A stretch of DNA of 64,000 nucleotides, taken from an uncultured Verrucomicrobiae bacterium (GTDB lineage Bacteria > Verrucomicrobiota > Verrucomicrobiia > Chthoniobacterales > Terrimicrobiaceae). The translations under genes and the position numbers were made by a program. Under the pieces are notes generated by a model. It was not told the origin of the DNA. It ran no database searches and was given only the letters and a program-made list of their open reading frames with translations. Below are positions 1 through 64,000 of this stretch, one piece after another. The stretch covers positions 256,001-320,000 of the forward strand of contig CAVPOC010000006.1 of the NCBI GenBank assembly GCA_963706955.1. The letters are read 5' to 3'. The stretch's first letter is position 1. Every line of letters starts with the position of its first letter.

Positions 1-1200
1 GAGTTGATGGACGATCTCGGACGCGCCATGGCGGGGGCCCATGGGCCGATCCGAATGCTTGGCGGCGGAAATCCGGCGCATATTCCCGAGATGCAGGCAG
101 TCTGGCGGGAGCGGATGGCAGCAATCCTTGGGGATTCCGGCGAGTTCGACCGGATGCTGACGAACTACGATCCACCGATAGGCAACGCCAAGTTCATTGC
201 CGCCTTGGCCGCCCTGCTGCGGGGGGAATTCGGCTGGAGCGTAGGACCGGAAAATATCGCGATAACTGCAGGCGGCCAAACCGCATTCTTCTTCCTATTC
301 AACTTGCTCGCCGGTGAATTCCAAGGAGGCAAGCGCAAGGTCATCCTTCTTCCCCTCGTGCCCGAATACATCGGCTACATGAATCAAGGGTTGAGCCCTG
401 GGCTCTTGCGTGCGGTCGAGCCGCGCCTCGAGTTTCTTTCCGGTCATCGCTTCAAGTACCACGTAGATTTCGATCGAATCATCGTTGACGACGATGTGGC
501 CGCCATCTGCGCCTCACGTCCGACAAATCCTTCCGGAAACGTGTTGACCAATGAGGAGGTGCATCGGTTGGCTTCCATCGCCCGAAACGCCGGCGTCCCT
601 TTGATCATGGACAACGCGTATGGTCTGCCATTCCCCGGCATCTTGTTTCGCAGCGCTGATCCGATCTGGGATGACAACACTATCCTGACGCTCAGCCTTT
701 CCAAACTCGGCCTGCCCAACACCCGCACGGGCATCGTCGTCGCGCACCCCGAAATTATCCAAGCGATCGCCTCGATGACCGCGATCGTCGGGCTGGCTAA
801 CTGCTCGATTGGGCAAGCAATCGTCCTTCCTCTTGTCCAATCTGGCAAAATCCTGCGTTTGGCTCGGGAGGTAGTCGGCCCATTTTACAAGCGCAAGTCC
901 GAGTTAGCGCAGAATTGGATCACGGAGTATTTCAACGACAGTCTTGACTACCACGTTCATGTCAGTGAGGGAGCGTTGTTCTTGTGGCTTTGGTTCCGCG
1001 GGATGAAAATTTCTGCGGAGACACTTTACAATCGTTTGAAACAACGCGGCGTCCTGGTAGTTCCGGGCCACTACTTTGGGGCATCCGAAGATTGGCGGCA
1101 TGGCCACGAGTGCATCCGGCTAAGCTTTGCGATGGATGAAGCCGCCGTTCGTGAAGGCATCGCCATTTTGGCCGAGGAAGTGAGTAAAGGCTACCTTTAG
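1..1200 (+). CDS. avtA: Valine--pyruvate transaminase (PLP class I), 5' end outside window
   Basis: MLGGGNPAHIPEM, SRPTNPSGNV, DNAYGLPFP and SLSKLGLP (PLP Lys) motifs typical of AvtA; frame open at base 1. Confidence 0.9.
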   Translation, partial: ELMDDLGRAMAGAHGPIRMLGGGNPAHIPEMQAVWRERMAAILGDSGEFDRMLTNYDPPIGNAKFIAALAALLRGEFGWSVGPENIAITAGGQTAFFFLFNLLAGEFQGGKRKVILLPLVPEYIGYMNQGLSPGLLRAVEPRLEFLSGHRFKYHVDFDRIIVDDDVAAICASRPTNPSGNVLTNEEVHRLASIARNAGVPLIMDNAYGLPFPGILFRSADPIWDDNTILTLSLSKLGLPNTRTGIVVAHPEIIQAIASMTAIVGLANCSIGQAIVLPLVQSGKILRLAREVVGPFYKRKSELAQNWITEYFNDSLDYHVHVSEGALFLWLWFRGMKISAETLYNRLKQRGVLVVPGHYFGASEDWRHGHECIRLSFAMDEAAVREGIAILAEEVSKGYL

Positions 1201-1230
1201 ATCCCGGGGGAAAGACGGGCACTTGCCTCG

Positions 1231-1794
1231 CTAGACAGTGGCCACCTTGCGAAATTCAAGCACGTTGATCGGCGGAAAGTTCAAGGCGCAGTATTTCTTA
1301 TCGGCCAGTTCGAAGAGGTGATCGTGGTCACAGAGCTGCGTGGTGACCTGATACGTAATGAAGCGGCTCTCGCGGTCCATAGCCTCCGCGATGCTCTGCA
1401 AAAGCCTATCCTTTGTTCCTGGGTCGATTAAGAAGAAAGGAAGGCCGGAGATGATATAGTCGCAATGTGAATGGCCCATCTCTTGAAGGGTCCCCGGCAG
1501 ATGGAGGGCATCTGTATTCAGCACTGTCACCCGTGGGTCACGGACGAATTGCTTACGCAGATGGCAGACAAATTCCTCGTCGAGCTCAAAAAGGATGAGA
1601 CGGGACCTGGCATCCATTCGCTTGACGATTTCCCTGGTATGGCATCCTTCTCCCGGTCCGAGCTCTACTACCACTCTTGGCCGCGAAAAATCGAGGCGCC
1701 GCGCGGTTTGCCTCGTCAGAAAAGGTGAACTGGGCACCAAGTAGCCAACGCGCAGCGGGTTGGCGAGCACCCTCTTAAAGAAAAGTAAGCTCAT
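1231..1794 (-). CDS. SAM-dependent phospholipid N-methyltransferase-like (PmtA family)
   Basis: NPLRVGYLVPSS, VVELGPGEG SAM motif, IISGLPF, NFPP signature. Confidence 0.8.
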   Translation of the reverse strand: MSLLFFKRVLANPLRVGYLVPSSPFLTRQTARRLDFSRPRVVVELGPGEGCHTREIVKRMDARSRLILFELDEEFVCHLRKQFVRDPRVTVLNTDALHLPGTLQEMGHSHCDYIISGLPFFLIDPGTKDRLLQSIAEAMDRESRFITYQVTTQLCDHDHLFELADKKYCALNFPPINVLEFRKVATV

Positions 1795-1953
1795 CTAGGA
1801 AGTGCAAAGTAGGCGAAAGCATTAGCATGTCCAGTCTCGCCAGTCGATGGGCGCGATGGCACAATGTACTTAACGCGGTGGGTTTACCGGGTGGACGCCA
1901 GAGTTTGTCGTCGGGACGCGGCCAGGCGGGAAATACCCTTGTCAGTCGAGATG

Positions 1954-3402
1954 TCATATAAGCGCGAATTCCTTGCTCCACCCGGAAGCACGCTCATAAG
2001 CATCAGCGATGCCGAGCAGACGCGCTTCATCGAGCGATTTTCCGAGAAACTGAAGGCCCACCGGCAGTTTGTGATTACCTTCAAGGACAAAGCCACAAGG
2101 CACGCTGATTCCGCAGATGCCGGCCAGGTTCGCGGCAATCGTAAAAATATCGGCGAGGTACATTTTGAGCGGATCGTCAGTCCGCTCTCCGATGGGGAAG
2201 GCGAGGTCAGGGGAGGTGGGACAGACGATGACATCCACTTTCTCAAATGCGGTGGAAAAGTCCCTCCGTATGAGGGTGCGGACTTTTTGGGCGCGAAGGT
2301 AGTAGGCATCGTAGTAGCCACTGGAAAGAACATACGTGCCAAGAATAACGCGCCGTTTGACCTCGTTGCCGAAGCCGTCTTCGCGCGTCCGAATATAGAG
2401 GTCGGTTAAGTCTTTCGGCTGGCTTGCGCGGTAGCCATAACGAATCCCATCAAAACGTGCGAGATTGGCCGAAGCTTCGGCGGTAGCGATGATGTAATAG
2501 ACCGAAACTGCGTATTCGGTATGCGGCAGTGAGATTTCGACCAGTTCGGCACCGTGTTCCGCACATTGTTGGATGGCCGTCTCGATCGTCGCCTTGACGC
2601 GGGCATCCATCCCTTCAACGAAGTATTCTTTGGGAATGCCCATTCGCACCCCTTTGAGATCTCGGTCCAGTTGTCCGGTAAAATCCTCCGTCGATTGGTC
2701 CAGGGAGGTTGAGTCCATCGGATCGGATCCTGCGATGACATTGAGCAACAGGGCACAGTCCCGCGTTGAACGAGCGAAGGTTCCGATTTGATCGAGTGAG
2801 GAAGCAAAGGCGACGAGTCCGTAGCGGGAAACGCGCCCGTAGCTCGGCTTTAGCCCTATACATCCACACAGAGCCGCCGGTTGGCGAATCGACCCGCCGG
2901 TATCCGACCCGAGGGCGGCTGGGACCTCGCAGGCAGCCACAGCTGCGGCTGAACCGCCGCTGGAGCCACCGGGTATACGACTGGAATCCCATGGATTGCG
3001 GGTGATTTGATAGGCAGAGTTTTCGGTCGATGAGCCCATGGCAAATTCATCCATGTTCAGGCGACCGAAAGGAATGGCACCAGCTGCCCTCAACCGAGCA
3101 ACCACCGTTGCGTCGTAGGGAGCGATGTAGCCTTGTAAGATTTTCGAAGCGCAGGTGCACGGATCGCCTTTGACGTTGATTACATCTTTGATCCCAATCG
3201 GAATTCCTCCGAGGGGCAGGGACACATCTGCGTCCTCCGCCCGGCGCAAAGCAGCTTCGAAATCGCGAGAGAGAAATGCCTGAACCGTCGGTTCTACCAT
3301 TTGAATTCGCGCCTCGAGCGCACGCAGAATATCGGGGGGGCTGAAGTTCTTCGCGCGAAAGCCGGCCTGAATCTCTGACAGGGTGAGGCGAGTAATATCC
3401 AT
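1954..3402 (-). CDS. gatA: Asp-tRNA(Asn)/Glu-tRNA(Gln) amidotransferase subunit A
   Basis: Amidase signature [54 protein letters not shown]. Confidence 0.97.
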
Positions 3403-3498
3403 AAGAAAACGGTTAGCCAGCTTCGTTCAGCGGAGCTGCGGATGTGCTGCCAGCGGTAAATCTTGTTGGGCGATTGGGCAGCCCTCTTATGTGATTAC

Positions 3499-3786
3499 TC
3501 ATTCAACGACTTTTGGCACGAGCACCAGATTGTTGCCGGCGCGTGGCGCGAGGCTAAGCACAGCTTCCCGAGCGAGGCTGGTTTGGGGAAGGTCGTGTCG
3601 CGTTACATTAAAGATTGGATAAGTGTGCGCAGTTGGCTCAACCCCGGTGACGTCAACTTTCTTGAGATGCTCAATATGCTCAAGCACGCGGTCCAATTGC
3701 CCTTGGAAAGTGCTTACTTCCTCGTCCCTCAGGGCAATTCGGGCGAGTCGGGCAACGTGGCGGACATCAAGATCGCGGCTGGACAT
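3499..3786 (-). CDS. gatC: Asp-tRNA(Asn)/Glu-tRNA(Gln) amidotransferase subunit C
   Basis: VRHVARLARI...VDVTGVEPT...VPKVVE; directly upstream of gatA. Confidence 0.95.
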   Translation of the reverse strand: MSSRDLDVRHVARLARIALRDEEVSTFQGQLDRVLEHIEHLKKVDVTGVEPTAHTYPIFNVTRHDLPQTSLAREAVLSLAPRAGNNLVLVPKVVE

Positions 3787-3859
3787 GCTAAGAATCGGCG
3801 ATGATTTTGATCGTTTGGCTATGGGTCAGGAGGCGAAGGCCCCCCTTCCGCGCGAGTAT

Positions 3860-4984
3860 TCATACGATTCGGTGCGTAGTGACAGGGTCAAAGAGGTGCG
3901 CTGCGTCCGCGCGGATCTGGAAGGTGAGCTGTCGTCCAACGTCGCTTTGCTGCGCGCTTGCCGGGCTTCGGCTGACTACAGAATGGGCGCCGGTCTGTAG
4001 GTGGAAATAGGTCTCCGGGCCCATCGGCTCGACGATGTCGACTCTTGCCTGAAAGCAATTGTCACTCTCGACTGCGGTCGCCCCTGCCGGAACCAAATCG
4101 CAGCTCTCTGGCCGAAAACCTAAGATAACATCCTTGTCGGTATATGCCGCTGCCGACGAGCGGCTATCCAACCGGACCTCGATGGCGCCACCGCGCGCCT
4201 CCTTAAACGAGACAGCGCCGTTCGATGCTTCTAGCTTTCCGCTGAGGAGATTCATTGGCGGACTGCCAAGAAAACCGGCAACGAAAAGATTGGCAGGCTC
4301 ATTGTAAATACTTAGCGGACTATCGACCTGTTGAATGACGCCATCTTTCATGACCACGATCCTCGTGCCCATGGTCATGGCTTCGATCTGGTCATGCGTG
4401 ACGTAGATCATCGTGGCCTGAAGACGTTGATGAAGCTTGGTTATCTCGGTGCGCATCTGGACGCGCATCTTCGCATCTAGATTGGAGAGCGGTTCATCGA
4501 AGAGAAATACTTTGGGCTGTCGCACAATCGCCCGGCCGACCGCGACACGCTGGCGCTGCCCTCCCGACAAGGCTTTCGGCCGGCGATTTAGAAATTGTTC
4601 GATGCCGAGAACGCCCGCGGCTTCGAGCACGCGCTTTTTGATCTCGGCTTTGGGATACTTTCGGAGCTCGAGACCGAAGGCCATATTGTCGTAAACGCTC
4701 ATGTGCGGATAAAGCGCGTAGTTTTGAAAGACCATGGCAATGTCGCGATCCTTCGGGGGAATATCGTTAACCTTGTTGCCGTCAATGAGAACCTCTCCCT
4801 TGGAAATTTCTTCGAGACCCGCGATCATTCGCAGGGTTGTCGACTTGCCGCAGCCCGAGGGCCCCACAAATACCACAAACTCCCGGTCGGTAATCTCAAG
4901 GTTGAAGTCCTCCACCGCAGTGACTTCCTTGCCCCGCTCACCGGGATACGTTTTGTAAACATTTTTCAGGGTTACTTTGGCCAT
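3860..4984 (-). CDS. Sugar ABC transporter ATP-binding protein (MalK/MsmX/UgpC family)
   Basis: [37 protein letters not shown]-terminal TOBE region; no cognate permease adjacent. Confidence 0.92.
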
Positions 4985-5056
4985 TCCGCATTTCCGCTCC
5001 GCCGCGGGATTCTCTCCTACCGGTCGCGATTTCGAGTCGAGCGGGCAAGCTAATGG

Positions 5057-6166
5057 GTGTTGGCTTTGAGGTCAACCGCCGAGCGCCCGAGGCCATTCGG
5101 TCGTCTCGCTCAACACGGTACGAAAGTTGCTCCGGAGCTTGGAATGCTATCGGATCGGTGTGCGGCGGTGAACCGGGCCGGTCATCTGGCGCTTGTTTTC
5201 TCATCTTTAAAGGCGCTCGGGCTGACCGATCGCCATCTTTTCAGTGACGTCATGCGTGGCGTGCTGTTGGCGAATTCGCGTTTGCTTGGGGTGTGGACAG
5301 TTTGGGAGCCGAATGCACTGGACGGCCGCGACCGGTTATACGCCGGCACACCCGGCCATGACATGAGCGGACGGTTTGTTCCCTTTTGGCATCGCTCCGG
5401 CGGGCAAGTTCGACTTGAGGCAAGCATTGATTATGACAAGCCGGAATCCGAATGGTATTTCGCACCTACACGGCGAAGAGCGGAAGTCGTCATCGATCCA
5501 TACGAATACTCTGTCGCGGGAAAACCCCTGTTCATTTCAAGCAGTGCAGCTCCAATTGTTCATCGAGGCAAGTGCGCGGGAGTGGTCGGATTTGACATCG
5601 ACATGAAGTGGCTGTTCGAGGCTGCGGACGAGCCGGGCCTTTTCGAATCGATCGAAAGCGTTCTTGGCCGAGGCCATATTCTCCTGAACGAAAACGGAGA
5701 GGTGCGATACTGGAGTGAATCAACGAGGCGTTTGGTCTCTCGCTACATGAAGAGCAAGGTGAAGTCGGTTCGCCGGTTGCCGAGACCTCTTCATAATCTC
5801 GTGATCGAGCGACTGCGTGGACAGTCGATCGCGCAGAATCGGAAATTTCCGCCGCAATGGAGCTTCGTTAGTGGAGTCCGTAAGCTAACGGTGCGCTTTG
5901 GGCGCCGCCCACATGCGGGCTGTTATCTGTTGCTTGTCGACGAAGAGACTGAGGACAAGCGTTCATCTTTCGAGGATCATCTCAGCCCGCGCGAGCAACA
6001 AGTCGGCGAATGGGTTGGCGAGGGCAAATCGAACGAAGAGATCGCTATCATCCTTGGGATCAGCGCTCACACAGTGAAAAACCACCTCGACAAGATCTTC
6101 CGGAAGTTGGGAGTGGAAAACAGGTGTGCTGCTGCTGTGGCCATTCAGAGGCGGCATGCAAATTAG
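5057..6166 (+). CDS. Cytoplasmic dCache-type sensor fused to LuxR-family HTH (one-component regulator); start uncertain
   Basis: [10 protein letters not shown]...GRFVPFW...WYFAP...IDPYEY...GVVGFDID chemoreceptor Cache motifs; C-terminal LSPREQQV...[31 protein letters not shown]uxR HTH; no hydrophobic TM segment visible. Confidence 0.85.
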
Positions 6167-6179
6167 GAAATCCTTCCTA
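6164..6179. promoter_or_regulatory. Perfect inverted repeat TAGGAA-ATCC-TTCCTA, candidate LuxR/NarL-type operator
   Basis: 6-4-6 palindrome overlapping the regulator's stop codon, ~190 bp upstream of the amidotransferase. Confidence 0.45.
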
Positions 6180-6366
6180 TTGCGGGGAACACGCTATTCC
6201 TGCGAAATTCTCCGTTCATGGAGGCCTCGCATGATCCCCGTGCGGAGTTCAACCGGGGACTTTCGGCCATCGGGTTGAATCGCGGGAGTTCGATGCGAAC
6301 GACCTCGATGACTCGTCGGACGGTGCTGCGGCTGCGACTACGATTCGCTAGCTACGGCAGGATTTT

Positions 6367-7071
6367 ATGAGGAACAAAAGGGTTTTGTTTATTCAGCACA
6401 GCGAGGTCGACCGACCTGGTCTTCTTGGCGAAACGCTGGCCGAAATTGGTCTTCCCCTCGATGTCATTCGACCGGATCTCGGTCAACCAGTTCCCCAAGC
6501 ACTCGATAGCTTTGCGGGCTTGGTGATGGGCGGGGGTCCGCAGGGCGCATACGAGCAGGAAAGGTTTCCCTACCTCTCAAATGAATGCGCTCTTGTCCGC
6601 CACGCCGCCCGGGTTGGAAAACCAGTCCTCGGCTTATGTTTAGGAGCTCAACTCATGGCTTTCGCTCTGGGAGCACGAGTGCAACCCGGTAAGCCCGAAG
6701 TGGGTTTTTTTGAGGTCACGCTTGATCCAATCTCGCGCTACGATCCGCTTTGGCGAGGAATTCCGGCGAAGTTTATCGCCACACATTGGCACGGGGACGC
6801 TTTTGATATTCCACCCGGCGGTATGCGTCTCGGGTCTTCCGTCCTCACCCCGAACCAGCTTTTCCGTTACGGCCACGCACTTTACGGGCTGCAATTCCAT
6901 TTGGAAATGACCTCCGACCTTTTAGGAGTGGCGATAACGAGAGCCTGTGGAATGCTCCTGCAATCCGGCATCGACGCCGATCTCATCACGCGACAGGGTC
7001 AGGAGTGCCTGCCCTTGCTGCGCGACACCGCCTCGACCGTTTTCACTCGTTGGTCGGAGATGCTTTGCTGA
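6367..7071 (+). CDS. Class I (type 1) glutamine amidotransferase-like hydrolase
   Basis: GLVMGGGP, catalytic GLCLG, WHGD and QFHLE (Cys-His-Glu triad). Confidence 0.9.
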   Translation: MRNKRVLFIQHSEVDRPGLLGETLAEIGLPLDVIRPDLGQPVPQALDSFAGLVMGGGPQGAYEQERFPYLSNECALVRHAARVGKPVLGLCLGAQLMAFALGARVQPGKPEVGFFEVTLDPISRYDPLWRGIPAKFIATHWHGDAFDIPPGGMRLGSSVLTPNQLFRYGHALYGLQFHLEMTSDLLGVAITRACGMLLQSGIDADLITRQGQECLPLLRDTASTVFTRWSEMLC

Positions 7072-7135
7072 GCGGGTGCGCTGGGGTACGCGTCCTCTCT
7101 GCCGACTCGTCAACTCCTGCGCCTGTCGCAAATCA

Positions 7136-7153
7136 TGCACCCTTCAGGGTGTA
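7136..7153. promoter_or_regulatory. NtrC-like enhancer palindrome TGCACCC-TTCA-GGGTGTA
   Basis: 7-4-7 inverted repeat with one mismatch ~75 bp upstream of the sigma54 site; one base longer than canonical TGCACC-N5-GGTGCA. Confidence 0.45.
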
Positions 7154-7225
7154 TTGCCTTTTTGAGCACAGTCGCGCTGGCCGAGCAACACCTTAGCAGG
7201 TTGAAGAAGCCGGCTGCTGATTCGA

Positions 7226-7241
7226 TGGCATGGCAAATGCT
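7226..7241 (+). promoter_or_regulatory. Sigma54 (RpoN) -24/-12 promoter
   Basis: TGGCATGGCAAATGCT matches TGGCAC-N5-TTGC with exact GG-N10-GC spacing, 50 bp before the ABC binding-protein ATG. Confidence 0.65.
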
Positions 7242-7290
7242 TACTGTTTCCTATTCCGGTTAAGCAATCCTCATCCTCTCGCTTCCGCTT

Positions 7291-8274
7291 ATGAATTTGT
7301 TAAAGAAAGCCCTTTCTGTCCTGCTGGCCGGCATTGCTCTGGTCTCATTTTCGTCGAGTTCGGCGGCCGCGGAACCGTTGAAAATCGGCTATAGTGATTG
7401 GCCCGGTTTTACCATCTTGGAGGTCGCCAATCAAAAGGAATGGTTTCAGGAGGCCGGCGTAGATGTGGATCTCGTTTGGTTTGACTACCTGCCTTCGCTT
7501 GATGCCTTTGCAGCGGGCAAAGTCGATGCGGTGACAGTTGTCGCGACCGACGCCCTCGTCAATGGTGCGAACGGCGCCAAGAGCAAGATCATCGCACTTC
7601 TGGATTATAGCGATGGCAGCGACATGATCATTGGCAAGCCGGGGATCGAATCGATCAAGGATTTGAAAGGTCAGAAGGTCGGAATAGAGGCGACTCTGGT
7701 CGAACACCTGCTCCTGCTGGAAGCACTTAAGCAAAATGACATGTCCCAATCGGACGTCGAGATCGTTAATACCGCGACCAATGAAACTCCGCAAACGCTC
7801 GCCTCGGGGAAGGTAGCTGCGGTAGGCGCTTGGTACCCGGTTTCCAGCCAAGCCCTCAAGCAGGTTCCGGGATCAAAGAAGCTTTTTACCAGCGCCGACG
7901 CCAAGGGCCTTATCTATGATGTGCTCGCCGTCAACCCCGTAAGCTTTGCCCAGCGCAAGGACGATTGGATCAAGGTAGTTCAGATATTTTACAAGTGCGT
8001 TGACTATATCAACGATCCGGCCACACGCCGGGACGCCATCAAGATCATGGCAGCAAAGGCAGGCGCTGATCCGGACGAATACGAAAAGAATGTCCCTGGC
8101 ACCCATTTTCTCTCTCTCGCTGAAGCGAAGGCAGCTTTTAAGAAGGGCGACGGCTTCGATTCCATCTACGGATCCATGGCGATTGGCAATCAATTCAACC
8201 TGGAAAATAAAGTCTACACGGAGTCACAGAATCCTTCGAGTTACCTCGTGCCGAGTATCGTCCAAGGCCTCTAA
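7291..8274 (+). CDS. NitT/TauT-family ABC substrate-binding protein (urea/guanidine-carboxylase-cluster type)
   Basis: Signal peptide; LKIGYSDWPG, DYSDGSDMI, LKGQKVGIE motifs. Confidence 0.85.
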   Translation: MNLLKKALSVLLAGIALVSFSSSSAAAEPLKIGYSDWPGFTILEVANQKEWFQEAGVDVDLVWFDYLPSLDAFAAGKVDAVTVVATDALVNGANGAKSKIIALLDYSDGSDMIIGKPGIESIKDLKGQKVGIEATLVEHLLLLEALKQNDMSQSDVEIVNTATNETPQTLASGKVAAVGAWYPVSSQALKQVPGSKKLFTSADAKGLIYDVLAVNPVSFAQRKDDWIKVVQIFYKCVDYINDPATRRDAIKIMAAKAGADPDEYEKNVPGTHFLSLAEAKAAFKKGDGFDSIYGSMAIGNQFNLENKVYTESQNPSSYLVPSIVQGL

Positions 8275-8295
8275 GGCGAACGCGAGCCCAACAGC

Positions 8296-9408
8296 GTGGC
8301 GCATCGAGATTGGCTCGGGCTGAAAGGCGAATTGCCAGAACGGCTGCGACTGGCATTGACCATTCTGTCGTTTGTTGTCCCTCTGGTAGTTTGGTCTTTA
8401 GTCAGCTACCTGCCGTTTCTTTGGCACCCCTTGACCCGCGTCACGGATCCGGGCGGCGTCGAATATTTCGTCGAGGGAATCGAGGTCCCGAACGCGGAAT
8501 TTGCCAAGCAACTCGAGAAGATGGCTGCCGAGCAGGGGGATCTCCCCAAAGGAGTGCGGGTGAATCCGGTATACCTGCCAGCCCCCCACGAGGTATTGCG
8601 GGCGTTCTTCACTGCGTTCACCACGCCGCCGCGCCTTCCCAACGAACCCTGGCTTCATGAAAGCTTAGGACACAGTATTCGGACGATATTTCTTGGTTTT
8701 CTGATTTCCTCGCTGTTGGGCGTGCCCTTGGGAATTCTCTGTGGAACTTACCGCTTCTTCGCTGGTCTCCAGGAACCGTTCATTGAATTTTTCCGCTATT
8801 TGCCCGCACCCGCGTTTGGCGCCCTCTGTGTGGCCATTCTCGGAATCGACGACGGTCCCAAGATCGCCATTATTGTCATCGGAACGTTTTTCCAGCAGGT
8901 GCTGGTGATTGGCAACACGGTGCGCAAGGTTGATCCCGCGCTCGTCGAGGCCGCACAGACCCTTGGGGCTCGTGGCTTACGCCTGGTTCGGCGCGTGATC
9001 ATTCCTGCATCCATTACCGACATCTACACGGACATGCGGATTCTGCTCGGCTGGGCGTGGACATATCTCATCGTTGCAGAAGTCGTCGGCACGATGTCGG
9101 GAATCACCTTTTTTATTAACCAGCAGGCTCGCTACCGGAACTTCGACAATGTCTACGCAGCGATCATGATGATTGGAATCATCGGCCTGACCACCGACAC
9201 GCTTCTTGCCTGGTTTGGGAAGGTTCTCTTTCCTTGGAAGCGCAGCGGCCGCGGAGTAAGACAAGTATCACTTCCGGCGTCCACCGACAAAGAAGCCGCA
9301 GTTGCAGGATCGCCCGACCAAAGTCCCAGATCTCCGCTACTCGGCAACTTCGACAAGTTCGAGCTGACGGGTGCGCGTAAGGCCGGCGCCACTCCCCTGC
9401 AACCCTGA
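8296..9408 (+). CDS. NitT/TauT-family ABC permease
   Basis: FFRYLPAPAF, EAAQTLGA (EAA loop), LGWAWTYLIVAE; multiple TM helices. Confidence 0.9.
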   Translation: MAHRDWLGLKGELPERLRLALTILSFVVPLVVWSLVSYLPFLWHPLTRVTDPGGVEYFVEGIEVPNAEFAKQLEKMAAEQGDLPKGVRVNPVYLPAPHEVLRAFFTAFTTPPRLPNEPWLHESLGHSIRTIFLGFLISSLLGVPLGILCGTYRFFAGLQEPFIEFFRYLPAPAFGALCVAILGIDDGPKIAIIVIGTFFQQVLVIGNTVRKVDPALVEAAQTLGARGLRLVRRVIIPASITDIYTDMRILLGWAWTYLIVAEVVGTMSGITFFINQQARYRNFDNVYAAIMMIGIIGLTTDTLLAWFGKVLFPWKRSGRGVRQVSLPASTDKEAAVAGSPDQSPRSPLLGNFDKFELTGARKAGATPLQP

Positions 9409-9411
9409 CCT

Positions 9412-10315
9412 ATGCTCGCATCCCTCGACTTACCCGACTATCGGAGGCAGGACCCTGAGGTCGCCGCCCGTTTTCGGCGCATCAGGGAACGCCCGATTGT
9501 GCTCGCTGTTCAAGATCTCCGAAAAGCTTTCGGTGACGCGAGGCATCAGCACGTTGTCTTTGAAGACGTTTCTCTTGAAGTTCACAGGCGGGAATTCGTT
9601 TGCATCATTGGTGCTTCAGGATGCGGCAAATCCACCTTAATTCGCATTGTCGCAGGGCTCGATGAGGCTAGCGGAGGGGAAATGCTTCTCGACGGCAAGC
9701 CGGTCTCGGGGCCAGGTCCGGACCGCGGAATGGTGTTTCAGAGTTATACGTTGTTTCCGTGGCGGACGGTGAAGCAGAACGTGATGTTCGGTCTCGAGAT
9801 GCGCGGCAAGAGCTCGGCGGAAGCGGAGAGCACCGCCCGCGAATGGCTCGACATGGTTGGCTTGAGCCCCTTCGAAGAAGCATATCCGCATGAACTGTCC
9901 GGTGGCATGAAGCAGCGCGTAGCCATCGCGCGCGCCCTGGCTAATGAACCTCGAATTCTAATAATGGACGAGCCATTCGCCGCCCTGGACGCGCTCGCTC
10001 GGGCAAAGATGCAGGCTTATCTGCTCCAGATCTGGAAGAAAGTAGATGTCACCATTCTCTTTATCACACATGACCTAGAGGAGGCTGTCTATCTTGTCCG
10101 ACCGCATTCTTGTGTTGGGAGGATGCCCAGGTGGAATTCGCGAGTTCATCGAAAATCCGGTCCCGCGTCCAAGAACACCGCAGCAGTTTCTCACTCCAGA
10201 ATTTCTGGCCGTGAAGCACCGCCTCGACGAATTGATCCACGACCCACGCGAAACTTCCGACGAGGATCGTCTTCCGGTCATAAAGATGACCATGTCCGGC
10301 GACGAAGTCGAATGA
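9412..10315 (+). CDS. NitT/TauT-family ABC ATP-binding protein, +1 frameshift near 10094
   Basis: GASGCGKS, LSGGMKQR, DEPF, ITHDLEEAVYL continuing as SDRILVL in ORF 10094..10315 (CTTG where CTG is expected). Confidence 0.88.
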
Positions 10316-10400
10316 GCCGAGTTTCGGCGGTGAGCGGTACCTTGGCCGGAACCTCGAATGCTGCCTGATGCCAGCCAGTCGTAGCAGTCGATAGCGGGAG

Positions 10401-11726
10401 ATGAGCTCGTTGCGAGAAAAGATCCTGGATACCTTCAGACGGATCCGAGAACGCGGCGAGGATGGAGTGTGGATCTCGCTTCTGACGGTTGAAGAGGCGA
10501 TCAGGCACGCTGAACGCGTCGAGAGCGATTCACGTGAACTTCCGTTCAGAGGTCGAACCTTTGCCATTAAAGATAACATTGATCTCGCGGGCTTGCCGAC
10601 GACGGCGGCTTGTCCCGCATTTTCCTATATGCCGGAACGGAGCGCGACGGTCGTCCAACGACTGATCGATGCCGGGGCCGTCCCGATCGGAAAGACCAAC
10701 CTCGATCAGTTCGCCACAGGCTTAAATGGCACTCGGTCGCCCTACGGTTTTCCACGCAACTTTTACGACTCTGCTTACATAAGCGGCGGATCAAGTTCAG
10801 GTTCCGCGATCGCAGTTGCGGCGGGTTTGGTCGATTTCGCCTTGGGAACCGACACCGCGGGTTCGGGACGTATTCCAGCGGCGTTCAACAATCTTGTCGG
10901 ATTCAAGCCGACTCGCGGGAGTTGGTCAGCAGACGGTCTTGTTCCTGCTTGCCGCACTCTCGATTGCATAACCGTGCTTGCACGAACTCTGCAGGAAGCA
11001 AGTCAGGTCGATCAAGTGGTGAGGGACTTCGATCCGAATGATCCCTACTCGCGAATGCCGACTGATTTTAAACCGCCAGAACTATTTCGGATTGGCGTAT
11101 TGCCGCCCGAGGAGCGGGAGTTCTTCGGAGATGAGGAATATGCGGCGCTTTATGACAGTGCGGTGGAGCGAGCGGCTTCCTTAGGGTGGGCCATCCATGA
11201 ATTTGACTATCGCCCGTTCCGTGACGCGGCGGACCTGCTCTACCAAGGACCTTGGGTGGCCGAGCGATACTCCGCCGCGAAATCGATCGTCGAAACCAAT
11301 CCGCATGCTCTTCACCCGGTCGTCCGCTCGATCATGTTGGCAGCGAGGAAATTTACGGCGGTCGATGCCTTCGAGGCCCAGTATCGGCTTGCAGGACTGG
11401 CGCGCGAATCCGAGAAGACGTGGCAATCGATAGATGCGCTTCTGCTGCCTTCCGCGGGAACAATCTATACAGTCGAACAAATGTTGGCCGCTCCGATCGA
11501 GCTTAATTCAAACTTGGGCAGATACACCAATTTCATGAACCTCCTGGACCTTTGCGGTATCGCAATTCCCGCGGGTTTTCGGTCTGACCGAATCCCTTTC
11601 GGGGTGACATTATTCACCAAGGCCTGGGCTGATCCTCTTCTCTTCGAGCTGGCGCATGAGTTTGAAAACGGCAACAGCGCGACGTCTCCTAACGCAGCTT
11701 CAAACGAGTCGCGCTTCACCAAATGA
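10401..11726 (+). CDS. atzF: Allophanate hydrolase, N-terminal amidase domain only
   Basis: FAIKDNID, GKTNLDQFATGLNGTRSPYG, SGGSSSGS, GTDTAGSGR, LLYQGPWVAER, NSNLGRYTNFMNLLD; stops before the C-terminal domain. Confidence 0.9.
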   Translation: MSSLREKILDTFRRIRERGEDGVWISLLTVEEAIRHAERVESDSRELPFRGRTFAIKDNIDLAGLPTTAACPAFSYMPERSATVVQRLIDAGAVPIGKTNLDQFATGLNGTRSPYGFPRNFYDSAYISGGSSSGSAIAVAAGLVDFALGTDTAGSGRIPAAFNNLVGFKPTRGSWSADGLVPACRTLDCITVLARTLQEASQVDQVVRDFDPNDPYSRMPTDFKPPELFRIGVLPPEEREFFGDEEYAALYDSAVERAASLGWAIHEFDYRPFRDAADLLYQGPWVAERYSAAKSIVETNPHALHPVVRSIMLAARKFTAVDAFEAQYRLAGLARESEKTWQSIDALLLPSAGTIYTVEQMLAAPIELNSNLGRYTNFMNLLDLCGIAIPAGFRSDRIPFGVTLFTKAWADPLLFELAHEFENGNSATSPNAASNESRFTK

Positions 11727-11987
11727 GATAACGGCAGCTGCACTTACGAGCTCCGCCACCGCCGCTGAGGCTGGAGGATAGCGAACCGCTTTCCTTGCCA
11801 CCCCAGAGCTTTGATCGCTCCAAAGAGCAATCCGCGTTCCAAACGTCGCAACAAGCGTTACTTGTGAAGGATTTTCCCGCACCCCGGGCAAGATCCAACG
11901 AACCTTCAAATTCGAGGAACAAATCGGCAGTGTTCTCGGCGAATCCAGCTTCGTGGGGCAGGATTATCTTGCCGGAGCTGACAAAAA

Positions 11988-13465
11988 TCACTTTGGGAAA
12001 TCAATTGCCAGAAACGAGAAATCGTCAGCGAGCGTGTCGGATCCGTGGACGGAACGCACCCAAGCCAGAACCTCTTGCGGAATGTTCACGACTGCGTCCA
12101 TTCCTCAGCAGGTAGGGGACAAAATCTCTTTCAAAATCGAGTCGGGTTCCATCGGGCCGTCCGATTTCATAGGCTCCGTCACAAAAGACAAAGAGGCGCG
12201 AGTTTTCAGGAACTAGGCTTGTGGCGCTCTGATAACAGACACTTGGCATAGCTCCGACAAGCATGCCCGGGCAACGAAGTTCCTCGAGCACGTCGGCTCC
12301 GCTGGCGTCGGATTTGAGGAGGCGTGCCCCGGGATGGCCGCCGGAGGCATGTCGGATCGACCGTCCGGCTAAATCGTAAACTCCGTACCAGATCGTGAAA
12401 AACATGTTGTTGTGGTTCTCCATTTGAAAGTCCTCATTTAAACTGGAGAGCACCTGCCCAGGATCGAGAAAGTCGGTATTTCGAAGTCCCGCGGAGCGAA
12501 TCACATTTATGGCGGCAACAGAGAGCAGCGCGGCTCCCACGCCATGTCCGCAGACATCCAAGAAGGTAAATTGCCAGGTGGTTTTCGTCGATCCAGTGAT
12601 AGCCGAAAGAATCCCCGCCCAATTCGGTGGAGGGTTCGTATGACCCAGGAGATTTTCAACGGCTCTGGCATCGGCGGAGGAAGGGTGGAGACAACGTAGC
12701 GGGCCGCTTCCTGAAGCTCATTCGCAAGGCGCTTTTGGGTTTCCTCAATCCGATGCAAATGACTTCGCTCCTGATCCCGCAGAAATTTTTTCTCGAGACT
12801 TGCCTCGATCCGAGCGCGAAGAAGCGTCGGGTCAAACGGCTTTGGAAGAAAATCTTCGGCTCCGGCTTCAATGCAGCGCACGACAGTTTCGATTTCGTCG
12901 ACCGCCGATATCATGATGACTGGCAGATGCCGCAGCTGTGGATCGGCCTTCATGCGTTCCAGGACAAGGTAGCCCTCCATCTCTGGCATGGCCACGTCAA
13001 GCAAGACGAGATCGAACGCCTCTCGCGAGAGCATCGTGATAGCACGTTGGCCGTCTTCAGCCTGGGAGGTGCTGTGCCCTTGGCGCTCCAGATGTTTGAC
13101 GAGAACGTCCCGGTTCTCCGGTTGATCATCCACGACGAGGATGCGCCCGGCGATTCCCGATCGTCGCTCAATCGGAAAAGCGTCGTCGGGCTGCCGTGAA
13201 GTTATTCATTGCCAGTGGAAAGGCTGGTTTCTGCCGCCGACGCGATGCTGTCTAGGTTTCCAAAATGCTCATCACTAAGTCCCGTTTCGATGACCGCGAG
13301 TAGTTGGCGCCCCGCCGCCGCGATCTTGTCCAAATCGTCCAATCCATTCACCTGACTTCTGGCCAGGTCCTCTCTGAGGAGATCGCAATAGCCGAGGATC
13401 GCGTTTATCGGTGTGCGCAAATCATGGCGCAACTTCGCCAAGATCCTCGTTCGTTCCGATGGCAC
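11988..13465 (-). CDS. HisKA-like + receiver + SpoIIE/PP2C phosphatase (RsbU-like), reconstructed across four single-base indels (~13204, ~12645, ~12560, ~12090)
   Basis: LRHDLRTPINAILGY; RILVVDD...LLDVAMP...FLPKPF; ELGGDSFGY, DVCGHGVGAAL, FCDGAYE; terminal LADDFSFLAIDFPK-TGA at 11988. Confidence 0.8.
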
Positions 13466-13467
13466 GG

Positions 13468-13857
13468 TCAGCGAGGGCGGGTGGTCTTGCCTGCGTGCTC
13501 GAGTTGCAGCGCAATCTTCTCGAGCAAACGTTCGAACTCAATTGGTTTCGTATCGTAGTCATCGCAGCCGACGGCGAGTGCCTGCTCTTTATCGCCCGAC
13601 ATCGCATGGGCGGTTAAGGCAATAATCGGGATCGCCGCCGTTGAGACCGAAGACTTTATTTGCCGGGTCGCTTCCCATCCGTCGAGAGTTGGGAGGCTCA
13701 GATCCATGAGAATCAAATCCGGACAACTCGATTTGGCAAGAGCGAGGCCTTCCTGGCCGTTGGTTGCTAGAACAACTTCGTAACCGCGACGGATTAGCCG
13801 GCGCGAAAGCATGTCGCGATTCATCTCGTTATCTTCGACCAGGAGAATTTTCGGCAT
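13468..13857 (-). CDS. Single-domain response regulator (DivK-like)
   Basis: ILLVEDNEMNRDML, LILMDLSLP, IALTAHAM, YDTKPI. Confidence 0.93.
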   Translation of the reverse strand: MPKILLVEDNEMNRDMLSRRLIRRGYEVVLATNGQEGLALAKSSCPDLILMDLSLPTLDGWEATRQIKSSVSTAAIPIIALTAHAMSGDKEQALAVGCDDYDTKPIEFERLLEKIALQLEHAGKTTRPR

Positions 13858-13913
13858 TCGAACTTAATAGCTCCTCTCGGAGGCTAGTTGAACTGAGTAG
13901 ACATCAACTCGCG

Positions 13914-14271
13914 TCACTTGTCGAGGAGGGTTGTGATCTCGGCCATAGGCTTTGACGGCTGAGGGCCGACTTTGTCAACATCTCTTCAGGCTGCACGCGA
14001 GCCACTGCCGTCCTGACCAGCAAGATCCTGCGCCGTAATCATCACAACCGGAATTGTAGCAGAGCGCACAACACCGCAAGAAAACAGGTATGAACAGGAA
14101 AGCATCGGCTACGAATTCGCGAAGCCGCCTCGTATCACTCGGCTTTGATTCTTTAACATCCAGCGTCGCTCCGGCGAGTTTAGTCCGAGCCATGTCAAGA
14201 TCAGCTTTCCGATTTTCAATAACGATGTTGCGACCGCCCGTGAAGGTCCGGCTGGGTGAGGATTTCCGCAT
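13914..14271 (-). pseudogene. Degenerate receiver-domain remnant
   Basis: NIVIENRKADLDMARTKL...LREFVADAFLF, then in shifting frames ATIPVVMITAQDL...MLTKSALSRQSL..AEITTLLDK-stop; resembles the terminal REC of hybrid kinases. Confidence 0.55.
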
Positions 14272-14296
14272 TAGCTTAATGTCGGTGATGCAGAGA

Positions 14297-16116
14297 CTAA
14301 TTCGTTGGAGGCTCGTTGCGCGCGGGCACTTCCTCGCTAGGTGTCTCGGCCATGCTCACGGGAAGATCGACGATGAAGGTCGAGCCTTGACCAGCGGCGC
14401 TGGTCACTGAGATATCACCGCCCATCAACTGGCAAAACCTTCGACTGATAGCCAGACCGAGGCCGGTGCCACCATACTTCCGGGTGGTTGACGTATCGGT
14501 CTGGGAAAACGGCTGGAAAAGTTTGCCTTGTTGCTCAGGCGTCATGCCGATGCCCGTGTCCTTGATTGAGAATTGAATCCGCTCCGTCGAGTTGTCGGCA
14601 GCGCTATCCGCGTCGGCCGAAGAGAATTCTAGTCTTGATGCGCCGCACGGAGAGGGTGATGCGGCCTCTTTCGGTGAACTTGGTCGCGTTGCCAAGCAAA
14701 TTTAGAGCGTCTGGCGAATCTTCGGGAGATCAGCTCGGATCCGACCGCAATCGGGAGCGACATTGATTTCGAGCTTATTCGAATTCTTCTCGATGAGCGG
14801 CTGCATGGTTGTGGCCACCTCGCCGACGAGGCTGGCGACATCAATTTCCTCAACGAAGAGCGTCATTTTACCCGCCTCGATTTTCGACAGGTCGAGAATG
14901 TCGTTGATGAGCGAAAGCAGATGTTTCCCCGCGCGGCGGATCTTGTTCAGGTCGGAGCGTAAGCTCCTTGACATTCAAGTCCTCTGCTTCGTCGATCAGC
15001 ATCTCGCTGTAGCCTAAAATCGCGTTCATCGGCGTGCGCAATTCATGGCTCATGTTCGCGAGAAAAGTGCTCTTGGTCCGATTAGCTGCTTGCGCGGCAT
15101 CACGCGCCTCCACGGCTTCTTGACGACTCATCTCGGCATCTCCGAGTGCCTCGGAAAGCCGAGAGGCGAGCAGGAAAGAAACTACCAGAACGCCGAGGAG
15201 GATCACGCTTCCGATTCCGTAGAACTGCCAGATGATGGCGAAGGTTTCTTTGGAGACGTCTGGCAGATAAAGCGCGGCGATAACGTCGTAGTCCCACGGA
15301 ACGAAAGTTCTCAGCTTCACCAGCCAGCGGCGATCGATGGCTCTGTGCTGCTCTGCCGCAGAGACAATGGTCTCTATCTCAACGGGGTCGCGGACATTCT
15401 CCGTTCGAAAGATAATTCTATTCTCGTGATCCAGGAGGGCGAAGAATCCGTTGCTTAGGATGCTGCCCTCGTTCATAGCTTCATTGATCTCCGAGAGAGA
15501 CGCCAGCGGGAAGCCAACATAGAAAACCCCAATCGTGTCGCCGCTAGAGCTTCGGATCGGCTCATAGCCTGTGATGTAGGGTTGGCCGAGAATTTCGGCG
15601 ACGCCGAAATAACTTTCACCCTGGCGAGTGGCGGCGAAAGCGGCGCCGTTGGGATCAAGCACATTACCCACGGCGCGCGATCCGTCCGACCGCAAGAGGT
15701 TGGTCGTGATGCGAACGAAACTGTCGCCTTGCTTGACAAAGATCCCGGCCGTTCCTCCCATCAGCTCCTTGAGTTTATCAACGAGAGCGTTATCTTCCGC
15801 GACCGGCGCCGCTCCGAAATAGAGAACCGCTTCGGGAGAGCCACTCGAGTTTGACTGTCCACTCGAGATGAGGCTCCCCTTTTTCCCGGCCAAGCATCCT
15901 TAGAACGGCCATCGAGGAGTGAACGAGCTTCAGATAAGTCGAATCTGTTGTCCCGAGCACATCAATGACGTGATCGAGTTTCGCATCCATCTGTGTGCGC
16001 GCCTGGTCCAGAATATAGTCGGAGAGGCGACGAAATCCGATGTAACCGGCAAACCCCACCACGATGGTCACGAATAAGAACCAAAGAGCGACTTTTGTTC
16101 TCAGCGAGCTATGCAT
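14297..16116 (-). CDS. Membrane sensor histidine kinase with Cache_3/Cache_2-type periplasmic domain, reconstructed across three indels (~15855, ~14960, ~14703)
   Basis: TM1; [15 protein letters not shown]...[13 protein letters not shown]ache; TM2; [48 protein letters not shown]. Confidence 0.85.
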
Positions 16117-16228
16117 GTCCGTGCGGCAATGATCGGATCAATTGACCTCGCCCAGTGGCGAAAGATAAAAATCCGGTTGCGCGGAACAAGAAGAATCCGT
16201 AGTTAGAGTAGGTTGTTCTGCTACTCGT

Positions 16229-16588
16229 ATGGCCGCCTTTCAGACAACTGTTGAGGGAAGCGTCAAGATCCTTTCAATTTCCGGTCGCCTCGATCTCCAA
16301 AGCGGGGCGGACTTTCGCGACACGTTACGTTCTTTGACAGAGGACGATGAGTCGGTCGACCTGCTTGTTGATCTCGAGGGACTGGACTACATGGCCAGTG
16401 CAGGCTTTCGTGAACTGTTTCTTGCCGCGCGCAAGATCAGTCGACAAGGCGGGCGGCTGGCCGTCTGTTCACTCAGAGGCGAGGTCAAACGCGTCTTCGA
16501 GCTGGCCTGTTTCGATACGGCCTATCCCATTTTTGGCACACGGCGGGAAGCTCTGGAGTTTTTCGCGGGACCAAAGCCCGCTCGTTGA
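16229..16588 (+). CDS. STAS-domain anti-sigma factor antagonist
   Basis: ISGRLD, LVDLEGLDYMASAGFR (phospho-Ser motif), VKRVFELA. Confidence 0.9.
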   Translation: MAAFQTTVEGSVKILSISGRLDLQSGADFRDTLRSLTEDDESVDLLVDLEGLDYMASAGFRELFLAARKISRQGGRLAVCSLRGEVKRVFELACFDTAYPIFGTRREALEFFAGPKPAR

Positions 16589-16620
16589 GTCGGCAGACGG
16601 CTTGCGAATTTATCCGGCGA

Positions 16621-17005
16621 ATGAATGTTCGGCTAGGCGTCGTGGGTGCCCATTTGCGCGGTCAACCACTGAACGCGGAGCTTCTTCATCTCGGAGCAAT
16701 TTTTGTCCAACAGACACGCACGGCGCCGCAATATCGGTTATTTGTTCTCTCCAGATACATCTCCGGCTAAACCTGGCATGATTCGATCTCAAAACGGCGG
16801 ATCGATCGAAATAGAGGTCTGGGAGCTCGACGCGATGGCGTTGGGAATGCTGCTCGCATCCGTGCCACCCCCGCTCGTCATCGGAAACGTCAAGCTCGCC
16901 AGCGGGGAATGGATCAAAGGATTTCTCTGTGAGGAAGTCGCCCTGAAGGATGCGCGTGAAATCACGAGCGTCGGTGGCTGGCGCGCCTACTTGGCTTCCA
17001 TCTAG
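16621..17005 (+). CDS. Allophanate hydrolase C-terminal domain as stand-alone ORF, +1 frameshift near 16750
   Basis: VRLGVVGAHLRGQPLN...TAPQYRLF, then PAKPGM...IEIEVWEL...VPPPLVIGNVKLASGEWIKGFLCE...EITSVGGWRAYL. Confidence 0.85.
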
Positions 17006-17082
17006 CCCCTCTTCACTAAACGACTACCACGCCAAGCTGCCAGCCAAGGTCTAGAAAGACTAAGATTTTTTCAGGGGCCCCA

Positions 17083-17112
17083 TTGACAGTGTCCCCAGCA
17101 TTGCTCTAGAAT
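17083..17112 (+). promoter_or_regulatory. Candidate sigma70 promoter for the ABC exporter operon
   Basis: TTGACA-N18-TAGAAT. Confidence 0.5.
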
Positions 17113-17338
17113 CGAAGCGTGATGAAAGGCGGCCAGTCCGTAGTGAACGGCCAGTCGCGGCTGTAAAAGGCAAATTGTAGATTATTGCATTCCGTGTCAC
17201 GGTTCCCTCCACGTGCCAACGACTTGGCGTCTCTATTCGCCGTTACTTACAGCTGGCGAGTTCGTGTCTCGACAGTCGACGTGTTCGTGAGTTTGGAGCA
17301 CAGAATAAGGGATCTGGCTCGTGAGCGGTTGTAGCAAA

Positions 17339-18103
17339 ATGGGAGCGACTGAATCAATGGTGTCGCTGCAAAGATCGAGCAAGCCGGAAGCGTTTGCGCC
17401 AAGACCATTGCTCATCGGACGAGGATTGACCAAGGTGTATCGTAACGGTCCCTTTGAGGTGCGCGCGCTCGACGGTGTCGATATTGACCTCTATTCGGGA
17501 GAGATAGTGGTTTTCCTCGGCGAATCGGGAAGTGGGAAGTCGACGCTCCTCAATAGCCTTGGAGGTCTCGACGTGCCCACGTCCGGATTGTTGACCTATG
17601 GGAACCGCGAACTAACGAACGCTAGTGATGACGAGTTGACGAGCTTTCGACGTGATACGGTCGGGTTCATCTTTCAATCTTACAATCTAATTCCGAGTTT
17701 AACGGCTCGCGAAAATGTCGCTTTGACCAGCGAAATCACTCGCAACCCGATGGCTCCCGAAGAGGCGCTGACCCTGGTCGGCCTGGCCGATCGTATGGAC
17801 TTCTTTCCCTCACAGCTCTCCGGCGGACAACAGCAACGGGTGGCCATAGCTCGCGCGATTGCCAAGCGCCCACAAGTTCTGCTTTGTGATGAGCCAACCG
17901 GCGCGCTTGATCTGAGGACTAGCCTTAGTGTTCTCGACACCATCGAGCGAGCAAACCGACAGCTCGGGACCCTCACGGTTATCATCACACACAACGCGAT
18001 TTTGGGGGAAATGGCTGATCGCGTGATTCGTTTGACCGACGGACGCATCTCGACAGTCGAGCGAAATTATATGCCGCGCCCGGCGTATTCGTTGGAATGG
18101 TAA
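17339..18103 (+). CDS. MacB/LolD-like ABC exporter ATP-binding protein
   Basis: [40 protein letters not shown]; exact start uncertain. Confidence 0.92.
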
Positions 18104-18231
18104 TCTCCATCGTCAGGACATTATCGATCGCCGGGCAAGCTCTGGCTAAGAGGCAACTGCTGTCGTCTTATTTGATGTCGAGAGTCAAGCTCGGTTCTTC
18201 GCTTTGCACAGGGCCTTCCAACCGAGTTAAG

Positions 18232-20586
18232 ATGAGTTCCTTAGATCGCAAGCTGTTTCGGGATTTTGCAAAAACAAAGGGCCAGTCGCTGGCCGCGTGC
18301 CTGGTGATGGCCTGCGGTCTAGCTATGATGATCATGACGCGCAGCCTGGTTCTCTCCCTCGAATCGGCGCGCGCCGACTATTATGATGAATTTCGATTCG
18401 CCGAGGTCTTTTGTAACCTTAAACGCGCTCCGAACTCGGTGCGAGAAAGGTTCTCCGCGATTCCCGGCGTGGCATCTTTTCAGACGCAGGTAATCGGGAC
18501 GGCCAGGGTTGACCTGGCCGGCGTGAAAGAAATCGCCGCCGACGCCACGGTTATCTCCATTCCGGAGGTGCAGACACTCAATGAAATTTTTCTCCGGGCC
18601 GGGCGACTGCCAGTGGAGGGACACGAGGTAATTATAAGCGAACCATTCGCGACCGCACATTCGCTCACGCCGGGCGATTCCGTGGAGATAATTATGCGGG
18701 GCATCCGGCAGCGCTTGCAAATAGTCGGCATCGGCTTGTCGCCTGAGAACGTCTATGAAACGCGGCCCGGAGAGCCATTGCCCGATAGCAAGCGATTTGG
18801 GGTCTTTTGGATGAGGGAACGCGAACTCGCTGCGGTCTGCGGGCTGAATGGGGCATTTAATCGCATCAGCATCGATCTGGCACCTGGATCTAACGCCGAG
18901 CGTGTCATGGCGGAAGTGGATCGGGCGCTTTTGCCGTATGGCGGCTTGACGGCCTACGGACGTCGGAACCATTCCTCAGATAAGGCGCTGAATGGGGAAA
19001 TTCAGATTCTTAAGGGGCTGTCGATTGCCTTTCCCGTGGTGTTCCTTGGCATATCCACCCTCATGATTGCTGGTCTCATGGCCCGATCGGTGCAGGTTCA
19101 GCGTGAGCAAATCGCTCAACTAAAAGCGCTGGGCTACTCCGCTCTGCAATTGGGAGCGCATTATCTGAAGTTTGCGTTCGTGATCATCGCCTCAGGCTTG
19201 CTCATCGGCATTGTCAGCGGGATTTGGCTCGGCTCGGATGTCGTCTCGCTTTATCACAAGTTTTTCCGATTTCCTTCGCTTCCGTTTGCGGTGGACTACA
19301 CGACGATTGGCGTCGCGGTGGCGGTTGGTTTTGTATCGACCCTTTCTGGGGTAAGCGGTGTCGTCTACCGTGCAATCCGATTGCCTCCGGCTGCGGGCAT
19401 GCGGCCGCAGCCGCCGGCCAGCTTCGCTCCGTCGCTACTCGATCGAGCTGGATTTTACAGGCTGATGAGCCGTTCGGGACGTATGGCCATCCGAAATCTC
19501 GAGCGGCGACCTTGGCGTGCCTCGGTAACCAGCCTGGGCCTGGCCATGGCCGCAGGAATCCCGATCGTGCCGGCAGCATTGCGCGATGGCGTTAACTATC
19601 TCGCCGACTTCGAATGGACCTCTGCCCAGCGCCAGGATGTGACCGTCAACTTGGTTGAGCCAGGCTCAAGTTCAGCTTTTCATGACTTGCAGCGTCTTCC
19701 CGCGGTTGTCCAGGCAGAGCCTTATCGCAGCGTTCCGGTGCGCCTTCACTTTGGGCATCTTCGACAGCGAGTGACCCTGGTTGGAGCTTCTGAAGATGCG
19801 CAACTCACAAGAGTTTTCGATGGCCAAGGTCGCGCACTTGCTGTTCCCGCGGAAGGCTTGCTCATTTCCAAGAAATTGGCCGAACTCCTGGGGGCGAAGG
19901 TTGGTGACCACTTGCTGGTCGAATTTTTGGAAGGAGAGCGCGTCTCCCATGAGATTCCCATCAATGGCTTGATCTCGGATTACCGCGGCCTCAATGCCGT
20001 TATGAAGATCGATGCGCTCCGGCGTTTGCTGCTCGAAGGCGAGACGGTTAGCGGGGCTCATCTCAGAATCGATCACCTCGGTTGGTCAAACTTTCTTGAA
20101 AGCGTCAAGCGAGCACCTCGCATCGCCAGTCTCGGAATCAAATCGGCAATGCGTGAGAGCTTTCGCCGGTCCACGGTCGAATCGATTCAACTCATGCAGA
20201 ATATTTACTTCCTCTTCGCGGTGACGCTCGCTTTTGGCATTGTTTACACGAACTGCCGGATCTCCTTTTGGGAACAAAGCCGTGATTTGGCAACCCTTCG
20301 CATTACCGGCTTCACGCAGCGAGAGGTGGCAAACGTGATGATTGCCGAGTTGGCGGTGTTGACGCTTTTGGCGCTTCCCATGGGATTGTGGATTGGAGGC
20401 AAGCTGGCGGGACTTACCGTTCATGCTGCCAGTACCGAGTCCACCCGGCTCCCGCTGATTCTTTCTAATCAAAACTATCTCACGGCTGTGGCCCTGGTGG
20501 TGCTCTCCACAGCAATTTCCTTTCTCATCGTGCGAAGAGAGGTGGCTAAACTCGATCTGCTGGCGGTCTTGAGGACAAGTGAATAG
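18232..20586 (+). CDS. FtsX/MacB-like ABC exporter permease (two repeats)
   Basis: LDRKLFRD start, QREQIAQLKALGY, RDLATLRITGF; duplicated periplasmic + TM architecture. Confidence 0.88.
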   Translation: MSSLDRKLFRDFAKTKGQSLAACLVMACGLAMMIMTRSLVLSLESARADYYDEFRFAEVFCNLKRAPNSVRERFSAIPGVASFQTQVIGTARVDLAGVKEIAADATVISIPEVQTLNEIFLRAGRLPVEGHEVIISEPFATAHSLTPGDSVEIIMRGIRQRLQIVGIGLSPENVYETRPGEPLPDSKRFGVFWMRERELAAVCGLNGAFNRISIDLAPGSNAERVMAEVDRALLPYGGLTAYGRRNHSSDKALNGEIQILKGLSIAFPVVFLGISTLMIAGLMARSVQVQREQIAQLKALGYSALQLGAHYLKFAFVIIASGLLIGIVSGIWLGSDVVSLYHKFFRFPSLPFAVDYTTIGVAVAVGFVSTLSGVSGVVYRAIRLPPAAGMRPQPPASFAPSLLDRAGFYRLMSRSGRMAIRNLERRPWRASVTSLGLAMAAGIPIVPAALRDGVNYLADFEWTSAQRQDVTVNLVEPGSSSAFHDLQRLPAVVQAEPYRSVPVRLHFGHLRQRVTLVGASEDAQLTRVFDGQGRALAVPAEGLLISKKLAELLGAKVGDHLLVEFLEGERVSHEIPINGLISDYRGLNAVMKIDALRRLLLEGETVSGAHLRIDHLGWSNFLESVKRAPRIASLGIKSAMRESFRRSTVESIQLMQNIYFLFAVTLAFGIVYTNCRISFWEQSRDLATLRITGFTQREVANVMIAELAVLTLLALPMGLWIGGKLAGLTVHAASTESTRLPLILSNQNYLTAVALVVLSTAISFLIVRREVAKLDLLAVLRTSE

Positions 20587-21838
20587 TAAAGGTGCCCCTG
20601 AATTCCGGGCTGAAGTGCGCGGCTCGAGAAAGCCTTTCGCGCTTGCCAAGCTGGCAGCGATCGTCTTGGTCAGCGCGATTCTGGCGCTCGTTTTCAGCAG
20701 CCTTCTTACCAAACCAATGACTGTCGAAACAGACTTGGTCACCCGGGGCGCACTCGCCGTCACGGTCGTGGAAGAGGGAAGGACGCGCATTCGGAATCGC
20801 TACGTTGTCTCCGCAAACATTGCGGGCTTTCTGCAGCGCGTGCCCGTGCGGGCCGGAGATCCAGTCGTGGCGGGCCAAACTCTCCTCGCCACGGTCCGAG
20901 CCGCATCCGCGAGCTTTCTCGATCCGCGGGCACGTGCTCAGGCTGAGGCCGCTGTTCAATCGGCCAACGCGGTTTGCCTGCAGCGCAACGAGCAAGTAAA
21001 TAGCGCTGGCGCAGAATTGGATCTCGGTCAGCGAGAACTTGCTCGTGCGCGGAGGTTAAAGGAGACCGGTGCCATCGCCGTGCAGGCTCTCGAACTTGCG
21101 ATGAACCGGGTCGAAGTGCTCGAGGATCAGCTCGCCTCGGCCAAGTTCGCCTTGAAAGTCGCCGGATATGAGTTGGAACAAGCAAAGGCGGCTCTCGTCC
21201 ATGTCGAGGACGAGCGGGTCGACGCCGGCAGGCTTATCGAAATTCGCTCTCCGGTGACAGGATGCGTGCTCAACGTTTTCGAAGAGAGTGCGCGTGTGGT
21301 TGCTGCCGACACGCCGATTATGGAAGTAGGGAATCCAAGAGATCTCGAGGTGGAGGTGGAACTGCTCTCGACTGACGCCGTCAATGTGAAGCGCGGCGCG
21401 GACGTTTCCATCGTCCGATGGGGCGGAGACGTGCCGCTTCGCGGCAATGTCGTGCTGGTTGAACCCGGGGCCTTCCTCAAGGTCTCTGCGCTCGGAATCG
21501 AGGAACAACGCGTCAAAGTGAGAGTTAACCTTGTCGATCTGCCGGAGAGCGTCCTGGGGGATCGATACCGCGTCGAAGCTCGCATTACGACGTGGTCCAA
21601 TGAAGATGTGCTGCGGATCCCGAGCGCTGCACTGTTCCGTCGCGGCAAGGACTGGATGACGTTCACGGTGGAGAAGAATAGGGCGAAGCTGACGAGGGTT
21701 AGCATGGATCACAACAACGGCAATCTCGCCGAGGTGAAGAACGGGCTTGGCGAAGGTCAGCGTGTCATCCTTTATCCGGCAGATGCGATTGAGGATGGCG
21801 CTTCTGTAAGAATAGCGCTCGAATCCCAATCGAAGTAG
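20579..21838 (+). CDS. HlyD/RND-family periplasmic adaptor (membrane fusion protein)
   Basis: TM anchor, VVEEGRTRIR, coiled coil, IRSPVTG, KVSALGIEEQRV. Confidence 0.9.
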   Translation: MNSKGAPEFRAEVRGSRKPFALAKLAAIVLVSAILALVFSSLLTKPMTVETDLVTRGALAVTVVEEGRTRIRNRYVVSANIAGFLQRVPVRAGDPVVAGQTLLATVRAASASFLDPRARAQAEAAVQSANAVCLQRNEQVNSAGAELDLGQRELARARRLKETGAIAVQALELAMNRVEVLEDQLASAKFALKVAGYELEQAKAALVHVEDERVDAGRLIEIRSPVTGCVLNVFEESARVVAADTPIMEVGNPRDLEVEVELLSTDAVNVKRGADVSIVRWGGDVPLRGNVVLVEPGAFLKVSALGIEEQRVKVRVNLVDLPESVLGDRYRVEARITTWSNEDVLRIPSAALFRRGKDWMTFTVEKNRAKLTRVSMDHNNGNLAEVKNGLGEGQRVILYPADAIEDGASVRIALESQSK

Positions 21839-21907
21839 AGCCCTTTCTCCGCTCGAGACGCGTTCCAGGTGCGCGACTCAGCAACGCAGTTGCAGACTGT
21901 CTTTTGG

Positions 21908-22933
21908 TCAGCGAGGCACTCGCTCCGGTTCGGCGCGGGGCGGTCGTCCCAATAGTTCCCACATTGCTTCGTGAGGAGGCTTGTTCAAGTAAAGGACGGC
22001 GTGCACCTCCGAAATGATGGGAGTTTCGACTCCGAGCCGTTGCGCGCATTGCCAGGCGCTGAGCGCGGTGGGAATGCCTTCGGCCACCATCTGCATCGAG
22101 GCTTGGATCTGAGCGGGTGACTCGCCGCGACCAAGGCGCTCGCCGACCTTGCGATTGCGACTGTGACGGCTGAAGCACGTGACCATCAAATCGCCAACTC
22201 CGCTCAATCCAAAAAATGTTTCCCTTCGTCCGCCAAGAGCCACACCCAAGCGCATCATTTCGGCCAATGCACGCGTGACCAGTCCTGCCTTGGCATTGTC
22301 CCCCATGTTAAAACCGTCCGAAACACCTGCGCTGATCGCAAAAACGTTCTTGAGCGCTCCACCGAGTTGGATTCCCGTCACATCGTCACTCGTGTAAGCT
22401 CGAAAAGTTGGCAGTGAGAAGGTCTTCTGGAGGGTTTCAAGCAACTCCGTCTCCCGGCAGCCGATTACTCCGGCGGCCGGAATGCGCTGCGCAACTTCTA
22501 CCGCATGGTTGGGTCCCGAAAGGACCGCGACCGGGTTTGCGGGCAAACATTCCTCCAGAATATCACTCATGAGCTTGCCAGTATCGTGCTCAATTCCCTT
22601 GGTGCAGCTCACGAAGACAGTCTCTGTTCCAGGCCCCAAAACTGCCAGCTTCATCGCGAGTTCACGGACTGCTTTCGAGGGAGTCACGATCACGGCAAGC
22701 TCCGCATCAAGGGTGTCTTCAAGGCTTGCAGTCGCATAGACGTTGGGAGGTAAGCGGACGCCGGGAAGGTAGGTTTCATTCGTGCGACGCGAGACCAGCT
22801 CTTCCGCGACCGAGGGATTGTGGGCCCACAGCCTAACCTGCGACCGATTCTCCGCGAGGAGCAAGGCGAGGGCTGTCCCCCAACTTCCCGCCCCAATGAC
22901 ACTAATCTTTTTGGGCATCTGAAATGCGGTCAA
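21908..22933 (-). CDS. gpsA: NAD(P)H-dependent glycerol-3-phosphate dehydrogenase
   Basis: GAGSWGTALA, SCTKGIE, LSGPNHA, GALKNV, GVGDLMVTC.S.HSRN. Confidence 0.96.
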   Translation of the reverse strand: MTAFQMPKKISVIGAGSWGTALALLLAENRSQVRLWAHNPSVAEELVSRRTNETYLPGVRLPPNVYATASLEDTLDAELAVIVTPSKAVRELAMKLAVLGPGTETVFVSCTKGIEHDTGKLMSDILEECLPANPVAVLSGPNHAVEVAQRIPAAGVIGCRETELLETLQKTFSLPTFRAYTSDDVTGIQLGGALKNVFAISAGVSDGFNMGDNAKAGLVTRALAEMMRLGVALGGRRETFFGLSGVGDLMVTCFSRHSRNRKVGERLGRGESPAQIQASMQMVAEGIPTALSAWQCAQRLGVETPIISEVHAVLYLNKPPHEAMWELLGRPPRAEPERVPR

Positions 22934-23574
22934 GTTCCTGAGGAAGAAGCCCCTTTCTCGAATTTTTTCTCTGTTCCAGCAAGAAGCCGGTCGATGTTCG
23001 ACTTATGGCGCCAGACTGCCAGAGTGGTCATTGCAAATGCCACGGCAACCAGAAGCCAGTCACATCTTCCAAGGAGCGCGAGAACAAGACTCGAAACAGG
23101 AAGACTGATTGCCGCAAGAATTGAGGCGACTGAAACATAACGGGTAAGCTGGAAAGAGCCCACCCAGACTATGAGACCACACAAGAAAACCCAGATCGGG
23201 AATAACGCAATCATGATTCCGGCTGATGTCGCGATACCTTTGCCGCCTTTGAAAGCAAGCCAGACAGGGAAGTTATGCCCTAGGACGGCAAACACGGCCG
23301 CGAGAATGCCCGCCAACGTCACATGATCGGGAGCGAACTGCCGACTGAAGGCGTAGGCGAGAGTGACGCTCAGCCAGCCCTTGAAAATATCGGCGGCAAA
23401 AACGAGATAGCCCCACTTTTTGCCTAAAACTCGAAGGGCATTGGTTGCGCCGATGTTGCCGCTACCAACTTTTCGAAGGTCGACCCCGTTGACGCGTCCC
23501 ACTATATACCCGGTTGGTAACGAGCCGATTAAGTAGGCTCCAAGAGCCACGGCAAGAGCGAAGCTTAACGGCAT
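22930..23574 (-). CDS. plsY: Acyl-phosphate glycerol-3-phosphate acyltransferase
   Basis: GSGNIGATNALR, GHNFPVWLAFKGGKGIAT, RHKSNI. Confidence 0.96.
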   Translation of the reverse strand: MPLSFALAVALGAYLIGSLPTGYIVGRVNGVDLRKVGSGNIGATNALRVLGKKWGYLVFAADIFKGWLSVTLAYAFSRQFAPDHVTLAGILAAVFAVLGHNFPVWLAFKGGKGIATSAGIMIALFPIWVFLCGLIVWVGSFQLTRYVSVASILAAISLPVSSLVLALLGRCDWLLVAVAFAMTTLAVWRHKSNIDRLLAGTEKKFEKGASSSGT

Positions 23575-23632
23575 AGCGAGGTCATCGAGATCTGGAAGAT
23601 TGCTCTCAACGAAAAATCATGCACCTTTTCTC

Positions 23633-24166
23633 ATGAAAGTCGCGATCGCGATTAGCATTTTTTTCCAATTTTTCAGCATCACCATGAAAAGCGCCGTCGC
23701 TAAAGAGCTGCCTGAGGAGGTGACCGTCAGCCTGCTCGGCCCAGATAACGCCCCACTGCCACCGCAGAAGACCGCGACTGTAAAAAAGTCCAATGAAGAG
23801 TGGCTGAAGCAACTGGGTCCAGAAAGGTTTCGCATCCTCAGAACGGAGGGAACCGAGCAACCTTTCTGCGGTACCCTCTTGGACAACAAGAAGACGGGTG
23901 TCTACCTTTGTGCGGGTTGCGAACTGCCCTTGTTTTCATCGCGCGCAAAGTTCCACTCCGGTACAGGATGGCCCAGCTTCTTTACGCCGTTTGCCAGCGA
24001 GAATGTGGTCGAGATTCACGACCGAAGCCATGGAATGACCCGCACCGAAATTCGTTGTGCGCGTTGCGATGGTCACCTGGGACACGTATTTCCGGACGGT
24101 CCTGCGCCGACTGGGCTGCGTTACTGCCTGAATTCAGAGGCGCTCGTTTTTCTCGAGACGAAGTAG
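23633..24166 (+). CDS. msrB: Peptide-methionine (R)-S-oxide reductase with putative signal peptide
   Basis: GTE.PF, two CxxC Zn motifs, KFHSGTGWPSF, HLGHVFPDGP..TGLRYCLNS. Confidence 0.95.
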   Translation: MKVAIAISIFFQFFSITMKSAVAKELPEEVTVSLLGPDNAPLPPQKTATVKKSNEEWLKQLGPERFRILRTEGTEQPFCGTLLDNKKTGVYLCAGCELPLFSSRAKFHSGTGWPSFFTPFASENVVEIHDRSHGMTRTEIRCARCDGHLGHVFPDGPAPTGLRYCLNSEALVFLETK

Positions 24167-24521
24167 CGAAGCCGAAATCTCGAAAAAAGCGTTTGCGCGA
24201 TGGCTTTCATCGCCTAACTTAATCGTTTCGTAACGAAACTTCTAAACCGAAGCCATTTCGGTGGCCTGAGGGAGTGAAGATAGGGGAATGAGATATACCT
24301 TGAAACTTGCCTGCCACGCGCCCTTTGCCGGGATGCCAGGTCGTCTTTTTCTCCTGTTCCGCTGGACCACTCGGGGAGTTGTCACCCTGAGTCGGATGCC
24401 GGTTTGTCCACCATAGGCTGGCGACGGCACTTCTTTTTTGTGCGCCTGGAAAGCATGCTTACTCCCGGCGCGTTGGATGCCTTCGTCTGAGAGGCTCAAT
24501 AAACGTTCGCAGACTTTCTTC

Positions 24522-26699
24522 ATGCAATTCATTTTTCGTTTCGTTCGGCTAAGCTCACATGGGCCGGCCATCTCCTCATCTCGTGTATGTTTCGGTTTCG
24601 TCGTGCTCGGGCTCATGCTTGTTTCTCAGCAAACAGCGCGATCTGCGTCGAGCATTGCCGACGGTGCGAGCGTTGAAAAGTTTACCGGCGGTCACACACG
24701 CGCTGTGTGGGTGACAGACGCCCGAAACAAAGACAGCTTTGCTGAAAAAAACCATCTTCAACTGGTTGGTTATGACTCGCGCGACGGAAAAGGCGAGCGG
24801 ATCATCTGTGCCGAGAGGGCAAACTACTACCGGCCTTTAATCACGCCCGATGGCGAACGGATTGTCTTTAGTAACCAGCAAAACCTCACAATCTATGTCG
24901 TCAAGTGGGACGGGTCTCCTCCAAGGCTCTTGAAAGAACCAGGGTGCGCAACCGAAGTTTGGCGTGATCCCCAGACGGGGAAAACGTGGGTCTACTACCA
25001 GGAAAGTGTCCGCGATTTCACAAAGCCTGTCCGACGCTTTCCCATCGACGAGCCCGAGAAAGTCGAGACGGTCTGGTCTTCGTCGATTATCCAAGCCTCG
25101 CCATCATTTCAGCTCTCGCGGGATGGCAAGATGGCTGCTTCGACCTTTCCGTGGCCAAGCTCCGGAGTGGCAGAATTACCCAACGTTGCCTGGCGCAAGC
25201 ACCGAGATGGCTGTTGGCCCTCGATGGCTCCCGACGACAGTTACCTTTCTTGGACTTTTGATGGCCCACATCGAAACCTCTTCATGACGCGAGCAGGAGA
25301 AAAGAACTCCTGGAAGATCGACATCTCCAAGGCGCCTGGGGTGAATGACTATGAAGTCTATCACCCCCGCTGGACCAACGATGTCCGCTACATGGTGATG
25401 ACTGGGCCGTATACGTCCGGTAACAAAAAGATCAAGCTTTGGTCCGGCGCGGACGATGTCGAGATTTACATCGGCAAGTTCAACAAGGAGTTCCGCGACA
25501 TGGAGGCTTGGTTTAGGCTCACTACGTCGCGGACGGGAGAGTTTTTCCCCGACGTGTGGATCGCCGATGGGGAAGACAAGTCGAGTAACTTTAAGTCTCA
25601 CGCGGCGGTACCAGCGGCGGGCAAGCCGAGTTTGGTCCAAACTCTCAGAGCGCTTGTGCCCGAGCAGTACGAGAATACATGGCCCGGCACTAGGAAGGGA
25701 CTATTGTTTGAGTGGCGGGACAACAAGGACAACAATCAGTTCGTCGATGGATCCGGAAAGTCGCGTGACGTGCACTTAAAGGCTGAGGGAGGCGCGCGCT
25801 TTGGGCCCAATGGGGAGATGCACATCCTCGGCGGCGCCTTTGTTCCTGATGGAACCTTCAACAAGGAAATTCGCGACGCGTGTAAGAACTCCGACCAGCT
25901 CGCCATTGAAGCCATCGTGACGACCTCGCGCGTTCCTCAATTCGGACCCGCACGAATTATCAGTCTGTCGCGGAGTCCCGCCAAACGAAATTTCACTTTT
26001 GGTCAGGATGGGGATTCTCTTACCCTCAGGCTACAGACGTCAAATACCAGTCGGAATGGAATGGATTTCAAGCTGGCGTCCATTCAGCCAGGAATTCCTT
26101 ACCATGTGGTCGTTACCTATAAGCCTGGATTACTTGTTTGCTACGTCGACGGCAAGATTGCCAGCCAGACCAGTTTCGAAAAGGGATCTTTCGACAAGTG
26201 GCATGGCAGCAGCTACTCGTTGATCTTCGGAAATGAAGTCGGAGGTGTGCGGCCCTGGGAGGGATACTTGGACAGTGTAGCGATCTATGGCCGATTTATC
26301 GAAGCGCATGAGGCGGCCAAGAAATTCGAGTTGGCCGGCGCACGGATTGCACCACGACCAAAAATTGAGCGAACAGTCGTCAAGGCGGAAATGCTCGACA
26401 AAGTTGATTCGCCGCCGGTGGAAGCAATCACCCCCTATCGAAGGGCCTTGGTCATCAATCGCTATCGGGTGAGGGAAGCCAACGACTCCGCGCTCGTGAA
26501 CCAGACAGTGCAGGTGGCTGAGTGGGCGCTTCTGGATGCGAAAATCCCCATGTCGTACGCGCGTGCTCGGCCCGGTGAAGTCCGCGAGATGAGCCTCGAG
26601 CCGTATGACGCGCATCCTCAGCTCGAAAGCGAACGGCTCGCCAGCGACATGCCTTCACTCGATGAGGAGGTCTATTATAGCGTCAGTTCGGGACACTGA
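24522..26699 (+). CDS. Secreted protein: TolB-like beta-propeller + LamG/concanavalin-like domain + unnamed C-terminal domain
   Basis: Hydrophobic N-terminus; PLITPDGERIVFS / LSRDGK / PSMAPDD PD40-like repeats; YHVVVTY...YVDG...WEGYLDSVAIY LamG_3-like motifs. Confidence 0.65.
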   Translation: MQFIFRFVRLSSHGPAISSSRVCFGFVVLGLMLVSQQTARSASSIADGASVEKFTGGHTRAVWVTDARNKDSFAEKNHLQLVGYDSRDGKGERIICAERANYYRPLITPDGERIVFSNQQNLTIYVVKWDGSPPRLLKEPGCATEVWRDPQTGKTWVYYQESVRDFTKPVRRFPIDEPEKVETVWSSSIIQASPSFQLSRDGKMAASTFPWPSSGVAELPNVAWRKHRDGCWPSMAPDDSYLSWTFDGPHRNLFMTRAGEKNSWKIDISKAPGVNDYEVYHPRWTNDVRYMVMTGPYTSGNKKIKLWSGADDVEIYIGKFNKEFRDMEAWFRLTTSRTGEFFPDVWIADGEDKSSNFKSHAAVPAAGKPSLVQTLRALVPEQYENTWPGTRKGLLFEWRDNKDNNQFVDGSGKSRDVHLKAEGGARFGPNGEMHILGGAFVPDGTFNKEIRDACKNSDQLAIEAIVTTSRVPQFGPARIISLSRSPAKRNFTFGQDGDSLTLRLQTSNTSRNGMDFKLASIQPGIPYHVVVTYKPGLLVCYVDGKIASQTSFEKGSFDKWHGSSYSLIFGNEVGGVRPWEGYLDSVAIYGRFIEAHEAAKKFELAGARIAPRPKIERTVVKAEMLDKVDSPPVEAITPYRRALVINRYRVREANDSALVNQTVQVAEWALLDAKIPMSYARARPGEVREMSLEPYDAHPQLESERLASDMPSLDEEVYYSVSSGH

Positions 26700-26704
26700 G
26701 AGTC

Positions 26705-28180
<1,476 letters not shown>

Positions 28181-28183
28181 GGC

Positions 28184-29896
28184 ATGGCCGACTCTCCCTA
28201 TGCCCGAATGACTCGCGAAGAACTCGCTGAGATTGAGGTCGGCAACACGGCCATCAGTCGCACCACCAGCATTGCGATGGTGGCCGGTTTTGTTCTCACC
28301 ATTGTTGGGGTTCCCTTTGCTCAACATGTAATTGAAATCCGCGCGGGTTTTTTGAAAAGCGGTTCGTGGGTATGGCCGAAGGCTTACGAGGTTCGCGACT
28401 ATCCGCAGCGCGCATGGCTCGAACTGATCGATCCCGGAAATGGTAGTTTATTCCGCCGTTTGCAAGCAGCCAATGGTCAGCTCATGCGAGGTCTTAAGAG
28501 TTACGAAGATGCTTTGGAGGACGATTCCTTCATTACTCTGTCGGCGCTCCCTCATGCGCAGGCTCTCACCGCCCAGTTTCTCGGCCTTGGAAACGAGCAG
28601 GTCTATCTTGGGAGGAACGGTTGGCTATTCTACCAACCGGACGTTGCCTACCTCACCGGGCCTGGATTCTTGAGTCCATCGTGGCAGCGCAGTCGCCTCC
28701 ACAGCACAGAGGAAAGTGGCAGGACGATCCACCCAGACCCGAAAAAGGCGATCATCGAATTTAGAGATCAGCTGCAGGCAAGGGGAATCCGGCTCATTAT
28801 TATGCCGGTTCCTGTCAAGCCAATGATCGAGCCGGAATTCCTATCTCGTGCGTATGATCAGTCCCCGCCGATTCCACTGCAAAATCCATCGTATGGCAAC
28901 TTCCTGAAGAGCTTGGACCATGCGGGAATCGAATATGTCGATGTTTCGAAATCCTTGGTCGAAACGAAACATCTGACGCGTCGCCCGCAGTTCCTGCGCA
29001 CCGATACCCATTGGACACCGGATGCCATGGAGAAATCTGCGGCGCTGCTTGCCGAGAAGATGCGGATGCTCGACCCCCGGGGGACAGATCCTCGCTTCAT
29101 GCTGAGACGATCAACCAAGATGATCGAGGGTCTTGGCGATATTGTCGCCATGCTGAAACTTCCCGTGGCTTCGCGTCTTTATCCGAAAGAAACTGCCACC
29201 ATAAAACCTGTCAGCCAGGAGAACGGCGCACCCTGGGTTCCGGACCAGCGCGCAGACACTCTTATCCTCGGAGACAGTTTCTTTAACATCTTCTCCTTGG
29301 CAGAAATGGGGTGGGGGGCTTCGGCCGGATTCGTGGAGCAACTCAGCTATACATTAGGCAGACCTCTTGATGCGATTTTGCGCAACGATGCTGGCGCTTT
29401 CGCCACCCGCGAGTTGCTCGGCCAGGAACTGGCGCGAGGCCGAGACCGTCTTGCCGGGAAGAGGCTTGTAATTTGGGAGTTCGCCGTGCGCGAGCTGGCG
29501 ACGGGCAACTGGGACTTCGTGCCCATGAAAGTTCCAGCGCTTGCGCCGAAGGATTTTTTGGCGCTCGAATCTGGTGAACGCGATATCGTCCAGGCAACTA
29601 TTAAAAGTTTCGGATCCATTCCGCGACCTGGCAGCACGCCCTACAAAGATTTTCTGACTGCCTTCCACATTGTCGGAATCGGTGGAAATCCCGCGAAGGA
29701 GGCAGTTGTTTATCTCCAAACGATGAAGAATCAGGAACTCACGTCTGCGGCGCGCCTCCGGCCTGGCGATGCCGTCTCTCTCGAACTGACGAGTTGGACC
29801 GATGCCGAACCGCGTTACGGAGCAATCAATCGCAGTGAACTCAATGATGAGAACTTGCTCCTGGAAGAGCCAAACTTTGCCGAGCTGTCTCCATGA
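28184..29896 (+). CDS. AlgJ/AlgX-like SGNH O-acetyltransferase with C-terminal extension
   Basis: TM anchor, GRNGWLFY, PVPVKP, FLRTDTHWT (DxH), ILGDSF (catalytic Ser), VIWEFAVREL. Confidence 0.85.
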   Translation: MADSPYARMTREELAEIEVGNTAISRTTSIAMVAGFVLTIVGVPFAQHVIEIRAGFLKSGSWVWPKAYEVRDYPQRAWLELIDPGNGSLFRRLQAANGQLMRGLKSYEDALEDDSFITLSALPHAQALTAQFLGLGNEQVYLGRNGWLFYQPDVAYLTGPGFLSPSWQRSRLHSTEESGRTIHPDPKKAIIEFRDQLQARGIRLIIMPVPVKPMIEPEFLSRAYDQSPPIPLQNPSYGNFLKSLDHAGIEYVDVSKSLVETKHLTRRPQFLRTDTHWTPDAMEKSAALLAEKMRMLDPRGTDPRFMLRRSTKMIEGLGDIVAMLKLPVASRLYPKETATIKPVSQENGAPWVPDQRADTLILGDSFFNIFSLAEMGWGASAGFVEQLSYTLGRPLDAILRNDAGAFATRELLGQELARGRDRLAGKRLVIWEFAVRELATGNWDFVPMKVPALAPKDFLALESGERDIVQATIKSFGSIPRPGSTPYKDFLTAFHIVGIGGNPAKEAVVYLQTMKNQELTSAARLRPGDAVSLELTSWTDAEPRYGAINRSELNDENLLLEEPNFAELSP

Positions 29897-30843
29897 ACTA
29901 CGTCATCGCCGCCTTGCTAATGGCTGCAGTATCCGTTCACGCAGTTGAGAGCGAATCCATCCTCAACGAGCGACTGAAATCGGCCGAACCCACGAGTGTT
30001 GAGGGAGTGGATGGATGGCGATTTCTGCCGGCAGAGATAAAACATCTTCTGGCCGGCGATCCTTCGAATGACCCAAAAAGGCCCTTTGACGCAATCGTGG
30101 ATTTTAACCAGCAGCTTAAGCAGCTCGGCGTCCGCTTGATCGTGGTCCCTGTCCCCGCCAAGGTGACGATACATCCCGAGTTTTTTGACAAACGATTGGC
30201 GGGAGCGGCCGCCGCCTCATCTCCGGAGGCAGCCTTCTACGAAGCGTTGCGAGCCAAAGGCGTCGACGTTGTCGATCTGACGCAGGACTTTGCCGCCGCC
30301 AAAGCCCAAGGGCCGCTGTATTGTGCGCGCGATTCCCACTGGAACGGCCGCGCAATTGTGCTGGCGGCACAAAAGCTCGCCCCCGAGCTCAAAGGGCTCA
30401 GCGAAGCAAACCTCGAACTGGAGGCGAGAGAGGAGCAGATCGAGATTCAGGGAGATCTCGGCGGTGCCAAGGAGAAAGCGACCGTGCGATTCATCAATCC
30501 CAAAGGTCAGACGGCACGCCTTGAACCGGATCGCGCAAGTCCGATCCTCATCCTGGGCGATAGCTATGTCCTGGTATTTCATGACGGAGGCGATATGCAT
30601 GCGTCCGGAGCGGGGCTTCCTGACCAACTCGCCTTTGAACTCCGTGCTCCCGTCGATATCCTCGGCGTTCGCGGTTCAGGCGCCACACCGGCACGGGTCA
30701 GTCTCGCCCGGCGGGCGCGGGCCAACCCGAACTATCTCTCTAGCAAAAAAGTGGTCATCTGGTGCTTCGGGGTGCGGGAATTGACACAAGCCGAGGCATG
30801 GAAGGCAATATCACTTCTGAAGCCACAAAGCTCGGAACGGTAG
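29893..30843 (+). CDS. Second AlgJ/AlgX-like SGNH O-acetyltransferase
   Basis: Signal peptide, GVDGWRF, PVPAK, RDSHWN, ILGDSY, VIWCFGVREL. Confidence 0.85.
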   Translation: MNYVIAALLMAAVSVHAVESESILNERLKSAEPTSVEGVDGWRFLPAEIKHLLAGDPSNDPKRPFDAIVDFNQQLKQLGVRLIVVPVPAKVTIHPEFFDKRLAGAAAASSPEAAFYEALRAKGVDVVDLTQDFAAAKAQGPLYCARDSHWNGRAIVLAAQKLAPELKGLSEANLELEAREEQIEIQGDLGGAKEKATVRFINPKGQTARLEPDRASPILILGDSYVLVFHDGGDMHASGAGLPDQLAFELRAPVDILGVRGSGATPARVSLARRARANPNYLSSKKVVIWCFGVRELTQAEAWKAISLLKPQSSER

Positions 30844-31025
30844 ATTATTTTAAATCAGCGATTTGCCGGCCTATTTTACAGCGATGAAGTAGGCGATGAA
30901 TGTTCTCGCCGACGATCAGGAATGCTCGTGACTGCTCGCAATTCGCTAATGGGAGGCTCGCTAAGGGCGTTGGGCATATCACTTTTGCTTTTCTTTGAAT
31001 AAGCCTGCTTGTTAGCGTCCGCGCC

Positions 31026-31475
31026 GTGGCGAACAATCCGGTCTATTCGTTTTTTGCAACACGGGGCAGCTTTGCCCCATTTTTCCTGAGATTAGCGGTC
31101 GCCGCGATCTTCTTTTATCACGGCGCGCAGAAAACGTTGGGCTGGTTCGCGGGGGAGGGTTGGCAAAAGACTATGGCGCTTTGGACGAGCGCTGAAGGAT
31201 ACAGTCTACCCTACCTTGTGGTCGCCTTCCTTCTGGTTGCGGAACTTGCCGTCTCCTTGGGATTATTGCTTGGTTTTCTCACCCGCCTCGCTGCCCTGGC
31301 GGTGGTCATCATCATGGCGATCGTCCTCATCTTCGTGCATGGAGGCACCACATTCGAGGCGGTGGAATTTCCTTTGGTCTTGTTAGCGGCTGGACTTTCA
31401 CTGCTGATCACCGGGGGAGGTCACCTCTCGCTTGATCGCGCCATCAGCGTGAACCTGCTGCCGCAGGTTGGCTAA
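31026..31475 (+). CDS. DoxX family membrane protein
   Basis: LRL...IFF.HGAQKT.GWF.G.G, LGFLTRLAAL, EFPL, GGG.LSLD. Confidence 0.9.
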   Translation: MANNPVYSFFATRGSFAPFFLRLAVAAIFFYHGAQKTLGWFAGEGWQKTMALWTSAEGYSLPYLVVAFLLVAELAVSLGLLLGFLTRLAALAVVIIMAIVLIFVHGGTTFEAVEFPLVLLAAGLSLLITGGGHLSLDRAISVNLLPQVG

Positions 31476-31490
31476 GCGGAACGATAGCCG

Positions 31491-31518
31491 TTGACTGCAT
31501 GACACTTCCGCGCATAAT
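31491..31518 (+). promoter_or_regulatory. Candidate sigma70 promoter of tRNA-Gly
   Basis: TTGACT-N16-CATAAT immediately upstream of the tRNA. Confidence 0.5.
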
Positions 31519-31532
31519 TCTGCGGAAGTCTC

Positions 31533-31606
31533 GCGGGTATAGCTTAATGGTAAAGTTCCTGCCTTCCAAGCAGGCCACGCGGGTTCGATTCCCGCTACCC
31601 GCTCCA
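31533..31606 (+). tRNA. tRNA-Gly (anticodon TCC)
   Basis: Acceptor GCGGGTA/TACCCGC, D loop TAATGGTAAAG, anticodon arm CCTGC-CTTCCAA-GCAGG, GGTTCGATTCC T arm, encoded CCA. Confidence 0.97.
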
Positions 31607-31819
31607 TCATTCTACATAAGGGACCTCTGTCGTGTTGAGTCGAAATTATTACGGTAGTTGCCCGCTCGGATACATTACGGAAAATTAGGTCCATAGTCTG
31701 GATTGGCACGAATTTGTTTGCTCATCCTCGCTAGCTTGAGGCTTGGTAACCAGTTCAAGTGCTTGCTTGCCCCGGGCAAGTATCCATGGTGTGCTTCCGA
31801 ACTTGGAGAAAATCACTAA

Positions 31820-32071
31820 ATGAATTCAACGAAAACACTCCTTGCGGGCGCAGCTGTTGTCGGGCTTATAACTGGATCAATGGGCGTCCGCGCCTTTGCA
31901 GCCGGCGAACCAACTCCAGCTGGAGCTTTACTGCAGACCATGGGGGAAAAGCACGCCTGCAAGGGACAAAACTCGTGTCGAGGTCAAGGCGGCTGCCAGT
32001 CCGGCGATCAGGGATGTAAGGGCAGGAACACCTGCAAGGGCAAGGGCGGCTGCGCCACTAACAAGAAGTAG
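31820..32071 (+). CDS. Secreted Cys-rich peptide resembling BufA2-type bufferin (MNIO RiPP) precursors
   Basis: Signal peptide followed by two CKGxNxC(K/R)GxGGC repeats, six Cys. Confidence 0.7.
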   Translation: MNSTKTLLAGAAVVGLITGSMGVRAFAAGEPTPAGALLQTMGEKHACKGQNSCRGQGGCQSGDQGCKGRNTCKGKGGCATNKK

Positions 32072-32098
32072 CCGCTCACATCCGTGCGGGATGGAGCA

Positions 32099-33094
32099 TT
32101 ATGTGGAGGCCGAGCTAACCGAGGTCGTTGTTCCGGTGGCATTACGCACTCCGCGGAACTTGAACTTGCGAGTAAAGAGCTGGTCCACCGCAAACGAGCC
32201 TGAGTCGTCGACTGGGACAGTGCCGGTTATCGTGACCTCTCCTCTCCCGTGGAAAGCTGCATAGGGAGAGTTTTGGTCCATGGAACCATTGAAGAATCCA
32301 CTGAGAAACTCGTTGCTTGCCAAGACGAAGGGCGAGGGAGTCGGGACAGGATTAGGAGTTACGGTCGGGGACACCGTTGGTGTCGGGCTCGCCGTCGGCG
32401 AAACCGTCGGTGAGGGAGTTGGACTGATGATCGGAGTTGGACTGATGATCGGAGTTGGACTCGAGATCGGAGTTGGACTGATGATCGGAGTTGGACTGAT
32501 GATCGGAGTTGGACTGATGATCGGAGTTGGACTGATGATCGGAGTCGGACTGATGATCGGAGTTGGACTGATGGTCGGAGTCGGACTGATGATCGGAGTC
32601 GGACTGATAATCGGAGTCGGACTGACAGGCGGAGTTGGCGAAATTGTCGGTGAAGGGCTCGCGGTGGGAGAAACGGTTGGAGTCGGAGTGGATGTGGATG
32701 ATTCAGTGCCCAGGACGTTAAATGCGCCGTTGTCGAGCACGCCGGCCACGCTGCCGACGTTCACATTTGCCTGCACCAAGCCGCGATAGACCTTCCCTTC
32801 GACGAAGAACACGTAGTCGTTATAGGGGTCTGTCAAGAGATTCGGAACCGTGTTGCCGGTCGGGAGCTGTGGACTGCTCGTCTGGACACCATTGGCGTAG
32901 GTGAAGCGGAATACACCGGTAAGGTTCCTTCCGCGGGCCGTGGCTTGATAGAAACCATCCACTCCTGACACCAACGGAGAACCGTTGGTGAAGGGCGGCG
33001 GGCCGGCGCTGGCGTAAACGTGGACAATGCCGGTGAGGAACACCAAGAAGCTGGCAGCAATCTTCATGGAAGGCGTCTTTTTAACCGTCCCCAT
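32099..33094 (-). CDS. Secreted hypothetical protein with internal Pro/Thr/Ser-rich repeat
   Basis: Signal peptide; beta-rich flanks around a (SPTPII)n tract. Confidence 0.75.
   Translation of the reverse strand: MGTVKKTPSMKIAASFLVFLTGIVHVYASAGPPPFTNGSPLVSGVDGFYQATARGRNLTGVFRFTYANGVQTSSPQLPTGNTVPNLLTDPYNDYVFFVEGKVYRGLVQANVNVGSVAGVLDNGAFNVLGTESSTSTPTPTVSPTASPSPTISPTPPVSPTPIISPTPIISPTPTISPTPIISPTPIISPTPIISPTPIISPTPIISPTPISSPTPIISPTPIISPTPSPTVSPTASPTPTVSPTVTPNPVPTPSPFVLASNEFLSGFFNGSMDQNSPYAAFHGRGEVTITGTVPVDDSGSFAVDQLFTRKFKFRGVRNATGTTTSVSSAST
32415..32630. repeat. 18-bp tandem repeat, 11 near-perfect copies plus 1 degenerate
   Basis: Unit GGAGT(T/C)GGACTGATGATC; encodes IISPTP on the minus strand. 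Confidence 0.95.
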
Positions 33095-33274
33095 GATTGC
33101 ATCGCAAGAACTTAATGCGAAGCTCGCGTTTCTGGGAAGTAGGCAGCCCAGTTGTCAATCTAGCCGACTGGTCAAGCCGCCCGTCGGCTGGTCCGCGATG
33201 TAGATGAACAAGGTCAACTCCGAGATATCCGCGAGAGTTGATTGCTCCGGAGCATCGTGCGGGGTCGATACCCA

Positions 33275-33967
33275 CTACCCACTGCTCGCTGACGATCGAG
33301 GCTGCGGTTGATCCGACGAAGCCCGCTTTATCTTGCGGGCGGCCACATCGCAATACAGGTGGTCGGGCAGCGTCAAGTAAGCGAATCCCCAATCGTGTTC
33401 GATGCAAAACTCGTTCACTGCGGGCACGACTCCGTAGGGTTGCATCTCGACGTATGACCACATGGTATAATCGTTGAAGACGAGGAATCCGTCCGGTTTC
33501 ACTTTAGTAAACGCGGCTGCGATATCGCGCTTGACACCCTCATAGGTGTGTTGAGCGTCGACATAGATCCAATCAAAAAACGCGTCAGGAAAGGATTTCA
33601 ACGCCTCTGCAGAATCGGACTCGTGGACCTGCACGCGTCCTTTGAGCGATGGATCTTCACCCATTTCGCGCGCGCGTGGTTCGATGAATTTATCGACGAG
33701 ATGCAATTCCTTTGGATTGGCAACGCGGAGAATTTCCCGGGCGAAATCGCCGTGAAGCGTGCCGATCTCCGCAACGGTTCCGCCATGTGGCAGATGTTCC
33801 AAGAGAACGATTCGGGTCGGCAGCACGATGCAATCTCGAAGGTGATCATTCCGAAGCTGGGGAGCTGGTCGTATCAGACCTCGCCCCCAAGCGGGCTCGT
33901 CGGGAACTTCTTCCAATTGGACGTGCTCGCGAAGTTCCCACGGCACCCAGGAACCGAAAGGTCGCAT
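33275..33967 (-). CDS. Class I SAM-dependent methyltransferase (Methyltransf_24-like)
   Basis: VAEIGTLHGDF, FDWIYVDAQHTYEGVKRD, KVKPDG.LVFNDY, YGVV.AVNEF. Confidence 0.85.
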   Translation of the reverse strand: MRPFGSWVPWELREHVQLEEVPDEPAWGRGLIRPAPQLRNDHLRDCIVLPTRIVLLEHLPHGGTVAEIGTLHGDFAREILRVANPKELHLVDKFIEPRAREMGEDPSLKGRVQVHESDSAEALKSFPDAFFDWIYVDAQHTYEGVKRDIAAAFTKVKPDGFLVFNDYTMWSYVEMQPYGVVPAVNEFCIEHDWGFAYLTLPDHLYCDVAARKIKRASSDQPQPRSSASSG

Positions 33968-34163
33968 GACCCGAAACCACTCGGCACGAAGTCGGGTGAA
34001 TTAAAGCTCACGATCCTGCGACGGCTCGCTCATAAAAGTCTTATCGTAACGGGCTGCGCCGATGCGCTCATGATTGGTTCGAGCGACTGGTATGAGCCTG
34101 TGAGCATTAGAACCATCCTGCTTTTGAGGGGATCCCAGCAAGAACTTCCTCGAATCCCTAAAT

Positions 34164-34198
34164 AAAAAAGCCCTCCTTGATCATTTTCCTGGAGGGCT
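34164..34198 (-). terminator. Intrinsic terminator downstream of the FdhF/YdeP gene
   Basis: Minus strand AGCCCTCC-N14-GGAGGGCT followed by a T run. Confidence 0.65.
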
Positions 34199-34288
34199 CG
34201 TTAGGTTCGAGTCTTCGTTAGTGTCGCGATTAGCTCCTCCCCAGAACTCATCTGGGTTTGGATGATTTCGCACGAGCGACGCTTGCGC

Positions 34289-36685
34289 TTAGTGCGAACC
34301 GCTGGAGGGTGCCGTCTCCTCGAGCAAGCGTCTCATCGCTCGGGTCTCATCCTGGGAGGGGGTCATCGAGATAATCACGGACTTGGAAGCCGGGGTATTG
34401 CTGATCTCGCAAACACTCCCCAGGTGAACCAGCGGGTTGGCTTCCGGAAAGTAGGTGGCCGTGCACCCGCGTGGTATCTCATAGGGAGCGATCTGGAAAT
34501 GCGGGGCGGTCCGCGTTTCGCCCTGGAAGTAGCTGGTGAGATCGACGAATTGACCCTGTTGGAGACCTGCCTCGCGCATGTCATCCGGGTTCATGAAAAT
34601 GACACGCCGACCATTGTAAACACCGCGATAGCGGTCATCGAGACCGTAGATAGTCGTATTGAATTGGTCGTGGCTTCGTATCGTCATCATCCAATATTGG
34701 CCTGGCTCCAACCGTTGGAGCTCGATTCGATGAACGGTGAATTTGGCTTTCCGCTCTTCGTTCGTGAACTCGCGTCTGTCCCGGGCCGGATGTGGTAAAT
34801 GAAAGAACCCTTCGCGAATGCGTTGGTTGAAGTTTTCGAAACCGGGCACGACGCGAGCGATCGACTCGCGAATGTTGCCGTAGTCTCCGATCATTGTGTC
34901 CCAGTCGACCGTCGTCCGGGCGCCGAGCGTTGCTTTCGCGAGGCGGGCGATGATGGTGGGTTCACTTGGCAGCAACTCCGAGGCCGGTTTGGCGTGACCT
35001 TGCGAACGGTTGATGGTGCTCATGCTGTCTTCAATGGTCACGAACTGAGGACCGCCGGCTTGAAGATCAAGCTCAGATCGACCCAGGCAAGGGAGGATGA
35101 GTGCCGTCCGCCCGGTAATCAAATGCGAGCGATTAAGTTTCGTCGAAATGTGCGTGGTCAGCGCGCATGACTGAAGCGCACGCGCGGTAACTTCGGTATC
35201 CGGAGACGCTGAAAGAAAGTTTCCTCCCAAACCCACAAACACTCGAATCCTGCCCTCGGACATAGCGCGGATGGTGTCAACAGTGTCGAGACCAAGCTCG
35301 CGCGGAGGCTCAAAACGAAATTCGCGGCCGAGGGCATCCAGGAAGCGTTGCCCGACGTTTTCGCAAATACCCATGGTCCGGTCACCTTGCACATTGCTAT
35401 GCCCACGGACGGGGCATGCACCCGCGCCAGGACGACCGATGTTTCCCCGCAGAAAGAGAAAGTTCATCACCTCCTCGATGGTTGCCACCGAATTGCGATG
35501 CTGGGTAAGGCCCATCGCCCAGCAACAAATGATTCGATAACTTTGCATGGCAACTTCAGCGGCTGCTCGAATTTGCTGGCGTGTCAATCCGCTGCACTCC
35601 TCAATTTCTGCCCACTTGGTCCGTCGCAGTTCTTCGAGGAATGGCTCAACGCCGACACAATATCGCTCAATGAATAAGCGATCGAAGACAGTTCCTGGAT
35701 TTCGTTCCTCGCGGGCGAGCATTTCAAGCATGATGCCCTTCATCACGGCGATGTCTCCGTTCACACGAACCGGTAGCCACAGATCGGAAATAGTCGTCGA
35801 TTTTCCCAGGAGAGCGGGAATGGCTTTCCATGGATTCGCGAAGTCTTGCGGATTCGTGAATCGCATCAAGCCGACCTCCGGGAGCACGTTAATGCTGACG
35901 ATCTTGCATCCCCGCTGCTTCGCGCGTTGAAGGCTGCTAAGCATGCGTGGGTGGTTCGTTCCCGGATTTTGTCCAATCACGAAAATAGCGTCCGCCTTCG
36001 CAAAGTCTTCGAGACTGACGGACCCTTTGCCCATTCCGGTGACGTGACGCAGCGCGCACCCACTGGCCTGGTGGCACATATTCGAACAATCGGGCAGATT
36101 GTTCGTGCCAAACTGTCGGACGAAGAGCTGATAGAGAAAGGCGGCCTCATTGCTCGTTTTGCCGGAGGTGTAAAAGGCAGCCTCGTCAGGAGAGCGCAGC
36201 TGGTTAAGCGCCGCGGCAACGTGTTGACAGGCGGCATCCCAACCGATGGGCTGATAGTGCGATGCTCCTTCGTGAAGAATCATTGGGGAAGTCAGTCGAC
36301 CCTGCTGCCCCAGCCAATACTCAGACTTAGTTTGCAGCTCTGCGACCGAATACCGCGAAAAGAACTCCGGGGTGACTCGCTTTTTCGTTCCCTCGTAGGC
36401 GACAGCCTTGGCCCCATTTTCGCAAAATTCGGCGAAGCTTCGTTCACGATCGGGGCTTGGCCACGCGCAGCTTTGACAATTGAAGCCCTCCTTCTGGTTG
36501 ATCTTCCGCAAGGCTTGAATCGCAGCACCAGGTCCCATCTGACCGAAAGTATGCTGCAACGCCTTGAAGACCCCGATGAGGCCCGCGGATCCTTTGCTCG
36601 GCGGTCGAACCAGGGCTTTCTGCGCTTCAATCGGTGGCTGTGCACCGCTCGGTGAGCTTGCCGTCGTGGAGATTGTCACGCTCAT
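34289..36685 (-). CDS. FdhF/YdeP-family molybdopterin oxidoreductase
   Basis: GFNCQSCAWP, EFCENGAKAVA, NNLPDCSNMCH, PVRGHSNVQGDRTMGI, TIRSHDQFNTTIYGLDDRYRGV. Confidence 0.93.
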   Translation of the reverse strand: MSVTISTTASSPSGAQPPIEAQKALVRPPSKGSAGLIGVFKALQHTFGQMGPGAAIQALRKINQKEGFNCQSCAWPSPDRERSFAEFCENGAKAVAYEGTKKRVTPEFFSRYSVAELQTKSEYWLGQQGRLTSPMILHEGASHYQPIGWDAACQHVAAALNQLRSPDEAAFYTSGKTSNEAAFLYQLFVRQFGTNNLPDCSNMCHQASGCALRHVTGMGKGSVSLEDFAKADAIFVIGQNPGTNHPRMLSSLQRAKQRGCKIVSINVLPEVGLMRFTNPQDFANPWKAIPALLGKSTTISDLWLPVRVNGDIAVMKGIMLEMLAREERNPGTVFDRLFIERYCVGVEPFLEELRRTKWAEIEECSGLTRQQIRAAAEVAMQSYRIICCWAMGLTQHRNSVATIEEVMNFLFLRGNIGRPGAGACPVRGHSNVQGDRTMGICENVGQRFLDALGREFRFEPPRELGLDTVDTIRAMSEGRIRVFVGLGGNFLSASPDTEVTARALQSCALTTHISTKLNRSHLITGRTALILPCLGRSELDLQAGGPQFVTIEDSMSTINRSQGHAKPASELLPSEPTIIARLAKATLGARTTVDWDTMIGDYGNIRESIARVVPGFENFNQRIREGFFHLPHPARDRREFTNEERKAKFTVHRIELQRLEPGQYWMMTIRSHDQFNTTIYGLDDRYRGVYNGRRVIFMNPDDMREAGLQQGQFVDLTSYFQGETRTAPHFQIAPYEIPRGCTATYFPEANPLVHLGSVCEISNTPASKSVIISMTPSQDETRAMRRLLEETAPSSGSH

Positions 36686-37554
36686 GCCACGCCCGTAGCT
36701 TCGGAATTCTCGAATGTCCGATCGACTCGATACCTCGCCGAGTAAATATTAAATCGCCGGTCACGGACAAAGCCCAGCAGTGTCAGACCGCACGCTTCGG
36801 CCAGCTCGATGGCCAGACTTGATGGAGCTCCAACTGCGGCAAAGATCGGTATTCCGGCTCGCGCAGCCTTTTGGACGAGCTCAAAGCTCGCGCGTCCGCT
36901 CACGAAGAGAATTCTGTTCTCGAGCGGGACACGGCCATTGAGCCACTCGGCGCCAAGCAGCTTGTCGACCGCGTTATGCCGCCCGACATCCTCTCGTACC
37001 ATCAGGAGATTACCCTCTATATCGAAGAGTGCGGCGGCATGCAGCCCACCGGTGTCGGCAAAGACTTGCTGCGCACTTTTCAGCCGAGTCGGCAACAGAT
37101 GGACAATTGAGCCTGAGATACGCAAAGAGCTGTTTGCGCAGGGACCAGTAAGCATCAGTTTCTGCACGGCTTCCAGTGACGCCTTTCCGCAGATTCCACA
37201 GCTCGACGTCGTGTAGAAGTGCCGCTCGAGCTGCTTGAGATCGACTCGCACACCCGCTGCGAGATGGATGCGGACCGAATTCGCAGAGTTGCCTTCGCTG
37301 CGTTCGATTCTGGCTATTTCCGATCGGCGATTCAAAAGTCCTTCTCCAAAGAGAAATCCGACTGCCAGCTCCTCGTCATTACCCGGGGTTCGCATCGTCA
37401 CAGAGATCGAGCGGATCGTTCCAATACCCTTTCGCTCAAATCCAATTTGGATTTCCAAGGGCTCCTCGACGGCGACCTTGTCCCGACCTGTCGCGGCAAT
37501 GTCGTCCGCTACGCGGCAGACCTCAATGCAAGAGGTGTTGGGGGCACTTGGCAT
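36682..37554 (-). CDS. fdhD: Formate dehydrogenase accessory sulfurtransferase
   Basis: VEEPLEI, TMRTPG, SSCGICGK, TGGLHAA, REDVGRHNAVDKL; start placed at MPSAP. Confidence 0.95.
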   Translation of the reverse strand: MPSAPNTSCIEVCRVADDIAATGRDKVAVEEPLEIQIGFERKGIGTIRSISVTMRTPGNDEELAVGFLFGEGLLNRRSEIARIERSEGNSANSVRIHLAAGVRVDLKQLERHFYTTSSCGICGKASLEAVQKLMLTGPCANSSLRISGSIVHLLPTRLKSAQQVFADTGGLHAAALFDIEGNLLMVREDVGRHNAVDKLLGAEWLNGRVPLENRILFVSGRASFELVQKAARAGIPIFAAVGAPSSLAIELAEACGLTLLGFVRDRRFNIYSARYRVDRTFENSEATGVA

Positions 37555-37765
37555 CTGCGATCTCCTCTGGTGAATACATACCACATCATCGAGATCGACA
37601 AGTGGCCTTTCACGCAGAAGCCTATCCGCAAAGTGGGCGACGATTGGTCTCTTGCCAGCGGTAGGCCTGAATGGAGAGTGAAGATACTTGAATAGTCCGC
37701 CCGGCGTGAAGACCATTGCAAAAGATGGGAACATCCGCGGAATTTCCGAACGGTAGCGGTTTAAA

Positions 37766-38959
37766 ATGACGCATAACGCGCAGACCGGCGCGGAAGAGGG
37801 GAGACGATCCCCCTCTTCACTCTTGTATGCCATCAATACAAAAATTGGCGCACATGGTTTGGGGGTTCCCGCGCTCGAAACTCTCAAGCTCTCGTTCTCT
37901 CACGGGTTTTTAGGTAAAGCAGTCTGTTGGGGCAACCTGAGCGAAGCGATTCCGAATGAGTTGATCCGCTCCCTGCACTCGCACCCGACGCGGCTGCTTT
38001 CCTGGACGGACCGTAAATACTACACTCCCCTCAAACGTCGGACGATTGCTCACATCGCAACGCAGGAGCTCGCGACGGGGCGTTATGATTGCTATCACGG
38101 CTGGTCGGGGGAAAGCCTCGGAGCCCTTCGTGAGGCTAAAAAGCGCGGCTTGCCCACATTGCTTGACATACCGACGTGTCACCGTGACAAGGGCAAGAAG
38201 AAGCCCCGCGTCACCAAGCGAGAGCGAGACCTCCGGACTGCGCCGATCCCTCAACGTTGGTTGAACCGCATCCTGATCATGCGGAGCGAGGTCCTCGACG
38301 AATACGATCTCGCCGACCTGATTCTCGTCTTCTCGCAGGCCGCCAAGGAGACGTTCTTAAATGTCGGTTTCGACGAAAGCAGGCTGTTTTACGTCGCGCA
38401 AGGCGTCAACGTGGACGAATACCCGCTGGGAAGTCCTCCTGATCATTTTCGACTTATTTTCGTTGGATCTCTCATCAAACGAAAAGGCGTCCATCACCTG
38501 CTCAAAGTTTGGAAGGCTCTAAACCTCAAGAACGCCGAGCTCGTGATCGTTGGCGCTCTGACCTCGGAATTGGAGCCCTACGTGAAGGAATTTAACAGCC
38601 CAACTGTCAAACTCACGGGCTTTGTGGAGAACGTCGCCGCTGAGCTCGGCAAATCGACAGCGTTTGTCTTCCCCTCGGAATCGGAGGGAAGTGCCAAGGT
38701 TAATTACGAAGCAGCCGCCTGCGGACTTGCGCAGATTACCACGCGCGAGTCAGGCGATGTCGTCCTGGACGGCTACAATGGAAGGATCATTCCCCCGAAC
38801 GACCCTGACGCTCTCGCCGAGGCAATCCTGGACTTTTATAATAATCCGGAAAGGCTTCGGCTGATGGGAGTAAACGGTCGCCAGCGAGTCAGGGAAAACT
38901 TTACCTGGGAACACTATCGACACAGGCTCGCGGAAGCTTACCGGCTCGTCATGCGCTAG
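37766..38959 (+). CDS. Glycosyltransferase family 4
   Basis: FVGSLIKRKG, FVFPSESEG....EAAACG GT-B motif. Confidence 0.9.
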   Translation: MTHNAQTGAEEGRRSPSSLLYAINTKIGAHGLGVPALETLKLSFSHGFLGKAVCWGNLSEAIPNELIRSLHSHPTRLLSWTDRKYYTPLKRRTIAHIATQELATGRYDCYHGWSGESLGALREAKKRGLPTLLDIPTCHRDKGKKKPRVTKRERDLRTAPIPQRWLNRILIMRSEVLDEYDLADLILVFSQAAKETFLNVGFDESRLFYVAQGVNVDEYPLGSPPDHFRLIFVGSLIKRKGVHHLLKVWKALNLKNAELVIVGALTSELEPYVKEFNSPTVKLTGFVENVAAELGKSTAFVFPSESEGSAKVNYEAAACGLAQITTRESGDVVLDGYNGRIIPPNDPDALAEAILDFYNNPERLRLMGVNGRQRVRENFTWEHYRHRLAEAYRLVMR

Positions 38960-38968
38960 GTGGTTCCC

Positions 38969-39847
38969 CTAGTAACAACGAGACACCTGTCCCGAAGCGG
39001 TAATCTGCTTTAGCAACGCGCCGTACTCCTCGGTTTCGTTTCGCAGCAGCTCGCCCAAAAGCTTGCCAATTGCCGGCGGAATTGCCGCTGGGGGAGCCGG
39101 ATTGATTCGATGTCGCAAAAAGCGACCAAAATAGTGTTTCCCGGAAGTGACGCCGAGAAAGCCATGAAGAGCGGCCAGGAGACGTTCAGGTTCGGAAGCA
39201 ATGCTGTCGAACACCCCGACGAAAAGATGGCCCGGCTGCAACTGGCTGCGCCAGTTTTCGATCAAGTTGCGATACAACGCCAGTCCGCGCTGGTCATCTT
39301 TAAAGAGCAGCCGCGCGAGGGCGTCGGAATCGAGAACATCAGCCGGCTGTTCTGCTGTCAGCAAGTCCTTTCGGGCGTGCGACCACGCTCGGTCGATGGG
39401 ATCTCGGATCATCAGAATGGCTTTGATCTCGGGATTGAGCGTGGCGATCTCCCGAATGATCTCCTTTGACAAAGCCGCGTAGGAAGCGGTGGCTTCACCG
39501 CGGAGGCGTGGATGATAGAGGCGCCCCACCTTGCGAAGGCTGTCGTAGTTCTTTTTCAACGTACTCCTGGGTGTGTCCGCCATCGCCTCAAGGTAATCCT
39601 CGAGGTATGGAAAACGAAAACGCCGATGATCGGGCATCCCCAATGTGCTGAAGTAGTAAAGCTCCTTTTCTTTGGGCAAGAAGATTTCCGGATGGCTCTT
39701 TAGGTTGTGAAACAGCCACGTTGTCCCCGTCCGTTGTGGTCCGACAATCAGGAAGTCGGGAAAGTTGCGCAGAGGGGCGTCAGAGTGGGCGACGCGCACG
39801 GAACTAAGCTTTGCCCGAAGATTGTCCGTTAAGACGCGCGGCTTCAC
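38969..39847 (-). CDS. PAPS-dependent sulfotransferase
   Basis: PDFLIVGPQRTGTTWL (5'-PSB), KELYYF, RDPIDRAWS (3'-PB). Confidence 0.9.
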   Translation of the reverse strand: MKPRVLTDNLRAKLSSVRVAHSDAPLRNFPDFLIVGPQRTGTTWLFHNLKSHPEIFLPKEKELYYFSTLGMPDHRRFRFPYLEDYLEAMADTPRSTLKKNYDSLRKVGRLYHPRLRGEATASYAALSKEIIREIATLNPEIKAILMIRDPIDRAWSHARKDLLTAEQPADVLDSDALARLLFKDDQRGLALYRNLIENWRSQLQPGHLFVGVFDSIASEPERLLAALHGFLGVTSGKHYFGRFLRHRINPAPPAAIPPAIGKLLGELLRNETEEYGALLKQITASGQVSRCY

Positions 39848-41115
39848 TGGCGTCTGCAGCCGGCTGCGACACCAGCCTGTTCTTGGGTTGTCACCAGTTG
39901 GCCATAGATCTCCAAGTATCGGTCCAACACCCTCGGCCAGTCGAAGCGGGCTGCTCGCTGAGATGACCGCACCGAAAGTTCTCTTCTTGTTTGCGCATCC
40001 TCTATGACCGTAGCCATCGCTTGCGCGAGCCTCGCGGGATCACGCGGCGGAACGATCAGACCAGAATTTTCCTCTCGGACAAAGTCCGCGCATCCGGGCG
40101 AATCGGTCACGATCACGGGAAGTGCGGCCGCCATCGCCTCCAAGAGGGCTGAGCTGAAGCCTTCCAGCAGGGAGCTCATAACGAAAGCATCGGCTGCACG
40201 ATAAAGATCGATCATTGCAGTCGTTGGCAGCTCGAACGTGAAAGCATTCAGCGCCGGCGATTGCGCCACCCCAATCTCAGCCAAGCGAACTATATCCTGC
40301 AGTCCGCGACGATTCACTTCCGGCTCAAGCTTGTGGACATCACGCCCTGCGACCACAAGCTGGAACGGTAGGTTTTCAACTCGGCGCAATTGGAGAATTG
40401 CTTCGAGCATTGTCGGGTAGTCTTTCTGTGGATGGTTCCGACCGACGGCGAGAAAAACAAAGCCGTTCCGAGCCAAGCCGTAGCGCGCTCGCGTTTCTTC
40501 ACGATTCGTCGACTCCTGAAAACGGGCAAGATTGACAGCATTGGGGATGATCGTCAGCCTCTCGGCAGGCACTCCGATTCTTAGATACTCGAGCCGCATC
40601 GTTTCTGAGAGCGCGATCATCATGCGAACTTGAGGGATCGTGCCTCGGATCAGCTTTTCCACTTTGGAATCTCTTCGCAAACCCACGTCGTCGCCCGAGA
40701 CGAGGACATCATCTCCCACGCTTCGGACAAGGTAGGGAGTGGACTTGCCTTTCGAGGCTGCGTGCTCTTGCCAATTTATTAGACAAACTCCGGTTGGATA
40801 AGTAACAACGCCGTGCCAGAGGTCGAATCGATGCCGCCTCTGGAGCCGAGCCAGTGCCAGCCGGTTAATGAATAGCGCGAGGCCTGGGGAGCGCTTGAAA
40901 TAACTCCAGGTATTCGCAGGATAGGGAATCAGATCGTAGTTGAGTTTGGCGGAAAACCCAGCCAGGTCACTGAGGTAGCGCCTAGGCAAAACAACGGCAA
41001 CATGGTGTCCGGCTTCGACCAGCCCCGATGCCAGATTGTGGTGGAAGATTTCGGCTCCGGAGCACTTCGGAAGGAACGAGGGCGTAAAGATGGCGATCCG
41101 AAAATGTTTAACCAT
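39844..41115 (-). CDS. Glycosyltransferase family 4
   Basis: IIPNAV, VGRNHPQKD, SLLEGFSSALLEAMA. Confidence 0.9.
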   Translation of the reverse strand: MVKHFRIAIFTPSFLPKCSGAEIFHHNLASGLVEAGHHVAVVLPRRYLSDLAGFSAKLNYDLIPYPANTWSYFKRSPGLALFINRLALARLQRRHRFDLWHGVVTYPTGVCLINWQEHAASKGKSTPYLVRSVGDDVLVSGDDVGLRRDSKVEKLIRGTIPQVRMMIALSETMRLEYLRIGVPAERLTIIPNAVNLARFQESTNREETRARYGLARNGFVFLAVGRNHPQKDYPTMLEAILQLRRVENLPFQLVVAGRDVHKLEPEVNRRGLQDIVRLAEIGVAQSPALNAFTFELPTTAMIDLYRAADAFVMSSLLEGFSSALLEAMAAALPVIVTDSPGCADFVREENSGLIVPPRDPARLAQAMATVIEDAQTRRELSVRSSQRAARFDWPRVLDRYLEIYGQLVTTQEQAGVAAGCRRQ

Positions 41116-42218
41116 TAAGCTTCCGAAGTGATTTGCGTGTAAACTCGAGCGAGCTCCTGGGCGATGCGGGGAGCCGTCGGCAACTCCTCCACGAGTCCAT
41201 TCTGAGACGCGAGCAGTTCCTTTCTGAATGCATCGTCACGAATGCCTCGTCCTAAGAGAAAGCGGTATTCTTCGGGCGAGCTTGGAGTAAATAAACCGGG
41301 ATGCCTATCGCCGAGCACGGCTTCGTTCCCCTCAATGCGACTGGCGATGATCGGAATTCGACAGGCGATCGCTTGGAGCAGGGCGAGCGGCTTTCCCTCG
41401 GAATATGAGGGATGGACAACAAGATCAAGCGCCTGCAGCCACGGTGCGACTGGACGTTTGTTGCCTGGCATATGAACGATCTCTTCGAGCTTCAAATTTC
41501 GGCATAGCGATTCAAGAAAGGCTCTCTCTTTCCCCTCTCCAAAAAAGTAAGCCTCAAAGGAAAGTCCCTCGTCCCGGAGCCTTCGGAGAACCTGGAGCGT
41601 GGCGGCGTGGTTCTTAACAGCATTCAACGAGGCGATCGAGCCGATGATGAATGCGTCTGGATTTATTCCCAACTGGCTTCTCAATCCTGCTCGGTCGCCG
41701 ATCGGGAAAAACTCCGCCGGATCAATCACATTAGGAATTACTGCGGTTCGGTTCGCCGGAAGATGAAAGGTAGCAATCATATCCCGCTCCGTTTTCTCCG
41801 AGAGGGCAACCACACGATGAGCGTAATGCACCAGCCAGCGCATGATCAGCATGCGATGGGGCTTCAAGCGTTCGAAGGTCTTTTGTTGGTGAAGAATACA
41901 CCCGACGCCGGCGAGGCGGGCCGCCGGGATCGCGTAGGTGTGGCTGTTGTAGGTCTGGGAATGCACCAGCCGAATGCGTTGGCTTCGAAACCAGCGAGCG
42001 AGCCGAACCGTGCCGACCGCATTCCAGCGCTTGCCCGACGCCACCGGGAGAAGGTGCACCTCGCGACCGGCACCACGCAATTCTTTGCCGAGCACTCCGA
42101 GGTCTCTCAGGCAAAGAAAAACCGGATGGAAAGGTGCTGGAAGGTAGCGGGAAACAACCGCAGCGAAATCCTCGGCTCCGCCAACCGGCATGCTGATGAA
42201 ACTAAAAGCTACCCTCAA
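41115..42218 (-). CDS. Glycosyltransferase family 4 (start uncertain)
   Basis: PVGGAE, VIPNVID, LNAVKNH, HPSYSEG.PLALLQA. Confidence 0.88.
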   Translation of the reverse strand: MRVAFSFISMPVGGAEDFAAVVSRYLPAPFHPVFLCLRDLGVLGKELRGAGREVHLLPVASGKRWNAVGTVRLARWFRSQRIRLVHSQTYNSHTYAIPAARLAGVGCILHQQKTFERLKPHRMLIMRWLVHYAHRVVALSEKTERDMIATFHLPANRTAVIPNVIDPAEFFPIGDRAGLRSQLGINPDAFIIGSIASLNAVKNHAATLQVLRRLRDEGLSFEAYFFGEGKERAFLESLCRNLKLEEIVHMPGNKRPVAPWLQALDLVVHPSYSEGKPLALLQAIACRIPIIASRIEGNEAVLGDRHPGLFTPSSPEEYRFLLGRGIRDDAFRKELLASQNGLVEELPTAPRIAQELARVYTQITSEA

Positions 42219-42282
42219 TTTCCAAACGCCAAGAAGAAACGGGTCAAGAGTGGATCGATTAAATTCCGAGAGACGAGCACTC

Positions 42283-42972
42283 CTAAGCAGTCGGTTTCGA
42301 ATAGATGTGCTGATCGGTTGGAGGACCAGAAACGCCGGAATCGCTAGACAGCTCCTTCTCGCGAACGGAAAAAACCCGCTCGCGGACAACCTTCAGAACT
42401 TTGGCAATGGATTCTTCCACGCTCAAGAGATCAGTGCGCACCTCGAAATCAGGCGACTCGGGCGGTTCGTAAACCGAGGAGATCCCGGTAAAATTTGGAA
42501 TCTCATTGGCTCGCGCGCGTCGATAAAGTCCCTTGGCGTCCCGTGCCTCACAAACAGATAGCGGTGCGTTGACATAGACCTCCAGGAAGCAGCCTGCGGG
42601 CAGAAGATTGCGGGCGCGAGCTCGATCAGCGCGGAAGGGCGAGATCAGAGCTGTCAGGCAGATGAGGCCAGCGCTCGCCATCAGGCTAGAGACAACTCCA
42701 GCACGCCGGACGTTCTCGTGCCGATCTGCCGCGCCGTAACCAAGGTCGTTACAAAGACCGGCACGCAGCAGATCGCCGTCGATCAGAAATGTCCGATAGC
42801 CGAGATCGAATAACCGGCGCTCAACCGACACTGCGAGGGTGGTCTTTCCCGCCCCGCTCAGTCCGGTGAACCACACAACCAATCCGGTCTGTCCGTCCCT
42901 GGCCGCGCGCTCATCCGGCGTTACGCTCAAATGGTCGTCTGGTCGGTTTGTCAGATCTTGAGGACTCGTCAT
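42283..42972 (-). CDS. cysC: Adenylyl-sulfate (APS) kinase
   Basis: WFTGLSGAGKTT, DGD.LR.GL..DLG, ISPF, RDAKGLY, FTGISS.YE. Confidence 0.95.
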   Translation of the reverse strand: MTSPQDLTNRPDDHLSVTPDERAARDGQTGLVVWFTGLSGAGKTTLAVSVERRLFDLGYRTFLIDGDLLRAGLCNDLGYGAADRHENVRRAGVVSSLMASAGLICLTALISPFRADRARARNLLPAGCFLEVYVNAPLSVCEARDAKGLYRRARANEIPNFTGISSVYEPPESPDFEVRTDLLSVEESIAKVLKVVRERVFSVREKELSSDSGVSGPPTDQHIYSKPTA

Positions 42973-43059
42973 CCAAGTGCTTCCTATTTCAAGAGGAAAA
43001 TACGGACGCGGACAGCGTAACATGCTCTCTGCCAGTATTGCCCAAGCGAAGTTGACACC

Positions 43060-43545
43060 TCATGCCGAGGCTGGCTCCTTGAGGACGCCCCGATAGATGC
43101 CGGGCTCGGAGCCTGCAATGAGCGTGGCCCCGACCGAATTTTCAAAAAACGCCACGGGTCCGGCCCAGCCAATAATCGCATACGCATAGCCCTGGGCGCG
43201 CAGCGCCTCCAGGCTGGCGAGCAGCAAGGCTTTGCCGACATGGTGCCTGCGCCATTCCGGAACAACGCCGATCGGTCCCAGGAAATCCGGACAGATCACC
43301 CCATGGCAACTAAACCCGAGCAAGCTGCCTTCGTGCGTCGCAACCGTGCACGCGATTGGCTGGTGGCTAAAGGAGATTTCACATTCGCACGACCACCCGT
43401 CCGTGAACTGCTCGGCTACCCAGCGCGTGATGATTGTTTTTTCCGACGCCAACGCTCGACGAATCGTAACGCCGCTTTCGGCGAGTTGTTCCAAAAGCGG
43501 CGCGCTCGAGGGTAGATCGTAAAGTTTGACGAGCAGGTCGGACAT
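43060..43545 (-). CDS. GNAT family N-acetyltransferase
   Basis: DLLVKLYDL, GPIGV..EWR...VGKALL, GYAYAIIG. Confidence 0.88.
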   Translation of the reverse strand: MSDLLVKLYDLPSSAPLLEQLAESGVTIRRALASEKTIITRWVAEQFTDGWSCECEISFSHQPIACTVATHEGSLLGFSCHGVICPDFLGPIGVVPEWRRHHVGKALLLASLEALRAQGYAYAIIGWAGPVAFFENSVGATLIAGSEPGIYRGVLKEPASA

Positions 43546-44318
43546 CAGCGTTTGACGAGAACCTTCACGTCGAAGGCATACTCCATTCGAGTTCCTGCCG
43601 GTCGCGCACGCATGCGGCCAACGGCACCCAGCGGATCGTCTTCACCCCAGTAGAGATCAATTTGGAGAGGATGTAAACCTCCGCCAGTATCTTCAACCCG
43701 CCACTCGCTGCTTCCGGTCACCTCCTCGACGGTGGGCGACTGAATGCGGAGCATTTGTCCGCGTCGAAGAAAGGGATTTTTTTTCGAGACAGCGCAAGAA
43801 ACCCGCGGAACCAGGACGTTCCCACGATTGCCCAAAGCGGCCTTGGCAAACTGATAACGACCGCCTCCCACGTATTGAAGGTAGGCCCGGCCGTTAACCA
43901 GCTCGCTCAGTCGGCCAAAGCCTTCGCGCTTTACCGCTTCGAGAAAGGCAGCTGGATACTTTCGCCCCTTCAGACCCGGCGCGGAGATCCCGGTATCGTC
44001 AAAGCCTCGTTCGGCGGTGAAACCCGACTCGCGCGGCGTGTAGTAGAGCGTGCAGTAGTAGACTCGATATGCTTTCCCGTCGGCGGTCTCTTCGGTTGGT
44101 GCTGTCTCGAGCAGGCGCCGGAGGTCATTGCGCATCTGATTGCGAAAGGCTCGCAGCTCGCTGTCACTCATCGAATCGGTGGCGAATTGGGGCTCAGCGC
44201 TCACTGCGCATATGGTCAGTGCGAAAGCGAAAAGACTGCCAAGCCAGTGATTGCACACGAAGGTCTCGACCGGCCCTGCTTGTCTCGTGATCACGGATTT
44301 TTCAGCGTGCTTTTGCAT
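43545..44318 (-). CDS. Secreted protein with 3D (MltA-like) domain
   Basis: Hydrophobic leader; TLYYTP.E; EDTGGG....IDLYWG. Confidence 0.6.
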   Translation of the reverse strand: MQKHAEKSVITRQAGPVETFVCNHWLGSLFAFALTICAVSAEPQFATDSMSDSELRAFRNQMRNDLRRLLETAPTEETADGKAYRVYYCTLYYTPRESGFTAERGFDDTGISAPGLKGRKYPAAFLEAVKREGFGRLSELVNGRAYLQYVGGGRYQFAKAALGNRGNVLVPRVSCAVSKKNPFLRRGQMLRIQSPTVEEVTGSSEWRVEDTGGGLHPLQIDLYWGEDDPLGAVGRMRARPAGTRMEYAFDVKVLVKR

Positions 44319-44323
44319 TGTCC

Positions 44324-45415
44324 CTAAGAAATGAACAACGAGTCGACCGGACCGCCGATAAGAACTTCAATCGGCAAGCGTTTGTACTCATATTCGTAGG
44401 GAGGCGGTTTCCACTCAAATTTGGCGGCATAGCTCGCCTGTGTATACCTGATAATCTCGACGCCCGTGCGGAAAGGAAGGAAACGGTCGCGATCTGTGAT
44501 ATGAAGCTGCGCCCCGGCACATGTCTCCCCCGCATACTTGTGAAAGGTAGGCAGGAAGTAAGCTTCACGAAAATAGACACCGGGTAATGCGAGTGCGTTC
44601 AACCCGGCTGCAAATTCCTCGCCGCGGATCCAAGGAGCGCCGAAAAGCTCGAACGGCCGACTGGTGCCGCGACCCTCGGAGATGTTGGTTGCCTCCAGCA
44701 GGCACATGCCAGCATAGACTGTTGCCGTTTCGAGCGTCGGCATATTCGGAGACGGCAGCACCCAGGGCAGCCCTGTTTGGTCGAACCACATCGAGCGTTT
44801 CCAACCTTCCATCGGTAACACCTCCAATTTGCATTCCGGGAATGCTTCGTCTCGAAACTGGATTGCTAGTTCTCCGATCGTTTTTCCATGTCGAACCGAT
44901 ATCGGATGAAGTCCGACAAAGGACCGATAAGAGGTATCTGGTAATGCTCCCTCGATGGTGGTGCCATTGATCGGATTTGGTCGGTCGCAAACCAGGACCG
45001 GGATTCCGCGGCCGCTACAAGCTTTCATGCACAAGTACATCGTCCAGATAAACGTGTAATAGCGCGTCCCGATGTCCTGCATGTCAATGAACAGGGCATC
45101 TAGTCCCCGGAGCATACCGTCGGTCGGCTCGCGGTTTTCGCCGTAAAGGCTGTGCACCGGGATACCTAAACGCGGGTGCCTGTAACCTTCCCATTCGATC
45201 ATGTTATCCTGCGTCTGTCCCAAGTAGCCGTGCTGGGGACCAAACAACGCAGCTAACCGAAACAGCCTTGGGCTGAGGCTTTCGAGGATTCGCGAAGAAT
45301 GCGCAAGTGTGGCCGAAACGGATGCCGGATGAAGCACCGCGCCGATCCTGGTCCCGCGCAGATTGCGGGGCCAGAGTTCAGGCAGACGATCGATGGGAAG
45401 TCGCACCGCATTCAT
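44324..45415 (-). CDS. namZ: Exo-beta-N-acetylmuramidase NamZ (DUF1343)
   Basis: LFGPQHG, SLYG, DMQDIGTRYYTFI, DRPNP, RHGKTIGELA, PSPNMP, SEGRGT..PFE. Confidence 0.88.
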   Translation of the reverse strand: MNAVRLPIDRLPELWPRNLRGTRIGAVLHPASVSATLAHSSRILESLSPRLFRLAALFGPQHGYLGQTQDNMIEWEGYRHPRLGIPVHSLYGENREPTDGMLRGLDALFIDMQDIGTRYYTFIWTMYLCMKACSGRGIPVLVCDRPNPINGTTIEGALPDTSYRSFVGLHPISVRHGKTIGELAIQFRDEAFPECKLEVLPMEGWKRSMWFDQTGLPWVLPSPNMPTLETATVYAGMCLLEATNISEGRGTSRPFELFGAPWIRGEEFAAGLNALALPGVYFREAYFLPTFHKYAGETCAGAQLHITDRDRFLPFRTGVEIIRYTQASYAAKFEWKPPPYEYEYKRLPIEVLIGGPVDSLFIS

Positions 45416-45447
45416 CCATTTGAAAGTTTCACGGGGCCGCTCGACTG

Positions 45448-46227
45448 CTAGGCCCCGCCACGTGAGTGGATGATCTGTCCGTTGATCCATTCCGCCTCTG
45501 GGGAAGCCAAGAACCGGACAATCCGAGCCGCATCCTCCGGCGAGCCGATTCGCCCCATCGGTGACTCGGCCTTCCATTTGGCCTTAAGTTCCGCGGGAAT
45601 CCAGCCCGTATCCGTCGCGCCTGGATCGACCGCGTTTACGGTGATTCCGAGGCTCGCAATCGCTGCGCTGAGGCTCCGTGTGAAGGCATCCACGGCGCCC
45701 TTCGTCGCCGCATAGGCCAACTCACCCGGCATCGGCGCGAGTCCTTGTCCCGACGAGAGATTGATGATCCGTCCATGCACGCCTTGGGTGCGAATCGCCC
45801 GGAAGCGTCGCACGAATTCGGCACACAACAATGCCATCGCTCGAACATTGACAACGTAATGCTGGTCGATGTGTTCTGGACTGAGCGTTTCAATGCCATC
45901 GCGCAGCGAACACGTGGCATTGTTTACCAGGATGGAAATCTGTCCGCAGCGGGCCTCGGCGCAGTCAAACAGCTCCTCCGCCGCCTTCGGATCGGAAAGA
46001 TCCAATTCAAGACCTTCGGCGCGGATGTTCCAGGCACGCAGGTCATCGAGAATTTTTTGCGGCTCATCAGGATCGCCCGGAAGTCCGACCGAACGATCGT
46101 AGGGGCGATAGTAAGTAATAAAGACATTGGCGCCATCTCGAGCCAGGGCTCGAGCGATCGCGGCACCTATTCCTGCTTGCCGACTGACGCCCGTGATGAG
46201 GGCGGAACGACGAATGGGCGGATCCAT
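45448..46227 (-). CDS. Short-chain dehydrogenase/reductase
   Basis: TGVSR..GIG, LVNNA, YAATK, VDPG.TDTGW. Confidence 0.92.
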   Translation of the reverse strand: MDPPIRRSALITGVSRQAGIGAAIARALARDGANVFITYYRPYDRSVGLPGDPDEPQKILDDLRAWNIRAEGLELDLSDPKAAEELFDCAEARCGQISILVNNATCSLRDGIETLSPEHIDQHYVVNVRAMALLCAEFVRRFRAIRTQGVHGRIINLSSGQGLAPMPGELAYAATKGAVDAFTRSLSAAIASLGITVNAVDPGATDTGWIPAELKAKWKAESPMGRIGSPEDAARIVRFLASPEAEWINGQIIHSRGGA

Positions 46228-46259
46228 CCCGATCCCAGCGTCTTACCAACGGGGAAGGC

Positions 46260-46643
46260 TCAAACCGCCTGCGACTTGCGCTTGTGGATCGTGATGCCGT
46301 TCCCGTCGGGATCCGTGATGAGAGCAAAGTCACAGACCGGAGTTTCAATATGATCGGCAACAAAGGTCACCCCAGCTTGTCTTAGTTCGGAAACTGTCGC
46401 GTCTAAATCCGGCACCTCGAACGCCACACTCGGTCCGCTTGCTCCGGACGGCTCCCACGCGTTTGATATGGCGAGCGTCATATTGCCCAACTCATATTCG
46501 ATCCATTGCTTCCCCGGCATGCCGTCGATTTCACTGTCAATGTCGCCAGGGGAAAGGCCGAGGACGTTCTCATAAAAATTTCTGGCGCGAGGAATGTCTG
46601 AGACAGGGTAGGCGACAAACGCGACTTCGGTGATTCGTATCAT
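46260..46643 (-). CDS. VOC/glyoxalase family protein
   Basis: VSDIPRARNFYENVLGL, VAFEV.DLD, ITDPDGN. Confidence 0.9.
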   Translation of the reverse strand: MIRITEVAFVAYPVSDIPRARNFYENVLGLSPGDIDSEIDGMPGKQWIEYELGNMTLAISNAWEPSGASGPSVAFEVPDLDATVSELRQAGVTFVADHIETPVCDFALITDPDGNGITIHKRKSQAV

Positions 46644-46749
46644 AGGATCTGGTTAGCTTTTCGAGAGCAAACGTCTTCTGAAAGTAGCGATCAGGCAACT
46701 CAGTTAATTTCGCCAGGCCAGCGGGGAGTCTGCGGGCGCCGTTAACCTC

Positions 46750-48879
46750 TCAATTACTTGATTTTGGTAATTTTTTTGGCACACGGCGTTTCCATTCCAC
46801 TTCAGCGGATGATTCTCGATCAAATAAGTCCCGGGCGATCGCCTTAAACTCGAGCTCAGATGCCGAGGGGATTGCGTCGCGGGTAGGGAAAATCTGATAG
46901 GGAGGCGAATCAGCTGTGCCAAGAAATTGGTAGTCGGCGGACCCTTTGGCCCGGACGCCAAAGGCGATTGCAACCACTTGATCTTTGCCAGGATCGGCTT
47001 GGATCTGCCACCGATCATCGATCTCGCTGGTTCGGTTTACGGTGACTTGAAGTTGTGGAGCAGCTTCTGAACGCGGTGCGATTGGCCGCGAGTTTCGGAG
47101 CACTGTAACCGACAAGGGAGGAAGCTCGACGGAAAGCTTACCCTCCTGGAGTGCCTCAAAACGAACTCCCTCCTTGGCAGATGCAAAGAGCGGTTCCCAA
47201 TGGTCGGATGTGGAAAGGGTTTGAATCTCAGCTGTGGCTCGCTCGGGGGAATTGTTCAAGACAACCAAAATCTCGTTCGGATTGTTTCGGTCGATTCGCG
47301 ACACCGCGAAGATGCCCGGTTGCTCGGCAGCATAGCGCACCATCTGAATTCCACTTTGCAAGGCTTGATGTTGTTGCCGGACGGAGATCATCTCCCGAAT
47401 GGCTCTAAAGAGCGGATGGTCCTCGTTGAACGCTGGCTCCGCTCCGTTGCCGCCGCCCAGTCTCTTCTCCTCGACGAAATCCGCTACCTTGGAGCCGAAC
47501 ATGTCTTGTCGAGCTGCGGCATCGCCTCCCTTCCCGATGAATCCCTGTTCGTCTCCATAATAGATTACCGGTATGCCGCGAGTAAAGAGAAGCAGAGCAT
47601 GAGCGAGGATATCTCGTGCGAGCAATTCGTCGTCGGAAGCCGTTGGTAGCTCCTTTGCCAGGAGGTAAGCGATTCTGCCGACATCATGATTGCCTAGGAA
47701 GGTGACCAATCCATAAGCGTTCGTGTGCGGCGTGGTATAATAGCCATCCTTGGCGAAGAACTCCGCAAGCTTACTCGGCGCGGCAAGCCCGGTGGCAAAC
47801 TTAAGCGCCGCTGCCGCGAATCCAAAGTCCAAGATCGATGGCATGCTCGCGCGATGCACAAACTCCGAAAGCAGTGCTGGATCTGGATCGTAGACTTCAC
47901 CGAAGATGAAAAAGTCCTTTCGCGATGATTGCGCGGCTTGTGCTTGCATTGCAGGCACGAAGCGATTCCAGAACTCGTTGTTGACGTGCTTAGCCGTGTC
48001 GAGGCGAAAACCGGAAATGGCAAAGTTCGCAATCCAATCGTCGTAGATGTCGATCATTCCCTGGACCACCCGAGGTTGTTCTGTGAAGAGATCATCAAGA
48101 CCAGCGACGTCTCCATACAGCGCGCTCTCGCCGCCGCTTTGTATTTCGCCTCGATTGTGATACGCGGTCGGATCGTTTAACCATGCCGGGACTTTGATCT
48201 CGCGGTCCTGCTCGCTTCGGATCATGGGCGCAATGGGAAATCCACTAGCGTCAACTAGCTTTGGGAAATCGGGACGATCGATGTAGTCGCGGTCGTCGAA
48301 AGGATTCCCATTGGCATCGACGTATGGCTTCGAAAACTTGTATTGGTAACCGGAGGCGCCATCTTTAGGTTCGATGACGTCCGCGGTATGATTGACGACG
48401 ATATCGAGGATAATTTCGATTCCGCGTTGGTTTGCTTTGGCAACAAGTTCTTCCAGCTCCGCTTTGGTGCCGAAGTGGGGATCAATTTCCGTGAAATCAA
48501 GGATCCAGTATCCATGGTATCCTGTTCTGACTGGCTTTCCCTCTTCGAAGGATTGGACGGCGCGATTGCGGAAAATTGGGGTCGTCCAAATGGAGGTGAT
48601 TCCCAGGTGATGAAGGTAGTCCAATTTAGCTTGGATGCCGGCAAGGTCGCCACCATGGAAGGAATACATCCCGGCGGGGTCAAATCCGCTTTCTCCCACC
48701 CCACCAGAGATTCCACCGGCATCGTTCTCCGCGTTGCCATTGGCAAAACGGTCGGGCATGAGAAAGTAGATTACTTCTTGCTGGCGCGGTGATCTGACAC
48801 TGTGCTGAAAAAAACTCTCCTCGGCGAATGCTCCCGAGGCGAGCAACAGGCATGCGATGCAAAAAAGGCTGCTTCTCAT
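46750..48879 (-). CDS. Secreted GH13 alpha-amylase-family glycoside hydrolase
   Basis: YFLMPDRFANG, GGDLAG, GYHGYW, DIVVNHTAD, GFRLDTAKHV, FGEV, FLGNHD. Confidence 0.92.
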   Translation of the reverse strand: MRSSLFCIACLLLASGAFAEESFFQHSVRSPRQQEVIYFLMPDRFANGNAENDAGGISGGVGESGFDPAGMYSFHGGDLAGIQAKLDYLHHLGITSIWTTPIFRNRAVQSFEEGKPVRTGYHGYWILDFTEIDPHFGTKAELEELVAKANQRGIEIILDIVVNHTADVIEPKDGASGYQYKFSKPYVDANGNPFDDRDYIDRPDFPKLVDASGFPIAPMIRSEQDREIKVPAWLNDPTAYHNRGEIQSGGESALYGDVAGLDDLFTEQPRVVQGMIDIYDDWIANFAISGFRLDTAKHVNNEFWNRFVPAMQAQAAQSSRKDFFIFGEVYDPDPALLSEFVHRASMPSILDFGFAAAALKFATGLAAPSKLAEFFAKDGYYTTPHTNAYGLVTFLGNHDVGRIAYLLAKELPTASDDELLARDILAHALLLFTRGIPVIYYGDEQGFIGKGGDAAARQDMFGSKVADFVEEKRLGGGNGAEPAFNEDHPLFRAIREMISVRQQHQALQSGIQMVRYAAEQPGIFAVSRIDRNNPNEILVVLNNSPERATAEIQTLSTSDHWEPLFASAKEGVRFEALQEGKLSVELPPLSVTVLRNSRPIAPRSEAAPQLQVTVNRTSEIDDRWQIQADPGKDQVVAIAFGVRAKGSADYQFLGTADSPPYQIFPTRDAIPSASELEFKAIARDLFDRESSAEVEWKRRVPKKLPKSSN

Positions 48880-48947
48880 CCGGGTGGTCCTGCGCGCAAA
48901 TCAAGGCTCCTGTCGAAGATTGTTGGGCAGAACGAGAAAAAAGCAAT

Positions 48948-49292
48948 CTAGCGCAGGAGAACTCCGGCAACGAGGGAGAGAACTACAAGAGCAGTCGACC
49001 AGCGGATCTTCCTGACCAGGAAGAGCAGTTCGGGCTTTTCCGCCAGCCACGGTGGCGTTTTAAACAGCACATCGCAGACAAGCCCCAGCTGCGCAACCAT
49101 GCCCTGCGCCCAGTTTGCGTTATCAGGAACGTAAAACATCCCCACAGGTCGGCGGAGAGCCACCCATTCTTCTTTGTGATTCTCATGCAACATCCTGACA
49201 AGCCGATCTATGGTCAGGCAGTAGAACAGGAGCGAAGCCAGTCCTACCGCGCTTGAGAAGCCGAGGATTCCCTCAACGGTGGCGGTATTCAC
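48948..49292 (-). CDS. Small hypothetical two-TM membrane protein
   Basis: Two hydrophobic segments flanking LHENHKEEWVALRRP; no family recognised. Confidence 0.6.
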   Translation of the reverse strand: MNTATVEGILGFSSAVGLASLLFYCLTIDRLVRMLHENHKEEWVALRRPVGMFYVPDNANWAQGMVAQLGLVCDVLFKTPPWLAEKPELLFLVRKIRWSTALVVLSLVAGVLLR

Positions 49293-49310
49293 GTTAGCCT
49301 GCTAAGACTC

Positions 49311-49461
49311 AACCACAGAGGACACAGAGATCACTGAGGAAGGTCATGAAGGCGCGCTTGGGGCTCTCGAACATTAAGGCTCTCTACGCCGATCGCCCAC
49401 CCGAGAAGATTCACCAGTCTCCTTGTGAGGAAGCTCCGTGTTCTCTGTGTCCTCCGTGGTT
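49311..49461. repeat. REP-like 28-bp inverted repeat pair
   Basis: AACCACAGAGGACACAGAGATCACTGAG (49311-49338) versus the reverse complement of 49434-49461, 3 mismatches. Confidence 0.8.
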
Positions 49462-49758
49462 AATGTTTCGTCTGGCATCCTTTCCCGAGCCAAAGCCGAC
49501 CATGCTACCGCCCTTGGTGGGGGAGCAGGTCGCCGAACCTGTCCGGAACCAAGTCCGGGAGTGAGGGTGGAAGCCGACCACGAATGCCGATCTGCTGGCA
49601 AATGACAACCCAAAGAACATCTCATCGCAAGCTCCGCAATGTGCGGTAATGCGATCGCGCCTTGCTGACGACAGCGCTCCCACGGCTTGGATCTCTTGGG
49701 AGACGAGCCCCATTGCGGTCGAGCGTTCTTGCGCGGCGATGTTCGCTCGAGCTGTCAG

Positions 49759-51537
49759 CTAATCGAGAAGCTCGACGTAATGTGAGCGGACCACTTCCAT
49801 GCACCGACTCAGGATCGCTTCTCCGGTTTCGAGTTCGAGCACTTCGCTCGCCAGCGCTTCGCATACCGGCATCGAAAGGCATTGAACCGCCTTCTTTACC
49901 CGCGGGACAACCGTGCTGCTGGCGCTGAGTTCATCGACTCCGAGGCCGAGGAGCAGTGGAGTCAGTTGAATGTCGCCGGCCATCTCGCCGCAGACGCCGG
50001 TCCAAATGGTGTGGCGGCGGGCCGCATCTACGACGTTTTTGATCAGGCGGATGATGGCGGGGTGAGTCGGTTCATAGAGATGTGCGATATGATCGTTCCC
50101 TCTGTCGACCGCGATGGCGTACTGAATAAGATCGTTGGTTCCGATGCTAAAGAATTTCACCTCCCGCGCGAGATGATCCGCCGAGAGGGCGGCACTGGGG
50201 ACTTCGATCATGATGCCCACCTCAATGTCGGGATTGAACTCCGCTCCTTCGTCGCGCAGCTCCCTTCGGCATTCATCGAGAATGGCGTTGGCGCGTCGCA
50301 GTTCTTCAATGCCGGAGATCATTGGATACATGATGCGCACGTTTCCAACAGCCGCCGCCCGTAAGATAGCCCTCAGCTGCGGCTTAAAGATCTCCGGGTG
50401 CTGCAAGCAGAAGCGAATTGCTCTGCAGCCAAGAAAAGGATTCTGCTCATGCTCCAGTTGCAGGCTTTCTGAGGGTTTATCTCCTCCAATATCCAGCGTT
50501 CGGATGATCACGGAATAGGGCTGCGATCGCTCAGCAACGAGACGATAATTCTCGTATTGCTCAGCTTCATCAGGCGGCTTGCTGCGGTTTAGGTAGAGAA
50601 ATTCCGTGCGATAGAGTCCGACACCTTCGGCGCCGCTTCCAGAGACGTCGTCGAGTTCCTCGGGCAGTTCAATGTTTGCCGAAAGAATAATGTGCCGGCC
50701 ATCGCTCGTTGTCGAAGCCGTGTCGCGAATCAGTCCCAGGCGTTGGGCGACTTGGACCTTCCGCTGTTCGATCCTTCCGTACTCCAGGAGAGTCTCTTCG
50801 GTGGGATTGAGGATGAGAACGCCGGTATAACCATCGAGAAGAATGTCGTCCCCGCTCGAGAGGCCGCTGCAAAGGTCATGGACGCCGACAACCGCGGGAA
50901 TATCCATCGATCGAGCCATGATCGCGGTATGCGAAGTCTTGCTCCCCTGTTCGGTAGCAAAACCAAGGACAAGCGCGCGATTGATCGACGCGGTGTCCGA
51001 CGGGGTCAGATTCCGGGCGACAATAATGTGCGGCTTGTCTTCGGTGGCAATCACCCGCGGCGCTTTACCGAGGAGGTGTCGAATCACCCTGCGGGCGACG
51101 TCCTCGATATCAACGACGCGCTCACGAAGATACGGATCGTCGATGGCGCCGAGTGTGCGGCAATACTTCTCAGCCACCTGATGAAAGGTGTATTCGACAT
51201 TGTGCCTCTCTTTTTCAAGATTCCGGAGCACCTCGTCGATGAGCGTGCGGTCTTCAACCACCAAAAGATGCGCATCAAAAATCCCCGCATCCTTGGTTCC
51301 GATCGCATCGGCGATTCGCTGCTGAATCTCGAGCAACTCGGCGCGAGTGGCAATCAGAGCCGATTCAAACCGCGCAATCTCCTCCGGTAATTCTTCTCCA
51401 GAAATGGTGCGAAAGGGAATTTCTTCGTCGTCGAGCCAGTGGACGATGACCCGGCCGTGAGCGATGCCGGACGCTACAGGAACTCCTTGAAAGCGCGTTT
51501 CTTGTTTGCTCTGGGGATGACTTCCACTCACGCCCAA
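49759..51537 (-). CDS. ptsI: PTS enzyme I (PEP-protein phosphotransferase)
   Basis: TSHTAIMAR (phospho-His), GLYRTEF, RTLDIGGDK, NPFLG.RAIR, SIGTNDLIQY, CGEMAG. Confidence 0.96.
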   Translation of the reverse strand: MGVSGSHPQSKQETRFQGVPVASGIAHGRVIVHWLDDEEIPFRTISGEELPEEIARFESALIATRAELLEIQQRIADAIGTKDAGIFDAHLLVVEDRTLIDEVLRNLEKERHNVEYTFHQVAEKYCRTLGAIDDPYLRERVVDIEDVARRVIRHLLGKAPRVIATEDKPHIIVARNLTPSDTASINRALVLGFATEQGSKTSHTAIMARSMDIPAVVGVHDLCSGLSSGDDILLDGYTGVLILNPTEETLLEYGRIEQRKVQVAQRLGLIRDTASTTSDGRHIILSANIELPEELDDVSGSGAEGVGLYRTEFLYLNRSKPPDEAEQYENYRLVAERSQPYSVIIRTLDIGGDKPSESLQLEHEQNPFLGCRAIRFCLQHPEIFKPQLRAILRAAAVGNVRIMYPMISGIEELRRANAILDECRRELRDEGAEFNPDIEVGIMIEVPSAALSADHLAREVKFFSIGTNDLIQYAIAVDRGNDHIAHLYEPTHPAIIRLIKNVVDAARRHTIWTGVCGEMAGDIQLTPLLLGLGVDELSASSTVVPRVKKAVQCLSMPVCEALASEVLELETGEAILSRCMEVVRSHYVELLD

Positions 51538-51608
51538 GGCGTAGCACGTTTTGTCAACGATGGAACGGGAAAAAACCGCCCGGCATCACCCCATTGCCGT
51601 TCGCCAAT

Positions 51609-51917
51609 CTATTCCTCGCCGAAGCGGGTCTGCACCAGATTTTCTATTTCGGCAATGACCTTATCAGCATCCGCCCCTTCGGCGATAAGAGAGAGCTTCG
51701 ACCCTTTTCCCGCGGCTAGCATCATCAGGCCCATGATGCTCTTGCCATTGACGCGCTCGCCATCTTTTTCTACCCAAACGTCGGCCCGAAATCGACTGGA
51801 GATCTTTACGAACATGGCGGCCGGACGGGCGTGGAGCCCGTTACGGTTCTGGATCACGATCTCCTTGGTGCAACGGAGAACGTCGTCAGTCTGTTTTTTT
51901 CGGGAGAGAAGACCCAT
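51609..51917 (-). CDS. ptsH: Phosphocarrier protein HPr
   Basis: GLHARPAA, NGKSIMGLMMLAA. Confidence 0.95.
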   Translation of the reverse strand: MGLLSRKKQTDDVLRCTKEIVIQNRNGLHARPAAMFVKISSRFRADVWVEKDGERVNGKSIMGLMMLAAGKGSKLSLIAEGADADKVIAEIENLVQTRFGEE

Positions 51918-52882
51918 TATCTGATACGTCGTTCACTCATCATTTGCAGCAAACGCTGATTAAATTCAACTGCGCTGTTTTGTCCCATGTTTTTTAGCTT
52001 CTGGTCAAGCGCGGCGACTTCGACCAATCGGCCTAGATCCCGGCCCTTTTTGACCGGAATTATAACATGAGGGATTCGAATGCCTAGTATCTCGTAAAAC
52101 TCACGATCGAGTCCAATCCGATCGACGTTTTCGAGTTCCTCCCAGTCCTTGAGGGTTAGAACGAAGTCGAGCCGCTTCTCGCTGCGCACGCTTCCGACTC
52201 CGAAAATCGAGCTGATGTTGATGACGCCGATACCTCGGACCTCCATGTGGAAACGAGTGATGTCTGCTGACATGCCGACCAACTCTCGACCCTCGATCGA
52301 GCGGATTTTGGTGATGTCATCGCTGACCAGACTATAGCCGCGCTCGATCAGCGAGAGCACGCATTCACTCTTGCCGATGCCGCTGGCGCCGCGAATCAGG
52401 GTGCCGATCCCCTGAATATCAACCATACTTCCATATTCCTGTGTGGAAGGAGCGAAATCAAACTCCAACGCGATCGTCGCAGCGTTGATGAATTTCATGG
52501 TGATCATATGAGTGCGAAAGACGGGAGTCTCGAACTCAGAAGCCATGTCGAGAAGCGGAGCCGGCGTCGGTGCGTTACGCGCGATCACCAAACACGGAAA
52601 GTTCCGCGAGAACAATTGCTTGAGCTTCTCTCTTTGAATCGGAGCAGGAAGACTTCGGAGGTAGCTAAGTTCCGCAGCACCAAGAACTTGTATACGCTTT
52701 CCTGCAAAATAGCTGTAAAATCCCGTTAGCGCCAGCCCCGGCCGATTGATGGTCGGTTCTCGAATCTTGCGGTTGAGCCCGCGGGAGGCGCCTTCGAGTC
52801 GCAAGCCCAGCGTCTCCGCGTGGTTCGCATAAAAGTGCCCGACAGTGATGTGCGGGACGCGATGGGCAGCGGCCTTGGACAT
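51917..52882 (-). CDS. hprK: HPr kinase/phosphorylase
   Basis: INRPGLAL.G, GASGIGKSE, LVSDD, MEVRGIG.I. Confidence 0.96.
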   Translation of the reverse strand: MSKAAAHRVPHITVGHFYANHAETLGLRLEGASRGLNRKIREPTINRPGLALTGFYSYFAGKRIQVLGAAELSYLRSLPAPIQREKLKQLFSRNFPCLVIARNAPTPAPLLDMASEFETPVFRTHMITMKFINAATIALEFDFAPSTQEYGSMVDIQGIGTLIRGASGIGKSECVLSLIERGYSLVSDDITKIRSIEGRELVGMSADITRFHMEVRGIGVINISSIFGVGSVRSEKRLDFVLTLKDWEELENVDRIGLDREFYEILGIRIPHVIIPVKKGRDLGRLVEVAALDQKLKNMGQNSAVEFNQRLLQMMSERRIR

Positions 52883-52887
52883 CGGCG

Positions 52888-53667
52888 TTACATCTGGAAA
52901 TTCTCGCCGAGGTAGAGTTTGCGACTGATGGGATCATTCAACAGGAAATCCTTCGTGCCCTGGCTTTCCACGCGGCCCTCGAAGATGAGATAGGCTCGAT
53001 CGACGATGTTGAGGGTCTCACGCACATTGTGATCGGTGATCAAGATAGCTAAGCCCTGCGTGCGCAGGTCTTGGATGATTTGCTGAACGTCATAAACGGC
53101 GATGGGATCCACGCCGCTGAACGGTTCGTCGAGCATGAGCAGGGAAGGTTCCGTGACCAGGGACCGCGCAATGGTCAGTCGGCGCTTCTCACCACCCGAC
53201 AGAGTCAGCGCCATGTTTTTCGCCAGGTGTTCGATGCCGAACTGGGTCAACAGCTCGTCACAGCGTTGCCTGCGGGCCTGCCTGCTGAGCCTTGTCGTTT
53301 CCAGGATCGCCATGATGTTTTCCTGAACGGTGAGCTTTCGGAAGATTGACTCTTCTTGCGGCAGGTAACCCATGCCCTCGCGAGCACGCCGATACATGGC
53401 CATCCCGGTGACGTCACGATCTTCGAAGATAACACGGCCGGCGTTTGGTCGGACGAGCCCAACGATCATGTAGAAAGTTGTTGTCTTACCGGCTCCGTTG
53501 GGACCAAGCAACCCGACGACTTCGCCGCGTTTTACATTGATGTCGACGCCGTTTACCACGGTGCGGCCGCCGTAGATCTTGACGAGTTTGTCTGTGGTGA
53601 GAAGGGGCTTGTGGTCCTGCTGAGGGGTGACGGGGAGTAGTGACGGTGAGGGCGCGATACTCATCAT
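52888..53667 (-). CDS. lptB: LPS export ABC ATP-binding protein
   Basis: GLLGPNGAGKTTTFYMIVGL, YLPQE.SIFRKL, DEPFSGVDPIAV, ITDHNVRETL, YLGENF. Confidence 0.96.
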   Translation of the reverse strand: MMSIAPSPSLLPVTPQQDHKPLLTTDKLVKIYGGRTVVNGVDINVKRGEVVGLLGPNGAGKTTTFYMIVGLVRPNAGRVIFEDRDVTGMAMYRRAREGMGYLPQEESIFRKLTVQENIMAILETTRLSRQARRQRCDELLTQFGIEHLAKNMALTLSGGEKRRLTIARSLVTEPSLLMLDEPFSGVDPIAVYDVQQIIQDLRTQGLAILITDHNVRETLNIVDRAYLIFEGRVESQGTKDFLLNDPISRKLYLGENFQM

Positions 53668-53673
53668 CAGAGG

Positions 53674-54267
53674 TTATTGCGGATTATTATCGACGATCAC
53701 GGTTCGGCTGCCGCCTTTTGTGGTCATTTTGCCGCCGCGGTTGAGAATCATCACCGTGCCCTCCTCCGTGGCTACCTGCATGTTGATGTCGTGCTGGACC
53801 GATGGCCAGGTGGTCAGAGTTATGTCCCCGGAAACCGGCTCATAGACGCATTTGCCCGAACGACCGGTTGCCTTGACCTTTTTGCCCGCCTCGTCCGTGT
53901 TTTCCTGCACAATGATGACATTGCCGAAGGCTTCGACGAGCTGCAGGCCCTTCCGGTCCTTGCTCATAGTTACCCGCAGTTTGTCACAGAAAAGGGTAAA
54001 TTGAGGATCCTTAACGACAACACTGCCTTCAAACTCCGCAACACTCGAAACATTGTCGAATGTCGCTTGCTTCTTGGAAGTGATCTCGGTCTTGGCGTCC
54101 TTCGGCCGATCCTTGGTGAGCCCCTTCACCCCGAAGGGGTCTTTTTTTTCGGACGAACCTCCACTCAGCTCGGGACTCATGGTCGGTTTCTCGGTTGGAG
54201 GAGCTGACCATCCAGGAACGGCAAGCAGAGCGATACAAAAGAGGATAAAGAAAAAGAGGCGCTTCAT
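53674..54267 (-). CDS. lptA: LptA/OstA-like periplasmic LPS transport protein
   Basis: Signal peptide; F.GSVVV.DPQF.L.CD.L; A.GNVII.Q; directly upstream of lptB. Confidence 0.8.
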   Translation of the reverse strand: MKRLFFFILFCIALLAVPGWSAPPTEKPTMSPELSGGSSEKKDPFGVKGLTKDRPKDAKTEITSKKQATFDNVSSVAEFEGSVVVKDPQFTLFCDKLRVTMSKDRKGLQLVEAFGNVIIVQENTDEAGKKVKATGRSGKCVYEPVSGDITLTTWPSVQHDINMQVATEEGTVMILNRGGKMTTKGGSRTVIVDNNPQ

Positions 54268-54920
54268 GGTGTATTGAAATTCTCAGTGCTCAAGATGGTC
54301 ATCTTTACATTGCCGAGAATTTTCGCAAAACGGTTCTTGGTGTAGAATTCTCCTGCGTCGCCGACGAGCTCAAAATCCTCCCTGCGAATCAGGACGCGGC
54401 TCTCGCTGGTTAGAATGCGAGTAGTTAAGTTAAAAATCGACCGTGGCAGTTCAACATAAATCTTCTTGTCGTCGTCGGAATAGGCGTCGATCTTCAAATT
54501 TTCGAACTCGATGCGCTCCGCGTCCAACTTTCGCGCCTGCTCGGCATCGAGCATCATCAAGAGTTTTCCTTCGGGAGAGTAGGAGGGCACCTTGATGCCC
54601 TTGACGGGAACGCCGTCCGGAACCGGAATGTCGATCTCCTGTTCGCTTTCCTCGCGCGCTGGTTCAGGCTTTTCCTTGGTTGCCTTGGACGCCTTCTCCT
54701 TTGTCGCGTTGGTCTCCTTTGTCGCGTTGGTCTCTTTGGTCGCGTTGGACTCTTTGGTCGCGTTGGATCTCCTTGGTCGCCTTGGTCTCCTTCGGCTTCT
54801 TCGATGGTTTCTCCGCGCTGGCAGTTTTCGAGGAGGGAGCGGGAGTGCCTTGTTGCGCGGCGAGCGAGCCGAAGGCCAAAGCGCAGGCGAGCGTCAGGCT
54901 AAGGGAGAACTTCGCTACGG
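54264..54920 (-). CDS. lptC: LptC-like protein with low-complexity N-terminal linker; +1 frameshift at ~54768, start uncertain
   Basis: Signal/TM SLTLACALAFGSLAAQ, repeat linker, then PVKGIKVPSYS..GKL...ILGNVKM jellyroll; lies between kdsA and lptA. Confidence 0.7.
54696..54786. repeat. 18-bp tandem repeat x5 encoding (T/S)NATKE, one extra base at 54768
   Basis: Units CTCCTTTGTCGCGTTGGT x2, CTCTTTGGTCGCGTTGGA x2, CTCCTTGGTCGCCTTGGT. Confidence 0.9.
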
Positions 54921-55720
54921 ATGCGGGTGAGCAAATTGAGCAAACTCGGGAGCGTGCGAAGCGGTATCTGATTTGGGCCATCGGAAAGGGCTTTTGCGGG
55001 TTTCTCATGTGTCTCGATAAAAACTCCGTCGCAACCTGCGGCGACGGCGGCGCGAGCCAGGATCGGCGCCAATTCGCCGTCGCCAGCGGTGCGATCACCT
55101 GCTCCGCCAGGACGTTGCACCGAGTGCGTCGCGTCGAAGACTACCTGATAATTTAGTTGTTGCATCCAGTAAATGGAACGCATATCCGCCACAAGGTTAT
55201 TGTAGCCGAAAGTGGCGCCGCGTTCGGTGAAAAAGAACGCACGGCAACCGGCACTTTGCAATTTTGCGGCGATGTTTTTCACATCCCATGGTGCTAAAAA
55301 CTGGCCCTTCTTGACGTTGACGACGCGGCCGCTGGCGCCGGCGGCGAGAACAAGATCGGTCTGTCGGCAGAGAAAGGCGGGCACTTGGATGAGATCGATG
55401 TACTCTGTGGCCACCTCGACCTCATCGGGGGAATGGACATCCGTCGTCACGGGGGCACCGATTTCGCTCCCAATTTCCGCGAGCAGTTTGCAGCCGTCAC
55501 GGACATTTGTTCCCCGGAAGGAATTGACCGAAGTGCGATTTGCCTTGTCGTAGGACGCTTTGAAAACCAATTGCGCACCGAGGTCGTCGCAAATGGTTTT
55601 GATCTTGCGCGCGATCCTCCTGGTGAAGGCTGCACTCTCGATGACGCAGGGCCCCAGAATAAACAGGAGCTTCTTCCCACCGAGAGTATGGCGACCGATG
55701 GTGACGATTGGGCGCGGCAT
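54899..55720 (-). CDS. kdsA: KDO 8-phosphate synthase
   Basis: GPCVIES, KASYDKANRTS, PAFLCRQTD, KKGQFLAP, FDATHSVQ.PG, SDGPN. Confidence 0.97.
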   Translation of the reverse strand: MPRPIVTIGRHTLGGKKLLFILGPCVIESAAFTRRIARKIKTICDDLGAQLVFKASYDKANRTSVNSFRGTNVRDGCKLLAEIGSEIGAPVTTDVHSPDEVEVATEYIDLIQVPAFLCRQTDLVLAAGASGRVVNVKKGQFLAPWDVKNIAAKLQSAGCRAFFFTERGATFGYNNLVADMRSIYWMQQLNYQVVFDATHSVQRPGGAGDRTAGDGELAPILARAAVAAGCDGVFIETHEKPAKALSDGPNQIPLRTLPSLLNLLTRIRSEVLP

Positions 55721-55916
55721 TGCGGCAGCCTAGATATTACCAGCCTTCTCGCAAGACTTTGCAGCGGCCTTCGTCGCCGGGAAGAGCGTCGGGCGGCTTT
55801 TTCTATACGAGGGCCATCCGGTTTTTCTTGCTTGAAACGCCGGCTCAAGATCCATTGCGCCGGATGAGCCCGATCCCGTCCGATAATTGGCTAGGCCACT
55901 TGATTACTTTTCTGTC

Positions 55917-56801
55917 ATGAACCCCATATTCAGAGGCGCCCTTCCCATAGCTCTCGTCGTCATATTGCTTGTCGCCGCCTTTAGTGGGCTCGGCGTCGTC
56001 ATCGAGGCAGGACACGTCGGAATTCTCAGGACGCTCGGTGCCGTCAAGCCTCAGCCGCTCCGGGAAGGATTTCACCTTAAGAAACCGTTTATAGACCAGG
56101 TTGAGCAGATGGATATCCGCCTCACCGCAAGTCATGCGCAAGCGACCGCAGCGTCCAAGGATCTGCAGACGGTGAGCACGCAAGTGACGACACAATATTC
56201 GATGAATGGCGACATGGCCCCGCTCACCTATCAGCGTATCGGCAACCTCGGCAAAGTCTCTGCCACCTTGGTCGAACCAGCCATTCAGGAGTGCGTGAAA
56301 TCGGTGACGGCGAAATTTACGGCGGAGGAGCTGGTGACGAAACGCGAGGTAGTCAAGCTCCAGATCCAGCAGAGTTTGATCGCCTACATCAACAATACCC
56401 TCAAGGAAAAGGGCGTCGAGAACGCCATCAGTATCGCAAACCTGGCGATCACCGATTTCAATTTCTCTCCGGAATTCAATCGAGCCATTGAGTCCAAAGT
56501 TCAGGCCGAACAACAGGCGTTGCAGGCCAAGAACGAGAAGATCAAGCGCGTCACCCAAGCGGAAGCGGCCGCTGCCGAACGTCAGCTATCGGCAGACGCT
56601 GAGGCCTACTCGACAGAGGTCCAATCAAAAGCCCGAGCCGAAGCTATTCGCCGGGAAGCTGAGGCGCTCAGGCAAAGCCCGGAACTAATTAACCTACGGG
56701 CAGTGGAAAGGTGGGACGGTGTGCTGCCTCGAGTAAGCGGCAGCTCCACGGTCCCGTTCCTAAACCTTGGCGCCGAGCTCGAGCAACAACCCCCTCGCTA
56801 G
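55917..56801 (+). CDS. Prohibitin/SPFH (band 7) family protein
   Basis: TM, EGFHLK.PFI, ASKDLQ.V, FSPEFNRAIE.K, WDGVLP. Confidence 0.92.
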   Translation: MNPIFRGALPIALVVILLVAAFSGLGVVIEAGHVGILRTLGAVKPQPLREGFHLKKPFIDQVEQMDIRLTASHAQATAASKDLQTVSTQVTTQYSMNGDMAPLTYQRIGNLGKVSATLVEPAIQECVKSVTAKFTAEELVTKREVVKLQIQQSLIAYINNTLKEKGVENAISIANLAITDFNFSPEFNRAIESKVQAEQQALQAKNEKIKRVTQAEAAAAERQLSADAEAYSTEVQSKARAEAIRREAEALRQSPELINLRAVERWDGVLPRVSGSSTVPFLNLGAELEQQPPR

Positions 56802-56821
56802 TCACCGAATTGCCGGAACCA

Positions 56822-57154
56822 TCAGATTCCGTGTACGGCAAGCCAAATCGTCAAGGGCTGTCGGGAGGTGGCTTCGACTCTGTGCTTGCGGTGAGCTTCG
56901 ATCATTAACCAATCCCCAGCGGAGAGATGAATCGTTTCGTTAGGATCGAGAAGCGCGACTTCAGCCCGTCCTTGCACCACCACGACCCATTCCTCCTTGG
57001 GTTGGTCAAACCAAAAACCGGTGGGCGAGACCTGTCCGGCAGAAGTGATGCGTTCGATGCGAAATGATTTCGATCGGCACAATTCCTCCGCGCGCTCCTC
57101 TTTCATGGCATCCGGCAGGTTGCGGAAGAGAGAACCCTTAGCAGAATCGTTCAT
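56822..57154 (-). CDS. Cupin domain protein
   Basis: RIERI.S.G..SP.GFWFDQ..EEWV, H.KHRVE.T, TIWLAVH. Confidence 0.88.
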   Translation of the reverse strand: MNDSAKGSLFRNLPDAMKEERAEELCRSKSFRIERITSAGQVSPTGFWFDQPKEEWVVVVQGRAEVALLDPNETIHLSAGDWLMIEAHRKHRVEATSRQPLTIWLAVHGI

Positions 57155-58092
57155 TAGACCGGTTTTCTGAAAACGCGTAAGACGCCTTTTCTACATTCCA
57201 TGTCTACAGGCCAGATGTCCTCGACAGCCGTGCCGTCGAGATGCACCGGCAGTTTGGTTGGGCCGGCCAATCGGAGGCTCGCGACGCGGAAGGCGATCGA
57301 TTTCGGACGGTATTCACGGCGGCCAAAGGCGATCGAGGCGAAGTGCCACCAGAGCTGGAGCTTGCTGTAGCGGCTGAACACCGATACGGTCAAAAACCCG
57401 TCGTCCATTCGTTCGTGCGGCGCGACCGCGAAGTTCATCCCGAAGAACGGGCCGTTGGACACCGTGATCATCAAGGCTGAGAGGAGAATGCTTGATGTGC
57501 GATTGCGGGCCAGTGCCTGAAAGAGATGGCGGCTTTCGTTGTTGGCCACGTGCACCAGCGCATCGCAAATTGGCCGATCGAGCGTCAGAGAAAAAATCGG
57601 ACGCCGAAACCAGTAGACGAGCCGCAGGAGTTCGAGTATCCGGCTCAACTGTCCGGATTTGATCTCCTCGCTAATGGGGTACAACGCTGCGTCCAGACCC
57701 GAGCCGAGACATTCAAAGAACGGACGTCCATTGGCAAAGCCAACATCCACGGCTCTCACGTTGCCAGCGACGACAACTTTACAAGCTTCGATCGGATCCA
57801 AAGGCAGATCGAGGCTGCGGGCAAAGTTGTTGAACGTTCCGGCAGGAATGATGCCGAGCGGGATTTGTGTGCCGACTACTTCCGCGGCGACGTTCTCAAT
57901 GGTGCCGTCCCCACCGGCGACGCCGATCCAATCGCACTGATTATCTTTGGCGTCCCGCAGGATGGTGCTGGTGCTGCCAATTTCCTCGATGTCACGCGCG
58001 ACAACATCTCCCAACGCCGCAACGATCTTGGGAAGGAGTGCAGGGTCGAACGACCCCGCTTTTCGGCTGTAGACGAGGAAACCGCGAGACAT
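57154..58092 (-). CDS. Diacylglycerol/lipid kinase family protein (YegS-like)
   Basis: AGGDGTI, IPAGTFNNFARSL, NGPFFG, HLDG. Confidence 0.9.
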   Translation of the reverse strand: MSRGFLVYSRKAGSFDPALLPKIVAALGDVVARDIEEIGSTSTILRDAKDNQCDWIGVAGGDGTIENVAAEVVGTQIPLGIIPAGTFNNFARSLDLPLDPIEACKVVVAGNVRAVDVGFANGRPFFECLGSGLDAALYPISEEIKSGQLSRILELLRLVYWFRRPIFSLTLDRPICDALVHVANNESRHLFQALARNRTSSILLSALMITVSNGPFFGMNFAVAPHERMDDGFLTVSVFSRYSKLQLWWHFASIAFGRREYRPKSIAFRVASLRLAGPTKLPVHLDGTAVEDIWPVDMECRKGVLRVFRKPV

Positions 58093-58207
58093 TCATGAGC
58101 ACTTCGCCAGTTCAAGACAAACGTCAATGGTCTTTCACGGAATTCCCCTGAAATCGGGATTGTGATCGCTGCGCTCCCGGCAGACGACGCACGGCGAGGC
58201 AGCGGCC

Positions 58208-58450
58208 TTGGCGCCTTTTTCGAAAGATGCCGCTCGAAAGGCCGGTCAAACCGGCGTCGTGATGCTGCGTCTCGATAAACAAAAAGGGGCGGGTAAGTGC
58301 CGTCAGCTCGTGAAGTCCTCCGGCCACGCGTTACTAGAAAACCGAGCGCGCGGGGCGGGTGCAGCGTTGGATTTTCGCCCAGCACGACGCGACGGCAGGA
58401 AAGTCGCCACACAGGTGGAGGTCCCCGTGCGTTTCAGCCTCGATCGCTGA
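58208..58450 (+). pseudogene. TonB C-terminal domain fragment (degenerate, no anchor)
   Basis: ARKAGQTGVVML...VKSSGHALLE...FRPARRDGRKV..QVEVPVRFSL; YP and LD consensus residues lost. Confidence 0.6.
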
Positions 58451-58459
58451 ACCCATGCC

Positions 58460-59305
58460 CTAGGCGCTAATGGGAGTACCCGGAATGCGCGGGGCGACCT
58501 GCCGCCTGACCCATTCGCCGGCCACGTCCAGCAGTGTCACCAACGCAAGAATGAAAAGGAGCACAGTGGCGAAGCGATCCCATTGGTAATATTCCTGATA
58601 AACATGGAGCAGGACTCCCACGCCGCCGGCACCCACATACCCGACGATTGAGGCGGACCGAATGTTGTACTCCAGCATCCAAAGGGAATAGCTCCAAATC
58701 AACGGACGCGTATTCGGCCAGAGACCATGTTGAAAAGCTTGGATTCGCCCCGCACCGATGGCCCTCAAGCCGCGAGCGACTTCGAGGTCGACCGATTCGA
58801 AAGCGTCGCCGAAGAACTTTCCCAGGTAGCCGAGGCTATAGAAGCTGAGACCAAGCACCCCGGCCAGTGGATACGGACCAACCACGGCCACCGCGATCAG
58901 CGCCCAAATCAAACCCGGAATGGTGCGGATGCAATTCATGATCATCCGCGAGATCACTACCAGCCAGCGCGGTGAAAGAGTTTGCGCCCCGGCGACAGCC
59001 AGCGGAAAAGCCAGCAAGATGGAAAAGAAGGTCGCCAAGACGGCAATCTGGATCGTTTCAATCAGCGCTTCGAGGATCTGACCCGACACGGAAAGGTCTG
59101 GGGGAAAGAAACGCTTTAGAAAGCGGACGAGATTCCCCGCATGATCCAAGTCGCGCCCCGACCCTCGCATCGCCGGAAGCGAAAACGCTATCGCCAGCAG
59201 AAAAATAATCAGCGAAACAGACGTGATGTTGAGCCGGTGATGCCAGGGAAGGTCAGGGGACCTTGCAGGAGCGGCACTGCGGGCCTTACTGTCGGGCGGC
59301 GGCAT
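58460..59305 (-). CDS. phnE: Phosphonate/phosphite-type ABC permease
   Basis: FFPPD, ETIQIA, RTIP.LIWAL, EYNIRSASIVGYVGAGGVG. Confidence 0.9.
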   Translation of the reverse strand: MPPPDSKARSAAPARSPDLPWHHRLNITSVSLIIFLLAIAFSLPAMRGSGRDLDHAGNLVRFLKRFFPPDLSVSGQILEALIETIQIAVLATFFSILLAFPLAVAGAQTLSPRWLVVISRMIMNCIRTIPGLIWALIAVAVVGPYPLAGVLGLSFYSLGYLGKFFGDAFESVDLEVARGLRAIGAGRIQAFQHGLWPNTRPLIWSYSLWMLEYNIRSASIVGYVGAGGVGVLLHVYQEYYQWDRFATVLLFILALVTLLDVAGEWVRRQVAPRIPGTPISA

Positions 59306-60020
59306 TGTCCCGGCCAGCTCTTGCCGCCCGAAATGTCCATTCTTGCGGCTGAGCCGGATTTAAAGTGAGTACGAGATCCGCGAATCGCTCGACGAGCTCC
59401 GGGTCGTGGAGCACACAGACTACCGTGCGAGATTCTTGACGTGTTTGCGCCTGAAGGATCTGGAGGACCCGGAATGTGAGGTCTGGATCAAGGTTTGAAA
59501 CCGGCTCGTCGGCAAGGAACATCTCCGGCTCTTGAAAAAGCGCACGGGCAAGTGCAGCCCTTTGCTGCTCACCGCCGGAAACTTCGAATGCACGGCGATG
59601 CACGTCCGCACCAAGATCGAGGGTGCTGAGAGTTGCAAAGGCTTCGGCCTGATCGGTGCGCGGGAAGCCGGCGAGCGTGCGCCACCAGGGATATCTGCCC
59701 AGCCGGCCGCACAGCACATTATGAAGAAGCGTTCCATTGCCAATGAGGAGAAAATCTTGGAATACGATCCCCAGGCGCTTACGAAAGGCGCGTGGCGAGT
59801 GATGGCAACCGTGTGCACAGCGGAAGACGACTTGGCCCTCCGAAGGTTCGAGCGTTCCAGCGAGGCATCCCAGAAGACTGGTTTTTCCTGCGCCGGATGG
59901 ACCAACAATGGCGATGAATTTTCCGCGCGGCACCTCGATATCAATCCCGCGAAACAACCATCGCCCGCGCCTCTCCAAACCCAACCCCCGAAGGGTCACC
60001 TGTTCCGAAGGCAACATCAC
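59286..60020 (-). CDS. phnC: Phosphonate/phosphite-type ABC ATP-binding protein
   Basis: GPSGAGKT, NVLCGRLG, SGGEQQR, ADEPVSNLDP, VLH. Confidence 0.88.
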   Translation of the reverse strand: MMLPSEQVTLRGLGLERRGRWLFRGIDIEVPRGKFIAIVGPSGAGKTSLLGCLAGTLEPSEGQVVFRCAHGCHHSPRAFRKRLGIVFQDFLLIGNGTLLHNVLCGRLGRYPWWRTLAGFPRTDQAEAFATLSTLDLGADVHRRAFEVSGGEQQRAALARALFQEPEMFLADEPVSNLDPDLTFRVLQILQAQTRQESRTVVCVLHDPELVERFADLVLTLNPAQPQEWTFRAARAGRDNAAARQ

Positions 60021-60907
60021 TCGCTGCCGCGTTTGGCGAGCGCGACAGATTCTTTCAGCGAGCCAAGGTGTGTGGCGGAGTCCACCTCCACCAAGCGAGA
60101 AGTGAAGACCCGATCGCGAAGTTCCGGGTTTTCGTAGTCCATGGCAAGTAGCGCGGCACGCAGAGCCGTGCGGTCCGCATCCGAAATCGATGAGCGAACG
60201 GCGATGACATGGGTAGGCACAGGGCCTTGTTCCGTGAGTCGACGCAGCTTTTGGCGCTGCGCAGGGGTGAGATGCTTGTCCTTGTCCAGAACATAATAGC
60301 TGACTGCGGCCGCCTCGGCATCACCGTTGAGCACGCGTTCCACCGCAGAGACATACCCGGAACCAAACCAGACATTTCCTTCGCCGAAGAATTCTTCCGC
60401 TTTACCCGAATCCGAAATCAAATTCTTCTGACGCAGGTCCCACAGCGGGATGACGTAGCCCGAGGTGCTCGTCTTGCCCGAGAATGCAATCGACTTGCCT
60501 CTCAGATCTTCGATGGAACGGTACGGCTTTTCCTTCAGAGTCACCCAGTAGCTCTTATAGGAAGTCTTGCCGTCGATCTCGCCTGCGAGCAGCAAAGTCG
60601 CCGTTTGCTCGTTCAGCGCGTTGAGCATATCCGTAGCGGCCAGATAGGCTAGATCAATAGTCCCATTACCCAACCCTTCCAGGATGACCGCAGACGAAAG
60701 CGGGACGATGACTTCGACCGGCTTGCCCAATTGCTTGGAAAGGTACTTCGACAGTTGGGCGCGCTCGGCGATTATTGCTTCGGGATCCTTGTCAGGTTTC
60801 AGGGCGACAACGATCTTCGAAAGTGTGATCGGGGCGCCCACTGATATCTGAGCCACCGTCCCCAACAGCGCCAAGACTGCCATTGTTAACTTCGTGGAGG
60901 GTTTCAT
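60017..60907 (-). CDS. phnD: PhnD/PtxB-family substrate-binding protein
   Basis: Signal peptide, YKS, DLRGK.IAF...TSTSGY..P, GPVPTH. Confidence 0.85.
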   Translation of the reverse strand: MKPSTKLTMAVLALLGTVAQISVGAPITLSKIVVALKPDKDPEAIIAERAQLSKYLSKQLGKPVEVIVPLSSAVILEGLGNGTIDLAYLAATDMLNALNEQTATLLLAGEIDGKTSYKSYWVTLKEKPYRSIEDLRGKSIAFSGKTSTSGYVIPLWDLRQKNLISDSGKAEEFFGEGNVWFGSGYVSAVERVLNGDAEAAAVSYYVLDKDKHLTPAQRQKLRRLTEQGPVPTHVIAVRSSISDADRTALRAALLAMDYENPELRDRVFTSRLVEVDSATHLGSLKESVALAKRGSE

Positions 60908-60928
60908 ATGCCTTCAGCGTATTCCTAC

Positions 60929-60943
60929 TGAGACCCAATCTCA
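60929..60943. promoter_or_regulatory. Fur-box-like palindrome TGAGA-CCCAA-TCTCA upstream of phnD
   Basis: 15-bp inverted repeat 21 bp before the phnD ATG, immediately after a TTGAAA -35-like hexamer on the minus strand. Confidence 0.5.
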
Positions 60944-61038
60944 TTTCAAGTCCGCTTTTTTGATTCGGTCAGCAGAGCTAGGCGCCGTCTCGAGAGGAAT
61001 GCAGCGAAGACCTGGTCAACCTCGCGACGATGTATCGG

Positions 61039-61500
61039 GACCGCGCCGAATTCACCGATGTTATGTGCGAAACTCAGCGCAATCCCGCGCCCACACTCGC
61101 CCCGCGATGGGAAGCGGTAAATACCCCGAACACCCGCAGGAAGTTGGCTCCGGAAATACGCTCAACCTCAATTGAGGTATGTGCAACCGCCTTGAGAGCG
61201 GCTTGAAAAGGTCGCATGGCGAATGGGAGACTGTAGATGATTGAACGCACCAGGAGTCCGCTTAAACTGAAGACCAGAGTATGGCCCGTTGGCGCGATGT
61301 GCCCAACGGGTTTGTGACCGAAAAGGCGTGATCCGGAACTTCGATCCAGCGAGCTTTGGAACTAAGGCTAAGAGAAGGACAATGGATCAGGCGACAATTT
61401 CGGCGTCAGCATTGCCGGTCTCCACGAAGTGTGCCACTTGGCGCGGACCGTCTGCCCGCAAATTGTCGTCATCGCCAGCAGAATGATCAAAAAACGGCCG
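61039..61500 (-). pseudogene. modB: Decayed molybdate ABC permease
   Basis: Manual translation: NPLG..TGHTLVFSLSGLLVRSIIYSLPFAMRPFQAALKAV...SGANFLRVF, then (shifted) GIALSFAHNIGEFGAV; confident part 61039-61312. Confidence 0.75.
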
Positions 61501-61733
61501 AGGCCGCGCTCCTTATATCTGGAGATATGTGACACAGCCAGAACTCTCGAACGTGCGGCGCAAAGCTCTCGAAGCTTTCTGAAGACCTGCAGGCTAATCT
61601 CTCGCTGGTGCTCGCATCGAATACCAACTTGAATACAAGTAGAGTGGGGGGACTCGATGCGAACCGGGAACGGCGAACTCCCCAAGTTGCGAACAATCTT
61701 TCTTCTGGGGTTCTCATTAGCTAGTGGTTGCGA

Positions 61734-63941
61734 ATGAGGACAGACTCTGAGGGCGCGTCGTCTAGGCCTGCGCCGCTTTCGATCCTGCCGGTTCTTGTCG
61801 GAGGAGTTCTAGGGATCGTGCTCGGAATTGTCGTGGGGGACTACGCCCGCTTCCTTCGACCCATCGGGCAACTCTATGTCATGCTTCTGGAAATAGCGGT
61901 TTATCCTTACTTGATTTGTTCGCTGCTCCACGGACTTGGAAGTATGTCGCCAAGCCAGGCCTGGAAGCTCTTCTTCTCTGGCTGGAGGTTCTACGTTGCG
62001 CTCTGGATAATCACTTTCGGAGTATTGATCGTGCTCGCGCAAGGCATCCCGCAAGCTCTTTCGACGAGTTGGGTAGCTGATCGAGCGGCGCGCACGACGC
62101 CGGGCTTGCTCGAGATTCTTATTCCGAGCGACCCGTTTACCGCCTTAGCACGAAACTATGTGCCGGCCGTTGTCCTCTTCTGCCTGCTGTATGGTGTCGC
62201 TCTGCAACACGTTCAGGAAAAAACGGCGCTCCTGGCGGTGCTGGAGGGAATTCGCCTGGCCAGCTTGAAATTTTGGAACGCTGTTGTGCGGTTCGCGCCG
62301 TTGGCGGTCTTCGCACTTTTCGCCGACCTCGCCGGGACGCTAAGACCCAAAGATGTCGAGGAGGTCTCCCTTTTCTTTTTTCTGTTTTTCTCCGGGAGCT
62401 TTCTCTTGGCGTTTTGGATTATCCCAACGTGCATCTCGGCGTTCACACCTTTTCGCTACCACGAAGTTCTGCGAGATCTCCGTTCGGCGTTCTTGATCGC
62501 TGTCGCGACGACCCTATCGGTCTCCGCCCTGCCTTATATCTCGTCGGCGACGCAGCGTCTGGCTAAGCTGTGCGGAATTGAAGATCCTGAGTGTGGAGAA
62601 ATTGTCCGAACGAATATCTCGGTCGCGTACCCGTTGGGCCAACTCGGCAACTTCTTCATCTACCTCTTCGTTGTCTTCGCCCTTTTTTACCATGGCGTCG
62701 TGGCTGGGCCGCTGGAGATTTCCCTGCTGCCGCTGGTCTCTCTATTGTCGGGCGTAGGCTCGCCGACCTCTTCCGTCGATGCGGTGAGCTTCTTATCGGA
62801 GTGGCTTGGACTGCCAAATCAGACCACCTCGCTTTATGTGAGTCTCATGACGTTGACCCGCTATGGCCAGGTCATCGCCTCGGTGGCGGGTTTTGCTTTT
62901 CTCAGTTTCGGAGTCGTTCTGGCTTACTACGGGAAAATTCAGATGCGATGGAGCCGAGTCCTTGTCTCCCTTCTGGTGGCACTCTGCGCTCTCGCTTCAT
63001 TTGTCTTTGTCGCTCGCCGATTTGATGACTGGGTGCTGAATCGCTCCACCAATCCCTACCTCGACTTTGCTTTAGAGCCCGCGGTGACCTCCGGAATACC
63101 GGTGACGTTTGGCACCGTTGAATCCACCCAGCCGCTGCCGAAAAATTTAGCCGTTCTTGCGCGAATTCAGCGGGACGGCGAGTTGCGGGTTGGCTTTAAC
63201 GAAGGCATCATTCCCTTCAGTTATCGGAATTCTGCAGGGGAGTTGGTTGGCTACGACATTGCCTTTGCCTATCAGCTCGCGCGCGATCTCAATGTGCGGC
63301 TCCGCTTCATTCCTTTCCAGTGGCCTGATCTGGCCCAAAACCTCACCGAAGGGCGATTCGATATTGCCATGGCGGGCATCTATGTCACCGAGGACCGGCT
63401 CCTGGCATTTGAGGCCTCCCGCCCATATTTTCAGAGTCCTCTGGCTCTTTTCATGCCGCGCGATCGGGCGGAGGCTTTTACCAGCCGGACAAAGATCCTG
63501 GAGCGCGAGGCTCTCAAGATCGGTGTATTCAACGATCCGGTGCTCATACCAAGGCTCGCACGCACTTTCCCGAACGCTGAGATCGTCGTGGTTCCGGGTT
63601 ATCAGCGCATCCCCGATTTTTCCAAAATTGACGCCGCCATATGGACGCTCGTGCAGGCTGAGTCGCTCGCGGCGGCTCACCCGGGCCTCATCGCCGTTGT
63701 TCCGAGGGATGCAGGCAACCCGTACCTGCTCGCTTATCTGATGCCGCCCGGCGCGGACGAATTTGAGAATTTTGTGAACTATTGGCTCGATCTCAAACGG
63801 GCCGACGGGTTCGAGAAAGGGCAACGCGCGTACTGGATTGATCGAGTGCCCCCTGACAGCCGAGCGCCACGATGGTCTATTCTGGGGGACGTCTTCGGAT
63901 TTGGAGTATCACAGTCTAAGGATTCAGCGGGAAAAAACTGA
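61734..63941 (+). CDS. Dicarboxylate/amino acid:cation symporter (DAACS) fused to a family-3 periplasmic binding domain
   Basis: Multi-TM N-half (IPSDPF.AL, ATTLSVSALP); C-half IQRDGELRVG...PFSY....GELVGYDI...GRFDIAMAGI.VT. Confidence 0.88.
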   Translation: MRTDSEGASSRPAPLSILPVLVGGVLGIVLGIVVGDYARFLRPIGQLYVMLLEIAVYPYLICSLLHGLGSMSPSQAWKLFFSGWRFYVALWIITFGVLIVLAQGIPQALSTSWVADRAARTTPGLLEILIPSDPFTALARNYVPAVVLFCLLYGVALQHVQEKTALLAVLEGIRLASLKFWNAVVRFAPLAVFALFADLAGTLRPKDVEEVSLFFFLFFSGSFLLAFWIIPTCISAFTPFRYHEVLRDLRSAFLIAVATTLSVSALPYISSATQRLAKLCGIEDPECGEIVRTNISVAYPLGQLGNFFIYLFVVFALFYHGVVAGPLEISLLPLVSLLSGVGSPTSSVDAVSFLSEWLGLPNQTTSLYVSLMTLTRYGQVIASVAGFAFLSFGVVLAYYGKIQMRWSRVLVSLLVALCALASFVFVARRFDDWVLNRSTNPYLDFALEPAVTSGIPVTFGTVESTQPLPKNLAVLARIQRDGELRVGFNEGIIPFSYRNSAGELVGYDIAFAYQLARDLNVRLRFIPFQWPDLAQNLTEGRFDIAMAGIYVTEDRLLAFEASRPYFQSPLALFMPRDRAEAFTSRTKILEREALKIGVFNDPVLIPRLARTFPNAEIVVVPGYQRIPDFSKIDAAIWTLVQAESLAAAHPGLIAVVPRDAGNPYLLAYLMPPGADEFENFVNYWLDLKRADGFEKGQRAYWIDRVPPDSRAPRWSILGDVFGFGVSQSKDSAGKN

Positions 63942-64000
63942 GAATGGGTCGCGTGGTGACCCTCGCCTAGGAGACGCGTCGGCGTCGCTGAGATGACGTT

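Follow-up and report, generated by a model that had tools for sequence, protein, structure and literature searches.

The guanidine carboxylase operons of Raoultella, Klebsiella and Vreelandella combine an ABC importer with cgdA/B, gca and atzF, and in Synechocystis the guanidinase GdmH occurs with GhaAB and GimABC. GdmH enzymes are recognized by Thr105, His222 and Trp313 (N. inopinata numbering; PMC11410670), and the pocket of GimA is formed by W59, W62, D135, F205 and D233 (PMC12704784). Triuret and biuret are degraded by the TrtA-BiuH-AtzF pathway, with F35, N41, A134, E160, Y187 and I205 together with Q202 as the markers of TrtA (PMC7948467), and gamma-glutamyl amides are hydrolyzed by class I glutamine amidotransferase-like enzymes (GATases) of the PuuD/SpuA and AtdA2/NpaA2 types. 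Guanidine sensing is known almost only from riboswitches, the protein control in the literature consulted being that of nitrogen status (NtcA). Among protein sensors of amines, dCache_1AM domains (PctD, PacA, McpX, TlpQ, McpU, M. mazei 3LIB) bind ligands including methylamines; guanidine is absent from their description, as are LuxR proteins, the protein types listed being kinases, chemoreceptors, second-messenger enzymes and phosphatases.

The window analyzed here, a stretch of 64,000 nucleotides, belongs to a Terrimicrobiaceae genome that is 92.5% complete, which sets the scope of all genome-wide negatives below. Profile searches confirmed the plus-strand order of Cache-GerE regulator, class I GATase, binding protein, permease, ATPase and allophanate hydrolase amidase domain, and synteny across relatives showed this co-oriented set to be co-conserved in the genus, upholding the preliminary description of the DNA as a conserved nitrogen-scavenging locus. 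Its features are:

5116..5131, plus strand: sigma-54-type -24/-12 element of the regulator, conserved across 14 aligned genus loci
5144..6166, plus strand: Cache-LuxR regulator, 340 aa (Pfam PF22673 and PF00196)
6163..6180, no strand assigned: palindrome and candidate operator, with ATAGGAAG-N2-CTTCCTAT as its family consensus
6367..7071, plus strand: class I glutamine amidotransferase-like hydrolase (GATase), PRK07053-like, below cut-off
7226..7241, plus strand: -24/-12 element of a sigma-54 promoter for the ABC-atzF operon, conserved in genus loci
7291..8274, plus strand: NMT1-type ABC substrate-binding protein with a GimA-like guanidinium pocket
8296..9408, plus strand: ABC permease (profile matches)
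9412..10315, plus strand: ABC ATPase (relatives: 300 aa), with a surplus base near 10094
10316..10400, no strand assigned: deletion scar, the place of nikR-like, cgdA, cgdB and guanidine carboxylase genes in relatives
10401..11726, plus strand: allophanate hydrolase amidase domain (atzF-N), above the TIGR02713 and NF006043 cut-offs
11996..16116 (approximate boundaries), minus strand: inserted two-component block of HisKA-REC-SpoIIE, single REC and Cache hybrid kinase (profile matches)
16229..16588, plus strand: STAS anti-anti-sigma factor that belongs with the inserted block
16621..17005, plus strand: C-terminal domain of allophanate hydrolase (AH_C) as a separate gene (relatives: 127 aa), with a surplus base near 16754

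The comparisons below point to a probable account in which this locus is a guanidine carboxylase operon that lost its core by deletion, the importer likely feeds a GdmH-type guanidinase encoded elsewhere, and the Cache-LuxR protein is a predicted sensor of a guanidine-like amine that binds the palindrome.

The carboxylase core in the genus and at this locus

Of the 18 relatives in the genus, 11 carry nikR-like, cgdA, cgdB and guanidine-type carboxylase genes between the ATPase gene of the ABC importer and atzF, in the gene set and order of the Raoultella, Klebsiella and Vreelandella operons. The relatives' carboxylases score above cut-off and are likewise of the Asp type, with Asp in the DFTGD motif in 16 of 16 sequences examined; we take the K. 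lactis 1330 position to lie in this motif, where both candidate positions are Asp. Our locus keeps the importer and atzF but differs from the described operons in having no cgdAB and gca, in an atzF split into two genes, and in its regulatory elements, a sigma-54 promoter, NikR-like gene and Cache-LuxR regulator standing in this operon type instead of a guanidine riboswitch.

Judged by this alignment of loci, the nikR-cgdA-cgdB-carboxylase core is deleted from our locus between ATPase and atzF. Scars persist in two relatives, as a nikR fragment (G001) and as cgdB and carboxylase-end fragments (G017), and a third (G007) has the same ATPase-atzF junction as ours; with an independent contig also bridging the junction, misassembly is ruled out. 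The absence of carboxylase and carboxyguanidine deiminase, first noted for the window, extends to the rest of the 92.5% complete genome, in which neither a guanidine carboxylase (a gca carrying Asp at position 1330, K. lactis numbering) nor any match to cgdA/cgdB (PF09347, DUF1989; present in the same 11 relatives) was found. Matches in the carboxylase search were AccC, PxpBC and a pyruvate-carboxylase-sized protein (a 1230-aa frame, classed by size), and the search of five reduced relatives gave PxpC-sized CT domains only.

The allophanate hydrolase named in the preliminary description is present (amidase domain TIGR02713 score 582, cut-off 511), although as two genes rather than one; the C-terminal ORF is split off by the reverse-strand two-component block and the STAS gene, and the separation into amidase and C-terminal genes is common to the whole genus. 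The inserted two-component block itself is outside the nitrogen module.

That the reduced locus is decaying, with an importer that no longer functions, is highly improbable. Frameshifts in the ATPase and AH_C genes of our assembly, a frameshifted regulator in G009 and the recent look of the G001 and G017 scars would fit such decay, but the single-base frameshifts at 10094 (ATPase) and 16754 (C-terminal gene) are absent from the contigs of near-identical strains (2 and 4 of 4 runs) and from G007, and are likely assembly errors. Frameshifts at five places in the inserted block are likewise absent from related contigs, so that independent contigs reject true pseudogenes at the listed places in the ATPase, AH_C and kinase block; frame changes occur in 8 of 42 sampled target intervals of the assembly. 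The retained genes compared with those of G007, which shares the deletion, have dN/dS values of 0.07-0.19, indicating purifying selection. Soil RNA libraries from two studies also contain near-identical pieces of the binding-protein gene, which also argues against decay but is not proof of transcription. RNA contigs are unsuitable for ranking genes, and the missing coverage of atzF and the GATase carries no weight.

Importer cargo and guanidine breakdown

The assignment of the importer to the ABC subtype of carboxylase loci, made in the preliminary description, holds for its position in the relatives' cgdAB-carboxylase operons but not for its binding protein, which scores 130 against the urea-carboxylase-associated binding protein model TIGR03427 (cut-off 334). 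This protein matches cyanobacterial orthologs at 35-39%, and the GimA residues W59, W62, D135, F205 and D233 correspond to W37, F40, D111, W181 and D210, with W62 replaced by Phe and F205 by Trp, a mapping made via cyanobacterial orthologs with identical residue spacing and not from the Sll1080 sequence. All five classes of the GimA-type pattern, aromatic-aromatic-Asp-aromatic-Asp, are therefore present. Homologs at 54-55% stand directly behind guanidine-I riboswitches in two of three loci, from which our protein is distinguished by three pocket-near differences (N85A, N110S and Q182Y). The GimA-like pocket and the riboswitch-linked homologs make guanidine the likely cargo, in line with the guanidino compound originally proposed.

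A GdmH-type guanidinase is encoded on another contig of the genome, with 7esr/7oi1 and 9fek as best PDB matches (E ~2e-140; next 5e-49). It keeps T105, H222 and W313 of N. inopinata (alignment to 9fek, with an inferred chain offset of 2), is at 58% to a riboswitch-linked cyanobacterial GdmH, and would accordingly be expected to act on guanidine as a nickel enzyme; changes near the pocket relative to GdmH indicate that it could prefer a substituted guanidine. The genome also encodes a urease scoring above cut-off. The ureohydrolase reported as missing is thus missing from the window but not from the genome. These guanidinase markers, the urease and the five pocket classes recall Synechocystis; in contrast to that system, our guanidinase is unlinked from the importer, which was inherited from a carboxylase operon, and it travels with a CbiX-like protein of 603 aa, present in the identical six of 19 genomes; the guanidinase neighborhoods inspected contained no HypA/B-type genes.

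Guanidinase orthologs occur in G000, G001, G004, G009, G016 and G017 and in none of the 11 cgdAB holders, so that the two systems are never found together among the 19 genus genomes (6 versus 11, with two incomplete genomes having neither), an anticorrelation that represents two lineages, one clade plus G009, and not six independent events. The guanidinase contig has no operator match and no riboswitch was found at the guanidinase, which leaves no visible regulator control of breakdown in our genome; no motif common to the upstream regions of the guanidinase was evident.

The sigma-54 control proposed earlier is borne out by the -24/-12 element at 7226-7241, kept in all 16 of the genus loci tested and in 8 of 19 other loci, and presumably active. 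Under nitrogen limitation this promoter would drive the importer and atzF, the binding protein would capture guanidinium, and the guanidinase would release urea and ammonia, with urease completing a sequence that replaces the ATP- and biotin-dependent route. The genus would thus offer a natural example of a guanidine pathway supplanted by another with the importer retained, and the CbiX-like protein would be a candidate nickel-loading partner for guanidinases that lack GhaAB, a point raised for comammox.

The GATase and the supply of allophanate

The GATase has an intact C91-H178-E180 triad, read from the sequence, as in the class I gamma-glutamyl-amide hydrolases PuuD/SpuA and AtdA2/NpaA2. 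It scores 65 bits against PF00117 and far lower, 25 bits, against Peptidase_C26 (PF07722), which places it outside the PuuD class. The best family of a PuuD/SpuA member would be Peptidase_C26, with a cognate gamma-glutamyl ligase; unlike these hydrolases, our GATase has no ligase partner in its own genus, TIGR03105 giving nothing over cut-off in our genome and glnT occurring in 0 of 19 genus genomes. In another genus (g7), the GATase adjoins glnT in three genomes.

It was previously suggested that GATase, importer and AtzF might suffice to reach allophanate without a carboxylase, a reading that the conservation of the six genes together, under purifying selection in carboxylase-less lineages, would favor. 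We regard it as very improbable, because known enzymes elsewhere explain both ends, guanidine breakdown being accounted for by the guanidinase now that the core is deleted. Moreover, the GATase is a family-wide gene with a separate promoter region of its own, present also with the full carboxylase operon, and its orthologs occur beside pdhA, malK or trpF in family members without transporter or atzF. Allophanate supply is accounted for by a BiuH (NF050097 score 410, cut-off 370; consensus residues kept in the alignment to 6azo) and a TrtA in which the six marker residues and Q202 are all present (alignment to 6xix), both elsewhere in the genome. The atzF product is likely fed by these two enzymes, and it would have been retained for clearing the allophanate they yield. 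The genome thus has all three enzymes of the TrtA-BiuH-AtzF pathway with their marker residues, but on three contigs and with an atzF inherited from a guanidine operon; one relative (G001, 94% complete) keeps atzF with no BiuH above cut-off. This gene content suggests that guanidine, biuret and triuret may serve soil Terrimicrobiaceae as sources of nitrogen.

An unlikely alternative is a cargo of substituted guanidine or amine (methylguanidine, a creatinine-derived compound or a methylamine precursor), with the regulator sensing the released amine and the GATase cutting a gamma-glutamyl amide. Other genera pair the binding-protein clade and regulator with a ligase of the type III glutamine synthetase kind (TIGR03105 above cut-off) and a creatininase-family enzyme, along with Rieske oxygenase, FGE-like and TIM-barrel genes, an arrangement similar to the combination of ligase, GAT and Rieske enzyme in the pathways for aniline and naphthylamine (PMC11335346); the methylamine ligands of dCache_1AM domains and the pocket differences of the binding protein would also be consistent with it. 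However, glnT is absent throughout the 19 genus genomes, creatininase was not found in our genome, and the mutually replacing carboxylase and guanidinase both have free-guanidine markers. The TIM-barrel gene was also considered as MgdL and rejected, the homolog compared lacking the D49/R51 pair at the corresponding positions.

The Cache-LuxR regulator and its candidate operator

The probable start codon of the regulator is ATG 5144 and not, as first annotated, GTG 5057; in the 14 aligned genus loci, the sigma-54-type element at 5116-5131 makes the downstream start likely, with a nearly leaderless mRNA. This soluble, one-component protein comprises a dCache_1AM-type distal sensor, a middle alpha/beta module and a GerE/LuxR helix-turn-helix (model pLDDT 87.5), and its best solved matches, by sequence and fold, are amine-binding dCache_1 domains. 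Its residues R30, D60, W82, W104/Y105, Y120, I131, S133 and D151 reproduce the AM motif of PctD (R103, D133, W155, F188/Y189, M215, S217, D235) with the same spacings of 30, 22, 16, 11 and 20, as mapped by spacing and by alignments to 3lib and 7psg. In contrast to the known dCache_1AM sensors, it has no leading hydrophobic segment in sequence or model and is fused to a DNA-binding domain; the extracytoplasmic double module of membrane receptors is lacking, the middle module being a possible remnant of a proximal Cache (rmsd ~11 A). Such a Cache-LuxR regulator is apparently undescribed so far.

The 18-bp palindrome occurs in 21 of 81 genomes, all within the 28 regulator holders and in 0 of 53 genomes without the regulator (the reversed pattern gives one site). 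In the window there is one match versus 0.02 expected, overlapping the regulator stop codon and abutting a -35-like TTGC; in G024, copies lie 155 nt before a remote cgdA (cgdAB-carboxylase) operon, and in four of four distant regulator holders a variant occurs a single time in the genome, at the regulator's own locus. A terminator or RNA hairpin was rejected, as there is no 3' U-tract, the palindrome is invariant and not covarying, and copies lie far from regulator 3' ends. No guanidine riboswitch was found in the window, no guanidine-I riboswitch (RF00442) in our genome and no riboswitches at the 19 scanned loci with a carboxylase or regulator gene, which are mostly verrucomicrobial, in a search that recovered those of Burkholderia and cyanobacterial loci. 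This absence, the confinement of the palindrome to regulator holders and the retained AM motif mark the regulator as a candidate sensor protein, with guanidine, methylguanidine or a small amine as its ligand. Guanidine or methylguanidine we consider somewhat better than an even prospect as its ligand, and a small amine possible.

The LuxR control originally proposed is probable for the locus, with the candidate operator lying before the GATase; LuxR control of the importer would need read-through, the importer's sigma-54 promoter being interposed. The Cache-LuxR protein, itself sigma-54-driven, would activate the promoter behind the operator, here that of the GATase and, in relatives, also those of glnT/creatininase, a second ABC operon and cgdAB-carboxylase. 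On a more tentative view, which we rate slightly short of even, Verrucomicrobiota would possess a protein guanidine sensor in which an amine-binding Cache module, moved to the cytoplasm and fused to LuxR, binds ATAGG-N8-CCTAT and does the job of four riboswitch classes, and one soil genus would have displaced its carboxylase by a guanidinase with a new CbiX-like nickel-loading protein, keeping importer and regulator. As a transcription factor that would bind a ligand and has a predicted operator, the regulator could become a biosensor.

Loss of the carboxylase from the importer locus

Our analysis points to a locus for using guanidine in which one pathway displaced another, next to a candidate sensor protein and a predicted operator. 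The gene set claimed in the preliminary description is present and co-oriented in the window, including allophanate hydrolase, which is encoded not by one gene but by two:

10401-11726, + strand: atzF amidase domain (domain search)
16621-17005, + strand: stand-alone allophanate hydrolase C-terminal domain (AH_C), separate frame

Between these halves lie a two-component block on the reverse strand and a STAS gene, and wherever AH_C was found in the genus (16 relatives), it is a short frame of its own. The block (11996-16588; Cache hybrid kinase, REC, HisKA-REC-SpoIIE) occurs only in some relatives; in the others, STAS alone or nothing separates the halves. Homologs from named sources put the organism in Terrimicrobiaceae, Verrucomicrobiota, and metagenomes from soil and rhizosphere, produced by six studies, contain near-identical DNA. 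The ATPase frameshift (10094) was missing from near-identical strains' contigs in two of four runs, the site being uncovered in one and unchanged in another, and the AH_C frameshift (16754) was missing in all four; the ATPase of sister genome G007 is intact (300 aa). A tRNA gene lies at 31533-31603.

The binding protein was found in 17 of 18 genus relatives and cgdA and cgdB in 11, without exception in the importer locus, in the order ATPase, nikR-like, cgdA, cgdB, carboxylase, atzF. We take the discriminating Asp position to be that of the DFTGD motif of these carboxylases; the Asp is present in 16 of 16 sequences examined. Such an Asp marks guanidine carboxylases in the available parts of PMC12186494 and PMC11410670. 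The search beyond the window that the preliminary description had proposed recovered neither a carboxylase nor DUF1989 genes (cgdAB) from the own genome (92.5% complete).

The missing carboxylase is a deletion. Its junction in the window also occurs in G007, and an independent contig spans it. The same reduced locus is found in G001, G004, G009 and G017 with differing scars, a nikR fragment in G001 and fragments of cgdB and the carboxylase end in G017. Trees, which omitted the frameshifted G015 and the locus-less G010, grouped the own genome, G007, G016, G017, G001 and G004 together with 100% support; G009 fell outside this clade. dN/dS values against G007 were 0.09 for the binding protein, 0.19 for the permease, 0.16 for atzF, 0.07 for the GATase, 0.16 for the regulator, and 0.09 for ATPase codons 1-228 (0.36 for its short tail). 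A NikR-like regulator (L017:9036-9554 and equivalents) lies 5' of cgdA in many verrucomicrobial carboxylase operons and was lost together with the carboxylase.

Predicted guanidinase and the retention of atzF

The own genome's sole full ureohydrolase (G000:C8:408220-409479) matches two solved guanidinases at E ~2e-140 (next family, 5e-49) and shares 58% identity with a cyanobacterial nickel guanidinase (GdmH) whose gene follows a guanidine-I riboswitch and is accompanied by hypA, hypB and ABC importer genes. It retains the guanidinase marker residues Thr105, His222 and Trp313 (N. inopinata numbering; criteria from the available part of PMC11410670). Orthologs (85-93%) occur in G001, G004, G009, G016 and G017, and in none of the remaining genomes among the 80 relatives. 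Across 19 genus genomes, 11 have cgdAB only, six guanidinase only, none both and two neither (59% and 68% complete); kin are not independent, and this split amounts to two lineages. Urease is present in the own genome. The same six genomes share a candidate nickel-loading partner, directly 3' of the guanidinase in four relatives and on a different contig in the own genome:

L226:5293-7104; G000:C14:36613-38415: 603-aa protein, weak CbiX match

The biuret hydrolase that was to be sought elsewhere in the genome was found: BiuH, whose direct product is allophanate, scored above cut-off. Of the 18 genus relatives, 14 likewise have a BiuH above cut-off. Triuret hydrolase (TrtA) is also encoded, with all six marker residues listed in the available part of PMC7948467. 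Allophanate from these enzymes would account for the retained atzF; a counter-example is G001, with only a TrtA-like gene and no BiuH above cut-off. With the carboxylase deleted, and guanidinase and BiuH/TrtA elsewhere in the genome, the proposed new carboxylase-free route to allophanate is not supported.

TrtA (L077:8616-11527, G000:C1) has a permease gene and a ChrR-like cupin gene for neighbours, and biuH adjoins trtA in several relatives but is on another contig in the own clade. Stand-alone AH_C genes also occur at G052:C18:91739-92119, G079:C29:35707-36099 and G080:C1:286999-287382 (L025, L026, L173). In these genomes (95-99% complete) AH_C follows guanidine carboxylase or biuH and the sole amidase match is GatA-like; AH_C by itself may dispose of allophanate, perhaps through decarboxylation to urea.

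GATase and importer cargo

The GATase is PRK07053-like with an intact catalytic triad, did not fall in the PuuD class when tested for it, and is taken for a putative gamma-glutamyl-amide hydrolase. Orthologs (56-63%) lie near pdhA, malK or trpF in members of the family that have neither transporter nor atzF, and its suggested role as a step toward allophanate was not borne out. Its neighbour is the importer in three genera and glnT in one genus; no glnT was found in the genomes searched from the window's own genus.

In a plasmid collection, the closest homologs of the binding protein share 47-56% identity with it; the three of ten records examined all place the homolog in a carboxylase locus, in two of them directly 3' of a guanidine-I riboswitch. 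Some match was present in 39 of 51 cyanobacterial genomes; the best (35-39%) include gdmH-hypA-hypB-ABC loci, with the riboswitch in four of seven regions scanned. Cyanobacterial GimA binds guanidine at ~100 nM, with a docked pocket of W59, W62, D135, F205 and D233 (PMC12704784, available part), corresponding to W37, F40, D111, W181 and D210 in the binding protein (via an ortholog with identical spacing). A methylated guanidine is also a possible cargo, as three pocket-near positions differ from Burkholderia proteins and, in other genera, proteins of this clade are encoded beside glnT, creatininase and Rieske oxygenase genes.

A conserved uncharacterised module (L028, L030, L035, L040, L042, L098, L099, L076) combines an ABC importer, creatininase-family enzyme, type III GS-like ligase, GbcA-like Rieske oxygenase, FGE-like and TIM-barrel genes and often adjoins cgdAB-carboxylase; its substrate may be an amine, which would be gamma-glutamylated and oxidised, or a guanidine, which would lose a methyl group. 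The Paraburkholderia and verrucomicrobial TIM-barrel genes share 53% identity. A 2OG-Fe(II) oxygenase and neighbour lie next to cgdAB-carboxylase in Paraburkholderia and Acinetobacter (L196:6041-7980, L197:10284-12172).

Cache-LuxR regulator and predicted operator

The regulator is the part of the locus that deserves a test. Both in sequence and in fold, its N-terminal module resembles dCache_1 domains that bind amines, and it retains the AM motif (78 of 158 homologs in the alignment; motif as defined in the available part of 10.1101/2023.04.06.535858). The regulator has no hydrophobic leader. According to the available part of PMC8694187, Cache domains lie in the periplasm or outside the cell. 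The likely start codon of the regulator is ATG 5144, preceded by a conserved sigma-54 element. Homologs are mostly verrucomicrobial; 25 of 79 loci carry the Cache-HTH fusion, 23 of them with importer, glnT or cgdAB; the loci without the fusion encode longer proteins of the chemoreceptor type, apart from one locus that is fragmented. A literature search, with most subscription papers and supplements outside its reach, returned no Cache-LuxR regulator, verrucomicrobial guanidine transcription factor or glnT-creatininase-Rieske cluster; the dCache_1AM preprint's motif dataset could list such fusions.

At the 3' end of the regulator gene, an 18-bp palindrome touches a -35-like element, the position of class II LuxR boxes. 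Allowing at most one mismatch, 21 of 81 genomes contain it, every one of them among the 28 having a sensor-domain match (0 of 53 others); a reversed-pattern control gave one site. The window, G007 and G017 carry it with two mismatches. Three genomes of another genus have a third copy 5' of a cgdAB-carboxylase operon that lies far from the regulator; in G024 the distance to cgdA is 155 nt. Four distant holders each carry a single copy of the variant ATAGGTC-N4-GACCTAT, at the regulator locus, and the cyanobacterial control lacks it. No riboswitch was detected in 19 carboxylase or regulator loci scanned. Against the proposed sensor and operator stand three facts of the own genome: the operator sits 5' of the GATase, the guanidinase gene has no operator match, and a sigma-54 promoter lies between operator and importer. 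Partly conserved elements at 7120-7165 (TGTC-GAAATCA-GCA and TTTTG-GCAC), ~80-100 nt 5' of that promoter in about half of the genus loci, form a candidate enhancer-protein site. A second Cache-LuxR paralog (L046 = G024:C2:1318000-1325600, L047, L048) accompanies a second ABC clade, a BiuH-like hydrolase below cut-off and a PuuE-like deacetylase; in L046 a perfect operator copy precedes an operon with glnT.
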